64,000 nucleotides of DNA from positions 3,360,001-3,424,000 of the forward strand of contig CATQHZ020000001.1 of the NCBI GenBank assembly GCA_958296135.2, given 5' to 3'. The notes under the pieces are model-generated. The model was given only the letters and a program-made list of their open reading frames with translations, was not told the DNA's origin and ran no database searches. Below are positions 1 through 64,000 of this stretch, piece after piece. This DNA comes from an uncultured Poribacteria bacterium (lineage in GTDB: Bacteria > Poribacteria > WGA-4E > WGA-3G). How positions within the stretch are numbered: the first letter of the stretch is position 1; the number at the start of each line of letters is the position of its first letter. A program made the translations under genes and the position numbers.

Positions 1-742
1 CGTTATGCGCAATTTGCACGAGGTTGTCCAATTTCGTCCCGCGCTTGATGTGCGTCACCGCGAGCGTTGCCCTGTCAATGGTAGTATTCGCGCCGATCTC
101 AACGTCGTCCTCAATGATAACCGTGCCGATCTGCGGGATTTTGTGGTGCAGCGGCGTGCTTTTCTCACGGCGTGTGCCGACCGGCGCGAAGCCGAACCCA
201 TCACTCCCTATGACCGCGCCGCAGTGAATAATCACCCGGTCGCCGATAGTTACCTCCTCGCGGATGTTGACGTGAGGGTAAATTAACCCATCGGCTCCGA
301 TTTTGCTGCCTTCGCCGATATAGACGAACGGCTGGATGACGGTACCCTCGCCGATTTCAACGTTGTCGCCGATGACAGCGAACGCTTGGATGGCGACGCG
401 CTCTCCAAGTTTCACATTCTTCCCGATAATCGCTGTCTCATCAACACCGGGGAGGGCCCGATGGTTTTTGTCCCACGCGAACATCTCCAAGACCTGGACA
501 AATGCCCAGTAGGGGTTCTCCACGCGGATAGTCGGCATTCCGTTGCTGGCGACATCGCGGCCGATGATAATCGCTGCCGCCTTCGTTGTCGCTATAGCGG
601 CGAGATACTTCGGGTTCGCGACGAAGGTAATCTGCGTCGGACAGGCCTCTTTAATCCCCGAAACGCCGCTAATCTCAATCTCACCGTCTCCGGATAACTC
701 GCCGCCCAACTCTTTACAAATTTGCTTGAGTTTGATACGCAT
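1..742 (-). CDS. lpxD: UDP-3-O-acylglucosamine N-acyltransferase (partial, runs off the window)
   Basis: Not in the ORF track. Manual translation from ATG at 742 gives [30 protein letters not shown]...[10 protein letters not shown]...hexapeptide repeats...[11 protein letters not shown]...[25 protein letters not shown]...[12 protein letters not shown]. Lies downstream of bamA-skp. Confidence 0.95.
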
Positions 743-858
743 TTTTTTGAATCGCTTCTTCTGTTGTTGCAGGAATCCACAGCAATGAGTGGAAAAACGT
801 CACTCGAAAAAGGGACGTTATTTTCTCCAACCATACGAAAAATTCACCACGCACCGGG

Positions 859-1404
859 CTACTCGGTGTTTTCGTTTAACGAGCCTATCAACCGCTGTGT
901 GAGATCGTGTTTTTCGTCCACATAAAGCACAACGAGCCCCTTTTCAAGGATAATGTCGTAGTCGTCCGCTTCACCGACTTCAATAATCCGGTCGCGGATC
1001 TCCTTGTAAATGGGTTCCATTAGTTCCTTCTCTTTGTTCAGCAGGCCCTGTTGGCTTTCCTGAGCCTTCCGCTGGTATTCCTGCTGTTTTCGGAGAATTT
1101 CCGCCTCCAGATCCGCTGTCTGCGCCTCCTCAACGAAGAGCTGCGTTTTCGCCTTTTTGTCTCGAAGGCTCCGGATTTCGTCCTCTAGCGCATTCAGGCT
1201 CTCCTCTAGGCGGCCCCCATACACTTGGAGGGTTCCAATAGCCGCCTTCGCTTTCTCATACCCCTCCAGCACCTTTTGCGTATTGACTACGCCGAGTTTA
1301 AAGGCCTCCTGGCCGATACTGCCAGAAATGAGGCAGAAAGAGGCGATTAAAACAATTAACATTGATAGGCGTGCTTTGGCAGCACGCGACCCAAGTGATT
1401 TCAT
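859..1404 (-). CDS. skp: OmpH/Skp periplasmic chaperone
   Basis: Signal peptide, KLGVVNTQKVL, long coiled coil, YDIILEK...VLYVDEKHDLT. Sits between bamA and lpxD. Start placed at ATG 1404 (ORF open from 1473). Confidence 0.88.
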   Translation of the reverse strand: MKSLGSRAAKARLSMLIVLIASFCLISGSIGQEAFKLGVVNTQKVLEGYEKAKAAIGTLQVYGGRLEESLNALEDEIRSLRDKKAKTQLFVEEAQTADLEAEILRKQQEYQRKAQESQQGLLNKEKELMEPIYKEIRDRIIEVGEADDYDIILEKGLVVLYVDEKHDLTQRLIGSLNENTE

Positions 1405-1593
1405 TTTTTGTATTTCCTTTCGGTGACTCAGCTCCCTCCTGGGAGGGAACAGTTGTCGGGTTGAATCCTTCATCGTCGTTGACGATGACTACATTTTCGG
1501 TGCCAAAACTTAGCGAAGGCATCCCCCACGTCAGCGGATGCGCATGGCAAGTTTCCCCGCCAAGGCATCTCTATCAAACGCTCGGGGTCAAGC

Positions 1594-4071
1594 CTAAAAG
1601 CCGGGGCCCACTGTGAAATGGAATTTGCCGGCCGGTTCTCCCGTAATCCGATCCAAGCCGTAGCCCCAGCCGAGTCGCACGAGCATGCCGAGCATCGTAA
1701 AACGGGCCTCAGCACCGACTGAGCGTTTCAGGTTGATTTCACGAAAGACGTTTGTCGTGCTCTCATCCCACACCTGTCCGATGTCAAAGAATAGTGCCGC
1801 CGTAAGTTGCGGGGAAACGGGAACGCGATATTCAAAGTTGGCGAAGAATACTTTATCTCCACCGTACGGGTTTAAACTATCGGGGTAAATCTCCCAATCC
1901 TCGTAGCCGCGAAGCGTATCCACACCACCGAGGAAGAAGCGTTCATAGAAGAGGAAATACGCGTCATTGCTTTTACTGCGCATGTAACCGGCACGGGCGT
2001 GCGCCGCAAAGACGTGATTCCACCACGGGCTGTAGAACCAACTAGTGTCCGCCGAGTATTTCTGGAACTGGTTGTCCGCACCCAAAATGCCGCCTGAATA
2101 TTCATAAGAGAGCGTATTCAGAGAGCCGGCTGTCGGGTCAAACACCGAAGTGCGGTAATCGCGGGTGTCCCTGCCCACAGCGAACAGAATACTTCGCGTC
2201 GACCGGTCAACGATTTGTTCGTCCGGATTGTGTGCTTCAACCGCTTCGTTACGGAAGCGGACGGACAGGTCGATGTCTTGCGTAATCGGGTGCCCAAGCG
2301 TCACAGAAGCCCCTCTTCTGCCCCAAACATACCGGTCGTACGAGTATAAGCTCCCTGCGCGACGCAGTGCAGAACCGACTGTGCCGTAGTAGCGGCGGAA
2401 GCGGCGGTTATCGTAAAGCCGTGCGTTCAGCCGCGTCGGGGTACCTAAAATCCACGGCGTTCCGAAACTGAGCTCGGCAGTGTGATGGTCGCGGGTGCCG
2501 AGCTCGCCTTTGACATGCAAGCGGTAGGCGCGCCCTCGGAAATTATTTTGTCCAACTTCGGCCACGCCGAAGATGCCGCCTTCGCTACCGTAACCGCCCC
2601 CGAGGCTCAGCATGCCAGTGCGCGGTGTCTCCGCGATGTTCACCCTGAGGTCCTTCCGATTTTCGTCGGCAGTATCGCTTGGGACAAAGTCAACGGCACG
2701 AATGAAGGAGCCCATTTGAAACAACCGTTGCCGCGCTTTCCGCAAGGATTTGACATCCAGCAACTCTTCGGATTTAATCTTCAACCAATCTAACTCGCGT
2801 TTGACGACGTGCTCCTTCGTTTTTTCCAACCCAGTAATCACGACTTTATTGATGATGATGATGTCCCCCTCGTTGATGTTCAGGGTGATGTTCACGACAC
2901 CGTTCACTTCATCAAACACGGGAATTGGCACGACTTCCGAGAGTAGGTAGCCTTTGTCAAGATAAGCCTGCTGCAGTTTTCCGATGGATTCATCGAAAGT
3001 GCCGCGGTTGAAAATTTCGCCTTCCGCCGGGTCAAGCATCCGGCGAATCTTTTTTTCTGAGAAGACTGCCTTTGCACCGGACTCCACTTCAAGGGTATAC
3101 GCGCCGATCACAAACTCGGGGCCTTCATCCACGGTGATGTCCAAAATCAGCCCGGTCTTGTCCTCCGTGAACCGCTTTTCATGTCCCAGGACTTTCACCT
3201 GTGCAAATCCCCGGTCTTGATAGTAGTTTCGGAGGTTGAGCGCTAAGTCTTCCTCTTCAAACAGCATCTGATCGAAGGGTTTGCCGGTGCGTGTCTTGAG
3301 CTGCTTTCGCAACTTGTTGACAGAAACGCGTTTATTCCCAATGAAGTTAATCTCCTCAATCCTGACGCGAGGGCCCTCATTGATCTCAAAGGTGACCTGG
3401 ATTGTTTTGGCTGCGCGGGTTTCTCCATCCGTAGGTTCCGCCTTGCTCTTTTCGTCCGGTTCAGTGTCGGTAACCTCCTCGGTGTTGAGGGGGCGGATGT
3501 GGGTTTGGATGCTCACCAAGTAGTAGCCCTTTTCGTGGTAGAGCTGCTTGAGCACGCGCTCGCTCTCCCACTGCCGCCGTTCGCTATAAATTTCGGCAGT
3601 CCGGAACGTCAACTTATCCTTGAGTTTGCCGGCACTCAACTCTTCATTGCCGATAAAGTTGATGTCGCCAATCTTCGGGCTTTCAACCACGTTGTAGATA
3701 ACCTCTAGCCCGCCATCCTTAATGGATTCCACCGCCACCGAGATGTCGGAGAAAAAGCCGGTATCCTTGTAGAGGCTCTCAATGTCCTTCGTGAGCAGTT
3801 CCTGAGAAATTTCCTGCCCGACGTGCGTCTGAATGAGCGTCCGCAACATCTCCTCAGACGTGGTGTGAACCCCCTTAAAGGAGACCTTTCTAACGACAAG
3901 CCTCTCGTCAACTGCGGATGGGGCGGGCTCTTCCGATGCGACGGTAGGTTCCGGAGCGGCTTGCACTGCCTGTTCTTCGGCATACACCGTGCCAACGCTT
4001 AGCCCGGCGATGACGAAAAAGGATAGGCAAAGCGCAGTGATTTGGGTTAACATGTCTCTTCTTTCATCCAT
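1594..4071 (-). CDS. bamA: Outer membrane protein assembly factor BamA
   Basis: Five POTRA-like repeats, ERFFLGGVDTLRGY barrel motif, C-terminal Phe, canonical synteny. Confidence 0.95.
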   Translation of the reverse strand: MDERRDMLTQITALCLSFFVIAGLSVGTVYAEEQAVQAAPEPTVASEEPAPSAVDERLVVRKVSFKGVHTTSEEMLRTLIQTHVGQEISQELLTKDIESLYKDTGFFSDISVAVESIKDGGLEVIYNVVESPKIGDINFIGNEELSAGKLKDKLTFRTAEIYSERRQWESERVLKQLYHEKGYYLVSIQTHIRPLNTEEVTDTEPDEKSKAEPTDGETRAAKTIQVTFEINEGPRVRIEEINFIGNKRVSVNKLRKQLKTRTGKPFDQMLFEEEDLALNLRNYYQDRGFAQVKVLGHEKRFTEDKTGLILDITVDEGPEFVIGAYTLEVESGAKAVFSEKKIRRMLDPAEGEIFNRGTFDESIGKLQQAYLDKGYLLSEVVPIPVFDEVNGVVNITLNINEGDIIIINKVVITGLEKTKEHVVKRELDWLKIKSEELLDVKSLRKARQRLFQMGSFIRAVDFVPSDTADENRKDLRVNIAETPRTGMLSLGGGYGSEGGIFGVAEVGQNNFRGRAYRLHVKGELGTRDHHTAELSFGTPWILGTPTRLNARLYDNRRFRRYYGTVGSALRRAGSLYSYDRYVWGRRGASVTLGHPITQDIDLSVRFRNEAVEAHNPDEQIVDRSTRSILFAVGRDTRDYRTSVFDPTAGSLNTLSYEYSGGILGADNQFQKYSADTSWFYSPWWNHVFAAHARAGYMRSKSNDAYFLFYERFFLGGVDTLRGYEDWEIYPDSLNPYGGDKVFFANFEYRVPVSPQLTAALFFDIGQVWDESTTNVFREINLKRSVGAEARFTMLGMLVRLGWGYGLDRITGEPAGKFHFTVGPGF

Positions 4072-4121
4072 TTTCTTTCCTCCTATGCAGCGGTTTTCAG
4101 CGGCGGCGTTTTTGCATGGCG

Positions 4122-4152
4122 AGAGACAGTCAGAGACAGTCAGAGACAGTCA
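4122..4152. repeat. 10-bp tandem repeat (AGAGACAGTC x3)
   Basis: Directly visible between ilvE and bamA. Confidence 0.85.
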
Positions 4153-4180
4153 CTCGCCGTGTGGTATAGTGGCAGCGCGC

Positions 4181-5053
4181 CTACACGTAAATCGGCGTTC
4201 CGGTGCTGTTCGCCAACTGCCGGAATGCAGCCATAAGTTTCTGTGTCACGGCTCCGGGCTGCCCATCTCCGATGACACGTCTGTCGATGTTGACAACAGG
4301 GATAACCTCGGCTGCCGTGCCGGTTAGGAAGCACTCGTCTGCAATGTAGAGCGCGTGCCGTGTAAAGATGCGTTCTTCTACCTGCATGCCCGCGTCGCGC
4401 GCCAATTCGATGACGCTGTTCCGCGTAACGCCTTCTAAAATGCCGATGTGGACAGGCGGCGTGACAAGCACCCCGTTTTTCACCCAAAAGATATTATCGC
4501 CGCTGCACTCCACGACATAGCCATCGGCGTTGAGCATTAGCACCTCAACCGCCCCGGCTTGCTTCCCCTCAATTTTCGCCAAGATGTTATTGAGGTAGTT
4601 CAGCGACTTGATTCGGGGATTGATAGCTTCCGGATAATTCCGTCGGATTGAGGTGGTTACGATATCCAACCCCTCTTCATAAAAATTTTGTGGATAGAGG
4701 GTGATCTTATCTGCAATAATAATGATAGTGGGGTTCGGGCACTTGTCCGGGTCTAACCCCAGATCGCCGACACCGCGGGTGACGATCAAACGAATATAAG
4801 CCTCATGGAGGTTATTTCGACGGAGTGTCTCCAGTACCGTCTCCTTCATGGTTTCAATAGGAGTCGGAATCTGTAGCATAATGGATTTGGCAGAGTCGTA
4901 GAGTCGTTCGAGGTGTTCATCGAGTTTAAAGACGCGTCCGTTGTAGGAGCGGATGCCCTCAAAAACGCCGTCGCCGTAGAGCAACCCGTGGTCGAACACG
5001 GAAACTTTGGCTTCAGCCTGCGGTAAAAATTCTCCATCGATATAAATCAACAT
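4181..5053 (-). CDS. ilvE: Branched-chain amino acid aminotransferase
   Basis: HGLLYGDGVFEGIRSY, KSLNYLNN (PLP Lys), ILEGVTR, FLTGTAAEV. ATG 5053 has an SD. Confidence 0.93.
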   Translation of the reverse strand: MLIYIDGEFLPQAEAKVSVFDHGLLYGDGVFEGIRSYNGRVFKLDEHLERLYDSAKSIMLQIPTPIETMKETVLETLRRNNLHEAYIRLIVTRGVGDLGLDPDKCPNPTIIIIADKITLYPQNFYEEGLDIVTTSIRRNYPEAINPRIKSLNYLNNILAKIEGKQAGAVEVLMLNADGYVVECSGDNIFWVKNGVLVTPPVHIGILEGVTRNSVIELARDAGMQVEERIFTRHALYIADECFLTGTAAEVIPVVNIDRRVIGDGQPGAVTQKLMAAFRQLANSTGTPIYV

Positions 5054-5169
5054 AAATCCTTCCTTCAAACCGGTAGGCGCGAGCTCGCGAACACGCCGTC
5101 TACCTTCCTATTTATTCTGATGTTGAGCCTGATTGCAGAAAATAACGTCTCCTTTCCAGTGACGTTTTT

Positions 5170-5928
5170 CTACCACTTGCCAGCAGTACTGATTTTTCCA
5201 TCGACGAGGTGAACAGTTCTGTCAGCCCGCTCGGCGAGTTCCTTATTGTGTGTGACGATAACGAACGTCTGCCCGGCTTGCGCGTTCATAAGCCATAAAA
5301 GTTCTAACACCGCCTCGCTACTGCGCGAGTCCAGATTGCCTGTCGGTTCATCAGCGAGGACAACTTGGGGTTGATTCATCAGCGCGCGTGCGATTGCGAC
5401 ACGCTGCCGTTCGCCGCCGGAGAGTTGGCTCGGGTAGTGTTCCTGCCGTTCGGAGAGTCCGACGTAGGCGAGCAACTCTTGCGCCCTCGTATAAACGCTG
5501 CGCGTATCGTAACATGAGGCAATCTCCTTCGCCTTGTCCGTATGTGGGTGTACCGAACTTTGTTGGGTAACTCCCCCGAGAATCGCGCTCATTGCAACGT
5601 TTTCAAGCGCGGTAAATTCCGGCAGCAGATGATGAAACTGAAAGACAAAGCCGATGTGCTCGTTCCGGAACCGGGCGAGTGCCTTATCGGGAAAAGTGAA
5701 GATGTCCTGTTCTTCGTAAAAGACAGTTCCTGCTGTCGGCCGGTCCAGCGCGCCGAGGATATGGAGGAGTGTGCTTTTGCCCACGCCGGATGCGCCGACG
5801 ATGGCAAGCATCTCCGAAGGACGTACCATGAAATCCACGCCTTGCAGCACTGGAAGTTCTGCTTCGCCATCATAGTAGGATTTGTGTAAATCCTTAATGC
5901 GGATGAGTGCTTCTCGCGAGTGTGTCAC
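5170..5928 (-). CDS. lolD: Lipoprotein-releasing ABC transporter ATP-binding protein
   Basis: GASGVGKSTLLH, GFVFQFHHLLPEFTALENV, LSGGERQRVAIARAL, DEPTGNLD. Confidence 0.92.
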   Translation of the reverse strand: MTHSREALIRIKDLHKSYYDGEAELPVLQGVDFMVRPSEMLAIVGASGVGKSTLLHILGALDRPTAGTVFYEEQDIFTFPDKALARFRNEHIGFVFQFHHLLPEFTALENVAMSAILGGVTQQSSVHPHTDKAKEIASCYDTRSVYTRAQELLAYVGLSERQEHYPSQLSGGERQRVAIARALMNQPQVVLADEPTGNLDSRSSEAVLELLWLMNAQAGQTFVIVTHNKELAERADRTVHLVDGKISTAGKW

Positions 5929-5991
5929 ACTGTCTCCCTATTTACGACTGACACGGACAGGGACAGGCCCTGTCCCTACCAGAAGAGCAAA

Positions 5992-7452
5992 TTATTCGTG
6001 TTGCAACGCCTCAACCGGATTCAGATTCGCCGCCTGCCATGCCGGGTAGAGCGTTGCCAGCCAGCAAATCAGGAACGATAGCGCGTTGATGAAACCGACA
6101 AAGAACCAATTCACCTTTATCGGCAACTGATTCATCTGATAAATTTGGCTGAGCCCTAACTCCACCAGTGAAATCGGCTTGACGAAACAATAAAGCCCAA
6201 ACCCTATTGAAACGAGCCAGAAGAGCCATAACGCCATTTTAAAACCGCCCGGTCTCGGTGTAATCCGCCGCAACGCAATCAGCACTTGTAACAAAACAGG
6301 CATAGCGACGATGAGGGCCCACCACGGGGACGGCCGAAGACTGTTGGAACTGAGGAGCCAACAGAGCGTGAGTCCCAATCCTGTGCCGAGCAGTGTGCCA
6401 AGTATTCCGATAACGCTTCCCTGAATCATGAAGATGCCCATAATGCTCCCACGTGAGGCACCGAGCGTGCGGAACGTGCCAACGTCCCTCGTCTTCTCCA
6501 TGACAGTCATAATGAGCGTGCTTGCGATGTTAAAAGCCGCCACTAAAATAATGAGTGCTTCAATGACGACTGTGAGCGTCTTCTCTAACCGCAGTGCGGC
6601 GAAGAGGGGCGCGTGCACCTCCATCCACGTTCGCGCTATCGGGAGTCCCTCTAAAACAGAAAATTGCACCGTGTCCGTAATCCGTGGTGCCGCCTGAGGT
6701 GCCACTTCCGCGTCACGTAGCCGGACAAAGATGGCGTTGACACGATTGGCTCTGTTATACAATTTCTGCGCCGCCGCGATGTGAATAAACCCAAAGCTGT
6801 TGTCGTAAACCGCCAATTCCGATTCATACAACCCGATGACGACGAAGTTGGAGAGATCTGGGATGAACGTATCTGGGTTTATCGGATGTTCCTGAAGTTC
6901 CACGACGAGCCGCAAGATATCGCCTTTGACGATACCGAGCCGGTCTGCCAGGCGCGCGCCGAGCACGATGCCGCCGGTTACCGTATTATCGCTCAAGCGT
7001 TCTGCCTTTGCAATGAGAGGCGAATTCTGGAAGTCAACGGAGCCTGCCACAAATCGTGAGAAGCCTGTCACTATGTCTTCTTTCGCCGGTTCAATGCCTT
7101 TGATGTGAATCACGTCCTGAATTCTTTTGCTATGTTCAGGAAAAACGGCGACTTGTGAGTAAACCACCGGGGATGCGGCGACGACTTCGTCAAGTGCCTC
7201 AATTTGTGCAATGCGTTGTGTGTACCCTCCAAAAAAATCGCTACCGTGTAGCATCAACACGACGTGTGCCTCATTCGCGAGGAAGCGTTCCTTGAGGCCG
7301 TGCTCAACGCCGTTTAGAACGGCAATCGCCAGAATCACGGTTGCCACACCGAGCGCGACACCGCCGATCGAGATGATACTGATGAGCGAGATAAAGGACT
7401 GCTTTCGCCGCGAACGAAGGTATCGCGAGGCGACAAACCATTCAAATTTCAT
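5992..7452 (-). CDS. lolE: Lipoprotein-releasing ABC transporter permease LolC/E
   Basis: RYLRSRRKQSFISLIS, AAFNIASTLIMTVMEK, ATLYPAWQAA..PVEAL. Confidence 0.9.
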   Translation of the reverse strand: MKFEWFVASRYLRSRRKQSFISLISIISIGGVALGVATVILAIAVLNGVEHGLKERFLANEAHVVLMLHGSDFFGGYTQRIAQIEALDEVVAASPVVYSQVAVFPEHSKRIQDVIHIKGIEPAKEDIVTGFSRFVAGSVDFQNSPLIAKAERLSDNTVTGGIVLGARLADRLGIVKGDILRLVVELQEHPINPDTFIPDLSNFVVIGLYESELAVYDNSFGFIHIAAAQKLYNRANRVNAIFVRLRDAEVAPQAAPRITDTVQFSVLEGLPIARTWMEVHAPLFAALRLEKTLTVVIEALIILVAAFNIASTLIMTVMEKTRDVGTFRTLGASRGSIMGIFMIQGSVIGILGTLLGTGLGLTLCWLLSSNSLRPSPWWALIVAMPVLLQVLIALRRITPRPGGFKMALWLFWLVSIGFGLYCFVKPISLVELGLSQIYQMNQLPIKVNWFFVGFINALSFLICWLATLYPAWQAANLNPVEALQHE

Positions 7453-7463
7453 ATTTTTTGGCG

Positions 7464-8261
7464 TTATCCCTCGATTTCCGCCCGGAGTCGCTCGAGTTCT
7501 GCTAAAGCCTGTTCAAGTTGGGCTTCGGCATCTTTGCGTGCGCGTGCCTCTTGCTGGGCTTGTGCCTCGGCATCTTTGCGTGCGCGTGCCTCTTGCTGGG
7601 CTTGTGCCTCGGCATCTTTGGCGCGCCCAAGGGCATCTTCGGCGAGATTCACGGCTTCTACCGCACGCGCCTCTGCTTCTAGCGCGCGTTCACTTGGCGG
7701 CTGCAACCACCGCCGCGCCCGAGCATCGTAAAAGCGCAAACCTTCGGGACGCTCACCCAATTCCAACCCCAGAACCGCGGACTTCAACCGGCCATCCACA
7801 AACGGTATCTCTTCATACGTATCGCCGACGAGCCGATACCCGATGAGCGGATGCTCAACGACACCATACGGAATGTAGAGATAATATTCTTGCACGCCGA
7901 GAAGAGACGCGTAAATCGCCTTCTTCCTACCCTGGTCCTGCCGATAGGTGCCGAGGCTGCCTACCTCCAACACAAAAGCCGGTGCGCGCCGTTCTTGCTC
8001 AATAACATAGAATCGCCGCTGTTTTTTCGAGACACCGTGAACGACGAAGACATCCGGCGCGACCATCTTCATTTTGACACCATCTCGGTAGTAGACGAAA
8101 AGATTGCCCGAGACATAGACATTCGGCGCGGCCGAGAAGTGCTCTTTAAGCGTCTCAATGCAATCCACCATTAAGTCGCGATGCAAGTCAGTTTCAGCCA
8201 TAGGCTTCCCATCCGATTCCGGATAGTCAAGGGTGGGTGCAGACTGGATTTTTCGCTGCAT
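7464..8261 (-). CDS. Uma2/DUF820 family putative endonuclease with coiled-coil tail
   Basis: YPESDGKPMAETDLH, APDVFVV, FVLEVGS, GVQEYYLY. C-terminal 14-aa repeats. Start at ATG 8261. Confidence 0.9.
   Translation of the reverse strand: MQRKIQSAPTLDYPESDGKPMAETDLHRDLMVDCIETLKEHFSAAPNVYVSGNLFVYYRDGVKMKMVAPDVFVVHGVSKKQRRFYVIEQERRAPAFVLEVGSLGTYRQDQGRKKAIYASLLGVQEYYLYIPYGVVEHPLIGYRLVGDTYEEIPFVDGRLKSAVLGLELGERPEGLRFYDARARRWLQPPSERALEAEARAVEAVNLAEDALGRAKDAEAQAQQEARARKDAEAQAQQEARARKDAEAQLEQALAELERLRAEIEG
7527..7619. repeat. 42-bp coding tandem repeat (~2.2 copies) in the Uma2 tail
   Basis: KDAEAQAQQEARAR repeated with identical DNA. Confidence 0.85.
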
Positions 8262-8300
8262 TATTTCCCCTCCTAGCATTGTTCTACGCGCTTCCGACGC

Positions 8301-8855
8301 TCACGGGCGCGCACAAACAAAATCACGTTTGAGTATACCATAGAGGATAGACGCTTCAAAAACGCCGCACCGTTTGACCTCTCTCGGAGAGTCCCTCTCA
8401 TAACGCATCCCTATCTTCTGCATCACGCGTCCAGAAGCAGGATTCCGTTTGAAGTGGTAAGCGTAAATCCGATTGAGACAGAGCTCTTGAAACCCGTATG
8501 CGAGTATAGCACGCGCCGCTTCGGTGCAATAACCACGGTTCCAATAAGGTTTTCCTACCCAATAGCCGAGTTCGCCGGTTCCGGGAGCGTCCTTAATCCC
8601 AAGTCCAATCGCGCCAATTAGAGTTCCCTCCTGTCGGCGTGTTATCGCGAAAGTTGCGCCTGCGCCCTTTTCAAACTGCTCGTGGCAGGAACTAATCCAC
8701 TCTTCTGCCACACCATCTTCGTAAGGGTGCGGCATGCTACACGTCATATCGGCGATGTCACGTTCCCCGGCGAGGCGTTGCACATCCGCCGCGTCCGCAA
8801 GCGTCAACGGACGTAGTGTGAGTCTATCGGTGTGGCGTGTCGGTTGCGTTTTCAT
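8301..8855 (-). CDS. GNAT N-acetyltransferase, RimJ/RimL family
   Basis: TDRLTLRPL, ELGYWVGKPYWNRGY, NPASGRVMQKIGM. Confidence 0.9.
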   Translation of the reverse strand: MKTQPTRHTDRLTLRPLTLADAADVQRLAGERDIADMTCSMPHPYEDGVAEEWISSCHEQFEKGAGATFAITRRQEGTLIGAIGLGIKDAPGTGELGYWVGKPYWNRGYCTEAARAILAYGFQELCLNRIYAYHFKRNPASGRVMQKIGMRYERDSPREVKRCGVFEASILYGILKRDFVCARP

Positions 8856-10331
8856 TTAACTCTCCGGTCGCATCTGTGGAAACAGAATGACATCCCGAAT
8901 GGAGTATTGGTTTGTGAGCAACATCGTGAGCCGGTCAATCCCGATGCCGAGGCCGCCGGTGGGTGGCATACCGTATTCCAAAGCGCGGAGGTAATCTTCG
9001 TCCAACATGAACGCCTCTTCGTCGCCATTCTCTAACCGATTTGCCTGCTCAATGAAGCGTTGACGCTGATCGACCGGGTCATTTAGTTCGCTAAAGGCGT
9101 TGCCAACTTCCATGCCACTGATGAAAAATTCAAAGCGTTCCACGAATGCGGGATTATCGGGCTTTTTCTTCGCGAACGGAGATACCTCAATCGGGTAATC
9201 GGTGATGAACGTCGGCTGAATCAGTTTCGGTTCGACGAACGCGTCGAAGAGCTCGGCAATGATTTCCCCCTTGGATTCATCACCGGCCAAAGCAACCCCG
9301 GCGTTGACAGCCTCCGAGTAAAGTGCATCGGCGGACAGCGCCCCCGGGTCGAGGTTTTCGCTATGCTCCCGAATAGACTCTATCATAGTGAGTCTGCGCC
9401 AGGGCGGCGTGAAATCGATTTCATGCTCCTGATAGGGAATTTTGGTTGTGCCGTGGATGCGCGCCACCGTATTCGCGATGAGTGTCTCTGTCAACGCCAT
9501 TATCTGGCGATAGTCGGCGTAAGCCTGATAGAGTTCCAGCATTGTAAATTCAGGGTTGTGGTCCCTGTCCATGCCTTCATTTCGGAAGTCGCGCGAGAAT
9601 TCGTAAACCCTGTCAAACCCGCCGACGATGAGCCTTTTGAGATAGAGCTCGTTTGCGATGCGCAAATAGAGGGACTGCGCCAGCGTATGGTGATACGTCG
9701 TGAAAGGGCGCGCGCTTGCGCCACCGTAGATAGGTTGGAGCACCGGTGTCTCCACTTCAATAAAATTTTGCGCGTTGAGCATGTCCCGAATCGCTTGGAC
9801 AATTTGTGTCCGCTTGATAAAGACGTTCTTTACCTCCGGGTTCATGATGAGATCGGCGTAACGTTGCCGATAGCGCGTCTGTTTGTCTTGCAAACCGTGC
9901 CATTTTTCGGGTAGGGGCCGGAGCGATTTGGAGAGCAGCTGCACCGCGTCAACGAGGACGGTGAGTTCCCCGGTGCGCGTCCGGAAAACCACGCCCTCAA
10001 CCCCGATGATGTCGCCGACATCAAAGCGTCGATAAATCAGATAAGGTTCCGCGCCGACTTTGTCGCGGCGGACGTAAATCTGGATGCGCCCCTCGCTGTC
10101 TTGTAGGTGCGCGAAGCTGCTTTTGCCGTGGTCGCGCTTCGTCATGATGCGGCCGGCGAGTCGGATGCGTTGCGTTTCGTCAGGTGTCTCTTGCGTCTCG
10201 GCGAAGTCTCGGTGAACCACCGATGTGGTGTGCGTCGGTTCGTATTTATGCGGATACGGCTCCACGCCGAATTCGCGAATCTCGTGCAATTTGTCGCGCC
10301 GCTGCTGAATTAGAGCCTTTGTTTCTTCCAA
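8856..10331 (-). CDS. lysS: Lysine--tRNA ligase (class II)
   Basis: RYRQRYADL, YLRIANELYLKRL, FRNEG, HNPEFTMLE, GMPPTGGLGIGIDRL. Confidence 0.97.
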   Translation of the reverse strand: MEETKALIQQRRDKLHEIREFGVEPYPHKYEPTHTTSVVHRDFAETQETPDETQRIRLAGRIMTKRDHGKSSFAHLQDSEGRIQIYVRRDKVGAEPYLIYRRFDVGDIIGVEGVVFRTRTGELTVLVDAVQLLSKSLRPLPEKWHGLQDKQTRYRQRYADLIMNPEVKNVFIKRTQIVQAIRDMLNAQNFIEVETPVLQPIYGGASARPFTTYHHTLAQSLYLRIANELYLKRLIVGGFDRVYEFSRDFRNEGMDRDHNPEFTMLELYQAYADYRQIMALTETLIANTVARIHGTTKIPYQEHEIDFTPPWRRLTMIESIREHSENLDPGALSADALYSEAVNAGVALAGDESKGEIIAELFDAFVEPKLIQPTFITDYPIEVSPFAKKKPDNPAFVERFEFFISGMEVGNAFSELNDPVDQRQRFIEQANRLENGDEEAFMLDEDYLRALEYGMPPTGGLGIGIDRLTMLLTNQYSIRDVILFPQMRPES

Positions 10332-10363
10332 CGGTTCTTCCTCCTTTCCTTTTGGCTGTTTTA

Positions 10364-10392
10364 ATTATACCTTAATTTTCGTGATAAGTCAA
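10364..10392 (-). promoter_or_regulatory. Sigma70-type promoter for the lysS-lol-bamA run
   Basis: TTGACT-17 bp-TATAAT on the minus strand. Confidence 0.7.
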
Positions 10393-10501
10393 CCGAAAAA
10401 TTTGCGATGTCTGTTTTCACGGGCTGCGAGCGGTTTTTGGTTCTTCACGGCACGGCGAGGAACAGGTTTCCCTCGCCCTACGGTTCATCAAGGTTTTTCG
10501 G

Positions 10502-11606
10502 CTATTTCCGCTGTGCCTTCAACTTTAGGTACCCCTCAATGAAGGCATCTAATGCGCCATCCAACACCGCGTCAACATTGCCAGTCTCGATGTTTGTGCG
10601 CACATCCTTGACCCGCTGGTAGGGATGCAGGACATAGGAGCGGATCTGGCTGCCGAAGTTAATATCGGGACGTTCGCTGCGCTGTTTGGCGAGTTCTGCA
10701 TCGCGTTCTTCGCGATACCGTTCATAGAGCCGCGAACGTAACAACTTCATCGCAATCTCCCGGTTCTTATGCTGTGAACGTTCATTTTGGCACTGCACGA
10801 TAATCCCGGTAGGCTTGTGCATAATCCGAACGGCGGAATCGGTGACGTTGACGTGCTGTCCGCCTGCGCCGCTCGCGCGGTAGCAATCGATGCGAAGCTC
10901 TTCGGCTTGGATGTCCACCGCCACCGTGTCATCAATCTCGGGCGTAACGTCAATCGCGGCGAAGGAGGTATGCCGGCGGTTGTTAAAATCAAACGGTGAT
11001 AGCCGCACGAGCCGGTGGACTCCCGCTTCGGCTTGTAGATATCCGTAGGCGGCTGCGCCCGCAACGAGAATAGTCGCGCCTTTAATGCCCGCCTCATCGT
11101 CCGTCGTCACATCGACGATTTCGGTTTTATAGCCACGCCTGTCGCACCACCGGAGATACATCCGCATAAGCATCTCAGCCCAATCTTGCGCGTCAATCCC
11201 GCCGGCCCCGGAGTGGATACTGAGAATGGCGTTATTTTCGTCAAACTCGCCGGTGAGCAGTAAACGGAGTTCCATTTTCTCCAAACGGTTCGTCGCCGCC
11301 GCCAAGCCGCTGGAGAGTTCGGCGTGTAAGGTGGTATCGTCTTCCTCAATGGCGAGTTCCAGCCAGGACGCTAATTCCTCAATCTCGCTGTTCAGTTTTT
11401 CATAGTCGGCGATTTCCTCTCGGAGGAAGGCGATGCGCTTGTTCACCTTTTGGACGCGTTGCGGGTTCTTCCAAAAATCAGGCGCGAGCGCGTCGTCTTC
11501 TAACCCCGCCAATTCATTCTGTTTTTCAGCCAGGTCAAAGATACCCTCGGAGTTCAAGCAACCGGGTGCGCATTTCTTCGACCTGGGTTTTAAGTTCTAC
11601 AAGCAT
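10502..11606 (-). CDS. prfB: Peptide chain release factor 2 (programmed +1 frameshift)
   Basis: GGQ and SPF motifs. Upstream frame ATG 11606 reads MLVELKTQVEEMRTRLLELRGYL-stop, then +1 into DLAEKQ. Confidence 0.96.
11534..11548 (-). promoter_or_regulatory. prfB +1 frameshift site
   Basis: GAGGG TAT CTT TGA C: internal SD-like sequence plus the slippery CTT-TGA. Confidence 0.93.
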
Positions 11607-13286
11607 CTATTCTTTTCTCCCTTCGTAAATTTTCCATGCGAGCCATCCGATGCAGAGCATCGCGCAAAGGATCGGAAACCAATCGCCGTAGCGCGTATAA
11701 AGCGTCTGCCCGCCTGCTGCCGTATCCCCATGGGCGAGAGGCACACGCGCAACGAGAACCTCTTGCGTAGCGTTCGGCGTAATCAGCGGCGTTAGCGTCC
11801 TGCCGAATTTATCAACGACACCTGACACTCCGCCGTTCGCGCAGCGGAACACAGCAATGCGATTCTCCACCGCGCGGAAAGGTGCCATAGCGAAATGCTG
11901 TTCCGGGAACGCTGTCCCGACAAACCAAGCGTCATTCGTGAGGATGCCCATCACGCTCGCACCTTCCTTGACGAACTTGCGAAAGTGGTCTGGAAAAACA
12001 GACTCGAAGCAAATCGCAACGCCAATGTCAATTCCCTCGGTGCCGTTTCTTTTAACGTTTGACAGCGATAAAAGGTTTACTTTTTTTCCCGGCTCAAACG
12101 GTTCAAAGAGGATAAAGTTCGGGACAAAGTCAGGAATAAACCTTGCTAAAGGCACATATTCCCCGAAAGGAACGAGGTGCATTTTGTCATATTGCCCGAG
12201 TGCTTCCGCTTGCGGTGATAGCAAAAAGACGCTGTTGTAAAGTTTCTTTGATTCATCACGATGGGTTGTCCCGATAAGGAACGGAACCCCGGTCTCTCGC
12301 AGCAGCCGCCTAAACCTGCCGTGGGAGGCTGGCCACGCCCCTGTCACTACTTTCTCTCGCACCGCGGTTTCAGGCCACACAATGAGCTCGGGTGACACCG
12401 CGCTTGCTTGCTCTGTCAGCGTTATATAGCGGCGCAATATGGCCGGCACTTCATTACGGTTCCATTTCCGAAGTTGCGGAATGTTGCCGGGGACGAGCGC
12501 GACGTTTAAATCGTTTTGGCCTGGGGACGCGCTTTGTAAGCGCGCCTCCCCCAATTGCAGTTGCAAAATCCCGTAACCAAAGCAAGCGAAGGACAAGATG
12601 AGCGGCACTACCACTGCCGGTGCACGAAGTAACTTGAATAAATTGGCACGCTGAGGAACAGGCCCGCGCCCTACGTCATGAGATGCGTTGAAGATTAAAG
12701 TTGCGATACCGGCATTGAAAAGCACGATGACAAAACTCACGCCGTGCACACCGAATATGGAGACTATCTGTATCCCCGGCAGATTGTTCCACTGCGAATA
12801 GCCGATGCTTCCCCACGGAAACCCGGTTAACATCCAACTCCGCACCCACTCCAGTGCTGTCCAGATGCAGGCGGCCGCGATAGGAAATAGCACACTAGCG
12901 CTCCACGGCAACATGTGGACTAACGCGGCGCATACCCCGAAATAGAGCGCGGTATAGCCAACGAGGAGCAGGTACCCGAGCAAGGTCGCGTAGATGCTCG
13001 CATACGGATAGAGGAGCAAGATGGCAAGCAGCATCCCTGCGAAAAAGAGGAAACCCGTTAAGTAGCCGATACCGAAAGCGGACTTCCAACTCTTGGCATG
13101 CCTCAGCGCGACGAAGAGCGGCACCAGTGCAACCCAAGCAAGCGGAAAAAGGTTCGCATGTGGGAAGCTGCAAAACAGCAAAATCGCCGACAGTGTCGCG
13201 AGTATCCAGTGTTGGTAGCGTTTGACGAAATCTTTCGTAGGGTTACCCTCCACGAGAATTTTGGTATCCAACAGTGCGTGAATCAT
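11607..13286 (-). CDS. lnt: Apolipoprotein N-acyltransferase
   Basis: GFPW, VWPETA, YDKMHLVPFGEY, ICFES, TNDAWF, RAVENR. Confidence 0.94.
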   Translation of the reverse strand: MIHALLDTKILVEGNPTKDFVKRYQHWILATLSAILLFCSFPHANLFPLAWVALVPLFVALRHAKSWKSAFGIGYLTGFLFFAGMLLAILLLYPYASIYATLLGYLLLVGYTALYFGVCAALVHMLPWSASVLFPIAAACIWTALEWVRSWMLTGFPWGSIGYSQWNNLPGIQIVSIFGVHGVSFVIVLFNAGIATLIFNASHDVGRGPVPQRANLFKLLRAPAVVVPLILSFACFGYGILQLQLGEARLQSASPGQNDLNVALVPGNIPQLRKWNRNEVPAILRRYITLTEQASAVSPELIVWPETAVREKVVTGAWPASHGRFRRLLRETGVPFLIGTTHRDESKKLYNSVFLLSPQAEALGQYDKMHLVPFGEYVPLARFIPDFVPNFILFEPFEPGKKVNLLSLSNVKRNGTEGIDIGVAICFESVFPDHFRKFVKEGASVMGILTNDAWFVGTAFPEQHFAMAPFRAVENRIAVFRCANGGVSGVVDKFGRTLTPLITPNATQEVLVARVPLAHGDTAAGGQTLYTRYGDWFPILCAMLCIGWLAWKIYEGRKE

Positions 13287-13519
13287 CCGTATTTTTTCAA
13301 CCGCTCCTCTTCAATAATTTTCTTGCATTCCTCGTCAGTCGGTGGCGGGGTATCCGTTCTCACAATCGCGCGTATCTCCTCCAGTGTCATCGTCTGCGGC
13401 GGTCTGGGAATCTGCGGCGGCACCACCGTTTCCAAAATTTGACGGGCAAGATCAATCCGCACGGCCGCATCCCATTGCCGCACGCGCTCAAGCACCTCGA
13501 AAATCTGCTCGGAATCCAT
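13283..13519 (-). CDS. Small hypothetical protein, antitoxin-like (copy 2)
   Basis: 78 aa with AGGAG SD. Stop overlaps the lnt start. Near-identical to 13681-13917. Confidence 0.7.
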   Translation of the reverse strand: MDSEQIFEVLERVRQWDAAVRIDLARQILETVVPPQIPRPPQTMTLEEIRAIVRTDTPPPTDEECKKIIEEERLKKYG

Positions 13520-13680
13520 ACTCTGAAACTCCTTATCGTTATCGGGTTAATAGAAGGGACCTCATCAACAGGAAATCGTTCCTATCAGCAGTGATGAGAT
13601 AGGTTTTAACAACCTCCGCCTTGACGATACATCATCGGAAACAACGGTTTCAAATAGGGTACCACGATGTGACAAAAAAG

Positions 13681-13917
13681 TCAACCGTATTTTTTCAACC
13701 GCTCCTCTTCAATGATTTTGTTGCATGCCTCATCGGTGGGCGGCGGAGTATCCGTTCTTAGCATCGCGTGAATCTCTTCCAGCGTCATAGTCTTCCGCGG
13801 TCTGGGAATCTGTGGCGGCACCACCGTCTCCAAGATTTGACAGGCGAGGTAAATTCTCACGTCCGCATCCCATTTCTGCACGCGCTCAAACCCCTCGACA
13901 ATTTGCTCGGAATCCAT
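13681..13917 (-). CDS. Small hypothetical protein, antitoxin-like (copy 1)
   Basis: 78-aa paralog ending TDTPPPTDEACNKIIEEERLKKYG. Confidence 0.7.
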   Translation of the reverse strand: MDSEQIVEGFERVQKWDADVRIYLACQILETVVPPQIPRPRKTMTLEEIHAMLRTDTPPPTDEACNKIIEEERLKKYG

Positions 13918-13931
13918 GTTTTGAAACGCCT

Positions 13932-16040
13932 TTAAAAAATATCCGCCTTCAACAAATACGCCATCTTGATAAACACAATCCGCTCTGTCTCACCATCGGC
14001 ATCGCGGTTGTCGTTGTAGACGATGAAGAAGTTGCTCTCCGGACGATACTCATAAGCAAAAAGCCCGAAGACGCGGCGTTCCTTTTCCAAGGTAAACTCC
14101 GCACTGGCTCTCGCATACATCCGCTGCGCAAACTGATAATTCACGATGAAACGGCGCGTCCATTCCGATAGCCGCCACCGCGTAGCATCCGGTTCCCGTT
14201 CATGGAGACGCTGGAGGATGAACTCAAAACTGAGCTTTGGTGTAGGACGAATCGTAATCTCCGGTCGGATGAAGAACGTATCCCGATTATCGCGCACGCC
14301 GAATGTGCCGGTGTTCCGAATTTGGATATACTTCGGTGGAAACCAGCCCGCGAAAAAGCGCACCGTCCTGTCCGTAAAGGGCTCATTCTCATCGTTGACG
14401 TGATAATACCATTCAGGCCCGAGGAGAAAAAAGAAGTCTTTCACGCCGAGCAATCCGCTGAAATTCGCGCGGTGGTTCGTCAGTTCGCCTGCATGGTTTT
14501 CAAGCCGTTCATAAGTGACTTCCCCGCGGAGTCGTTCCAGCGCGCCTTTATACTGCTTGTTATAGCGACTTCTCAAGACGAAGCCCCGTCTATCAATGCG
14601 CGGGATAAAGCCGGTTTCGGGGTTAAAGTTTTCACCGATATCCGCGTAAATCGCATCAAATGAAAACACGTTCGTCCGCCGGTCTAATTGGATAAAAACC
14701 AGACCATCCGCTGTGTTTTCTGTCATGTTGAAGCCGCCTGCCTTCCATTCTCTGGCGTACTCCAAATTGAGATTCATCTCCGCGGGGAGCCGAATCCGCG
14801 CATCCATCCCGCCTGCCCTATCGTAGACACCACCGCGCTGCTTGTTTACACCTAAAACGCCGACAGATGAGGTTTTCCCCAACTCCCGTTGCAACCGAAA
14901 AACAGTATAGTTATAGTCATTAAGCGGTAAGTCTCCCGCCTCCATTTCCTGCTCTTCGTTTTCAGGGCCGGCGATGGCTCCCATCAAGGCGATGTTGTAA
15001 TCGCTGACCTTGCCGATGACTTTCCCGCCGCCAACCAGGGCTTCGACGCGGCGGCTATAGAACAAATCGAGCGGCATTTGGAACAGTTCGTTTCCCTCAA
15101 GGAAAAAGGGACGTTTTTCGGGAAAACGGAGGGGGATGTCGGTTAAATTGACGAGGTCCGGGTCTGCCTCGATCTGGGCGAAATCCGGATTGAGCGTCAC
15201 GTCCACCGTGAAATCGGCGATGGGATACCGCACGTCAATGCCCGCATCTGCCCTCACGCCAACTGGTTCATCGCCGATTTGTTGCGGCTTCAAGGTGCTG
15301 TAAGGCTTGAGTTTCAGCGGCCGCTTCGTCACCAATTCGGTAATCGGAATCCCGGTCAACCGTCCGAATCGAGACACCGCGTATTGGCGTTCACCCAAAT
15401 CTACCCAGGTCTGCTCTTCGCCGAGAGCTTCATCGTTTCGCCAGAAGTTGATACCCCACGTTGTGGCTGTCGGCTCCTTTGGAAAACGGAGTGAGGCAAA
15501 CGGAATGGCGAACTCGGCTATCCACTTGTCTGTATCCTTGCTGGCTTGTCCTGTCCATTCGCAGTCCCACGAAATGGCGGTGCCGATTTGAGACGAGCCG
15601 GTGCGGCGGTTCGCGCCTTCATTCGTGAGCCGCCGGTCTGTCTGCGTGCCGAGTGGATTCAAGGCGAACGCGTAGCAGTTACGGTTATCCAGAAAGGTAT
15701 CAATAAGGATTTCGACGTGATCATCGGAGAAGAAGAACGAGTCGCGCCGCGTCTGATTCGCCGCGAGTTTGTGCATATCGCTCTTGAACGATTCAAAAGC
15801 GACGTAGAGGTTATTTGCATCGTGCGTCAGGTAAACGGTGGTTGCCTGCGATGCTGGGGCACCGCGCTGCGGCTCAAATTGGACGAATTGTCCGGTTTGG
15901 GCGGCGTTCTGCCAACATGCGTCGTCTAGTTTTCCATCGATTTTCGGGGGTGTTTCGGTTGAGACAGCGTTAATTTCTCGGCTAGCGGCGGCGATACCGC
16001 AGAGACAAACGATGCCGAGAATGCTTAGTACGATTTTCAT
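13932..16040 (-). CDS. CBM9-like / DUF5916 outer-membrane protein
   Basis: Signal peptide, PPKIDGKLDDACW, AEFAIPFASLRF, TLNPDFAQIEAD, PEKRPFFLEG, C-terminal Phe. Confidence 0.8.
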   Translation of the reverse strand: MKIVLSILGIVCLCGIAAASREINAVSTETPPKIDGKLDDACWQNAAQTGQFVQFEPQRGAPASQATTVYLTHDANNLYVAFESFKSDMHKLAANQTRRDSFFFSDDHVEILIDTFLDNRNCYAFALNPLGTQTDRRLTNEGANRRTGSSQIGTAISWDCEWTGQASKDTDKWIAEFAIPFASLRFPKEPTATTWGINFWRNDEALGEEQTWVDLGERQYAVSRFGRLTGIPITELVTKRPLKLKPYSTLKPQQIGDEPVGVRADAGIDVRYPIADFTVDVTLNPDFAQIEADPDLVNLTDIPLRFPEKRPFFLEGNELFQMPLDLFYSRRVEALVGGGKVIGKVSDYNIALMGAIAGPENEEQEMEAGDLPLNDYNYTVFRLQRELGKTSSVGVLGVNKQRGGVYDRAGGMDARIRLPAEMNLNLEYAREWKAGGFNMTENTADGLVFIQLDRRTNVFSFDAIYADIGENFNPETGFIPRIDRRGFVLRSRYNKQYKGALERLRGEVTYERLENHAGELTNHRANFSGLLGVKDFFFLLGPEWYYHVNDENEPFTDRTVRFFAGWFPPKYIQIRNTGTFGVRDNRDTFFIRPEITIRPTPKLSFEFILQRLHEREPDATRWRLSEWTRRFIVNYQFAQRMYARASAEFTLEKERRVFGLFAYEYRPESNFFIVYNDNRDADGETERIVFIKMAYLLKADIF

Positions 16041-16081
16041 AGGTTTTCTGATTTGGGAGCCTCCTTTTTTCGGTTGGGGGT

Positions 16082-16110
16082 ATGTTATCGTATTTTGGGT
16101 TTTGTGTCAA
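16082..16110 (-). promoter_or_regulatory. Putative sigma70 promoter
   Basis: TTGACA-17 bp-TAACAT upstream of 16040. Confidence 0.55.
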
Positions 16111-16508
16111 CTGCGAAAATTCAGGGCGATTTGGTTGTCTCAATAGAGGCGCGATGAAATCGCTTGGACTAGACAAAATCCTGCCCGCCTTGCGCGGGGC
16201 TCTCGCTTTTCTGAACCTGTTGCTTCAAAGCGGCACGCTCATGACAATTTGACAAGACGAGAACTGCTGCCTAGTTCGTAGCACGAGATGTCAAACCTTG
16301 CTTGCGAGGTAGCGAGGTTTATTTTTCTTCTAGGCGTAACGGGCCTGTCCCTAGCGCACCCGCGGTCGACGCGAAGATGTCCGATAGCCGAGAAAAAACA
16401 GATTTGATTTTTGGCGTTTTGTGTGGTATACTCTATTATGTCATCGGATTTGCAATTTCGACGAACCCACTTTTACGCGTTTCTATAACTAGACACAGAG
16501 GTAGGCAC

Positions 16509-19500
16509 GTGAGCACGCAACCTGAAAATGTTATCACAGCCGAATTAGTCCGCATTCTGAATCGGATGAGTCCGAGATGGAAACTGGAACAACACCAACG
16601 TCCCTTCCGCGGCAGCCAGAAAAACCCCGACATTTTTATCACCCGACCAGGGTATGAACCCGTCGCCATTGAGGCAAAATACGTCGACTCGCCGGACGAT
16701 GTAGTGGCGCAAGCACAGAAACATGTCGGCCGTGTGCTGGAAACCGAGTACGCCACGCGCACCGAAACCCTGCACACCGTCATGGCGATTCGGTACCCGG
16801 CGTGGTTCAAGGATGTCGCGGGCAGAAACATTGAGGAGAAACTCTGCCGTGCTACCGATCTTCAATATCTGCTCAAAGGCAAGAGCGGCGGCGAAACCTA
16901 CCAATTTCCGCGCAACGGATGGGCGAACGGTACCGTTGCAGATATCGCGAACGCGGTGCATGTCGGGACAGTGCCGAGCGAACGGATTGACGATGCCGCA
17001 GCGGAAATGGAACGTGCTGTCAATATCGCCGCCCAGCAGCTGGACGATGCAGTCAAAGCACGTACCGCTATCGGGGACAGACTAGAGCACATCTTGCATC
17101 AAGAACGAGGCACACAGACCGCCCGCATGGCATGCCTTATCATCACGGACGCGTTTGTCTTCCAATCGTCACTAGCGGGCAAAGACTTGAAAGAACTCGC
17201 CGGCGACAACCTGTCGGCATTGAAGGCACTCGAAAATCGGAAACCGGTCCGCTCCCTCGGCCAGCATCTCCGCCAAATGGATTTCGCAGACGTGCTGACA
17301 GACTGGGAAACCCTCCTGAAAGTCAACTACCAGCCGATCTTCGCCGATGCCATGCAGATGGTAACGGCAATCGCTACCGACGACGCGTTGGTAAATGAGC
17401 TGCTCAGCATCCTGTGCAAGGCGGCGAATGACCTGGTGAAGACGAGGCTCGCGCAGATTCATGAGTTGGCAGGTGAAGTATTCCAAAAACTCATCGTCGA
17501 CCGGAAATACGTTAAGGCAAACTATACGCTGCCCACTTCAGCAGCACTGCTCTCAACGTTGGTATGTCCCGAACTTCCCGATGGGCGGCTGCCGAAAGTT
17601 GCCGACTTCGCCTGCGGGACCGGGTCACTGCTCAACGGCGTTTACAAGCGGGTGCAGCGGCTTTATGAACAGCAAGGCGACAAGGATAGCGCGGACATCC
17701 ATAAAGAGATGCTTGAGAACAACCTCGCCGGTAGCGACATTATGCCGAACGCGACGCACATCACTTTTGCCAGTCTCGCGAGCGCGCAGCCAGAGATGCC
17801 CCTCGGCGCGACGCGGATTGTCACGGCACCCTACGGCAAGCAACCCAATGAGACATTCGCCGTAGGCGCGCTGGAACTCCTTGACGAGGAATTGCTACTG
17901 CCGATGATGGATACCGAGGCGGTCCAACTCGGCGGCGAGGAAAGTGCCACCGTTGAGATAAAGCGGATGTTCCGAAACGGCGAGATGGACATCGTCATCC
18001 AAAACCCGCCGTTTGTGAAACACAGTGCCGATGGAAACACGGAGGTGCCGAAAGTCGTCTTTCAAGGCACCGAGCGTCCATCGGCAGAAAAGAAAGAACT
18101 CCAAGCAGCCCTCCGGCGTAAAGGGACGCGAGTGGCTCACGGCGTGGCGGGACACAGTTCCTACTTCGTTGAACTCGCTGACCGGAAACTCAAGGAAGGC
18201 GGCACGATGGGTGTCATTCTCCCCGCGACAATCCTAGCCTCGGCATCGATGCAGAAAGTGCGGGATATGTGGGCGACAGAATACCACAACGTCTATGTCA
18301 TCACCATCGCCGGCGCGAAGGGACATGATAGTGCTTTTTCGGCGGCCACCAAAATAGCAGAGTGCATTGTCGTGGCGACGAAGGGTATCGGAGACAACAC
18401 CGGTGCTGCAACATTTGTCTCCTTGACCCACCGTCCGAATAGCCTGCTAGAGGCAACAGAGGTTGCGAACTGCATTCTCCGCAGCCATGGTGGTGAAGAG
18501 ACGCTCAGTATCGGCGAGGATGCCGTGGGCAAGCGTGTAGAATGCCCGGTGGTTATTGGACAGACCTGGGGTGCCTCACGCGTCAAATCCGTTTCCGTGC
18601 TACAGACAGCGGAGAAACTTGCAAATTCGGTATTGTCTCTCCCACGACTCACGACATCGCTGTCCATTCCGATGGCGCGCGTGGAAGACATCGCTGTCGT
18701 TGGATTCACTGAACCTACTATTAAAGGGAAGAACGGTGCATTCACAGTGGTGAAAGGGTATGAGAAGAGTGACGACGGTTATCCGGCGCTTTGGCAGGCA
18801 AATTGTAAACAACAGCGTGCGATGATGGTCATACCGGATTCGCAGGCGAAAATCCGCACCGGCGCGGAAGCGAAAGCCGAACGCGTCTTGGCACGCATCA
18901 GCCAAGCCCACTACTACCTGTCACCGACGTTCAGCGCAACCTCGGCTATCGCGATGTTTACCGAAGAACCGAGCATCGGTGCATGCATCATTACAAACGT
19001 AGCGTTTCAGGACTCGCGCCACGGAATCGCATGGACGCTGTGGTGCAATTCAACGTTGGGGTTAGTCTGTCATTGGATGTACAGCCAGAAGCAACAAGCA
19101 GGGCGGGGACGGTTGACAAGCACAACCTTCAAAACCTTGCCGACGTTAGATGTCCGTCAACTCTCCGATAACGCGTTATCAAACGCAGCGGCGATTTTCG
19201 AGCGGTTAAAATACGAACGGATGCTGCCGCTCAACGAATGCGCCAAAGACGAGATTCGGCATGAATTAGATGCGGAACTGCTGACGCGAGTGCTCGGTAT
19301 TGAGGACATCGGGGTGCTCGCTTCGATGCAAACGTTGCGGGAGATGCTCTGCGCAGAGCCGAGCATTCACGGTGGAAAGCAGTCCACGTGCAATCTGGAT
19401 AAGGAATTGGAGAAGTTGTCCGCGCAGGGCATCGTGCTGCCGGGGAGGACAGCGGAAGCGACGGTGCTGCAGCAGGCGGTTATGGATTTCACGTTAGCTC

Positions 19501-19517
19501 CGCCACCGAATGCGTAA
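16509..19517 (+). CDS. Type IIG-like fused restriction endonuclease / N6-adenine methyltransferase
   Basis: N-terminal PD...IEAK nuclease motif, motif I DFACGTGSLL, motif IV QNPPF, C-terminal TRD-like region. Start placed at GTG 16509. Confidence 0.82.
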   Translation: MSTQPENVITAELVRILNRMSPRWKLEQHQRPFRGSQKNPDIFITRPGYEPVAIEAKYVDSPDDVVAQAQKHVGRVLETEYATRTETLHTVMAIRYPAWFKDVAGRNIEEKLCRATDLQYLLKGKSGGETYQFPRNGWANGTVADIANAVHVGTVPSERIDDAAAEMERAVNIAAQQLDDAVKARTAIGDRLEHILHQERGTQTARMACLIITDAFVFQSSLAGKDLKELAGDNLSALKALENRKPVRSLGQHLRQMDFADVLTDWETLLKVNYQPIFADAMQMVTAIATDDALVNELLSILCKAANDLVKTRLAQIHELAGEVFQKLIVDRKYVKANYTLPTSAALLSTLVCPELPDGRLPKVADFACGTGSLLNGVYKRVQRLYEQQGDKDSADIHKEMLENNLAGSDIMPNATHITFASLASAQPEMPLGATRIVTAPYGKQPNETFAVGALELLDEELLLPMMDTEAVQLGGEESATVEIKRMFRNGEMDIVIQNPPFVKHSADGNTEVPKVVFQGTERPSAEKKELQAALRRKGTRVAHGVAGHSSYFVELADRKLKEGGTMGVILPATILASASMQKVRDMWATEYHNVYVITIAGAKGHDSAFSAATKIAECIVVATKGIGDNTGAATFVSLTHRPNSLLEATEVANCILRSHGGEETLSIGEDAVGKRVECPVVIGQTWGASRVKSVSVLQTAEKLANSVLSLPRLTTSLSIPMARVEDIAVVGFTEPTIKGKNGAFTVVKGYEKSDDGYPALWQANCKQQRAMMVIPDSQAKIRTGAEAKAERVLARISQAHYYLSPTFSATSAIAMFTEEPSIGACIITNVAFQDSRHGIAWTLWCNSTLGLVCHWMYSQKQQAGRGRLTSTTFKTLPTLDVRQLSDNALSNAAAIFERLKYERMLPLNECAKDEIRHELDAELLTRVLGIEDIGVLASMQTLREMLCAEPSIHGGKQSTCNLDKELEKLSAQGIVLPGRTAEATVLQQAVMDFTLAPPPNA

Positions 19518-19623
19518 GGCTGCGGATAGTAAAATTGATTGCAGGAAACCGGATTTCACCGGTTTCCGCGAGGCGCAAGGGCAAGAGGTTAAGCAACTGA
19601 ATAACATAGGGAACCACCTTTCG

Positions 19624-19895
19624 GGGGCCAAGTCGGGGGCCAAGTCTTTGGTAACACCGATAGAGAGAAAGCCCTAACCTAAGCGGTACTCTACTGACTT
19701 TGGGGCCAAGTGCACCTGAAATCTGAGTACTGTTGGGGAAATACGAATTAAGGATAAAAGAGAGAGTGTAGTGAGTGTATTCTCCTTTAAATGGGGTTTT
19801 TGAGCGCACTTGGCCCCCGAAACGCAACCGACTCGACAACCACAGGGCTCCGTGTCCGGGGCCAAGTCTAAAAGCAAATGACCGGACTTGGCCCC
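19624..19895. repeat. Six copies of GGGGCCAAGT in direct and inverted orientation (iteron-like)
   Basis: Forward at 19624, 19636, 19702, 19858. Reverse at 19808, 19886. Confidence 0.85.
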
Positions 19896-20244
19896 CATCA
19901 TTTTGAAGAAAGAGGTACATTCGGGATTTTCCACTGGCTTGTTCGGTTCAACTACGGGCAAGCGGACATATTTTCGGGTGCCCAGTTTAATATGCTTTTC
20001 TTGCTGTTTGGTCATGAATTCCATATTAGCAGAGGATATCGAGCCGTTGCAGTTAGAGACGCGGGCACTTTTGTTTGGAATTGGATAGATAAACATGACA
20101 AATACATGAAGCGAATTCAATAACCGAACAGCCCTCGGGAAAACCGTCCCCGAATCTGTGTAAACCGATCCACACAATTCACGTTAAAATTAACGTTAAA
20201 AAAATGAATTCAAAAAGGAGGGCGCGTTTTGAGCGCGCTTTTTC

Positions 20245-21405
20245 ATGAGACAACACTGGATTTTTGACAAGGCGAGGGACAGGCCCTCGCGCTACGGTTA
20301 CCCTTTACTCATACTTTTCACAGTTGCACTGCTTTTTCCTGCGAGGCTCTGGGCAGGGCCGGGCCGGACCGGGGCGCAAATCCTGAATCTCGGCGGGGGC
20401 GCGCGGGCGAGAGCCCTCGGGGATGCTTTCTCCGCTGTCTCCGGCGATGTCACGACATCGCTGTGGAACCCGAGCGGCATCGCACAGATGCCGGAGAGCA
20501 AACTTCGCTCCGGCCAGAGCGCGGCGCAAGCGTCTATGTTTTACACCGACTACAGCGCGCCGTTCGGTGAGGCAGGCGAAGGTTTATACTACACCTTTCT
20601 CTCCGGCGCAATGCCCCTCGGCGATGTCGGCACCCTCGGTGCGACGCTCCAACTGCAAGGACAAGGCACGATTGCCGTGACTACCGATTCGCCCGATGTC
20701 GTCCGTGAGGAGAGCCTCGGCACGAACTGGGCATTGACGTTCTCTTACGCCGACAGGATTACCGAAAGCCTGGCAGCCGGAATTAGCGGCAAAATGATTC
20801 GGATGGTACTCGGCAGAGAAAGCGGGAGCTCTTACGCTGTCGACCTGGGGATGCAGTACCTACTGCCGCTTGATATCATGCCGATAACCGTCGGCGCAGC
20901 GATTCAGAACATCGGCCCCGGCATCTCGTTCATCGATGAGAATCAGGCGGATCCGTTGCCCCGCCTGCTCCGCCTCGGCACCTCTATTAGTCTTTTCCGC
21001 GCGAAGTACCACCACATCCGTTTCGTGAGCGGTATCACGGCGTACATTGATAAACTGGCAGAGAATGAAGATGAACTCGCCGCAGATTTAGAACGGTTGA
21101 ACGCAGAGCGCGCGGACAAACTGACCCGAGAGCAACTGCTCTCCGACCGGGGTGTCGGTATCCGCGCGTTTGAGTGGCGGCACCTTCAAAAGAACCTCGG
21201 CTTAGAATACTGGCTCGGCAACCTGTTGGCACTCCGCGTCGGTTACAAGGCGGAACCCGGCATTAACGTGCCAGATTTGGCGGACTATTTTACCTACGGC
21301 ATCGGTGTCCAGGTCTACCTTTTTAATCTGGATTTAACTTATGGCCCACGCTTCGGTCCGAGTCGCGAACGGCTCATTGAGGCAACAGGAATAGTGGTTT
21401 TTTAG
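20245..21405 (+). CDS. PorV/PorQ (UPF0164/FadL-like) outer-membrane barrel
   Basis: GAQILNLGGGARARALGDAFSAVSGD...WNPSGIA, C-terminal Phe. Confidence 0.8.
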   Translation: MRQHWIFDKARDRPSRYGYPLLILFTVALLFPARLWAGPGRTGAQILNLGGGARARALGDAFSAVSGDVTTSLWNPSGIAQMPESKLRSGQSAAQASMFYTDYSAPFGEAGEGLYYTFLSGAMPLGDVGTLGATLQLQGQGTIAVTTDSPDVVREESLGTNWALTFSYADRITESLAAGISGKMIRMVLGRESGSSYAVDLGMQYLLPLDIMPITVGAAIQNIGPGISFIDENQADPLPRLLRLGTSISLFRAKYHHIRFVSGITAYIDKLAENEDELAADLERLNAERADKLTREQLLSDRGVGIRAFEWRHLQKNLGLEYWLGNLLALRVGYKAEPGINVPDLADYFTYGIGVQVYLFNLDLTYGPRFGPSRERLIEATGIVVF

Positions 21406-21467
21406 TACCTGAAAAGGATCGCATCCGATAAAGGAACGTTAGGTCCTTAATGTCTATAGAGGTGAAT

Positions 21468-22280
21468 ATGAAAATCCACACGCAAATTGTGGTTCTTGCG
21501 ATAGCGTTCTGTTTTTTGTCGGGTATCTGCTTCGCAGAAGCATGGCGAAAGACGGGCCCCCACTCTACGGTGAAAGAAGTCGGAGAAGCAAGGAAAGGGG
21601 AGGTAAATCCTCTCAACGGTTTCTACCTTGAGTCTGCGCTTGGAAATCGGACGTTGGAAGCTGAGGACGCGGCGACACCGCTGAAATCGCCGAACGAGGC
21701 GTTTCTGTATTCGTTCGTTTTACCGGGCGCGGGGCAATTTTATACCGGCGCGAAACGCGGGTATCTCTACGCCGCCGCGGAGGTGGGATTGCTCGCAACC
21801 TATTTTATTCTGCGCAACACTGCCGCAAATACGCGCGATGAGTATCGCGATGTCGTGAGGCAACACGTTATTTTTGACGGACCCGGGTCTTTTGATAACT
21901 GGGATCTGGTTGAGGATTTTGAGCACGCGACGCAATACGAAAATTGGAACCACGTCTACGATTCTGAAGAGACACGTGTGCGGACAGGCAAGTGGTATTG
22001 GGAAGACGCGCGCCCTTTTAAAGACGAGGAAGACATCGCCATCGATTTTGACTCGCGATACCGATTGGACGCATTCGATCTGCGGCAACGGGCGAACGAT
22101 ACGTTTGAACTCGCACGCACCTTCCTCGGTTTAGCGATTTTGAACCACGTTGTCAGCGCAATTGATGCACGCATCACGGCGAAAAATTGGAACCGAAAGC
22201 AGGCGCGCACGAACGCGGTGGAGATAGACGTGCAGGCGAGCGCAATGAAAAGCGCGGTGTTGGTGCGGAAATGGTTCTAG
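21468..22280 (+). CDS. Hypothetical exported/outer-membrane protein (DUF5683-like)
   Basis: Signal peptide, KSPNEAFLYSFVLPGAGQFY, NHVVSAIDA, C-terminal WF. Confidence 0.65.
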   Translation: MKIHTQIVVLAIAFCFLSGICFAEAWRKTGPHSTVKEVGEARKGEVNPLNGFYLESALGNRTLEAEDAATPLKSPNEAFLYSFVLPGAGQFYTGAKRGYLYAAAEVGLLATYFILRNTAANTRDEYRDVVRQHVIFDGPGSFDNWDLVEDFEHATQYENWNHVYDSEETRVRTGKWYWEDARPFKDEEDIAIDFDSRYRLDAFDLRQRANDTFELARTFLGLAILNHVVSAIDARITAKNWNRKQARTNAVEIDVQASAMKSAVLVRKWF

Positions 22281-22347
22281 TTAGGTTCGTAGGTTGAGGG
22301 CCTGTCCCTCAACAAGTTACCCATGAAAAACAAGGACGGATACAAAA

Positions 22348-23286
22348 ATGTCCATCAAGCCCTCAAAACTTTCAGACGCTTTAAATTCGGTTACGGCGAT
22401 TCCTATCATCCCTTTCAGTGGGGACAAGATCGACTACGCAGGGCACGCGAAAAACGTTGACTATTTAATGCGTAACAACTATCTTGACGAAGGGCGGCCC
22501 CGCGTCATCGCCCTCGCGGGCACAAGCCTGATTCATCACATCAGTGAAACCGAGCAGCTCCGCCTCATTGAAAAGACAGGGCGGCAGATAGGAAGTGAGG
22601 GGCTCCTCATCTCCGGCATTGTGCCAAACCCGATTTACCAAGCGGGGCAGCTTATTGAGGCGCAGGCAGAACTCCCTCGGCCGCCGGATGCGTATCTGCT
22701 GATGCCTTTAACAGGGATATCCAGTCCCGAAGGTATCTATGAGCAGTATATGAAATTCGGTGAGCGGTATGGGAATTCGTGTGGGGCGCGGTTCCTCTAC
22801 TATTTCCGGCAGCAGCGCGACATGTCCGCCGTTATCCGATTGCTGAAGGATTCGCCGCATTTTATCGGTGTGAAAATCGGCACGGGTGAAGAGGATGTAA
22901 CACCTCTCGTTGAGGGTATCGGTGATAACGGCATCGTGATGTGGGGCATCGGCGACAGATGCACGCGCCCGGCGCAGCTCGGGACGAAAGGACACACCTC
23001 CGGCATTGCAGTCGCGTTTGCGCGTGCATCGGATGAAATCAACAACGCGCAACGCCGCGGGGATTACGCGACCTCGGCGCGCATCGAGGCAGACCTCGAG
23101 CCGCTTGAGGAAATTCGTTTCATCAACGAACGCATCTACAACTATTCGGCAGTGGTGGAGGCGATGATTTTAAGCGAGTTTAGCGATATTGCGGGTGGCA
23201 CCGGCGGCCCGTTTAATCCGCGGGTGCCATCGGATATTCAGGAGCAGGTTCGCGCGGCGACGCGAATTTTGAAGAAGTATCATTAG
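22348..23286 (+). CDS. Dihydrodipicolinate synthase-family aldolase/dehydratase
   Basis: AIPIIPFS..IDY, FLYYFR, FIGVKIG (Schiff-base Lys). Confidence 0.78.
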   Translation: MSIKPSKLSDALNSVTAIPIIPFSGDKIDYAGHAKNVDYLMRNNYLDEGRPRVIALAGTSLIHHISETEQLRLIEKTGRQIGSEGLLISGIVPNPIYQAGQLIEAQAELPRPPDAYLLMPLTGISSPEGIYEQYMKFGERYGNSCGARFLYYFRQQRDMSAVIRLLKDSPHFIGVKIGTGEEDVTPLVEGIGDNGIVMWGIGDRCTRPAQLGTKGHTSGIAVAFARASDEINNAQRRGDYATSARIEADLEPLEEIRFINERIYNYSAVVEAMILSEFSDIAGGTGGPFNPRVPSDIQEQVRAATRILKKYH

Positions 23287-23383
23287 GAGGCGTTGACAGA
23301 TTCGGCATTTGCCTTGCACCTCGCTGAGAAATCGTGTACACTCAATGCAGCGGTTAAAACCAATGCATCGGAGGGATTTCATC

Positions 23384-23989
23384 ATGCCGTATAGCCATTT
23401 TACGCTAGATACAGTGCGGGACGCATTTCAATTAGAAAGGGTTAACGCCCGGGGTATCTTTGCTGATGTTGAACCTATGAAGCCCAGTGAACTTCTCACC
23501 GCCGTGTTGGAGCGAAGTGTGCCTTTAGCCACCGCTATCGGTACCGAGAAGGCAAAATCCGAAATGATTGTCGCCCAGGTGCTCATTGAACTCGGCGAAC
23601 TTTTAGAAAACCGCGTCAGCCTTTTTTCAGGGATTGACTTCAACGTTGATAAAGATGTCGGCTTGACAGGTGTGGCTGATTTTTTGATTAGTCTATCTCC
23701 GTGGCAATTTTCTTTGGAAGCCCCCGTCATTATCCTTGTTGAGGCGAAGGACGATGACTTGGAAATTGGCCTCGGACAATGTGTCGCAGAGATGGTGGCT
23801 GCCCAACGTTTTAACGCCACGAAAGGGAATAACATCCCCCGAGTTTATGGGGCCACCACGACAGGCGTAATGTGGCGGTTCCTCAAATTGGAGGGCCGGA
23901 CATTCCACGTTGACATGGTGCCTTATCCGCTCGTGCCGTGTGATAAAATCCTCGGCATCCTCGCGAGTATGGTGGCACAAAAGGTGTGA
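23384..23989 (+). CDS. PD-(D/E)xK-like hypothetical protein
   Basis: MPYSHFTL..., GVADFLIS, IILVEAK, GLGQCVAEM, YGATTTGVMWRFLKL. Start at ATG 23384. Confidence 0.7.
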   Translation: MPYSHFTLDTVRDAFQLERVNARGIFADVEPMKPSELLTAVLERSVPLATAIGTEKAKSEMIVAQVLIELGELLENRVSLFSGIDFNVDKDVGLTGVADFLISLSPWQFSLEAPVIILVEAKDDDLEIGLGQCVAEMVAAQRFNATKGNNIPRVYGATTTGVMWRFLKLEGRTFHVDMVPYPLVPCDKILGILASMVAQKV

Positions 23990-24014
23990 GACGACGAACT
24001 AGGAGGAAATTTTC

Positions 24015-25754
24015 ATGTCCTACGATAGCTTAACCTTACGTCTTGTTGCAGAAGAACTGCGCGAAACGCTTTTGGGCGGCACCTTCAGGCATATTGAACA
24101 AGCAAACCCGACAACCTTTTCGTTCAAGGTTGTTCGCGGGGTTGATACGCGCTGGCTGACAATCTCCGCGCATTCGGTGCACGCGCGCGCGCATCTCATC
24201 AACCGGCCACCGCCCGGACAGAAGCAGTCCTATCTCGCCGATTTTCTCACAACGCACCTCAGGCGTGGCATTATCACCGCAATCGAACAACTCGGCTGGG
24301 ATCGGATTCTGAAAATCACTGTCCAACCCGTATCCGATGAACCCATTCAGCCATCGCCGAAGGCGCTCATCGCGGAATTTATGGGGAAGCATAGCAACAT
24401 TATCCTCATAGATGCAATGGACGACAGAATCTTGGAGAGCCTCAAGCATATTGACGAAACGCAAAGCCGGCACCGGGAAGTCTTGCCAGGGGAAACCTAC
24501 TGTTTGCCGCCGCAACAAGAGAAGGCAAATCCATTGGCACTCGATAATGCAGGGTTTACTGCCATCGTTGAAAGTCTCCCACAGGTAACTTGGCGCGGGC
24601 TGTTTAACAACATCGATGGACTCAGTCCGACACTCGCCAAGGAGATTGTCGCGCGGGCAGAAAAGATGCCGCCCTGGGAAGCGTATCAGCAGGTCATCGC
24701 CTATCTTGACGCGGCGCGCGTTGCCCCGCAACTGCTCCTTGATGAAACCACACCGATTGCCGTCTCTCCACTGCCGCTGCACCAATGGCCCAATGCTATC
24801 TGCCAAACGTTTGACACGATGAGCGCGGCACTCTGTGCCTATTACGAAGCGATTACTTTGAAAGAGACAATGGCATCGGAGCGGCGCACGCTCACGCAAG
24901 CGTTGGATAAACAGCAAAACCAGCTGCAACGAAAAACGAAAGGGCTGCAGACAGATTTAGCCCGCGCCGAAAAATCGGAGGATTACCGCATTCAAGGCGA
25001 ACTCCTCCTCGCGAATTTGCACAACATCACCCGAGGACAAACGGAAGCAACGTTGCAAAACTACTACAGTCCGGCATTGGAGACACTCTCGATTCCGCTG
25101 AATCCGGAGCAGAGCCCCTCCGACAATGCACAGGCGTACTTCAAGAAATATACGAAAGCGAAACGCGGACGGACGCGCATCCTCCAACTCATCGCAGAAC
25201 TGGAGGCAGAAGAGAAAGTGCTGCAGCTGTACGCCGCCCAACTGGAAGCGGCGGCGACGCTAGACGCACTGCAGCAAATTCGCACGGCGTTCATCGCGAA
25301 CGGGTATCTCAAGGCGCATCAGCGGAAAAAGCAGAAACAGCCGGTAAGCGAAGGACCCTTCCGAAAATACACCTCCGCGAACGGGTTTCAGATGTATGTC
25401 GGCAGGAACAGCCAGTCAAACGATTTGCTTCTGCGCCAGATTGCGAAACCGCGTGATATGTGGCTGCACGCGAAGCAAATCCACGGCTCGCATGTCATCA
25501 TCCGAAACCCGGAAAACCGCCCGGATATTCCGATGCCGACGTTGTTGCAAGCGGCGCAACTCGCCGCCTATTACAGCAAAGCGCACCACGCGAGTTATGT
25601 CCCAGTGGACTACACATGGGCGCGGTATGTGGTGAAGCGGAAGGGGAACGTCGCGGGGTATGTCCATTATACACATGAGAAGACGTTGTATGTGGAACCG
25701 GCACTGCCATCGTCAAAAGAAGATGAGACGAAACGCAATAATAGGACCCGGTAG
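24015..25754 (+). CDS. rqcH: NFACT/Rqc2 family ribosome quality control protein (FbpA-like)
   Basis: WDRIL, EFMGKHSNIIL, NAQAYFKKYTKAKR, VGRNSQSND, WLHAKQIHGSHVII, AAYYSKA. Confidence 0.9.
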   Translation: MSYDSLTLRLVAEELRETLLGGTFRHIEQANPTTFSFKVVRGVDTRWLTISAHSVHARAHLINRPPPGQKQSYLADFLTTHLRRGIITAIEQLGWDRILKITVQPVSDEPIQPSPKALIAEFMGKHSNIILIDAMDDRILESLKHIDETQSRHREVLPGETYCLPPQQEKANPLALDNAGFTAIVESLPQVTWRGLFNNIDGLSPTLAKEIVARAEKMPPWEAYQQVIAYLDAARVAPQLLLDETTPIAVSPLPLHQWPNAICQTFDTMSAALCAYYEAITLKETMASERRTLTQALDKQQNQLQRKTKGLQTDLARAEKSEDYRIQGELLLANLHNITRGQTEATLQNYYSPALETLSIPLNPEQSPSDNAQAYFKKYTKAKRGRTRILQLIAELEAEEKVLQLYAAQLEAAATLDALQQIRTAFIANGYLKAHQRKKQKQPVSEGPFRKYTSANGFQMYVGRNSQSNDLLLRQIAKPRDMWLHAKQIHGSHVIIRNPENRPDIPMPTLLQAAQLAAYYSKAHHASYVPVDYTWARYVVKRKGNVAGYVHYTHEKTLYVEPALPSSKEDETKRNNRTR

Positions 25755-25812
25755 ACGCAAAAACGTATAATAGAGCCCGGTAGGCGCGGTTGCAAACTGC
25801 GCTAAATTTTTG

Positions 25813-25840
25813 TTGACATCATTTGTGATTGTGTTATATT
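25813..25840 (+). promoter_or_regulatory. Putative sigma70 promoter
   Basis: TTGACA-16 bp-TATATT with an extended TG. Confidence 0.55.
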
Positions 25841-26419
25841 ATTCTCCAATTAACATAGGACAGACGCTGCAAGAACCCCGTGCTGGAACCTAACGCTGGC
25901 GCGGTCCTAGTAGGAGGCATCCATGATGAAACGATTTATTACAGCATCCCTGCTCTGCGTCCTCACGCTTTTTGGGACAGGCGCGACGCAGGCCTTAGAC
26001 GAATGGGTATTCGTTGACATTGAACCCTACGCAAACACGAAACTGGTCGACCACGAATGGTGGACGCTCGCCAAGGGGGACAGCACTTTCTCCCGCCTGC
26101 CAATCGGCGAGGTAGAGGATTTTGACGGCCCCGATAAAAAGGTCCAATTCCAGATTATTGACGGGGCCATCGTCATTTTCGGCACTAACGCGGCGAAGTG
26201 GCCGAAGGCAGTCGAAGACATCGTCGTCGATGGCAAGGCGAAGTTTATCTATTTCCTCCATGCAACCGGATGGGAACAGAACGGCGTGCCGAGTTACAAA
26301 TTCGTCATGAACTATCAGGATGGCAAAAAGGAGGACGTTCCTAGCTTCCGAAAATCGAGACACATCGTGATAAAAGCGGATTTATCGTGATAAACGCCAA
26401 CATAAGTGCTATACGAAGT

Positions 26420-26673
26420 GTTACCGTGTTGGGCTCGGTCGAGCGTGCAGTGTTATTCGGGAGACCGAATAACACCTCTTCGGCTCAGCAGATCGTGCAG
26501 TGTTTTTTGTAATAACAAAAAACACATCTTCGGAAACCGGTTTGGAAACCTTTGCAAACCTGCCTACACGAGCTGCAGCAGCGTGTATTCACGCTCGCCT
26601 ACACGCCCGCCCGCCAATGATATCACCGCCAGCGCATTGCCCATCCTAGTGATATAGGCGAAACACGGCAGAC
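26420..26673 (+). ncRNA. Candidate structured RNA upstream of tnpB
   Basis: Two 11-bp hairpins in a duplicated 50-nt module, plus long-range helices 26424-30/26662-68 and 26440-47/26590-97. Confidence 0.55.
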
Positions 26674-26684
26674 GGGAACACCTC

Positions 26685-27767
26685 ATGAAAACGCATAATA
26701 TTGCACTGCGCCCGACAACGGCACAGGTTCAACAATTTCATCAGCACGCGGGATACCGCCGATTTGTCTATAACTATGCTTTGTCCGATTTCAAAGCAGG
26801 GTTAGCTGAAGGCGAATGGCGGAATGGGCGCACGCTACGCACTCGGTTTAATGCCGTAAAAGATACGCAGTTTGACTGGCAGAAACCGCTCATCGCCCGC
26901 GTGGCATCACATGCCTTTGATGATTTTAACACGGCGTGTCAACGGTGGAAAAACAAGCTGTCCAAGTTTCCAAAGTATAAGCGGAAGTCGGGTAAGCAGT
27001 CGTTTCGCGTTGACAATAAACGCAATGCGATAAAATGTGAAGGTAAACGGCTTTACCTACCGAAGATAGGTTGGGTGCGGACGTTTGAAGCGTTGCGGTT
27101 TAAAGGTGACGTGATGCGCGTAGTGATTAAGAAGCGAGGGCATCGTTGGTTTGCATCGGTGCTCGTCGAAACCCTGTCAATGGTTTCCAAGCCCGATTTA
27201 CGTGGTTTGCCTACCGTGGGCATCGATGTCGGTATCAACACCCTCGCCACTTGCTCCGATGGACGCACTTTTGAAAACCCGCGCGCCTTGGCCCGTTTTC
27301 AACGTCAACTCCGCCGTGCGCAACGCGCCCTAAGTCGTTCAGTCTATCGCAGTCAGAATTGGTGGAAGAAGAAGGAACGTGTTGTCCGTATCCACTATCG
27401 TATCGCTTGCATCCGCGAAGACGCGCATCACAAGGCCAGCACGGCGATTGTGAAAGGTGTCTCAGCAATCGGTATAGAATCTCTGAACGTGAAAGGCATG
27501 ATGAAAAACCGCCGGCTTGCGAAGGCATTATCAGACGCGGCACTCGGTGGATTTCTCTCCAAGTTGAAGACGAAAGCACAGGCACTTGGCGTGCATATTG
27601 AGGAAGCCTCTCAGTGGTTCGCTTCATCGAAGACGTGCAGTGCTTGTGGACATAAGAAGGATACCCTCACGTTATCGGAACGTGACTATCACTGCAGCGG
27701 GTGTGGATTGCGGATAGACCGCGATTTGAACGCTGCAAGGAATTTGGAACCCTCGCCGCTGGTTTGA
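26685..27767 (+). CDS. tnpB: RNA-guided endonuclease TnpB
   Basis: HTH N-terminus (HNIALRP...AG..RFVYNYAL), RuvC D/E/D in GIDVG, IESL and DRDLNAARN, zinc finger CSAC...CSGC. Confidence 0.95.
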   Translation: MKTHNIALRPTTAQVQQFHQHAGYRRFVYNYALSDFKAGLAEGEWRNGRTLRTRFNAVKDTQFDWQKPLIARVASHAFDDFNTACQRWKNKLSKFPKYKRKSGKQSFRVDNKRNAIKCEGKRLYLPKIGWVRTFEALRFKGDVMRVVIKKRGHRWFASVLVETLSMVSKPDLRGLPTVGIDVGINTLATCSDGRTFENPRALARFQRQLRRAQRALSRSVYRSQNWWKKKERVVRIHYRIACIREDAHHKASTAIVKGVSAIGIESLNVKGMMKNRRLAKALSDAALGGFLSKLKTKAQALGVHIEEASQWFASSKTCSACGHKKDTLTLSERDYHCSGCGLRIDRDLNAARNLEPSPLV

Positions 27768-27919
27768 CGGAGAGGTAAAACGCCTGTGGAGCTCGTGTCA
27801 GACCTCAATGTAAACGCATTTCAGTGTGTTTCGGAGGCAGTGAGTGTTGAAGCAGGAACTTTAGAAATCGGACAAACTCATACGGACTTGTCCAGATATG
27901 TCTCGATTTCAGGGAACAG
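27768..27919 (+). ncRNA. TnpB omegaRNA (reRNA) scaffold
   Basis: Lies between tnpB and the right end. Contains AACGCCTGTGGAG...GTCAGACC...GGCAG...TGAAGCAGGAA, as typical of TnpB right-end RNAs. Confidence 0.75.
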
Positions 27920-28253
27920 GAACTAGAGATGATCTCCGGTTTTAACTCCGATGATTGGTGCCACGAAGGAACTGAGCTCAAGGACGATAATTCTGTCTGG
28001 GGCTGGATTAAAAAGGAAGGCCCGCCCTGTGGGCACGCCGGGCTCATTACCACGAAGTGGGAAAACCCGCGACCCGATGTCAAAATCGCGACGATAGACG
28101 CTATCTCTCTTGAATTAGGCTCCGTGCCTGTCATTCCGGCGATTACGTTAGGCGAGGCGACGCTCGCCGTAGAACCAGCGGAGAAATTGGCTATCACGTG
28201 GGGCAGTCTGAAACGCGTTCGTGATGAACTCTAGGAGTCTGTTTAACGCAAGG

Positions 28254-28294
28254 AAGCGCGAGACTGGATTTCGTTCCACGGCTCGCGCTTTTTG
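28254..28294 (+). terminator. Rho-independent terminator
   Basis: AAGCGCGAG...CTCGCGCTT stem followed by a T run. Confidence 0.6.
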
Positions 28295-28355
28295 TTTGCA
28301 TCCTTAACATGAACGGCGGGAAACCATAGAAATCTGCGCAAAACGAAAAATTTAT

Positions 28356-28384
28356 TTGCAATTGTGCCGTTTTTGTGTTAAAAT
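28356..28384 (+). promoter_or_regulatory. Putative glyA promoter
   Basis: TTGCAA-17 bp-TAAAAT with an extended TG. Confidence 0.6.
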
Positions 28385-28420
28385 TCTGTTTTCACGAATG
28401 CACGCACGGAGAAAAATGAA

Positions 28421-29692
28421 ATGAATAAATTGTTATCCGAAGTCGACCCGCAAATCGTTAAGATTGCCCAGAAGGATCTCGCACGACAACAAAACGCGCT
28501 CATGCTCATCCCATCCGAAAACTACGCGAGCCGCGCCGTGATGGAAATACAAGGAAGCATCCTCGCAAACAAATACGCCGAAGGCTACCCCGGCGAACGC
28601 TACTATAACGGATGCGAGTTCATGGACGAAGTTGAATCCCTCGCAATTGAACGAGCGAAGGCACTCTTCGATGTTGAATGCGTCAACGTCCAACCGCACG
28701 CAGGCACGCAGGCGAACATGGCGGTTTACTACGCCTTGCTTGAACCCGGCGACACGATACTCTCCATGTCCCTCAGCCACGGCGGACATCTGAGCCACGG
28801 CGATGCCGTCAATTTTTCCGGACGCTACTATAACGTCGTAACGTATGGCGTGAATGCAGAAACCGAACGGATTGACATGGACGAAGTCTCGCGACTCGCT
28901 CAGCAGCATCGGCCCAAACTCATCGTTGTCGGCGCGACAGCGTACCCGCGCCAGTTTGATTTCGCCGAGTGGCGGCGTGTTGCAGATTCCATCGGTGCCT
29001 ATCTGCTCGCGGATATTGCCCACATCGCGGGGCTCGTCGCCGGCGGCGCTCATCCGAGTCCTGTGCCTTATAGCGATGTCGTCACGACGACAACCCATAA
29101 GACACTGCGCGGGCCTCGTGGTGCCATCGTGATGTGCAAGGCAGAACATGCCGCAAAAATCGACAGGGCGGTGTTCCCAGGCTTGCAAGGCGGGCCCTTC
29201 CTGCACACCATCGCTGCGAAAGCGGTAGCGTTTAAGGAAGCAAGTGAACCGGCGTTCAAAGCGTATCAGGCGCAAATTGTCAAAAATGCGGCCGCACTCG
29301 CAGCACGGTTAACACAAAACGGTTTCAGACTCGTGAGCGGCGGAACGGAAAATCACCTCATGCTCGTCGATTTGACTTCCAAATACGAGAAATTAAGCGG
29401 GAGACAAGCCGCCGACCATTTGGAAGATGCCGGCATTATTGTGAATAAAAACAGCATTCCTTTCGATAAAAGGAAGCCGCGCACGACAAGCGGCATCCGC
29501 CTCGGCACACCGATGATAACAACACGCGGGATGAAAGAGGAACAGATGCACCTGATCGCCGACTTCATCGCGGAAACCTTGGAGAACCGGCAGAAGACAG
29601 CCATCAAACGGCGCATCCGCGAGAAAGTGGCGGAATTGTGCACGCAATTCCCGATATACGGATACCTGTCCGCCCCAAAATTGCCAGAATAG
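28421..29692 (+). CDS. glyA: Serine hydroxymethyltransferase
   Basis: [34 protein letters not shown]. Confidence 0.97.
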
Positions 29693-31053
29693 TGGACTAC
29701 AACGCAGCGATAGCCTACATCACCGAATTTATTGATTATGAACGGAGTCCTGACTTCTCACGGCAGGCGCGCCTTTATAACCTCAACCGCATCTCGCACC
29801 TATTAGGATTACTTGGAAACCCGCAGGAACGGCTGCGCGTTGTCCACATCGCGGGAAGCAAAGGAAAGGGCTCAACGGCGGCACTCATCGCGTCAATTCT
29901 CAGCTCCGCCGGCTATAAAACAGGATTGTTTACCTCGCCGCATCTGAGGACACCGAGGGAACGGTGCCGAATCAATGGTGAACTCATTTCCAAAACGGAC
30001 ATCGCGCTAGCCATTGAGAAGATGAAACCGGCGATTGATGAAGTGTCGCGTTCGGAATTTGGGCGCGTCTCCTTCTTTGAAATCTATACGGCACTCGCCT
30101 TCTGCTACTTTGCCGATAAAGCGACAGACTTCGCTGTCGTTGAGGTAGGATTAGGCGGACGCCTCGATGCAACAAACGTGGTGAACCCAGTAGCAACCGT
30201 CATCACGCCGATTGGTTTAGAACACACGGCGATCCTCGGCGAAACCTACACCGCTATTGCAGCGGAAAAGGCGGAGATTATTAAACACGGCTGTCCACTT
30301 GCCTTGGCCCCCCAAGTTCCGGCGGCACAAGCAGTTTTTGAGAAAATTGCGTCTGAACGGGCGGCACCAATCATTTCCGCGGCGGCCAACAACAAGTTGC
30401 GCCGCGCGCGCTTACAAAGCGCGACTACCGAGACTCGTGCATCTGTACCGGTAGGGCAGCACTTTGACGTGGAAAACTACCCAGGGCTTTTTATCCCGCT
30501 CTTGGGAGAGCATCAATGCATCAATGCCGCAACCGCTATCGCGGGAATTGAGTGCCTCAAACAGCGCGGATATACTATGCCACGTGAAAGCGTCTATCGC
30601 GGCATCGCGCAGGTGGAGTGGCCCGGGCGGATGCAGGTAATTCAGGATTCGCCGATTGTCCTGCTTGACGGTGCACATTCGCCAGAATCCATGCGGCTTT
30701 TATGCCGAGAGATACGCCGAAACTTCCGTTACAACCGGCTGATCTTCGTTGTAAGTCTCATGCGGGATAAGGCAGTGAAGGAAGTCGGCAAGATAGTCTG
30801 TCAAGATGCGGATGCCGTGATTGTCACGGAGGTATCCGATAACCCGCGGGTAATGCCTGCTCATGACATTCATCGCGCATGGCAAACGATGTGTCAAGAG
30901 GTCACCGTCTGTCCAACACCGAAGGAGGCACTGAGGACAGCCTTGGCATGGGCATCGTCAGAGGAGCTCGTCTGTGTGACAGGTTCGCTCTACCTCGTCG
31001 GTGAGGTTCTGCATCTGAAACTTGACACCCAGTCCGAAGATATGATAACGTAA
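29692..31053 (+). CDS. folC: Folylpolyglutamate/dihydrofolate synthase
   Basis: HIAGSKGKGST, TSPHL, EVGLGGRLDATN, WPGRMQ, LDGAH, TGSLYLVG. GTG start overlaps the glyA stop. Confidence 0.93.
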   Translation: MDYNAAIAYITEFIDYERSPDFSRQARLYNLNRISHLLGLLGNPQERLRVVHIAGSKGKGSTAALIASILSSAGYKTGLFTSPHLRTPRERCRINGELISKTDIALAIEKMKPAIDEVSRSEFGRVSFFEIYTALAFCYFADKATDFAVVEVGLGGRLDATNVVNPVATVITPIGLEHTAILGETYTAIAAEKAEIIKHGCPLALAPQVPAAQAVFEKIASERAAPIISAAANNKLRRARLQSATTETRASVPVGQHFDVENYPGLFIPLLGEHQCINAATAIAGIECLKQRGYTMPRESVYRGIAQVEWPGRMQVIQDSPIVLLDGAHSPESMRLLCREIRRNFRYNRLIFVVSLMRDKAVKEVGKIVCQDADAVIVTEVSDNPRVMPAHDIHRAWQTMCQEVTVCPTPKEALRTALAWASSEELVCVTGSLYLVGEVLHLKLDTQSEDMIT

Positions 31054-31136
31054 CCGGAAGCGTTATGGAAACGTGCCTACCAGAAATGAGAGATTTGCGC
31101 AAGTCCTATTCACAAAAAAATCCATAGGAGGAAATA

Positions 31137-33494
31137 ATGCTTGAAATCAGTTCTCAAAGCGTAAAGCGTGGGAGTCGACTCCTGCAAATGTTGATAGTTC
31201 CGCTACTCGGGCTCGGTGTAGTCGAGAAGGCTTTTGCCCAAACCGCTGCCCTCCCCGCCGTGCCAACTGCATGGTGGATTGCCCCGGTCGGCTCCCTTAT
31301 CGCTTTAGGATTCGCATTCTATTTTTACCGTGCTCTCATGAAACAGGATGAGGGCAACGCCACCATGCGCGATATTGCGCAATCCGTGCGAGAAGGCGCG
31401 ATGGCCTACCTCAGACAGCAATATAAAGTCGTCGGCATCGTTTTCGTTGTGCTGTGCCTCATCTTTCTGTTTATGGCTTTTGTCCTGAACGCGCAAAACC
31501 AAGTCGTCCCGTTCGCCTTCCTCACCGGCGGATTTTTCTCCGGGCTCTGCGGGTTCCTCGGCATGAAAACCGCGACCAACGCCTCTGCGCGCACAACAAG
31601 TGCAGCAATGCAAGGCCTGAACGCCGGGTTGAAGGTCGCCTTCCGTGCAGGCGCGGTAATGGGGCTCGTCGTCGTCGGCTTCGCGCTCCTTGATATCACC
31701 GGGTGGTTTCTCATCCTCTACTATGTCTTCCCGAAGGTATTCCCCGGATTTTTGGCGGAGAACCCACTGCCAGAAATTACAGTGATTATGCTGAGCTTCG
31801 GGATGGGCGCGTCAACGCAAGCACTCTTCGCACGCGTCGGCGGCGGCATCTATACGAAAGCGGCCGATGTCGGCGCAGACCTGGTTGGAAAGGTAGAGGC
31901 AGGAATCCCAGAGGATGACCCGAGGAACCCTGCCGTTATCGCAGACAACGTGGGTGATAACGTTGGCGATGTCGCAGGGATGGGGGCAGACCTCTACGAA
32001 TCTTACGCAGGTTCTATCCTCGCGACAGCAGCCCTCGGTGTCGCCGCTGTTGCCGCAAAGGAGCACGATAACCTCGCGCTCCAACTCAAATACCTCTCAG
32101 CACCGATGATTATCGCGGGGATTGGCGTGCTCCTCTCAATCCTGGGCATCTACATGGTGCGGACGAAAGAAGGCGCATCAATGAAGCAGTTGATGAGTTC
32201 GCTGAACCTCGGCATTAACGGGAGCGCGCTCGGCATCGCGCTTTTGTCCATTCCTGTGTTGCTCTACCTCGATTTGCCCAACAAATGGCAGATTTGGGGC
32301 GCGATTGTCACCGGGCTCGCCGCCGGCCTGATTATCGGCAAAGTCACGGAAGTGTTCACTTCTCACGATTATGCGCCGACGCGCGCCATCGCGAAGCAGG
32401 CGAAAACCGGACCCGCCACCGTAATCATTGAAGGCATCGCGGTGGGAATGGAATCTACCGCCATTCCGGTTCTGACGATTATCGCCGCGGTGGCCATCAG
32501 TTATTATCTCCCCGGCGGTACAAGCGCGCCATTGATGGGACTCTACGGTGTCGGCATCGCCGCAGTCGGCATGCTCGCAACGCTCGGTATCACGTTGGCA
32601 ACCGATGCCTACGGCCCCATCGCGGACAATGCGGGTGGAAACGCCGAAATGTCTGAATTGGAAAAGAGCGTTCGAGAACGCACTGACCAGCTCGATGCAC
32701 TCGGAAACACGACAGCTGCAACAGGAAAAGGGTTTGCCATCGGCTCGGCGGCACTCACCGCACTCGCGCTTTTGGCTGCTTACCTCGAAGAGATACGATA
32801 CGGCCTGAAACACCTCGCGGGCATGGATACACTGACTATCCCCGGTGAAGGCAGCATTGATACACTGAAGGTGACAATCAACCAATTCATGGTATACTAC
32901 AACGTCACGCTGATGAATCCCCAAGTACTGATCGGGCTGTTTATCGGCGCGGTGATGGCGTTCTATTTCTGCGCGCTCACGATGAAGGCAGTCGGCCGAG
33001 CAGCAGGAGCCATGGTAGAAGAAGTTCGCCGCCAACTCCGAGAGAAACCAGGCATCATGAAGCGCGAAGAGAAGCCGGATTACGCGCGATGCGTTGAAAT
33101 CTCAACCGCCGGGGCGCAACGGGAAATGATTTTTCCCTCGCTCCTCGCGATTATTGTTCCTGTTGCTGTCGGCTTAATTTTTAATGTCGCCGGGGTGCTA
33201 GGACTCCTCGCAGGCGGGTTAGCCAGCGGATTCGTGTTGGCTGTCATGATGGCGAATGCAGGCGGCGCATGGGACAACGCCAAAAAGTTCATCGAACAAG
33301 GCGCACACGGCGGCAAAAACTCCGAGGAACACAAAGCCACCGTTGTAGGCGATACCGTCGGCGATCCGTTCAAAGACACCGCCGGGCCCTCGCTGAATAT
33401 CTTGATTAAGTTGATGTCAATGGTTTCCGTGGTGTTTGCAGGCCTCATCGCCAAATATGGCGGCGCAGTCAGCGGATGGTTGGGCATGCAATAA
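31137..33494 (+). CDS. hppA: Membrane-integral pyrophosphatase, K+-dependent type (probably Na+-translocating)
   Basis: DVGADLVGKVE, DNVGDNVGD, GNTTAATGKG (Ala at the K+-dependence position), GDTVGDPFKD. Confidence 0.93.
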   Translation: MLEISSQSVKRGSRLLQMLIVPLLGLGVVEKAFAQTAALPAVPTAWWIAPVGSLIALGFAFYFYRALMKQDEGNATMRDIAQSVREGAMAYLRQQYKVVGIVFVVLCLIFLFMAFVLNAQNQVVPFAFLTGGFFSGLCGFLGMKTATNASARTTSAAMQGLNAGLKVAFRAGAVMGLVVVGFALLDITGWFLILYYVFPKVFPGFLAENPLPEITVIMLSFGMGASTQALFARVGGGIYTKAADVGADLVGKVEAGIPEDDPRNPAVIADNVGDNVGDVAGMGADLYESYAGSILATAALGVAAVAAKEHDNLALQLKYLSAPMIIAGIGVLLSILGIYMVRTKEGASMKQLMSSLNLGINGSALGIALLSIPVLLYLDLPNKWQIWGAIVTGLAAGLIIGKVTEVFTSHDYAPTRAIAKQAKTGPATVIIEGIAVGMESTAIPVLTIIAAVAISYYLPGGTSAPLMGLYGVGIAAVGMLATLGITLATDAYGPIADNAGGNAEMSELEKSVRERTDQLDALGNTTAATGKGFAIGSAALTALALLAAYLEEIRYGLKHLAGMDTLTIPGEGSIDTLKVTINQFMVYYNVTLMNPQVLIGLFIGAVMAFYFCALTMKAVGRAAGAMVEEVRRQLREKPGIMKREEKPDYARCVEISTAGAQREMIFPSLLAIIVPVAVGLIFNVAGVLGLLAGGLASGFVLAVMMANAGGAWDNAKKFIEQGAHGGKNSEEHKATVVGDTVGDPFKDTAGPSLNILIKLMSMVSVVFAGLIAKYGGAVSGWLGMQ

Positions 33495-33506
33495 AGGAAG
33501 GCAAAC

Positions 33507-34001
33507 GTGAAATTCACAAACCTCATCGTCTATGCACTAGGCTCGCTTGTCATCTGCATCGTCGGGTGCCAACGGGGCAGCGGAGATCTTGTCGCCATCT
33601 CTTCGGATGCAGTGCCGGTTGAAGTTGAAAACTGGGGAACCGTCGTTGTTGCCGATAAAGCCGATAAATGGGGAACTGATGACTATGTCCTGAACGCCGC
33701 TACGATAACCGGCGATACGCTGACGCTCAATGTATCCTACAGCGGTGGATGTAAACGCCATGACTTCACACTCGTCGTCGCAGCGGCATTCATGGAGTCA
33801 CTTCCGGTGCAACTCAGCGTCACGCTTGCTCACGACGCGAACGACGACACGTGCGAGGCATTCCCAACCGAAGACTATCACTTTGCCCTCGGTGCAATCA
33901 AAACGCTGTATCAGAAGGCTTACGGGCAGGGAGCAGGCACCATCGTCTTACGCCTTGAAGACGCGCCGGATGGACACATTATCTATGAATGGACGATGTA
34001 A
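33507..34001 (+). CDS. Hypothetical lipoprotein
   Basis: Lipobox IVGC, YSGGC..HDF, HDANDDTCEA. Confidence 0.7.
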   Translation: MKFTNLIVYALGSLVICIVGCQRGSGDLVAISSDAVPVEVENWGTVVVADKADKWGTDDYVLNAATITGDTLTLNVSYSGGCKRHDFTLVVAAAFMESLPVQLSVTLAHDANDDTCEAFPTEDYHFALGAIKTLYQKAYGQGAGTIVLRLEDAPDGHIIYEWTM

Positions 34002-34104
34002 ATTGTGGTTCATTCTCCGGTAGGTGCGCATCGTTCGTCCCCGGTAGGCGCGCTTTCAAAGCGCGCCTATCAACTACTGATGCAAATTTGTAGGAGAACA
34101 AAAA

Positions 34105-35784
34105 ATGTCAAATCAACTCAAACCCCGAAGTTATGCAATTACCGATGGTCCAGACCGCGCCGCCGCCCGAACCATGCTTATGTTCGGTGACGGCGGCTTG
34201 TCCCCGGCAGACCTGGATAAACCTATCATCGGGGTTGCGAATACGTGGATCGAAATCGGGCCGTGCAATTTTCATCTGCGGCGACTCGCGGCGAAAGTCA
34301 AGGAAGGCATTCGCGCCGCGGGCGGCACCCCGCTTGAATTCAACACCGTCAGTATCTCCGATGGAATTACGATGGGCACGGAGGGAATGAAAACCTCGCT
34401 CATTAGCCGCGAGATTATCGCCGATTCCATCGAACTCGTCTCCATCGGAAACATGTTCGATGCTGTCGTCGCGCTCTGTGGGTGCGACAAAACGGTGCCG
34501 GGCACCGTCATGGCACTCGCGCGGTTGGATATCCCCTCGCTCACACTCTACGGCGGTTCCATCATGCCTGGCCATTTCCACGGACGCGATGTCACTATCC
34601 AAGATGTATTTGAGGCAGTAGGACAGCACGCTGAAGGCACGATAACCGTCGAGGAACTCGATGACTTGATTAGCAAAGGCTGCCCGGGGCCCGGGGCCTG
34701 CGGCGGACAATTCACTGCCAATACGATGGCTACAGCGGTGGAAATGCTAGGCATCGCGCCGATGGGAAGCGGCAGCGTACCAGCTGTCGCCGAGGAAAAA
34801 GACAGCGTGGCATACGAAGCCGGGCAATTGGTAATGGACATGTTAGCCGCCGATCGCCGGCCCAGCCAGATTATCACCCGCAACTCCCTGGAAAATGCGA
34901 TTACCTCCATCGCCGCGACAGGCGGTTCTACTAACGGCGTTTTGCATCTGCTCGCCATTGCACACGAGGCACAGATTCCAATAACGCTTGAGGATTTCCA
35001 CGCTATCAGTCAAAGAACGCCTGTGCTCGCAGATCTGAAACCGGGGGGACAGTTCGTCGCCACGGATCTCTATCGCGCCGGCGGAATTCCGCTGCTCGCA
35101 AAACGTCTCGCAGAAGCCGACTTACTCCACACTGACGAACTCACCGTTACCGGAAAGACTCTCGGTGATGAAACACGGCGAGCCGTTGAAACCGAGAACC
35201 AGAAAGTCGTGATGCCGGTAGACAAACCGCTCAAACCGACCGGGGGGTTTGCCATCCTCAGAGGCAACTTGGCACCCGATGGCTGTGTTATCAAATTAGC
35301 GGGACAAGACAAGACGCTGCACCGCGGGCCCGTGCGTGTCTTTGAACGCGAGGAAGATACCTTTGCTGCAATTAAAGGCGGAAAAATCAGACCCGGCGAT
35401 GTGGTGGCCATCCGTTATGAAGGACCCACCGGCGGACCCGGCATGCGCGAGATGCTTGGGGTGACAGCAGCAATCGTCGGCGCAGGGTTGAGCGAAGACG
35501 TCGCGCTTTTAACCGATGGCAGATTCTCCGGGGCAACGCACGGCTTCATGATTTGCCACGTTGCACCTGAAGCAGCGAAGGGCGGCCCCCTCGCTATCCT
35601 CGAAGAGGGAGATACCGTCGTGATTGACGCGGTGAACCGTCGGCTGGATGTTGAACTCTCCGATACCGAAATGCAGGCACGTCTGAAGAAGTGGACCCCG
35701 CCGCAGCCGCGCTATGCCCGCGGTGTCATGGCAAAATACGCGAATGCTGTCTCTTCTGCATCTGAAGGCGCAGTAACAGCGTAA
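34105..35784 (+). CDS. ilvD: Dihydroxy-acid dehydratase
   Basis: [42 protein letters not shown]. Confidence 0.95.
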
Positions 35785-35948
35785 AGCAGCGAGGAAACTA
35801 CGCGAGACTTGGAACGCAGCGCGGGGGCTGTCCGCCGCAATCTCTCAACAGAGAAGGCGCACAACCTACCCTATACATGCACAAATTAGCATGCAAGGCG
35901 CGCTCCCAAAGCGCGCCTACCGGTTCGTCTCGCGTCAATAAAAAAACG

Positions 35949-35977
35949 TTGACAGGAAATGCATTTTATGCTAAAAT
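35949..35977 (+). promoter_or_regulatory. Putative sigma70 promoter
   Basis: TTGACA-17 bp-TAAAAT with an extended TG. Confidence 0.7.
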
Positions 35978-36053
35978 CCCGCGCGTAGGACTAAATTGAG
36001 CAGCCAAACGATTTTTTGACAAGGGAAGTCGCGACATCAAGGAGATAAACCTT

Positions 36054-37835
36054 ATGAAAAAGATGCTACTGTTATCAGTATCCATTGTGATGACTGCTGT
36101 TTTGAGTCTATCACGCGCATTTGCCGCAGATTACACCAAGTGGCATTTGCCGGAAGGGGCCGAAGCGCGGCTCGGCAAAGGGTGGATAAACGAATTGGAG
36201 TTTTCTCCGGACGGAGCGCAGCTTGCTGTGGGCACCACCATTGGTATCTGGATATACGATGTCCACACCGGTAAAGAACTTAAACTGCTCACCGGCGATA
36301 TGGGCAGTGTGAAGGCTGTAGCCTATTCCCCGCTTGGATTTTACCTTGTCAGTGGTTATTCAGACCGGACGGTGCGCGTTTGGGACATCAGCACCGGCGA
36401 GGTTATGATAACTCTCACAGGACATACGGGAGCCATCCACACGGTGGACTTTTCGCCCGATGGCAGCATAATTGCCAGCGGCAGCGCAGATAAGACTATC
36501 CGCTTGTGGCACGCGAGCACCGGCGAACTTATGTCGATTCTACCAGGGTATGAGGGCACCGTTTATACCGTTAAGTTCTCACCCGATGGAAGAATGCTCG
36601 CCGGGGGCAGTGAGGATGCCACGCTCCGAGTCTGGCGGACTGGAACAGGGGAGCAGATGTATGAATTTACAGAACATACCGAGGCAATTCAGAGTTTAGC
36701 GTTCTCACCAGGAGGGCTCATCCTTGCCAGTGCAAGTACCGATGGAACAGTTCAGTTTTGGAGCTTAAAGGAACCCGCACATCGACTTTTCCCTCCAACG
36801 CAACACGATACCCCTGTTTACGCCGTTTCCTTCTCACCTGATGGCAATACGTTCGCGACCGGCAGTGCAAACAAGGCCATTCAGTTGGGCGACGCAACTA
36901 CCGGCCGCCTTGTATCCACGCTTGAGGGACATAAAGATTCTGTACCTAAAATTGCCTTCTCACCCGATGGCAGCACTTTTGCGAGTGGGAGTTTGGACGG
37001 CACCGTCCGGGTGTGGGATACTCGCCTTCACCGCGAAATATCCCAGATGGCGGGGCACGTAGGCCGTGTCAAAGCGTTGGTATACGTTGAGGACAATCGC
37101 ATCCGTGCCAGCGGTGAAGCGTTTGATGGCAAACTGCGTTTGTGGGATGCAGGTAGCAGCCGAGAATTGTCCATCCTTCCAGAACACACCGGTTTAACCC
37201 ACGTCGCCGCCTTCTCATGGGACAGCAAAATCCTTGCAAGTGCAGGAAATTCAGATGGAACAACCCTCTTATCCGATATCGCAGGCGGAGTCTGGGATGA
37301 CTTGTTGGATGTGAACCGTCACCAGCGAGTCTCTACGCTTAAAGGGAATGAACACGGCATCACTGCCTTGGCGTTTTCTCCGGAGGGAACCACCCTTGCG
37401 AGCGGCGGACTAGATGGAAAAATTCATCTATTGGATATCAACACGGGCCGTTCACTGAAAACCCTCAAGGGACCCGAGAGCAGTGTCACCGCGCTGGCCT
37501 TCTCAGCAACGGGCAGTCTGCTGGTAAGCGGTGAATCGAACGGCACAGTGCGAGTCTGGAATGCCCTGACAGGACAAGAAACATTAGATTTCAAAATCCT
37601 CGCCGGTGCGATTGGCGCATTGGCATTTTCACGAGATAACCGACTCCTCGCTCTCGGAGACTCGGAAGGCACAATTCGGTTATTCGGTTTTGAGAGAGAA
37701 CTTGACGAAACAATCGTTACCCGACACACTCGCAAGATTACAGCGTTGATGTTTTCCAAGAATGGGAACATCCTAGCCAGTGGCAGCGAAGACGGAACGA
37801 TTCTCCTCTGGGATACACAAATTGGTAAACGCTAA
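36054..37835 (+). CDS. Secreted WD40-repeat protein
   Basis: Signal peptide, WHLPEGAEARLGKG, ~13 GH...FSPDG...ASGS.D.T.R.WD repeats. Confidence 0.92.
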   Translation: MKKMLLLSVSIVMTAVLSLSRAFAADYTKWHLPEGAEARLGKGWINELEFSPDGAQLAVGTTIGIWIYDVHTGKELKLLTGDMGSVKAVAYSPLGFYLVSGYSDRTVRVWDISTGEVMITLTGHTGAIHTVDFSPDGSIIASGSADKTIRLWHASTGELMSILPGYEGTVYTVKFSPDGRMLAGGSEDATLRVWRTGTGEQMYEFTEHTEAIQSLAFSPGGLILASASTDGTVQFWSLKEPAHRLFPPTQHDTPVYAVSFSPDGNTFATGSANKAIQLGDATTGRLVSTLEGHKDSVPKIAFSPDGSTFASGSLDGTVRVWDTRLHREISQMAGHVGRVKALVYVEDNRIRASGEAFDGKLRLWDAGSSRELSILPEHTGLTHVAAFSWDSKILASAGNSDGTTLLSDIAGGVWDDLLDVNRHQRVSTLKGNEHGITALAFSPEGTTLASGGLDGKIHLLDINTGRSLKTLKGPESSVTALAFSATGSLLVSGESNGTVRVWNALTGQETLDFKILAGAIGALAFSRDNRLLALGDSEGTIRLFGFERELDETIVTRHTRKITALMFSKNGNILASGSEDGTILLWDTQIGKR

Positions 37836-37937
37836 CCGATATCCCGCCACCTTTCGTAGGCGCAATCTCTCATCGCGACATCTTTTCTCGGTAGGAGCGA
37901 TTTCCAATCGCGAAACCACTTTTTGACGAGTTGAAAA

Positions 37938-39314
37938 ATGGATGCGATAACACAAGCCCACTACAACCTCGGCACCGCTTACCTGAACGAGAAGCAGTAT
38001 ACTGAAGCGATTGCCGCGTTTCAAAAGGCGATAGAGACAGATACCGATTTTGCGGAAGCACATGGACAACTCGGAATCGCCTATTTTGAATTGGACAGGT
38101 TTGACGAAGCAGGAACAGCAGCGAAGGAGGCCATCAGGCTGAATCCGAACTATCAGCCCGCGCTCAAACTTTTAGACGCTCTCAAACAAGAACATTACGA
38201 CAATGGGCTCGCTCTCCTCACCGAAGAAGGATACGATGGCGCAATCGCAGAATTCAAAGCGGCGATAGAAATCGACCCGGGGCTCATCGAAGCACACCAC
38301 GCACTAGGACTCGCTTATCTCGCAATAGGCAAACTGGAAATGGCGAAAGAGAGGGCCGAAGAAGCGTTAAGGCTCGACGCGGAATATGAACCTGCCCAGG
38401 CTCTTTTGGATGCCATCAAGCCAGCACCAATACCTCCGGTGGAAGCAAAACTGCAAGCACCGCCCCCGGAAGCAAACGAGGAAGAGGAAGAGCAAACGTC
38501 CCCAACGGAGGTAACTCAGGAAGCAGCGCCGCAAGCACCGTCGTCACTGAAAACCACGCAGGGCTCGCCGGAAAAAGAGAAGCATTATGAGCAGGGAATT
38601 GCTTTTCTAAACAACGGACAATCTGAACACGCGATTGCCGCGTTCAAAAGCGCGAAAAACCTTGATGCGAATTATCGGGATGCACACTACGGGCTTGGCC
38701 TCGCCTATCTGAGAGTTGGTGCCTTGGACATCGCGGAAGAAGCGGCCGAGGAAGCACTCCGAATCGATTCCAACTTTTTGCCCGCGCATCAACTTTTGGA
38801 TTCAATTGATTTCCAAAATACGCAGGCGAGAAAGCGGAGACGTTGGCGGAAAGTCGCGGTGGCTGTCGGTATCGTCGGGATAGCACTCATCGCTTTCGGC
38901 GCATTTCAACTGGGCTTCTTAAATGCATGGCTGAAACCCGCGCCACCGCCGAAGTTGGCCATCACTAAAGTCGCCTTAAATGAACACTCGGGGAACGGCT
39001 TCCTTGATGCAAACGAAAGTGGACGCATTCTGATAACCATCCAGAATAACGGCGGTGATGTCAGAAACGTCCAGGTGAAACTGGACCCGAGTCATCGCGC
39101 TGGCTTACGCTACAAACCCGTCTTAACACTCCAACAACTGGGTGGAAACAGCGAGCAGACTCTCACAATCCCGATTTCCGCCGAGGGGAGTATTCAGGGG
39201 CAAACCGTGAAATTGAACATCAACGTGATGGACAAGAATGGCATGCCGCTCGTATCTGAAGCCTTTTCTTTCAAAACGCAACCTTTGCCGCTTTCACCGC
39301 TGCCGGTTCGATAA
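37938..39314 (+). CDS. TPR protein with a TM helix and an extracytoplasmic Ig-like domain
   Basis: AHYNLG/AHYGLG TPRs, Pro/Glu linker, TM segment, C-terminal beta-rich domain. Confidence 0.85.
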   Translation: MDAITQAHYNLGTAYLNEKQYTEAIAAFQKAIETDTDFAEAHGQLGIAYFELDRFDEAGTAAKEAIRLNPNYQPALKLLDALKQEHYDNGLALLTEEGYDGAIAEFKAAIEIDPGLIEAHHALGLAYLAIGKLEMAKERAEEALRLDAEYEPAQALLDAIKPAPIPPVEAKLQAPPPEANEEEEEQTSPTEVTQEAAPQAPSSLKTTQGSPEKEKHYEQGIAFLNNGQSEHAIAAFKSAKNLDANYRDAHYGLGLAYLRVGALDIAEEAAEEALRIDSNFLPAHQLLDSIDFQNTQARKRRRWRKVAVAVGIVGIALIAFGAFQLGFLNAWLKPAPPPKLAITKVALNEHSGNGFLDANESGRILITIQNNGGDVRNVQVKLDPSHRAGLRYKPVLTLQQLGGNSEQTLTIPISAEGSIQGQTVKLNINVMDKNGMPLVSEAFSFKTQPLPLSPLPVR

Positions 39315-39332
39315 ACTGATAAGGAGGACGCG

Positions 39333-41504
39333 ATGAATTCAAGAATATGGGGAATTATTGGGGGCGTGGCTTTGGTGCTCGCGCTCCTCTCACCCCTCGT
39401 GTTAGGCAGCTCCAAAAAGGTCGAGCGGCTCTTTGAGGATGCTGAAAAGTTGTATCAGCGCGCGAATTACAAAGACGCAATCGGCAAATATCGCGACGCA
39501 CTCAGCGCATCGAAAAAGTTCGGCGTGAACACCGAACGGATTGACGGGGATTTCACCACACTTGTCAACTATAAAATCGCGCGCTGTTATTATGAGCTCG
39601 CGCAACAATCGGGCAACATCAATCACTACGCGACCGCGCTCAGCCACGTGAAAGCGGTTTTTCCAAACGCAGATGTTGTCAAGCATCGAGAAGAACTAAC
39701 CTACCTCTGGGCACAGATTCTCCGCGCGACAGAACAGGTTGAGTCAGCAAAAGCGAAGTTCGCCTCACTGATCGAAAACTTTCCAAATAGCCGCTATATT
39801 GGGAATGCACGGCAAGCACTTGAGGATATGAACGCTGATAATCCAAATCCACCCCCTGTGCCGCCTGAATGGCTCGAGGACGCGCAAGATTTACTGGATG
39901 CGGAAGACTATGAGGCAGCATATCAGGCATTTGATAAGGCTGTTAACGACGAAAATCTTCAGAACCGACCCGAAATTCGGGCGGAGGCGATGTTCAAAGC
40001 CGCCTACTGTTTGGCTCAACTCAGCCGAAACAGCGAGGCACTTGACTACTATTCAGAACTTATCAAGAAATTTCCCGAAAACAGTAGTTACGTCACCAAG
40101 GCTTATGTCAACAAAGGGCAGATTTACGCTGCCCAAAGGGACTACGTCAACGCGCGCGAAAACTATGAAGCCGCCATGTCTGCCACGGAAGACCAGGGCC
40201 GGAAGGCAGAAATTTATGAGATTTATCATCAGACTTATCTCGTTCCAATGCGAGTGCGCACGCTCGCCAACATTGAAGAAAGGGAGTGGGAACAGAAACG
40301 TTCTGAGAAAGCGGCCGAAAAATACGCACGCCTCATCAACGCGAATAGGTTATGGGGAGAAAGACAATTCCTTGAAGCAGCCAAGGAATACGAAGCATTC
40401 GCAGCCGAACGACCGGCTGACACAGAAGTGCCTTACGCCATTTATCAAAGCGGCAGATGCTATTACCTCGCCGCTTTTGAAAAGGCGGAGCCATTTGGAA
40501 AGGCTGTCACTGTCTTCCAAAAACTCATCGATGCCTATCGGGACAGCGAATATGCTATTAAAGCTTACCACGGCATAGCATTAGTTTACCGCAATTGGGC
40601 GCAGAAACACGGCGATGACTCCAAATGGTGGCTCGCCATCAAAACGGTAGAGACAGCAAACGAAAAATACGCGGGCACTGAGAATGAGATAGTCAGGGAA
40701 ATCCTCGGCCGTATGAAGCCAATCAAAGATAGCGCGCTCGCCTATTTAGGCACGATGGCGAAATCCAAGGCACAAGTCGCAATTGAGAAAGCAGAGAAGG
40801 ACATCCAACGCGCGAACAAACGCAATACACAGAAGCATGCCGCTGCTTTAATGCAGGAATCGGTAAAGCTGCTTACGCATGCGAAGACAGCACTCGGAAC
40901 TGCGAATTACGATTACGCTTTTAACTTAGCTGAAGAGGCATCGAAAAAAGCGCGCGAGGCAGTCAATAAGGCACGCATCGCGGAAAACCGGCAGAGTACC
41001 TACGCCCTCAAAGAGAATTACGTCTATGAAGGACACGAGGCTCTGGAAAAAGGCGCGCTTGTCACAGCGGAAAAGAAGGCGCGGCAGGCGTTGAAAATCG
41101 ATCGGAACTCTCGCGCCGCCCACCGACTTTTGAACGCGATAAAGCAGACATACTACGGTGAAGGACTGGCGTTCCTTGACGACAACCGGTATCCCCAAGC
41201 CATAACCGCGTTTGAGAACGCTGCAAGAATTGACAGGAGTTTCGCAAAAGCGCACTGCAATCTCGGAGTTGTCTACATTGAGCAGAACCAAGCGGCCAAG
41301 GCGATTGCTCCGCTTAAAAAGGCTATAGAAGCGGACGCGAATTTTAAGGAAGCGCACTTTAACCTCAGCATCGCTTACATGCGCCTTGGCCGATTTGAAT
41401 TGGCGCGCAACACGGCAGAAATTGTCGTGGCTCTTTGCGGAACCTCTCGGAAAGAACCGGTCTGCGAAGCCGCCAAAATGCTTTTGAAGTCTATTGCCGA
41501 TTAA
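39333..41504 (+). CDS. TPR protein (BamD/CpoB-like repeats) with an N-terminal anchor
   Basis: Hydrophobic N-terminus, repeated F..LI..FP.S.Y motifs and TPRs. Confidence 0.85.
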   Translation: MNSRIWGIIGGVALVLALLSPLVLGSSKKVERLFEDAEKLYQRANYKDAIGKYRDALSASKKFGVNTERIDGDFTTLVNYKIARCYYELAQQSGNINHYATALSHVKAVFPNADVVKHREELTYLWAQILRATEQVESAKAKFASLIENFPNSRYIGNARQALEDMNADNPNPPPVPPEWLEDAQDLLDAEDYEAAYQAFDKAVNDENLQNRPEIRAEAMFKAAYCLAQLSRNSEALDYYSELIKKFPENSSYVTKAYVNKGQIYAAQRDYVNARENYEAAMSATEDQGRKAEIYEIYHQTYLVPMRVRTLANIEEREWEQKRSEKAAEKYARLINANRLWGERQFLEAAKEYEAFAAERPADTEVPYAIYQSGRCYYLAAFEKAEPFGKAVTVFQKLIDAYRDSEYAIKAYHGIALVYRNWAQKHGDDSKWWLAIKTVETANEKYAGTENEIVREILGRMKPIKDSALAYLGTMAKSKAQVAIEKAEKDIQRANKRNTQKHAAALMQESVKLLTHAKTALGTANYDYAFNLAEEASKKAREAVNKARIAENRQSTYALKENYVYEGHEALEKGALVTAEKKARQALKIDRNSRAAHRLLNAIKQTYYGEGLAFLDDNRYPQAITAFENAARIDRSFAKAHCNLGVVYIEQNQAAKAIAPLKKAIEADANFKEAHFNLSIAYMRLGRFELARNTAEIVVALCGTSRKEPVCEAAKMLLKSIAD

Positions 41505-41579
41505 TACCAAATGTCGCAATGCGTCAGGAAGGATATAGAAATCAGCCCTGACAGCGGTTCAATACCCTCTAAAACGGCA

Positions 41580-42542
41580 CTATCGATAAGGCACCAAATC
41601 AATACCCGGATACGCCTGCGCGAGGCGTTCCAACGCCGCCGCTGTATAGTAGGCATCGCCGAGAGCAGGCCACCCAAGCACACGGCGCACCGCAGGAGTC
41701 GTCTGCGCGACAAATTTCATATAGTGCGGACTCGTCCACCCCGGCACCGAGCGCGTCGTTTTGCACCAATCCGCGTTATCGGCGCGATGGAAATGATACC
41801 CCATCCACGCGCGCTGTTTGCGCCGATTCGCAAACGGCTGCGCCGCATGGACTAAATAACTGGAACGGAAGGCGACACTCCCCGCTCTCGCCGTAACAGG
41901 AACAGGCTCCCCCAATTCCTCAAATTCACGCAAGTCGCGAATGCTGAGGCCGCCCGCTCTCCCCGGATGCTTTGCCCACACCGAACCCAATTGGTCCTGC
42001 GAACCGGGACAGACGAGCATCGGCGCACCATCCAACTCAATGTCATGCAGGATAATGCCGGACAGGATATAACCATACCGTTGCCAATCCGGATGCGGTG
42101 GTAACGGCGAATTGGTGGCGTTGTCGATGTGATACCCTTGCCACGGATGCTCACTATAACGCGTATCCGTAAGCCCCTCCCGCACGAAAATCTGCCCATA
42201 GCCGAGCCGGATCTCATCCGTATCTAGCAGCTGCCGCGCAATCGCTAAATACGCACCATTTTCCAGAAGCGCGTCCACCGCCGCCAACCCAGTCGGAAAA
42301 TGCAGTGCCTTTCCAAACGGACCGGCGAGTCGTTGCATCGGTTCTGTCTGCTCATAAGCGTCTTGAAGTGCCGCCGGCTGTTCGTCCCATTTAGCACGAT
42401 ATTCGGTATAAGTCAACCCATCATAAGCGTTTCGTTCAATCGCCTCTAGCGCGGGGGCAACTCGTTCAGCAGGAAAAACGTCCGGCACCACGAGAGTCCC
42501 ATCCCGTCTCCATGCCGCGAGTTGTTCGTGTGTCAGTTTCAT
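41580..42542 (-). CDS. Phytanoyl-CoA dioxygenase (PhyH) family Fe/2OG oxygenase
   Basis: YHID facial triad, CPGS, AGSVAF...LVHAA. Start overlaps the rfbB stop. Confidence 0.85.
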   Translation of the reverse strand: MKLTHEQLAAWRRDGTLVVPDVFPAERVAPALEAIERNAYDGLTYTEYRAKWDEQPAALQDAYEQTEPMQRLAGPFGKALHFPTGLAAVDALLENGAYLAIARQLLDTDEIRLGYGQIFVREGLTDTRYSEHPWQGYHIDNATNSPLPPHPDWQRYGYILSGIILHDIELDGAPMLVCPGSQDQLGSVWAKHPGRAGGLSIRDLREFEELGEPVPVTARAGSVAFRSSYLVHAAQPFANRRKQRAWMGYHFHRADNADWCKTTRSVPGWTSPHYMKFVAQTTPAVRRVLGWPALGDAYYTAAALERLAQAYPGIDLVPYR

Positions 42543-43552
42543 GAGAACTTCTCCCATTTATCCTCTTCGACCGAGGCGTGAATGTTCTCCCACCACGCTC
42601 GGTTTTCAATATACCACTCGAGCGTCTCGCGCAACCCTTGCTCAAACCCTATTGTCGGTTCCCACCCAACCTCGCCGCGAATTTTCGATGAATCCAAGAG
42701 ATACCGGCAATCGTGCCCGGGCCGGTCGGGGACATACGTTTTCAAGGACTGCGGTTTATCGACAACCTCCAAGATAAAATCGCTGATCTCCTCAATGCTC
42801 TTCTCAACGCCGCTGCCGACGTTGTAAGTCTCGCCAACTTTGCCATTCTGAATAACTAAGGCAATCGCGCGACAGTGGTCCCGGACATGCAGCCACTCTC
42901 GGCGGTTATGACTGCTCCGATAGAGCGTCAGCGGCTTATCTTGGAGAGCGTTCGTCGTAAAAAGCGGAATTAATTTCTCCGGATGTTGATAGGGACCGTA
43001 GTTATTGGAGCAGTTAGAAATTGTTATCGGCATCCCGAAACTGTGGAAATAGGCGTTCACGAGATGGTCAGCCGCCGCTTTTGACGCGTTATAGGGTGTC
43101 TGGGGCCGATACGCGGTCTTCTCCGTAAACGCGTCCTGAGAGTCCAGAGGCAGTTCACCGTAAACCTCGCAGGTAGAGATATGATGAAACCGCTGCACAT
43201 CATACTTACGGGCGGCATCCAGCACTATCTGCGTGCCGATGACGTTCGTCTCAAAGAACCGTCGCGGCTCCAAGATTGCCCGGCTATTGTGCGACTCGGC
43301 AGCGAAATTGACGATGACATCCGGCCGGCGCGTTCTCAACACCTCTTCAACGAAAGCCGCATCTAGAATATCGCCGTGGGTAAACTCGTAACGCTGCGGA
43401 TAACGTTCTATGACATCCGTGAGATTAGCGAGATTCCCCGCATAGGTGAGCCGGTCGAGGTTCACGATGGCATCGCCCGGGTAGTGCTGCAGCCAGTATC
43501 GGATGAAGTTTGTGCCGATGAACCCGGCTCCCCCGGTAACCAATAATTTCAT
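42539..43552 (-). CDS. rfbB: dTDP-glucose 4,6-dehydratase
   Basis: GGAGFIG, LTYAGNL, FAAESH, PYNASKA, SNNYGPYQHPEKLIP, DRPGHD. Confidence 0.93.
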   Translation of the reverse strand: MKLLVTGGAGFIGTNFIRYWLQHYPGDAIVNLDRLTYAGNLANLTDVIERYPQRYEFTHGDILDAAFVEEVLRTRRPDVIVNFAAESHNSRAILEPRRFFETNVIGTQIVLDAARKYDVQRFHHISTCEVYGELPLDSQDAFTEKTAYRPQTPYNASKAAADHLVNAYFHSFGMPITISNCSNNYGPYQHPEKLIPLFTTNALQDKPLTLYRSSHNRREWLHVRDHCRAIALVIQNGKVGETYNVGSGVEKSIEEISDFILEVVDKPQSLKTYVPDRPGHDCRYLLDSSKIRGEVGWEPTIGFEQGLRETLEWYIENRAWWENIHASVEEDKWEKFS

Positions 43553-43559
43553 GTGCGGT

Positions 43560-44360
43560 TTACCCCTCCAATTGCTCCAACAAATTCAGTTGCGCTGGAT
43601 GCATCGGTTCCGCGCGCGTTTCAGGTTCAGGCACGCGCGGCAAAGGCTGCTGTTTTTCCGCGTCGCGCGCAGCGCGCTCAGCGTCAACTCTCTCCCCTTC
43701 TCGCGTCGCGCCTCTTCTTTGAGAACGTCGCCGCCCCTTTCTCGTCCGCTGCCCAGGTTGAAGGAGTTCCCACTCCGGCTTGCCGTTTGCTGCCTCAAAC
43801 GCCTTTTGCACCTGCCTGAGTTCATAGCAGATATAAATAAAATAAGCATCTTCGCCGGTTGGCATCTCCGCGAGCGATTCAATGAGCGTTTGGAAGGCAT
43901 CCGGTTCGTTTTCCTCAAGCCATTTCATAGATTCGGCGAAAGCCTCGCGCGTTCGCGCTTGATATAGGTTGTGGTTACCCTCCAGCAACACAGACCAGAG
44001 GCGGTTCACTCTATCGGTATGCTGCTCGCACGGTGTGCCTGCGCCGTTGAGCGACAGCCTGCGCCGGCGGCGTTCAGCCGCCACCGCACCAGTCCGCGGT
44101 TCCGGAGCGACGCGCACCGCCTCTCGGCGAGCCCGTTTTTTCTCTTCAAACCCTTCATAGAGTGTTAAAATCACCGAATCTGCCATCAGCGTGTTGAATC
44201 TCCCCGGAGCACGCTGTTTGAGAATAGATAACGACTCATACGCGTGTATTTTCGCTTGTGGCGCATCCATTTTCGCAAGCCGGACAACTCGTTCAGCATG
44301 CTGTTCAACTCGCGTCCCGACACCGCTCAGCTTATAAGTTCCTCGTCGTTTTTTACTCAC
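43560..44360 (-). CDS. Hypothetical protein with an internal domain duplication
   Basis: 266-aa ORF, 7 bp upstream of rfbB, own promoter-like motif, repeated L.G.GT..EQH..RV.RL segment. Confidence 0.7.
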   Translation of the reverse strand: MSKKRRGTYKLSGVGTRVEQHAERVVRLAKMDAPQAKIHAYESLSILKQRAPGRFNTLMADSVILTLYEGFEEKKRARREAVRVAPEPRTGAVAAERRRRRLSLNGAGTPCEQHTDRVNRLWSVLLEGNHNLYQARTREAFAESMKWLEENEPDAFQTLIESLAEMPTGEDAYFIYICYELRQVQKAFEAANGKPEWELLQPGQRTRKGRRRSQRRGATREGERVDAERAARDAEKQQPLPRVPEPETRAEPMHPAQLNLLEQLEG

Positions 44361-44400
44361 CTATTCACTCCTTCTCTGTCTCTCAAAATTGGATACGTAT

Positions 44401-44430
44401 ATCTTATCATAAATGCGCGTGTGATGTCAA
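44401..44430 (-). promoter_or_regulatory. Putative promoter
   Basis: TTGACA-18 bp-TAAGAT. Confidence 0.5.
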
Positions 44431-44478
44431 GGTTGTTTTTTTTATGTCGCGTCTCTTGAGACGTAGCGCGGGGGCCGT

Positions 44479-44563
44479 CACGGTCACGTCTACAGAAAAT
44501 GTGCGTGTGTCGCCCCGCGTAAACACGGTCACGTCTACAGAAAATGTGCGTGTGTCGCCCCGC
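44479..44563. repeat. 40-bp perfect direct repeat x2 (45-bp period)
   Basis: CACGGTCACGTCTACAGAAAATGTGCGTGTGTCGCCCCGC at 44479 and 44524. Confidence 0.9.
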
Positions 44564-44766
44564 CAAAGCACGCTACCTTTCCCCGCGATAGAAACATCGC
44601 GAGGGACAGGCGGGGAGTCGAGACCAGGAGGTCTCTCCTACCGGGGCGGCCCGCGATCGAAACATGGCGAGGGACAGGCCCTCGTCCTACGGGCCGAGGG
44701 AGCGGACAGATATAGAAATCTGTCCTTACAGAATCGATCTGCGAACTGAATCTCTCTGAAATTTCC

Positions 44767-44795
44767 TTGACATAGAAAACCGAAAATAGTAAAAT
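44767..44795 (+). promoter_or_regulatory. Putative sigma70 promoter
   Basis: TTGACA-17 bp-TAAAAT. Confidence 0.65.
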
Positions 44796-44843
44796 ATCCC
44801 GAAAACCTGAATTGAACCCAACACCGAAGGAAAACCGCACCCA

Positions 44844-45104
44844 ATGCCAACGCTCAATTGGATCGGAAAAGAGGCAGTTGTCAACCATCACAACGAAGTG
44901 CCTGTCCATACCCTCACGCATACCCCCGAACGTTCCAGCGAAACAAATGTGCTGCCATCGCCCGCGACAGGGAATCTGCTCATTGAAGGCGATAACCTCC
45001 TCGCGCTCAAGGCACTCCTCGCGCACTACGCCGGCAAAATTATCTGGTGTAGGGGAGGCGTGCGCTTCGACATTCTTGCAGGAAATATGTTAAACTCACT
45101 ATAA
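44844..45104 (+). pseudogene. Type III R-M methyltransferase (Mod), N-terminal fragment
   Basis: MPTLNWIGKEAVVNHH.EVP...NLLIEGDNLLALKALL..YAGKI, which breaks off just before the expected IYIDPPY motif. Confidence 0.82.
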
Positions 45105-45117
45105 AAAGGAGCATCCA

Positions 45118-45855
45118 ATGACACAAAATCCGATGACATTCACCGCAGCGGCGTTGCACGACTGGGTCCAGCCCTTTGTTGAACGCCTGCTCTTCACCTC
45201 TCGTGAACGGCTCGTCGCACTGCTCGCACAGCACGCGGACAGAGCGGCACTCGAAACGGAGTTCCGCGAGTTTTTTGAAGGCTACATCGGACTCGGCTTT
45301 TCTCTCGAGGACGACGAGGCATCGCTCCTCGCCATGCTCGCCGCGGAGGAGACGTTTGCGCCGATGCACCACCGCGTCAAGAGGGTTGAAGCACAGCGAA
45401 AATCGTCACAGGACGGACGCATTGCGCGGCGAATGGGAGTAGGACCGCTTATCACGGACCCGCAGCCGGAGATAAAAGTCATTGAACTTTCAGACGCGGA
45501 CTTCCGCGCGTTGCTAGACACGCTCGTCAGTTGGCCGCTTTTCACCGCCCGCGAACGCGTCGCCAAATGCCTCAAGGAAGCCAGAGCGAACGCATATCGC
45601 ACCCCACGCCTACAAGAAAGCGAACAGGCAGCAGGCATAACCGACACGCACCTCAAAACCGCATTCTTGGAATTTTTCGTCTGTTATTTGGAGCTCGAAC
45701 AGTTCCTTGAAAACTACGAATACGACCAGGATGAAGGCCTGGAAATGCGCCCCGAGGTCCTTGAAGAATGGGAGCGCAGCATTGCCGAGGGCGAAGCCGG
45801 GGGGAAAACCTATTCGCTAGATGAAGTCGCGAAAGAATTGGGATTAGAACCGTAA
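45118..45855 (+). CDS. Hypothetical protein with an antitoxin-like C-terminus and an internal repeat
   Basis: Ends LEMRPEV...GKTYSLDEVAKELGL. TAATG-coupled to a RelE-like fragment. Confidence 0.7.
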   Translation: MTQNPMTFTAAALHDWVQPFVERLLFTSRERLVALLAQHADRAALETEFREFFEGYIGLGFSLEDDEASLLAMLAAEETFAPMHHRVKRVEAQRKSSQDGRIARRMGVGPLITDPQPEIKVIELSDADFRALLDTLVSWPLFTARERVAKCLKEARANAYRTPRLQESEQAAGITDTHLKTAFLEFFVCYLELEQFLENYEYDQDEGLEMRPEVLEEWERSIAEGEAGGKTYSLDEVAKELGLEP

Positions 45856-45968
45856 TGTATACCTTAGAATTATCCGCACGTGCACAAGCGAATCGGCGGC
45901 GTTTGGATGCCACCATCCAAGCACGGGTTTGGACGAAACTGAACCGGTTATGTCAACATTGCGACTAG
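45855..45968 (+). pseudogene. RelE/ParE-like toxin, truncated
   Basis: MYTLELSARAQANRRRLDATIQARVWTKLNRLCQHCD*: a 37-aa RelE-type N-terminus only. Confidence 0.7.
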
Positions 45969-45982
45969 ATCTCCCATAGGGC

Positions 45983-46138
45983 ATCGTTGAGTATAAAGGC
46001 GAACATCTCTGGAGTGCCGACGATGCTGCTGAGAAACGCGAAATCGGCACCCTATGGGAGGCGCGGAGTAACGGGCAGTGTCTCTTCGTCATGCCGAGAG
46101 GCACCGATTTTGAGGCTATCCGCGCAAAATTGGGATAA
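45983..46138 (+). pseudogene. Type III restriction enzyme (Res), C-terminal fragment
   Basis: IVEYKGEHLWSADDAAEKREIGTLWEARSNGQCLFVMP...*, with no start codon. Confidence 0.72.
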
Positions 46139-46211
46139 AACCGTTCAGTGCCCCAGCGCGGTAGGTAGAAATGGGATAACTAAATGCCCCCGGGGAATGC
46201 CTCTGATTTGA

Positions 46212-46240
46212 TTGACAAACCAATGCAAAACTGATAAAAT
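46212..46240 (+). promoter_or_regulatory. Putative sigma70 promoter
   Basis: TTGACA-17 bp-TAAAAT with an extended TG. Confidence 0.7.
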
Positions 46241-46270
46241 ACCCCACAAATCCACGAGAAAGGAAAAACA

Positions 46271-47212
46271 ATGCAACGACGAAAATTAGGGAACACCGGA
46301 CTCACCGTCTCCGAAATCGGGATGGGCACGTGGGAACTCGGCGGACGCGAATGGGGAGACATCGCCGAAACCGATGCCATCAATCTGCTCCGATACGCCT
46401 TTGACAACGGCGTTACCTATTACGATACAGCAGACCAGTACGGCGGCGGCCGCGCCGAACGGCTACTCGGAGAAGCATTCGCCGCACACAGCAATCAGGT
46501 GATTATCGCAACGAAACTCGGCTTTGAGTTAGACTCCGATGGCTGGATTAGCCACGGCTGGGAGCATCCGGACTTCAATGTCTCGCGCGCTTATATCCGC
46601 AAGGCCGTTGAAGGAAGCCTCACCCGCCTGCGCCGGGACATCATTGACATCTATCAATTCCACGCGCCGCCTCCCGCTGCAGCATGGGACGAGGCGTTCG
46701 GCGCGATGGAAGAACTCAAATCCGAGGGGAAAATCCGTTTTTACGGGTTGTGCCTCGGCAGTGAGGCGGACGCGTTGAAGGCGATAGCGGAAACCGGTAT
46801 CTCGTCCTTGATGCTAACCTACAACATTCTCACACAAGGCATGGCGGAACCGGTGATGAAAACGGCGCATGAGAACGGCATCGCCGTTGTCGTTCGGCAG
46901 CCGCTGTCATCGGGATTGCTCTCTGGCAATCTCACCCCGGATACCGTATTTGCCGAAAACGATTATCGCAAAACGTGGGCGCGTGAAAAGTTACTCGCTG
47001 AGCTCGCAAAGGTAGAGGAGATCAAAGCGATTGTCGGCGATGAAGCGCGGACGTTACCGCAAGCCGCGCTGCAGTTCATCTTAGCACACACCGCAGTCTC
47101 TAGCGTTGTCCCAGGGATGATGACATCGGCGCAAGTTGACGACGGTGTTGCCGCATCGGGTACCACGCCACTCTCGGATGCTCTCTTGCAACAATTGAGG
47201 AGGAGCGCATGA
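46271..47212 (+). CDS. Aldo/keto reductase
   Basis: LGNTGLTVSEIGMGTW, YDTADQYG, IATK, SLTRL..D.IDIYQFH. Confidence 0.92.
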   Translation: MQRRKLGNTGLTVSEIGMGTWELGGREWGDIAETDAINLLRYAFDNGVTYYDTADQYGGGRAERLLGEAFAAHSNQVIIATKLGFELDSDGWISHGWEHPDFNVSRAYIRKAVEGSLTRLRRDIIDIYQFHAPPPAAAWDEAFGAMEELKSEGKIRFYGLCLGSEADALKAIAETGISSLMLTYNILTQGMAEPVMKTAHENGIAVVVRQPLSSGLLSGNLTPDTVFAENDYRKTWAREKLLAELAKVEEIKAIVGDEARTLPQAALQFILAHTAVSSVVPGMMTSAQVDDGVAASGTTPLSDALLQQLRRSA

Positions 47213-47514
47213 AAGTCATCGCAGATTTATGCGTCGTCCCCATCGGGGTAGGCGTATCCGTATCAAAATACGTCACCGCGTGCGAAGAAGTGCTGAAAGA
47301 AGCAGGATTGAAAACGAAACTGCACGCCTACGGCACTAACATTGAAGGCGAATGGGATGCAGTCTTCGTCGCAATCCGGCGATGCCATGAGGTGGTGCAT
47401 GAGATGGGCGCACCGCGCATCACAACAACCCTCAAGTTCGGTACCCGCACCGACCGGCACCAAACGATGGAGGATAAGGTGAACAGCGTCCAAAAACAAG
47501 CGGCGAAAGGGTAA
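47209..47514 (+). CDS. MTH1187/YkoF-like thiamine-binding protein
   Basis: VVPIGVGVSVSKYV, LHAYGTNIEGEWD, GAPRI..RTDR. Confidence 0.88.
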   Translation: MKVIADLCVVPIGVGVSVSKYVTACEEVLKEAGLKTKLHAYGTNIEGEWDAVFVAIRRCHEVVHEMGAPRITTTLKFGTRTDRHQTMEDKVNSVQKQAAKG

Positions 47515-47548
47515 GGACAGATTTTTATAGTCGTCCTTACAAAAAAAC

Positions 47549-47577
47549 TTGATTTTTTTCTTTTTTTCTGTTAAAAT
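47549..47577 (+). promoter_or_regulatory. Putative promoter
   Basis: TTGATT-17 bp-TAAAAT with an extended TG. Confidence 0.55.
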
Positions 47578-47621
47578 AGTTTGTAACTTTACAATTTTGA
47601 CAAAAAAGGAGAAACATTTTC

Positions 47622-48314
47622 ATGCAAAGGAGATTCTGGGTTTACGCCTGCTGCGCACTGGTATTTTTTGTAGCGGTGCAATTCGCAAGCGCACTAGATA
47701 AAATCGAGGGACCCTGGATGTGGATAGTCACCGAAAGCGAAGCCAATCAAGGCGGCGCAGGCGCAACCGACATTGACGGCATCGACGAAGCCACAAAAGG
47801 GAAACTCACCGAAGAAGATGTCGCGAAAGAGGGAATTACCGATAACATCCTGAAGGTCAAGTTCCCAGATAAACTCGAGTGGACCGAGGGCGAAATTGCC
47901 CCGGTCGGCGGGAACAACATCCAGGATATGCTCAACAAAATTAAGTTGGGCCCCGGCGGCGACATGAATGACTATTGTTCCTACGCCGTTATCAACGTCG
48001 TATCCAAGCAGAAACGCGGCGGCGTGGAAGCCCGCGTCGGAAGCGACGATTCCGTTAAGGTCTGGATGAACGGCAAAGAGGTACACAACAACCCTGTCAA
48101 CCGCGGTGCCGCCGACTTTCAGGACACGTTTGACGTTGACATTAACAAAGGCGATAATGTGCTGATGGTCAAAGTGTGTGAGCGCGGCGGGGGTTGGAGC
48201 ATGTTCGTCGGTATCGATGCCGATCTGGAATACAACCTGAAATTCAAAGGGTTGCCGGTTGAACCCGCTGGGAAACTAGCGACAACCTGGGCGAAAATCA
48301 GAAGCGCGTATTAA
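47622..48314 (+). CDS. Secreted beta-sandwich protein (PA14/galactose-binding-like) with C-terminal KLATTW motif
   Basis: Signal peptide, GSDDSVKVWMNG, G.N.L.VKVCERGGGW, PVEPAGKLATTWAKIR. Confidence 0.8.
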   Translation: MQRRFWVYACCALVFFVAVQFASALDKIEGPWMWIVTESEANQGGAGATDIDGIDEATKGKLTEEDVAKEGITDNILKVKFPDKLEWTEGEIAPVGGNNIQDMLNKIKLGPGGDMNDYCSYAVINVVSKQKRGGVEARVGSDDSVKVWMNGKEVHNNPVNRGAADFQDTFDVDINKGDNVLMVKVCERGGGWSMFVGIDADLEYNLKFKGLPVEPAGKLATTWAKIRSAY

Positions 48315-48324
48315 ACGTTCAGAC

Positions 48325-48389
48325 TGTAAGGGCGGATGTCTCTATCCACCCATTCGGTTGCGTGTAAGGGCGGATGTCCATATCCGCCC
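48325..48389. repeat. Tandem REP-like hairpins (TGTAAGGGCGGAT-n-ATCCGCCC family)
   Basis: Two copies here. Relatives at 41531, 44704, 47515, 54900 and 59955. Confidence 0.8.
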
Positions 48390-48589
48390 ACCACATCCGG
48401 TCTTACCGTTCATCACAGTTCATCCGAGAACTGAATCGTCCAGAGCGTTCTGTATTTTTGCTTGATTTAATTCCACGTCATTTGTTATACTAATTGACGA
48501 ATGACAAAGAAGGTTGTCCCATCCTTTCGTCAAGGGGTAGGACAACGCTGAATTTCACTTTAATTTTAAACCTAATTGGAGGTTTTTTA

Positions 48590-49825
48590 ATGTTGAGAAA
48601 AACACTTACGATAGGGCTCGCATGTGTGATGGCACTTTTCGTCATGACGCAGATAGCACAAGCCCAAGATAAAATTACCGGTCCTTGGCTGTGGGTTATT
48701 GCTCCGACCGAGGCGAACGAAGGCGGCGCGAATTCTACCGATCTCGATCAGCTCGAAGCCGCCAGCGGCGGCGATGTGACAGAAGCCGATGTCGCCGCAA
48801 ACGGCGCGAAGGAAGGCGATGCAGTCGGCGACTTGGCATGGACACTCGGTGAAATCACCGATACTGGCGGCGATAACGTCAACGATCTTGTCAATGAAAT
48901 CGGCCTCGGCGAAGGCGATGTCAACGACCATTCGTCCTACGCGCTCATCACGCTGGAATCCGCCACGGATCAGGCCGATGTAACGATGAAAGTCGGTAGC
49001 GATGACTCTGTCAAAGTCTGGCTCAACGGCGAAGTCGTGCATACCAATGCTGTCAACCGCGGCGCAGGCGACTTCCAAGATGAGTTCCCAGTCAACCTCG
49101 TCGCAGGCGATAATCTGCTGCTGGTGAAAGTCAGCGAGCGGGGCGGGGGCTGGAGCATGTTCGCCGGCATCGATGCCGATGTAACCGCTGTCTATAAAGA
49201 GCCTGTGGCCCCCGTGACAGGCAAAATCACAGGGCCCTGGCTCTGGATTATTGCCCCAACCGAGGCAAACGAAGGCGGCGCGAATTCCACCGATCTCGAT
49301 CAGCTCGAAGCCGCCAGCGATGGGGATGTAACAGAAGGGATGGTGGCAAGTGACGGCGCAGCCGAAGGCGATGTCATCGGCGACTTGGCGTGGACAGCCG
49401 GTGAAATCGCTGACACCGGCGGCGATAACGTCAACGAGCTCGTCAATGAACTCGGCCTCGGCGAAGGCGATGTCAATGATCACTCCGTTTACGGGCTCAT
49501 CATTCTGAATTCGCCGGCAGACCAGGGCGGCGTGCCGATGAAAGTCGGTAGCGATGACTCCGTCAAAGTCTGGCTCAACGGTGAAGTCGTGCATACCAAC
49601 GCCGTCAACCGCGGCGCAGGCGACTTCCAAGACGACTTCAAAGTCAACTTGAACGCTGGTGCCAACATCTTGCTGGTGAAAGTCAGTGAGCGGGGCGGGG
49701 GTTGGAGCCTGTTCGCCGGTGTCGGCGGCGAAGGCGTTACGACTGAACTGCCCATGGGGGCCGTGGCAGTTGAAGCGGCTGGTAAAATTATCACGACTTG
49801 GGGCAAATTGAAATCCGCCAAGTAG
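48590..49825 (+). CDS. Secreted acidic protein with two tandem copies of the 47622 domain
   Basis: KITGPWLW...GSDDSVKVWLNG...ERGGGWS twice, C-terminal AVEAAGKIITTWGKLK. ATG 48590 has a GGAGG SD. Confidence 0.85.
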   Translation: MLRKTLTIGLACVMALFVMTQIAQAQDKITGPWLWVIAPTEANEGGANSTDLDQLEAASGGDVTEADVAANGAKEGDAVGDLAWTLGEITDTGGDNVNDLVNEIGLGEGDVNDHSSYALITLESATDQADVTMKVGSDDSVKVWLNGEVVHTNAVNRGAGDFQDEFPVNLVAGDNLLLVKVSERGGGWSMFAGIDADVTAVYKEPVAPVTGKITGPWLWIIAPTEANEGGANSTDLDQLEAASDGDVTEGMVASDGAAEGDVIGDLAWTAGEIADTGGDNVNELVNELGLGEGDVNDHSVYGLIILNSPADQGGVPMKVGSDDSVKVWLNGEVVHTNAVNRGAGDFQDDFKVNLNAGANILLVKVSERGGGWSLFAGVGGEGVTTELPMGAVAVEAAGKIITTWGKLKSAK

Positions 49826-49849
49826 TGCCAACGCATAGTTAACAAAATT

Positions 49850-49890
49850 TCCGGTAGGCGCGATTGCAAACCGTGCCTACCGGATTTTTT
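49850..49890 (+). terminator. REP-derived hairpin / terminator
   Basis: TCCGGTAGGC...GCCTACCGGA followed by a T run. Same family at 5070, 25778, 34041, 35897 and 56674. Confidence 0.7.
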
Positions 49891-49943
49891 CTTCTCGGTT
49901 CTCGGAAGGTAGGAAGCTGAAAACGAAATGGTGCTGCCTTCAC

Positions 49944-50801
49944 CTAACCTGCTGCCATGATTTCCTTAAAAACCGGCAGCGATTCCCGAAACCCATCTTC
50001 TCGCGTGCCATTCTCTGGCTCGTAGACACTCTCCAGCGAAATCGCCCCTTGGTAGTTATCCCGCTTTAACGCAGCGACGATGTCGATGTAATAGGGGGCC
50101 ATCTGCCCGCGGTTCATCGCACAGAAATCGAATCGCGCCGCAGGGACGTTCACAACCCCGTCCTTGAGATGCACGTGCGCGATGTGCTCGCGGATAATCT
50201 CGTAGGCATCCGGATACGGCACCTCGGTACAATAAAGCGAACTGCACGGATCCCAGAGCACCTTCAGGTGTGGCGGATTGCCTAAATCCTCAATCAGTTT
50301 TTTAGCGAGCACTGCCGATGTGACGTTGCAGGAGATAGCCGTCTCAACAACCAACGTGAGCCCCGCCGCTTCCGCAAGTTTCAACGGCTCATCTAATAAC
50401 GTCAGGAGATTGTCCCACGCGCCCTCCGCTGCGTTCGGTTTGGAGCCGAAAAGCACCATCTCCTTCCGGAAACTAAAAATCCGCACCAGCGGTGAGCCGA
50501 GCTCCGCCGCAATGCCGATGCACCGCTGCAGCGTATCAATCTGCGCGCGATACGGCGGCGCGCTGGGTTCCGTATCGACAGGAATCCCTGTCAGGTTGTG
50601 ATGCGAGATACACGAAACCTTCAAATCCCGCGCGGCGATGAGCCCGCTGACCTTTTTGATATCTTCAGGAGTCAGTTCGCCAACCTCTTTCTCCCAAAGA
50701 TATTGCAATTCGACGAACTGCAGCCCGGTCTCTACCATGGTGTCCAGCGCATATTCAAAATCGCGGCTGATTCCGTCCGTGATGATTCCTAGTTTTCGCA
50801 T
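49944..50801 (-). CDS. Sugar phosphate isomerase/epimerase (xylose isomerase-like TIM barrel)
   Basis: LVVET, VLWDP, HVHLKD, ISLES metal-binding pattern. Confidence 0.85.
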   Translation of the reverse strand: MRKLGIITDGISRDFEYALDTMVETGLQFVELQYLWEKEVGELTPEDIKKVSGLIAARDLKVSCISHHNLTGIPVDTEPSAPPYRAQIDTLQRCIGIAAELGSPLVRIFSFRKEMVLFGSKPNAAEGAWDNLLTLLDEPLKLAEAAGLTLVVETAISCNVTSAVLAKKLIEDLGNPPHLKVLWDPCSSLYCTEVPYPDAYEIIREHIAHVHLKDGVVNVPAARFDFCAMNRGQMAPYYIDIVAALKRDNYQGAISLESVYEPENGTREDGFRESLPVFKEIMAAG

Positions 50802-51712
50802 GCGCCTCCCTCGCTCTTCTGTTCGGTTCTTTTCACTTCAACCCCCGCGATATTTTCGAGGATTTTGATAATCGTCCAGTTATCCTCATCGGGATTTACC
50901 GCTTTCCCGGCTTGGAAGAGTTCAAACGCCGCACTCGCCGCGAACAGCGGCACACCGCAGTCGTTTGCCATATTTTTCGCGAGCCCGAGGTCTTTGTGCA
51001 TCGTCCCGATATTGCTTTGGCCCTTGAAGTTACGGGACAAGATATTTTCGGTCGTGTCCCGAAAGAGGAAGTTGCCGACAACGCTGGTGCTGACGACATC
51101 GCGCAAGGTTTCCGGGGCTACCCCCGCCTTCACCGCCAAGGTCAGTGCCTCAAAGATACCGGCATAAGTTGTGCCGATGAGGACAGCGAGCGCGGATTTC
51201 ACAGTTTGCCCCATGCCTACCTCTTCGCCGACGTGATAGATGTCCCTCCCGACGGCTTCCAGCACCGGTTTTGTTGCCGCGAACGTCTCTGCCTCTGCTG
51301 CCACCATCATCGTCAGGGTACCGGCGGCTGCGCCCGGTGCGCCGCCACTGACAGGCGCATCGACGATATGCATCCCGCTGCTCGTCACGAGTTCTCCTAC
51401 CTCCATCACTTGGGAGCGGCCAATCGTCGCGGTGCAAATGACGGTGCTTCCCGGCTTGAGGCCTGCTAACAAGCCGTTTTCTGTCAGCAGTGTTGCTTTC
51501 ACCTGCTCCAGGTTAAGCACCATGAGAAAGACTGCGTCTGCGCATAACCCTACCTCTCTCGGGGATGTAGCGGGACGCGCGCCTTCTTGTCTGAGCGTCT
51601 CCAACGGTTCTGGCCTTACGTCATACGCCGTGAGTTCGTGTCCCGCTTTCAAGATGTTTCGGGCCATGCCCATCCCCATGTTGCCGACACCAATGAGTCC
51701 TACTTTTGCCAT
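50789..51712 (-). CDS. NAD(P)-dependent beta-hydroxyacid dehydrogenase (MmsB/GarR/LtnD-like)
   Basis: GLIGVGNMG, DAPVSGG, GQTVK, MHKDL. Start at ATG 51712 with GGAGG SD. Confidence 0.88.
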   Translation of the reverse strand: MAKVGLIGVGNMGMGMARNILKAGHELTAYDVRPEPLETLRQEGARPATSPREVGLCADAVFLMVLNLEQVKATLLTENGLLAGLKPGSTVICTATIGRSQVMEVGELVTSSGMHIVDAPVSGGAPGAAAGTLTMMVAAEAETFAATKPVLEAVGRDIYHVGEEVGMGQTVKSALAVLIGTTYAGIFEALTLAVKAGVAPETLRDVVSTSVVGNFLFRDTTENILSRNFKGQSNIGTMHKDLGLAKNMANDCGVPLFAASAAFELFQAGKAVNPDEDNWTIIKILENIAGVEVKRTEQKSEGGACEN

Positions 51713-52078
51713 CAATTTCCTCCTCCAATTCGGTTTTGATATTTTTCTAGAGCCATCTAGTTCTCCCTTAGGTTTGTCAGATTTTGTGCATATTCCAGTC
51801 CAGCGAGGCTTCTTAAGCGAACTTTGTCCTAAATTCTCCCCAGGTAGATGCAGTTCAGTTAACCGGCGCATATCCTTTACGGTGATTGACGGGTTGTTAC
51901 GTGTCGGGGCATGATAGAGTTTAGCCGATTTTCGCAAAAAAAAAATTTGCTATCAGTGTGAAATGTAGCATCTTTTGCGTTTTTTGTCAACACTATTTTG
52001 AAAGGAAACCAGAGACATTTAGTTTCCCTACAGGGAGGGCACGTTTTGACATCAAAACCGGAAACGAAATGGCACTAA

Positions 52079-54835
52079 TCAGGAGACCGGGCGTGCCTTC
52101 CGCTTTGCATCTAACAACCGTCCCATTGCGGTAGAGGACACCGTCTCCATCGGTGCCTTCCCCGCTCGCGTCGGCGATACTGAACGTGCAGGCTCAGTAT
52201 GCATCGCGGGTGCAACATCCGCTTTTTTCTGCCGCAACCGTGTTAACGTCTCCGGCACACTTTCGTCAGAGGGACTGCGCAAGCGCGCCCACAATTCTGA
52301 CAAGTAACCCCGCGCAATACTGAACCGGCGGAGAATCATCTCCAAGACGAAAAGGACAACCGCGGCGATTAACAGTGCCTGTACTAACGATGCGCGGGTT
52401 TCAATAGGCTCACCCGAAGCCTGCACTATTTGCGCGACGGAAGGTTCGTAGCGTCCAAGCATTTTGAGCAACGGCACGTTCATCCCGAATGCCGCATACT
52501 CGGCAGGATAGGCGAAAGAGAGCGTTGCCGCGCGCTTCACGTTATCCGATTCCCGCTGCGCTGTGACAATATAGGCACCGCTGCCGGCTATCTGAAAACT
52601 GCCGATGTAGCGCGTCGCGTTCTGCTGTTGCATGGCCACAGTCTCGTGCGATGCATCCGGCCTGGCGATGTGGAGGCGATAGGAATCTTGTGAAGGCTGT
52701 TGCGTATCAATAACCGCCTCACCCTCACCGCTGCGGGATGATACGGCGAGCTCAAAGTCTGCATCTGCATCGTCCGCGGGAAGCGTCCAATTCACAATTT
52801 GTCCCCAAAACTGTCCGAAGTGCCGCCAAGAAATCCACGCTCGCGCCCAAGCCGGTTTAACATCCGATGTCCAAGCGATGGACTTTCCTAAGCCAAAACG
52901 CCACCCGGCCAGAATCGGTTCCTCGCGATGCGAACGTATGAAGAACCGGGCACCGTCTTTTTCCGCGGTTGCAACATAGCCGTGAAGCAGGGGTAGGGTG
53001 CTAATGCCAGCCAAAATCGGTGCCTCAGGGATAGCAAGAACCGGTTGAAACAGTTCTTGAACGATATAGCGTTGCGTTTCTCGGACGGTTTCGGTTAAAA
53101 CCGCTGGCAATTCTTGCACATTTTGCACGAAGACAGAACGGCCGCCGCCGGCTCCCGCAATTTCCGTGAGGAGCGTTTTGTCGGCATCACCTATCGCAAT
53201 TGTGGTGATACCGATGCGCGCCTCAGCGAGCTGCTTCGCCACATTCAGAAAACCGGAACGCTCCCCGGTAGAATTCCCATCTGACAAGAGGACGATGTGC
53301 TTCCGTTTCGCATCAGTAGTTTTGAGTATCTCCCCCGCTTGCTGGAGGGCATCTTTCATCATCGTCGTGCCACCCGCAGGACGGAGTCTTCCTACGGCAC
53401 GGATAAGCGAACCCCGGTCGGCGGTGAGGGAGGAGATGACGTGAACCGCCGTGTTGAAACCGAGCAGCCCTGCAGTGTCTTCCGTCTTCAGATTGCGAAT
53501 ACCGGCCCGCACGCCTTCAATCGCGAGTTGGATTTTTTGGCGCGCGTTGACATAGTTGGCCATGCTCCCAGACGTATCAATCACAAAAAGCAGCGCGACA
53601 GAATCCTGCTGTTGGCGCGGTGTCATTTCCACAGGGAGGACACGTTCCAAGGCCGTGTTGGTATAGCCGCCCGGGCCGAACGCCCGAGGGCCGCCGATAA
53701 CGACTAACCCGTGCCCAAGCACGCGGACATAATTTTCTATCGCGTTTAACTGCTGTGTTGACAGGGCATCCGCAGGAACGTTGCTCAGAATAAGTGCGTT
53801 ACTGCGCTGGAGCTCCACCAATTCTGTGGGCATCTCCGCAGCAGAAAGAACCTCAACAATAAATCCATTTTCTTCCAAGACTGCTTTCAGCAGTCCGGCG
53901 TGTGCCGGTTCGCTCTCGACATACAAGACATGCGGCTTGTCCTGAATTTTGACAACACCGTAAGCGTGATTATTTTCAGGGATTGCGTCGCTGAGGTTCA
54001 GTTTTAAGTGATAGGTATGAATGCCCTCCGCTTTCACCTGTTGCACAGGCAGCTCAAGCACATGTCTGCCTCGCGGCAGCGTCCATTCTGCCTCGTGAAT
54101 CGGCACGCTGTTGTGAGAGAGGGTGGCAGGCAGCACCGGGATGCTGCCATCGGTTTCAACAATCGCCTGTATCCGGAAGCGTTGTCCTTTTCTCACCTGA
54201 GTCGGCATCTGCAATTGATGCACCTGAAGCGCGTCTTGGACAGACTGCAGCGGCACCGCGAAAATCTCCACGTTACTCGCCTTGAGCAGTGGAAGATAGT
54301 CGATGAGGGCGGTGCCGCCAGCGTTATCAAGTCCATCGCTGAAAAGCACGATGCGGCGTTGGTGTGCATCTATGAGCATCGCCAACGCGCGTTTGAGGGC
54401 GGCGAGGATATCGGTGCCTTCACTCGGCGCGGACAAATTGCTATATGCCTCGGCAGTTAGCTGCGGCTGCACCGCTTTCGGCCGGAGTTCCAGCAGGAGC
54501 GAGGCATCCTGTGCGAAACCGATGAGGCCAAACCGGTCGGTGGGGTTCAACTTTGCGATGGCGGCGTTCATCAGGTTAAATGCTTCGACGCGCCGGTCCC
54601 GCGCGACGCTGTCGGACATGTCCAGTAAAAAGACAACCGATAGGCGTTGCTCTTGATGCGTTCTTTGCAAGTTTGCCAAGGCAAGCACAGCGCAAAAGAT
54701 GGCACCGCCTCTAAGGCAAAACGTCACCCAGCGCCGCCATTTCACCGCGGCGACTTTTGTCCCTCGCCGCACGAGTATCAGCAGCGGCACCGCGGCGAGT
54801 AAAAGGAAAAAGAGGGGATAGGTGACGTAAAACAT
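52079..54835 (-). CDS. Double-VWA domain protein with a glutamine amidotransferase-like domain
   Basis: LDMSDS and IDTSGS MIDAS motifs, GGPRAFGPGGY..T.LE..LPV, GLGKSIAWTSD, W..FGQFW.Q. Confidence 0.82.
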   Translation of the reverse strand: MFYVTYPLFFLLLAAVPLLILVRRGTKVAAVKWRRWVTFCLRGGAIFCAVLALANLQRTHQEQRLSVVFLLDMSDSVARDRRVEAFNLMNAAIAKLNPTDRFGLIGFAQDASLLLELRPKAVQPQLTAEAYSNLSAPSEGTDILAALKRALAMLIDAHQRRIVLFSDGLDNAGGTALIDYLPLLKASNVEIFAVPLQSVQDALQVHQLQMPTQVRKGQRFRIQAIVETDGSIPVLPATLSHNSVPIHEAEWTLPRGRHVLELPVQQVKAEGIHTYHLKLNLSDAIPENNHAYGVVKIQDKPHVLYVESEPAHAGLLKAVLEENGFIVEVLSAAEMPTELVELQRSNALILSNVPADALSTQQLNAIENYVRVLGHGLVVIGGPRAFGPGGYTNTALERVLPVEMTPRQQQDSVALLFVIDTSGSMANYVNARQKIQLAIEGVRAGIRNLKTEDTAGLLGFNTAVHVISSLTADRGSLIRAVGRLRPAGGTTMMKDALQQAGEILKTTDAKRKHIVLLSDGNSTGERSGFLNVAKQLAEARIGITTIAIGDADKTLLTEIAGAGGGRSVFVQNVQELPAVLTETVRETQRYIVQELFQPVLAIPEAPILAGISTLPLLHGYVATAEKDGARFFIRSHREEPILAGWRFGLGKSIAWTSDVKPAWARAWISWRHFGQFWGQIVNWTLPADDADADFELAVSSRSGEGEAVIDTQQPSQDSYRLHIARPDASHETVAMQQQNATRYIGSFQIAGSGAYIVTAQRESDNVKRAATLSFAYPAEYAAFGMNVPLLKMLGRYEPSVAQIVQASGEPIETRASLVQALLIAAVVLFVLEMILRRFSIARGYLSELWARLRSPSDESVPETLTRLRQKKADVAPAMHTEPARSVSPTRAGKAPMETVSSTAMGRLLDAKRKARPVS

Positions 54836-54921
54836 CTATAGACATCAAGCCCCTAATGAAGACTGAGAAAAGAAACAGGTTATTTTCTGCGATGGATGCG
54901 GGCGGATAGAGACATCCGCCC

Positions 54922-56610
54922 TTACACGCTCTCACGGCGAAGTTCCTCAAAATATTCTTCTGCCACTTGCCGTTCTGCCGTGTGCGTCAAGTTGTAACGC
55001 TTGCACAGCGCGATATAGTCGTGAACCAGCGTTGTCCGTCGCTGCGCATCTATATCGCCCCCTACAACCAGCATCGCTTTATAGGCAGGGATGGCGGCTT
55101 TTTCGACACGCTCCCGAATCTCGGCATTCTCTGCAAGGGATAACGCCTCTTGAAAATAGTCAAACACGATTTGGGCGGTTTCTGCACCCAAACCGACATC
55201 CTCCGGTGCCGCGAAACACTTCGGGTGCAGCCCTCTCGCATCGGCGTTGTCGTGGAGGAAGGTGATATACGCCAAAATCGGTGGTGCTGCAGCACCGTAG
55301 TGGAACTCTACAAACTCAGTTAAAAGTGCTTCATCGTCCAGCCGCGGATTCCACAAGAGTTGTGAGATGAGGTAATTCCTGAGCTCGGAGAATTCGCCGC
55401 TCAATCCGTTGCCATTCGCCTGCATGAAAACCCCTTTCGCATTGTTCCGCAAGAAATAGCGGACATTCGGCGCGATACTCCGCAGATTCGGGAACGGCAA
55501 ATCGTAGGAACGGAAATTGGTGTTGTAATGCCAGAGCCAGATGTCGTCACAGATTTTACCCCACTCGTTCGTGTCTTGGCAGAACGCGCGGTTCCGTTCG
55601 CACGCGGGAGTATCAATCGCATGGAGCGTGCAGCACTCAATGCTACAGAGCTGAATCTGCACATTGTGGCGCGGGCGAAGCGTCTTGGGCGGCTTGCGGG
55701 TATACCAATACGCCAGCGTGCCAACCTTGACATGCGGATGCACCTTTTCAATGCGTTCCGCAACAGCATTGACGAACGTTAACTGTGAACCCATCGGTGT
55801 CTCTTCGCGACGGTTCAGTGCCTCACACGGCTCGCACCGGCAATATGCAGCGGTATCCGCTTGACTCACGCTGATGTTCGTCACATCCGGATGCGCATCG
55901 AGGTGCTGAATCGCCGACTCGGCGGCAATCTCAATGACTTCGGAATTGGTAACGCACAACTGCGGCCCCCCGCCGTGGGTATTTGTATCCCGTCTTCCAT
56001 CCACGAGCGCGTAATACTCTGGATGCGACGCACCATAGGTATCAAAAGGCACCAGCCAATGAAACGAATGGTTGATGAGTTGCTGCTGCGTTCTCCCACC
56101 GAGGTTCTCGGCATCCGTCACCGTGTTGACTTTGCGCTTCGCAGCGAATTCTGGCACTTCCGAATTTTCGCGATAATAACTCCACCGAAACGAAAATGGC
56201 GGTTTGTAGAGATACCCACCGCACGGAATTTTCAGCGCAGCCGCATCGGGAACATAGGTATGCTCCGCCGTTAAAAATCGGAAACCAACCAATTCTTCAA
56301 GAAACTGATACACCGCGTAAAGAATGCCGCGCGGGCTCCCGCCACTGATGCGCACACCCACCGTTTCAACGTCAATGTTAATCTCCTCCGCGTCTAGGAC
56401 AGGAGAGGCACCGATGTAAATGAATCCCTCAGCGTCCGGCGAGGGCTCCCACTGAATGACTTGGCGAAAATACTTTTGGAACTCTTCGGCGGCGTATTTT
56501 TCGGAGGCCCCCGCGGTAGGTGGAAGGACAACGCGCCAACGCCGCATCGCCGACAATGCCAAAACGTCAGTGCCAGAAGGGTGATACATGAGCGTTTTTT
56601 CTGTTGCCAT
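54922..56610 (-). CDS. DUF4838 domain protein (glycoside hydrolase-like)
   Basis: RGILYAVY.FLE, HPEYYAL, QLCVTN, CRCEPC, TLAY.YTRKPP. Confidence 0.78.
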   Translation of the reverse strand: MATEKTLMYHPSGTDVLALSAMRRWRVVLPPTAGASEKYAAEEFQKYFRQVIQWEPSPDAEGFIYIGASPVLDAEEINIDVETVGVRISGGSPRGILYAVYQFLEELVGFRFLTAEHTYVPDAAALKIPCGGYLYKPPFSFRWSYYRENSEVPEFAAKRKVNTVTDAENLGGRTQQQLINHSFHWLVPFDTYGASHPEYYALVDGRRDTNTHGGGPQLCVTNSEVIEIAAESAIQHLDAHPDVTNISVSQADTAAYCRCEPCEALNRREETPMGSQLTFVNAVAERIEKVHPHVKVGTLAYWYTRKPPKTLRPRHNVQIQLCSIECCTLHAIDTPACERNRAFCQDTNEWGKICDDIWLWHYNTNFRSYDLPFPNLRSIAPNVRYFLRNNAKGVFMQANGNGLSGEFSELRNYLISQLLWNPRLDDEALLTEFVEFHYGAAAPPILAYITFLHDNADARGLHPKCFAAPEDVGLGAETAQIVFDYFQEALSLAENAEIRERVEKAAIPAYKAMLVVGGDIDAQRRTTLVHDYIALCKRYNLTHTAERQVAEEYFEELRRESV

Positions 56611-56927
56611 GATTTTCTCCTGAATTTCTTACTATCCTTTCCGTTATCAGGTGTCTCTATACTAACAAAATCTAGCGCGGTTGAAAACCGCGCCTACCGG
56701 AGAATAGGTTCAAACGCCGCAGTCAGAGCACTGTGGAAGCGTGCAATACTGCCCGGCACGATGAGAAACCGCATCTATCGGGTTCGTTTTCAATGAGTTT
56801 ACAGCACGTCGCGTTTTTTGTCAACAAAAATAGGGCCCCGCGTGTCATATATACTGACAACGGAAACCGAACATCGTTCCACTGTCATTTTTGTTGAAGA
56901 AACCTCCGCTTTTAGGTTACATATCTT

Positions 56928-57533
56928 ATGAAACACCGTTTTAATCCGCTTCCAGACTTAGATGAACGGCTTGAGTTTGTCGACAACCAAGTGCGGCAGG
57001 CGCGCCGCAGCCTCAACCGGCAAGTAGAAGAGGCACTCATCCCCCTCGATATTCAGGAGGATTTCACCATCTCTGAACTGCAAGGCGATGTGATGCTTGT
57101 CTCCCGTGATGACGATTTGCATGACAAAATTGGGGAACTTCTCCGTTCTGAAGGCTACCCGTTCGATATGCCAGAACGCACCTCCGAGGCCATCGGACTG
57201 CTGAAACTGCGTAAATATCGGATGATTATCGCTGATTGCAGGCATAGACGACGTTCCCGCCTTTTTGACTATATTGAACGGTATCAACCGTTCGTCAAAA
57301 TCATCACGATTGTGCCCAACCGTGACAGGGCACGTGAATCAATGAAACGGGGCGGCTATAGCTTCCTGATGCGCAAAGATTTTGACCCGGAGCAACTGCG
57401 AACCTGTTTGATAAGTTCGCTGCAGCTGCGGCACCGCGTCTGCTGGCTGCTCGCACACGGTGAACCGTGCAACCGCTCCTGCGTCGATAGTTACCAATCC
57501 GATGAAGATTTCGGAGAAATGCAAGAACGGTAA
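56928..57533 (+). CDS. Atypical receiver-domain protein
   Basis: VMLVSRDDD...IIAD...GGYSFLMRKDFD receiver-like fold, C-terminal Cys cluster. Confidence 0.6.
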   Translation: MKHRFNPLPDLDERLEFVDNQVRQARRSLNRQVEEALIPLDIQEDFTISELQGDVMLVSRDDDLHDKIGELLRSEGYPFDMPERTSEAIGLLKLRKYRMIIADCRHRRRSRLFDYIERYQPFVKIITIVPNRDRARESMKRGGYSFLMRKDFDPEQLRTCLISSLQLRHRVCWLLAHGEPCNRSCVDSYQSDEDFGEMQER

Positions 57534-57574
57534 GGGCGGCCCTCTTCACATCCGTCCAGCCGTGAGAGTCGAAA

Positions 57575-58078
57575 ATGGCAACAAACCTAGAATTCAAAGC
57601 ACGGTGTAAATCGCTAGAGGCACTCCAAACAAGGTTGGCAGCCCTACAAGCGATGCACAGAGAAACCGTCCACCAAGTGGACACCTATTTTCAGACACCC
57701 ACTGGCAGGTTGAAATTGCGCGAAATCGCGGAGACAGGCGAAGGGTGGCTCATCTACTACGAACGTCCGAATCAGCCGGCATCGCGCTACAGTCAGTACC
57801 AACTCTGCGAAATCGCGGATGCCGCTGCCCTGAAAAACTTGCTAACTGCCGCATTCGGCATAAAAACGACTGTCGAAAAACGACGCGAGGTCTGGATGTT
57901 CAACAACACCCGCATCCACCTTGATACCGTTGCCAGCCTCGGTCAGTTTGTTGAATTGGAGACCGTTTTCCAAGGACAAACTCATGCCGAAGCAATCGAA
58001 GAACATCAACACGTTAAAACAACGCTCAACCTAGACGCGGCAGAACCGGTCGCTGGCTCTTACAGCGAATTGGTTTGA
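57575..58078 (+). CDS. CYTH-domain protein (class IV adenylate cyclase-like)
   Basis: NLEFKAR, QVDTYF, RLKLRE, IHLD.V..LG.FVELE. Confidence 0.9.
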   Translation: MATNLEFKARCKSLEALQTRLAALQAMHRETVHQVDTYFQTPTGRLKLREIAETGEGWLIYYERPNQPASRYSQYQLCEIADAAALKNLLTAAFGIKTTVEKRREVWMFNNTRIHLDTVASLGQFVELETVFQGQTHAEAIEEHQHVKTTLNLDAAEPVAGSYSELV

Positions 58079-58493
58079 GCACCGTGTCAACAAGAGGATT
58101 CACTATGTATTGTTCAATATACCGCAAACTGTTGGAGGCCAACACGGGAGTGAATAGCCACAAAAGGAACAAACTTGTCAGCATTTACGCGCAGGTGCCT
58201 TCGGTAACGAAACTCAAGGCGACCCGGGCATTGTTAGCCGATCTGAAAACGGCGTTAAATCGGCGCGATGACGTGGCACTGCCGCTGACGGCCATCCGGC
58301 ATTGGCTTTACGAGAAGCGTTTGAACTAAACGAGACGCGCACGCAGCCCGTAGGGCGGGGGCCCGGCGAGCGCGAATCGCCGAGGGTTTCCCCCGCCATG
58401 CCAGGGCCCCCTCAGCGACTAACGCTCGCCGGGTTTTCCCTCGCGCTACGAAAAGGAGAAGGGTGTCCTGTCCCCGCCCTTTTTGTTTCCATC

Positions 58494-59450
58494 CTATTCA
58501 TCTTTCAATCGCGAAAAAATCGCCTGAACCCACAGCGGAATCATCAACTCGTGATGCCCCGTAAACGTATACCCATGCCCCCCCATCTCCGTCGGACGCT
58601 TGACGACGTTCTCCACTGGCCGATACTGCTGTTGCATATCAAAATTCGCAGTCGTAAAATGAGATACCGTATGCCCCAGATTGCGAGCTATCGTTAACGC
58701 TTTCAAGAAAACTTCCGGCAGCATCACGGCGGAACCGAAGTTTAGCACAACGCCTCCGCCTTCCAAGCGCGTTATCATCTCTGTTAACAGACGGAAATCA
58801 GTAAAACTCGCCTCGCCGATAGCGGCACCATTTGCCGCAGGATGCTGATGGATAATATCCGTGCCGATGGCGACATGCACCGTTATGGGCACATCGTAGC
58901 GAATCCCCGCGGCGAGCAGACTGTAATCGGTGTAGGGCGCATCCATTTCAACAAGCAACTTGCCCAATGCTTCTCCCATCCCGATGCCGGTATCGACAGC
59001 ACGCTGAATTGCCTCGTTCATCAAGCGTCCTGTCTCTTCCCACATGCCAAATTGCCCGGTTTGGAGATATGCGCCGACATCCTCCGAGGTCTCGCCGATA
59101 AGAGCTATCTCAAAATCGTGGATGCTGCTCGCGCCGTTAAAGGCAAAGCCGGTAATCACGCCGCGCTTTGCCAATGCGATTAACAGCGGGCTCAATCCGC
59201 ACTTGATGACATGTCCTCCCATCATCACGATAACCGGTTTTTGCTGCTGATGTGCAGCGACGATGGTATCAACAAGTGCCAAAAAATCGGGTGCCTTCAA
59301 AATGCGCGGGAGACTCTCCAAAAACGGGGACAAGTCTACCGCCGGACCTGGCACGGTTGCAAAATTGTGAATGGAGACTTTGTTGATGCGTTCCTGAAGG
59401 GGATAGGTAGTTACGGCGGATAAGTCAATCGGACTCGGGCGTTTTTTCAT
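58494..59450 (-). CDS. Deoxyhypusine synthase-like fold protein of unknown function
   Basis: MMGGHVIKCGL, IHDFEIA, HVAIGTDIIH, GSAVMLPEVFLK, GHHELMIP. Confidence 0.65.
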   Translation of the reverse strand: MKKRPSPIDLSAVTTYPLQERINKVSIHNFATVPGPAVDLSPFLESLPRILKAPDFLALVDTIVAAHQQQKPVIVMMGGHVIKCGLSPLLIALAKRGVITGFAFNGASSIHDFEIALIGETSEDVGAYLQTGQFGMWEETGRLMNEAIQRAVDTGIGMGEALGKLLVEMDAPYTDYSLLAAGIRYDVPITVHVAIGTDIIHQHPAANGAAIGEASFTDFRLLTEMITRLEGGGVVLNFGSAVMLPEVFLKALTIARNLGHTVSHFTTANFDMQQQYRPVENVVKRPTEMGGHGYTFTGHHELMIPLWVQAIFSRLKDE

Positions 59451-59537
59451 GTTTTTCCAACGGGTTACGGGGGCTACGAGGTGGGAATGTTTACGTCCGC
59501 CACGTGAACCAACCGAAATGAAAACGAAATCGCCTTG

Positions 59538-59918
59538 CTACTCCGCCGCCTGAAATTCAAAAGCGTTCTCGATCTGCTCAAGGTGCAACAACTTCAACCG
59601 GGACGACAGGTGAATGGCGATAACATCAAAACGGCAGAGAGCATCTAACAAATTTTGAGACTGTAGATATGCCAGAGCAATTTTGGAAATCTGCTGCTGT
59701 TTGCGGAGAGTTACGGCATCTTGCGGCAGCCCAAACTTGAGGCTGCGGCGCGTTTTAACTTCTACAAAAACGATACAATCACCATCTCGCGCCACTAAGT
59801 CAATTTCACCACGTTGCGCGCGGTAATTCTGCGCAAGAATGTGATACCCTTTCTTCTGAAGGTGCGCCGCCGCGAATCCCTCTCCAATCTTGGCAACGTC
59901 TGAACGTGAAGGACGCAT
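59538..59918 (-). CDS. yraN: YraN family protein (UPF0102)
   Basis: GE..AA..L, GEIDLVA, FVEVKTR, RFDVIAI, IENAF. Confidence 0.92.
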   Translation of the reverse strand: MRPSRSDVAKIGEGFAAAHLQKKGYHILAQNYRAQRGEIDLVARDGDCIVFVEVKTRRSLKFGLPQDAVTLRKQQQISKIALAYLQSQNLLDALCRFDVIAIHLSSRLKLLHLEQIENAFEFQAAE

Positions 59919-60013
59919 TTGTGTCTCTCGTTTTTGGACAGTTTACGTGTCTATGGGTGGATATAGAAATCCACCCTTACATTTCAGAATGGAAGTCGCG
60001 ACAGGGAGCGCGT

Positions 60014-61291
60014 CTACTGCCCGATAGCGTAAAGCGCGTCATAAGTCCGCAGATAGAGCGTGCCATCAGCAATGACTGGCGATGCCGCAATGGGTTCACC
60101 AACCTCATTCGTCGCGACAATTTCAAAATCACGTCCAGCCTTGACAACGTTCACAACACCATCGCGGGATGTCAGGTAGATAAACCCATCGGCGTAGATA
60201 GGCGACGCGCGGTGCCGGTGCCGATGCGTGCGTTCCCGATAGAGCCGCTTCCCCGTCTTCGCATCTAGACACAGTAAATCGCCGTTCTCTCGGCACAGGT
60301 AGACGAATCCATCGTGGATAAGTGGCGAGGGGACATCCGGGGTGCCTTGTGGAAGTTTCCAGATTTGCCATTTGCTGTCGGTGATGTCCGCGCCTTGCGC
60401 CCCCGGGGCGATGCCCAAAACCGGGCCGTTTTTCGCGGAAGGCACCACAATGAGCCCTTCAGTTGCAACCGGTGAAGCCACAAAACGGAGTGAATAGTTG
60501 TAACTTGCTTCAGGATTTAGCCCACCGCATCGCCAGATTTCACTACCATCTTCAAGGCTGTGCGCCGTGACATAATCAGCACCAAGCACAACGAGGAATT
60601 CGCGTTCAGCGTCCCGATAGAGAATCGGCGAGGTATAGGCGTGCTCGCATTCAGCGGTGGCATCGCTGTCACGGTGATGCTTCCAAATCTCTGCCCCGGT
60701 CGCTTTGTCAAGCGCTAAAACCAGCCACGCGTTGCTATGGATAAGTTGGATGTAAAGCCTATTCTTGTCAAGCAACGGCGTTGTTGACATAACAAAGTAG
60801 AGGTCGAAGGTGCCGTAACGTTCCGCCAGGTTCGTCTGCCAGACCTGGTTTCCCTCAACGTCATGGCATGCGAGGTTACCGTTGCCGATGAACGTCCAGA
60901 CGTGTTCGCCATCGGTTGAAGGGGAGGGTGCAGCGAAATTGCCTTCACCGCCACGCACAACGCGGTTGCCGTGGCCTAAGGTGCGTTTCCAGAGCACTTC
61001 TCCCGCAGTACTGACACATAACAAGACGAGCGCGTCCCCTTCAGCCGAGGTGAGGAAAATCTTGTCTTTCCACACTGCAGGTGTGGCCGCTCCTTCACCG
61101 GGCAACGGCAAACGCCATTTGACATTCTCGGTACGGTTCCAATGGATAGGCACATCGGTTTCATGACTCGTGCCGTTGTTACGCGGACCACGCCACTGAG
61201 GCCAGTTGTCGGCGAAACTGTTCGCCGCAATTGTCAACATGAAGAGGCATAAGAGCAGTGCCGCTCCGTTTTTCAAAATACGTGTCTGCAT
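60014..61291 (-). CDS. Secreted PQQ-like beta-propeller (BamB-like) protein
   Basis: DNWPQWRGP..NG, repeated LD..TG...W blades, ASP.IADG.LYLRT. Confidence 0.88.
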   Translation of the reverse strand: MQTRILKNGAALLLCLFMLTIAANSFADNWPQWRGPRNNGTSHETDVPIHWNRTENVKWRLPLPGEGAATPAVWKDKIFLTSAEGDALVLLCVSTAGEVLWKRTLGHGNRVVRGGEGNFAAPSPSTDGEHVWTFIGNGNLACHDVEGNQVWQTNLAERYGTFDLYFVMSTTPLLDKNRLYIQLIHSNAWLVLALDKATGAEIWKHHRDSDATAECEHAYTSPILYRDAEREFLVVLGADYVTAHSLEDGSEIWRCGGLNPEASYNYSLRFVASPVATEGLIVVPSAKNGPVLGIAPGAQGADITDSKWQIWKLPQGTPDVPSPLIHDGFVYLCRENGDLLCLDAKTGKRLYRERTHRHRHRASPIYADGFIYLTSRDGVVNVVKAGRDFEIVATNEVGEPIAASPVIADGTLYLRTYDALYAIGQ

Positions 61292-61455
61292 GATACAACT
61301 CCGTTTTATGCATGTTTAGTCCCGATTCAAGGAAACCACATTTCCACGGGTAGGCGGGTTCTCCCAGTATGGACAACTCCCATTCGGCAAACGAAAGGGC
61401 TAAGTAAACCGGCCGAATGCCGCAGACACCGCCCCGGTGGCAGCCGGCTTGCCGT

Positions 61456-61743
61456 TTATTTTCGGGCGTGAGTCTTACCGTTTTCGGCTTCTTCGGCGCG
61501 TTGTTCCGCCGCTTTCGCGCGTTGTTCCGCCGCTTCGGCGCGTCGTTCGGCTTCTTCGACACGTTTCTTCGCTTGTAAGTAATACATCAGCACTCGCTCC
61601 AGAATCTTCGCACCGACGACAATCAGAAAAGATACGGCAGCAGCAAAAAGCACCAGATGATGAAACACATCTTTCGCAATATGAACATCAGGAGTGCCAG
61701 CAGCGATACCGACACGTATCGTTTGCCAGACAGCCCAAGGCAC
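61456..61743 (-). CDS. Small membrane protein with a heptad-repeat tail
   Basis: One TM helix, then AERRAEAAEQRAKAAEQRAEEAE (21-bp repeats). Start uncertain. Confidence 0.5.
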   Translation of the reverse strand: MPWAVWQTIRVGIAAGTPDVHIAKDVFHHLVLFAAAVSFLIVVGAKILERVLMYYLQAKKRVEEAERRAEAAEQRAKAAEQRAEEAENGKTHARK

Positions 61744-61809
61744 ATAAACGCTAGCGATACCGCTTTCTTGTCAAATGAATAATCTCCTTTAATTGGACGC
61801 GCCGTTTTT

Positions 61810-63717
61810 CTACTCTTCAACTGAATTGCCTTGATAGTACCGTCCAAGCACCTCATTCGCAAGGCTTCTACCGTTTTCAATAACACGGGCGGCGAAATCC
61901 AGCGTGACTTTCTCGAGCCCGGCTTCTTGCGCGCGCTGTTCAATGCGCGTCTGCGTGATATTCCGCATAAAACCGCCGGGGACTAAGTGCAACCGCTCCA
62001 CTGCAGCCTCGGTCCACTCAACAAGACTCTCAAAGTGCGCCGTGGCAGATTCGGGCTGTGTCCGCGCCGACGCGCCTACCGCCCTGAGTTCAGGCGCGTC
62101 TTCTCGCACCGCCGCCGCTTCGCCCATGTTCTCATCAATAATTTGCGTAGCGAACGCGTTCGTGATAGTGCCGGTCTTTTGGGAACGTGCGGACTTCTCA
62201 ATACGTGCTTTGACATTTCGACGCATATAGCCGCGCGGCACGCGCCGCAACGCCTTCTTCGCCTGTTCTGACCATTTGAGGCGAACGCCGTCAAACGTCT
62301 CCTCTTCCGCCGCGCCGCCCTCATCAACAGCGATGTGCTCCAACGCACTCTTGTCCACCTTATGAAAACGTTCCGTAGGCGAACTACACACCGGACAGTG
62401 GACAGGCTCTTGGGCATGCGCTGCGTAGCCGCATTCGCCACAGATGTAAGTTTCCACGGACTCCGATTCCAAAAGTTTCTGCTCGGCGAGTGTTTTGGCG
62501 ACGCGCGTCAGTTTTTCAGAGGAACGAGCCGGCATAATCGCCTCCATCGCCTTGTCAATAACGCTCTCGGTAATTACGGAATGCCCGCGCTCAATGGCGA
62601 ACCGATGAACTGCCGTCTTCGCTATGCCTCGCACCAGCGGCGGTGCCTTCGCCATTCTATCCAACGCCTCTTGTGTCCAGACGAGGGTCTCCTCCGCCTT
62701 CACGTCAATCTGTGGGAAATAGCGTTGACTTGACAACAAGACATTACACGGCGCAAGACGCAGCAGATTCTCCGCATTGCTACCTATGTCCATATCTTGC
62801 TCACTATGAACGCCGATGCGGCCTAAGACGAGGAGCCACGGGCCGGTTTTGCGGGCGTACTGCAGAATCTTTTCGTATCCCTTTCCATCAAGCAGCGTAA
62901 TTTTAAGCGCGTAGTCGTGTTCATCTTTGGCGATAGCGCGGGAAACCTCCAGGTGCGACTGATAAATCTTCGCCAGCCCAGTATCAATCACGTCTTCGTG
63001 CAGTTGTTCCTGCTCCTTAAACCGGAAGGTGCGCGCAGCACGCTCCGTCAACACATTCACAACAGAATTGAAGACGATGTAGTGCAAATAAGGGTCGTAG
63101 ACACCCACGGCTTCCACCTGTTTGTTAAACGCCTGCCCGAGGTGGAGCGCGGTTTTCAAACCTGCGAAAGATTCAGGGCTACCGTCAATACCGACGAGGA
63201 TATTGCCGTTTTGTTCTTCTATCGGTTCCAGGTTCCGGACGACGAGGGTATCGGTAGTGACGCGCCGGACAACGCGTTCACAGACACCGCCAATAAGGCT
63301 ATCCTTGACAGCCCCCATGCCGAGCGCGCCCATAATCACCATATCATAGTCGCTGTCCTGAATGTCCTCTACCAATTTGATGAAGTGTTTTCCCTCCGGC
63401 ATTTTCGCTTCAAACGGAATGTCAAACGCCGCGCACTTCTGCTTCATCACCTCAAGGTAGGAATCAGAAATGAGTTGCAACCCCATTGTGATGAGGGTAT
63501 CATGGATGCGGCGCTGCTTTTCGAGCTCCACTTCGTCCTGATACTCCTCCGGCAGGGTGTATTCCATCTGTTTAAAGCGCACGTCGTGCATTTTTGCAGC
63601 GTAAACGTGCGAACCTACCAGATGTGAGCCGAACTTCCTCGCGAACTCTACCGCCAAGGCGATACTTGCATCGGAGTAGTCCGAATTATCAACGGGAACA
63701 TAAATTTTCTTTAGCAT
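61810..63717 (-). CDS. Tandem universal stress protein fused to PCP_red-like repeats and a rubredoxin-like domain
   Basis: Two USP domains (IYVPVDNS; ILVGIDGS), three W(T/S)..A...L..VP...R repeats, CGECG...CPVC. Confidence 0.82.
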   Translation of the reverse strand: MLKKIYVPVDNSDYSDASIALAVEFARKFGSHLVGSHVYAAKMHDVRFKQMEYTLPEEYQDEVELEKQRRIHDTLITMGLQLISDSYLEVMKQKCAAFDIPFEAKMPEGKHFIKLVEDIQDSDYDMVIMGALGMGAVKDSLIGGVCERVVRRVTTDTLVVRNLEPIEEQNGNILVGIDGSPESFAGLKTALHLGQAFNKQVEAVGVYDPYLHYIVFNSVVNVLTERAARTFRFKEQEQLHEDVIDTGLAKIYQSHLEVSRAIAKDEHDYALKITLLDGKGYEKILQYARKTGPWLLVLGRIGVHSEQDMDIGSNAENLLRLAPCNVLLSSQRYFPQIDVKAEETLVWTQEALDRMAKAPPLVRGIAKTAVHRFAIERGHSVITESVIDKAMEAIMPARSSEKLTRVAKTLAEQKLLESESVETYICGECGYAAHAQEPVHCPVCSSPTERFHKVDKSALEHIAVDEGGAAEEETFDGVRLKWSEQAKKALRRVPRGYMRRNVKARIEKSARSQKTGTITNAFATQIIDENMGEAAAVREDAPELRAVGASARTQPESATAHFESLVEWTEAAVERLHLVPGGFMRNITQTRIEQRAQEAGLEKVTLDFAARVIENGRSLANEVLGRYYQGNSVEE

Positions 63718-64000
63718 TTTTTAGTCTCTTTTTGCTCAGGATGCAACCGGTTGCAACGCAAACCCCAATAGCCACCGATGAGATGGGCCAACAACGTCGC
63801 TGTCCAGAGGTAAACCATCGCGGTTTGCCACTCCCAATTGAGGATAAACCGCCGCGCAACGATATTCAGCACAATCGGAATGTAGAGGCACCGGCTCCAC
63901 GGGCGACTGAATTTTTTATACCGGACGCGATAGAAACCGAACGGGAAGTGAATCAGAAAAACCGCGACGGAAATCAGCAGATTCGGAACGTTATTTAGCA
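63711..64000 (-). CDS. Small membrane protein (5' end outside the window)
   Basis: Manual translation LNNVPNLLISVAVFLIHFPFGFYRVRYKKFSRPWSRCLYIP...*. Stop overlaps the USP gene start. Confidence 0.65.
   Translation of the reverse strand, partial: LNNVPNLLISVAVFLIHFPFGFYRVRYKKFSRPWSRCLYIPIVLNIVARRFILNWEWQTAMVYLWTATLLAHLIGGYWGLRCNRLHPEQKETKKC

Follow-up and report, generated by a model that had tools for sequence, protein, structure and literature searches.

The 1586-bp insertion found at nucleotides 26334 to 27919 (forward strand) of the window, the 64,000-nucleotide stretch of DNA analyzed here, is very probably a non-autonomous insertion sequence of the IS607 family, consisting only of tnpB and a right-end omegaRNA, that landed on an internal look-alike of a Shine-Dalgarno sequence. 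This TnpB/omegaRNA element, named family A, is present as eight copies in the genome, and its limits are defined by the ends that the copies share and by empty sites. The same explanation, to which we give this high probability as a whole, includes a host gene that is broken at the DNA level, with no part played by removal of the element at the RNA level.

The interrupted gene

The 5' part of the host gene (25923-26333, forward strand) has 137 codons and a signal-peptide-like N-terminus, and the 3' part (27920-28234, forward strand) has 104 codons followed by the stop, with an internal ATG at 27929 that opens a 101-aa frame. Neither half has a match in Pfam. When the flanks were joined in silico a single open frame of 137 + 104 codons (241 aa) was obtained, in agreement with an earlier note on this DNA, which had proposed that removal of the insertion restores a 241-aa protein. 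The orthologues in six related genomes are single ORFs of 246 to 267 codons (counted from stop to stop) that run through the break without a gap (...DGKKE-ELEMISG...), and as a consequence of this continuity no residue can be considered gained or lost. The six are those that were correctly read; three further loci were left out, as were L033 and L037. A search with its N-terminal half detected the gene in 12 of 24 further genomes from the same family and in neither of the two from the same genus. Both halves are free of stop codons and keep the residues common to all orthologues, as judged by eye on the alignment; this fits a recent insertion and would also fit a gene that still works. Sequence comparison thus describes a conserved but dispensable gene that is precisely split by the element. 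Among the sequencing records listed for this stretch no RNA run was present. The four contigs that contain it, of unspecified kind and all from one sample, show only the occupied junctions and none of them joins 26333 to 27920, a result that has no bearing on splicing.

Structure of the element

The left flank finishes with ...GGCAAAAAGGAG (that is, ...AAAAAGGAG) at nucleotide 26333, the last letters of the element are ...TTTCAGGGAACAG, and the right flank opens with GAACTAGAGATG. Both the coordinates and the junctions are as the earlier note had described them. Its observation of AGGA at both junctions is literally correct for this copy, but the other seven copies share only AG because the right flank varies. 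The sequence AGGAG (26329-26333, forward strand), directly 5' of the left end, is the putative target or transposon-adjacent motif (TAM) and at the same time the internal Shine-Dalgarno look-alike.

The conserved left end (26334-26430, forward strand) contains the two subterminal direct repeats ATCGTGATAAA (26364-26377 and 26384-26397), which had been noticed before. It also includes one arm (26352-26373) of a terminal inverted repeat of 22 nt, whose other arm lies at 27888-27909. It is followed by a variable insert (26431-26634, forward strand; limits approximate, taken from the alignment) that includes two tandem 50-nt hairpin units (26429-26528) and is missing in four short copies. These four lack about 180-205 nt of the 5' non-coding part, which measures 351 nt in the focal copy. 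By alignment, about 160 nt of this part are common to all copies, the stretches shared with the short ones being ~90-100 nt at its start and ~65 nt at its end.

The tnpB gene (26685-27767, forward strand) is intact and codes for a 360-aa protein, as indicated by Pfam, tblastn and solved TnpB structures. The protein matches the Pfam families HTH_OrfB_IS605, OrfB_IS605 and Cas12f1-like_TNB and aligns over its full length with solved TnpBs, the D, E and D motifs (GIDVG, IESLN and DRDLN) falling on conserved columns, which bears out the intact RuvC D/E/D reported earlier. The list of ORFs includes no second sense ORF of at least 100 aa inside the element besides tnpB; there is therefore no tnpA, again as the earlier note had it, and the copy is non-autonomous.

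The right end (27750-27919, forward strand; start approximate) finishes with ...GGAACAG and was assigned as the omegaRNA scaffold on the basis of a consensus fold. Compensatory changes are seen in 14 of the 29 pairs predicted for this fold, which was derived from 11 sequences (copies and relatives). If the element follows the mechanism described for other TnpBs, the next 20 nt (27920-27939, forward strand), which include the ATG at 27929, would be the guide flank of the omegaRNA. Two long-range complementarities inside the element were rejected. One of them, I3 (26566-26584 with 27780-27798), has its left arm in the stretch missing from the short copies, and the other, I4 (26780-26795 with 27861-27876, 15 of 16 positions), is conserved within the family, is absent from the element of a sister genome and shows no compensatory change.

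Copies, target motif and empty sites

The eight family A copies show 87-100% DNA identity. In all of them tnpB is unbroken (one tblastn match spanning residues 1-360) and the proteins are 92-100% identical. Each copy begins with GACGTTCCTAGC... and finishes with ...TTTCAGGGAACAG, and each is preceded by RGAG, in the form of AGGAG in four cases, GGGAG in two and AGAG in two, while the right flanks are unrelated. The dinucleotide common to the left flank and the right end is AG in the eight copies, and not the GG core that the earlier note had cited for IS607 elements. RGAG is also found at the left end in a sister genome. From these flanking sequences we infer that the TAM is RGAG.

The sites orthologous to those of copies 1521761 and 1930896 are empty in two sister genomes of the genus, where AAGGAG is followed directly by the spacer and the ATG. 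No bases are doubled at the empty sites, i.e., there is no target duplication, and the comparison of occupied and empty sites confirms the ends of the element to the base. A reciprocal case is found within the window, where an empty target site lies 5' of hppA (31126-31139, forward strand; AGGAG, then GAAATA, then ATG). In the sister genome G002 a related element, with a TnpB 71% identical, is inserted between ...CCATAGGAG and AAAATAATG of hppA, exactly between AGGAG and the spacer. The product of hppA matches H_PPase in Pfam with E = 3.8e-268. When 40 related genomes were searched at the DNA level, the family was seen in the source genome only, apart from one 69% match. Metagenomes scanned with TnpB yielded no closely related protein, 41% being the highest identity.

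Probable assignment to the IS607 family

About 33 tnpB loci, falling into three groups, were counted in the genome. In groups B and C the elements start after AGG(G) and finish with ...GCGG, which is the classical IS607 pattern. Most IS607 members end in GG according to the available portion of a review (PMC13565253). Family A departs from this habit of ending in GG and inserting at GG, as it ends in AG after xGAG. For CboIStron, those sections of the preprint and of the review that could be accessed describe a TGGG TAM and a TCGG right end that are discriminated at position -3 (bioRxiv 10.1101/2023.11.20.567912; PMC13565253), and the family A combination of xGAG in the flank and xCAG at the right end mirrors this logic.

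Serine tnpA genes are often found near relatives of this TnpB. Of the 160 loci considered (the 80 top-ranking ones from each of two collections, with TnpBs 31-71% identical), 81 encode such a gene, and 63 of these have a same-strand match of at least 120 aa. The source genome includes three serine tnpA genes, all beside other tnpB genes: two adjoin a gene for a 517-523-aa TnpB-like protein and one adjoins a moderately related family C tnpB. This last tnpA is interrupted by an in-frame TGA, the other two being intact; that any transposase acts on the ends of family A is something that we infer. The logic of ends and target, the tnpA genes beside many relatives and the three tnpA genes in the genome support the part of the earlier note that proposed a transposase-less IS607-like TnpB element mobilized in trans.

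Ren et al. 2024 (PMC11061315) reported AGGAG (18 of 22 strains) or GAGGG as the TAM of those IS607 TnpBs whose guide RNAs are of the RAGATH-18 type, and the family A flank matches the G-rich target of these TAM classes. The Firmicutes relatives carry RAGATH-18 and end in ...GAGTGGCAG (...GGCAG) after AGGAG. L001, L005 and L039 (two family A copies and the G002 element) gave no hit at E<=1 with the Rfam model of RAGATH-18 (RF03064), while two Firmicutes relatives used as positive controls gave E = 6e-12 (L080) and 4e-11 (L099). RAGATH-18 is not mentioned in the main text of Weinberg 2017. Taken together, family A is a non-autonomous member of the IS607 family of the AGGAG class, for which the Poribacteria-like lineage is a new host. 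IS607 elements with only TnpB and the AGGAG TAM were already known.

Location between Shine-Dalgarno sequences and start codons

Five of the eight copies are inserted between a Shine-Dalgarno-like RGAG and the ATG of a real gene, with the ATG 4-9 nt past the right end. The genes downstream are mutS and those for a TPP enzyme, an M24 peptidase, an ABC ATPase and a macro-domain protein, and the first Pfam domain of the five ORFs begins at residues 6-26. The focal copy reproduces this arrangement inside an ORF, where AAGGAG, 9 nt and an ATG opening 101 codons constitute a look-alike. Counting the focal one, six of the eight copies are thus followed at +4 to +9 by an ATG that starts an ORF of at least 100 aa. 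Copy 4547372 splits a 61-codon ORF, for whose two pieces Pfam gave no match and which gave us the impression of being HicB-like, and another copy is located between convergent genes. The number of copies within ORFs is therefore one or two of eight, the focal one being certain and that in the 61-codon ORF possible.

The genome-wide background of an ATG at +4 to +9 opening at least 100 codons is 3.2% for RGAG, 4.1% for RRGAG, 9.2% for AGGAG and 18% for AAGGAG, and the six of eight observed have probabilities between P = 2.8e-8 and 6.8e-4 against these values. A start-proximal ATG is present in 3 of 10 cases in family B and 1 of 12 in family C, the background for AGGG being 1.7%. Two sister genomes contain three elements or relics, namely a full copy, a derivative of ~470 bp that consists of the ends only, and a relic truncated at its 5' side. 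All three are 6-8 nt upstream of an ATG, and the genes behind them are hppA, one for a TPR/AhpC-TSA protein and floA.

The distant Firmicutes relatives show the same location. At 28 of 42 sites an ATG at +4 to +10 opens at least 100 codons, with a peak of spacing at 6-7 nt, the background for AGGAG sites within these flanks being 14 of 130 (P = 9e-18); these loci were chosen by TnpB similarity and not at random, and related hosts are not independent. When any start codon at 0-15 nt is considered the number is 32 of 42. The sites kept were those with the strict right-end pattern and a flank of at least 330 nt, one per distinct 25-nt flank, shorter or duplicate ones having been dropped.

Since the target motif is the core of the Shine-Dalgarno sequence, the family is mostly found in the bases between the ribosome-binding site (RBS) and the ATG, and its sense orientation is a consequence of the motif being strand-specific. 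About 97% of the RGAG sites are not start-proximal and yet only one or two of the eight copies are in ORFs, which argues that insertions within ORFs are selected against. We think that these are probably lost faster than insertions in spacers; alternatively, the bias could come from a transposase with a wider target preference. In the literature surveyed, mostly open access and without supplements, we found no link between IS607 or TnpB targets and the Shine-Dalgarno site or the start-codon niche. Shine-Dalgarno sequences and start codons are not mentioned in the accessible text of PMC11061315, nor is ribosome binding, and in the available part of the IStron preprint (bioRxiv 10.1101/2023.11.20.567912) there is likewise no mention of Shine-Dalgarno, ribosome or start codon.

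Effect on the downstream genes

The 16S rRNA tail is ...GGATCACCTCCTTTCT. The predicted pairing of the 20 nt that precede the ATG with this tail is -7.4 to -12.7 kcal/mol in the native state and -4.9 to -6.6 kcal/mol in the occupied state, and random 20-mers give -4.2 +/- 2.7 kcal/mol. The pairing in the occupied state is close to the random mean, so these calculations lead us to expect that translation of the downstream gene drops upon insertion instead of being kept. A role of the right end (AGGGAACAG) as a surrogate Shine-Dalgarno sequence was considered and rejected, since the same values indicate that any replacement would be weak. The ORFs downstream of the copies are all full length. 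In G002 there is a 1-nt deletion in a conserved motif of hppA behind the element, for which decay of a silenced gene and a fault of the assembly are both possible explanations.

A tentative extension, which we regard as possible although rather doubtful, is that the AGGAG-type IS607 elements are specialized residents of the RBS spacer, with a transposase and a TnpB tuned to the Shine-Dalgarno sequence. Their insertion would weaken translation and their scarless excision would restore it, in the manner of a reversible switch. Should this be the case, each gene would offer a transcribed, sense-oriented and non-coding landing pad, and the targets of the switch would include mutS, the TPP enzyme, M24 peptidase, ABC ATPase and macro-domain protein genes, and in the sister genomes hppA and floA. 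The natural omegaRNA guides would then cover start-codon regions and could be a stepping stone to TnpB-derived repressors.

Alternative explanations

The earlier note had raised the possibility of an IStron or another element that removes itself at the RNA level, splicing of which would restore the host mRNA. The focal copy and possibly that in the 61-codon ORF are indeed sense-oriented inside otherwise intact frames, and the 22-nt inverted repeat could join the ends of the transcript. IS607-type IStrons exist and, in the available portion of the review, their 5' exon ends in G, as is the case here (PMC13565253); this being their rule, the G at the junction is no argument either way. The introns of published IStrons are recognized by the group I model of Rfam, as stated in the preprint (bioRxiv 10.1101/2023.11.20.567912). 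A scan of nucleotides 25800-28400 with 4227 Rfam families revealed no group I intron or self-cleaving ribozyme at E<=10, the only two matches being due to chance (E = 2.9 and 3.6), and a second scan at E<=1 found no intron or ribozyme in any of four elements (L001, L005, L039 and L023), of which two are family A copies, one is that of G002 and one belongs to family C. The 5' non-coding part is variable, with ~160 nt common to all copies, and ORF-internal sites, which are the great majority of RGAG sites, hold only one or two of the eight copies. With no ribozyme match, a variable 5' part and most copies outside genes this reading fails, and we consider it extremely improbable. The earlier note had taken copies in random orientation or between genes as the mark of an ordinary non-autonomous IS607 element; they proved to be mostly outside ORFs, but instead of being randomly placed they occupy Shine-Dalgarno-to-ATG spacers.

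It is also improbable that the element belongs to the IS200/IS605 type (IS1341-like) and moves as single-stranded DNA by means of a Y1 HUH transposase. IS605 elements, too, insert 3' of a short fixed motif and generate no duplication, and the TnpB is as similar to that of the IS605-type ISDra2 (1.9e-46) as to the entry 8iaz (5.3e-46), so that TnpB alone cannot tell IS605 from IS607. The genome has two Y1_Tnp matches, but they are in open frames of 274 and 226 aa that adjoin none of the tnpB loci listed. The target is G-rich and not AT-rich (PMC13565253, in its available portion), the left end shows direct repeats rather than an evident subterminal hairpin, a serine tnpA is found beside half of the TnpB relatives, and the IS607 pattern of a GG end after AGG(G) recurs in the sister families B and C. 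A further explanation is that the host keeps the element as a regulator, the spacer copies tuning downstream translation and the focal copy being a by-product. The insertion does weaken the predicted pairing with 16S rRNA from the native to the occupied values given above, and decayed relics with an intact right end are still 7-8 nt upstream of floA and the TPR/AhpC-TSA gene. The intact tnpB in all eight copies, 92-100% identical, is on the other hand what is expected of a mobile selfish element, and a target motif combined with the loss of ORF insertions offers a simpler account, which makes host-kept regulation very improbable.

Proposed mechanism and implications

Under the preferred explanation, that of a non-autonomous IS607-family element, a serine transposase acting in trans would move the element by cut-and-paste as double-stranded DNA to positions directly 3' of AGGAG-like (RGAG) sites. 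By comparison with published work, the intermediate would be a double-stranded circle with AG as the crossover dinucleotide, insertion would generate no target duplication and excision would be scarless. TnpB and the omegaRNA would then cut the empty site, formed by AGGAG and the ~20 nt that match the flank, and the copy would be restored by recombination, thus favoring retention of the element. In this explanation the focal copy landed on AAGGAG, 9 nt and ATG within the dispensable gene for a secreted protein and broke it.

These results remove a candidate IStron from outside the Firmicutes and leave the focal event as an ordinary insertion in a dispensable gene. Of more general significance, in two distant phyla the ribosome-binding site appears to serve as an address for a class of RNA-guided transposons. 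Such an address would explain why AGGAG is a common target motif of IS607 TnpBs, predicts effects on the translation of neighboring genes, mutS among them, and constitutes a simple rule for element boundaries and natural guides.

Comparison with known elements

Elements of the IS1341 type, which have only TnpB, and the PATE and MITE derivatives are usually filed under IS200/IS605. Family A resembles them in having non-autonomous copies with an intact tnpB and in the end-only derivative of ~470 bp of the sister genome, but the evidence favors IS607 and not IS200/IS605.

The closest likeness is to the IS607 elements with RAGATH-18 guide RNAs, such as ISFba1 (PMC11061315). As far as the accessible text of that article describes them, they have in common with family A the size of TnpB (~360-390 aa), the guide RNA at the right end and an AGGAG-type motif 5' of the left end; the Firmicutes relatives that we examined also share the ...CAG right end and the location just upstream of start codons. 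The differences are that the family A TnpB is only 32-36% identical, its omegaRNA lies outside the RAGATH-18 model, tnpA is missing in the eight copies, the motif is looser than in the AGGAG class (RGAG, including GGGAG and AGAG) and the host belongs to a Poribacteria-like lineage.

With the group B IStrons of the CboIStron type, as presented in the available text, family A shares the serine-transposase logic, with one dinucleotide common to flank and right end and a difference between TAM and right end at position -3, as well as a TnpB kept without tnpA and one sense copy inside a gene. Unlike them it has no group I intron, its 5' region is short and variable, it uses AG and not GG, and it is located mostly outside ORFs.

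Family A copies, derivatives and neighboring genes

One of the sister copies of the focal element (G000:C1:1521761-1523152, corresponding to 1413-2804 of locus L008) is located between the sequence AAGGAG and the ATG of mutS. The mutS gene behind it starts at L008 position 2811 and consists of 895 codons, with MutS_I beginning at residue 11. The predicted ribosome-binding pairing before mutS weakens from -12.7 to -4.9 kcal/mol with the insertion, and it is conceivable that mismatch repair would be reduced.

Genes are also found next to related elements in the sister genomes. An end-only derivative of about 470 bp that ends at the right-end motif (locus L200, G001:C71) has its left end after CACAAGGAG and carries the right end with the guide RNA scaffold without tnpB; a TPR/AhpC-TSA gene begins 7 nt downstream. 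In G002, hppA (locus L039, 3710-6063) lies behind a family-A-related element. This hppA has a 1-nt deletion at the conserved GDNVGDVAGMG region, and outside the deletion its product is 90-92% identical to that of the intact 785-aa gene at 31137-33494 of the window. The gene is either a pseudogene or the product of an assembly error.

The long family A copies include two tandem 50-nt units (window 26429-26528), each with an 11-bp hairpin and a beginning similar to the left end in families B and C (GGGCTCGGT...GCAGTG). Fragments of these units are found at other places in the genome, and the units resemble a small repeat nested within the long copies. In addition, a 16-nt segment of the 5' coding part of tnpB (window 26780-26795) is complementary at 15 of 16 positions to the omegaRNA region at 27861-27876. 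This complementarity, present in all eight family A copies and absent from the sister-genome element, could be accidental, or it could reflect base pairing of the mRNA with the guide RNA.

Other elements and serine transposase genes in the genome

A frameshifted family B tnpB (G000:C1:1928825-1929899) just upstream of the family A copy 1930896 forms a small element cluster with it. Contig C2 of the same genome (143,886 bp), which has a G+C content of 36.8% vs 54.4% for the chromosome, is possibly of plasmid or phage origin, or else a contaminant.

A family C tnpB is paired with tnpA only at locus L023 (1325-3196, G000:C1:~3725929-3727800), where the serine tnpA has an in-frame TGA within the N-terminal helix-turn-helix. 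Two further IS607-like units on the minus strand, L024 342-2058 and L025 363-2061, consist of a serine tnpA and a TnpB-like gene that was missed by tblastn with a TnpB query (E<=1e-5). In both units the tnpA, coding for 207-208 amino acids, overlaps the TnpB-like gene, which codes for 517-523 amino acids.
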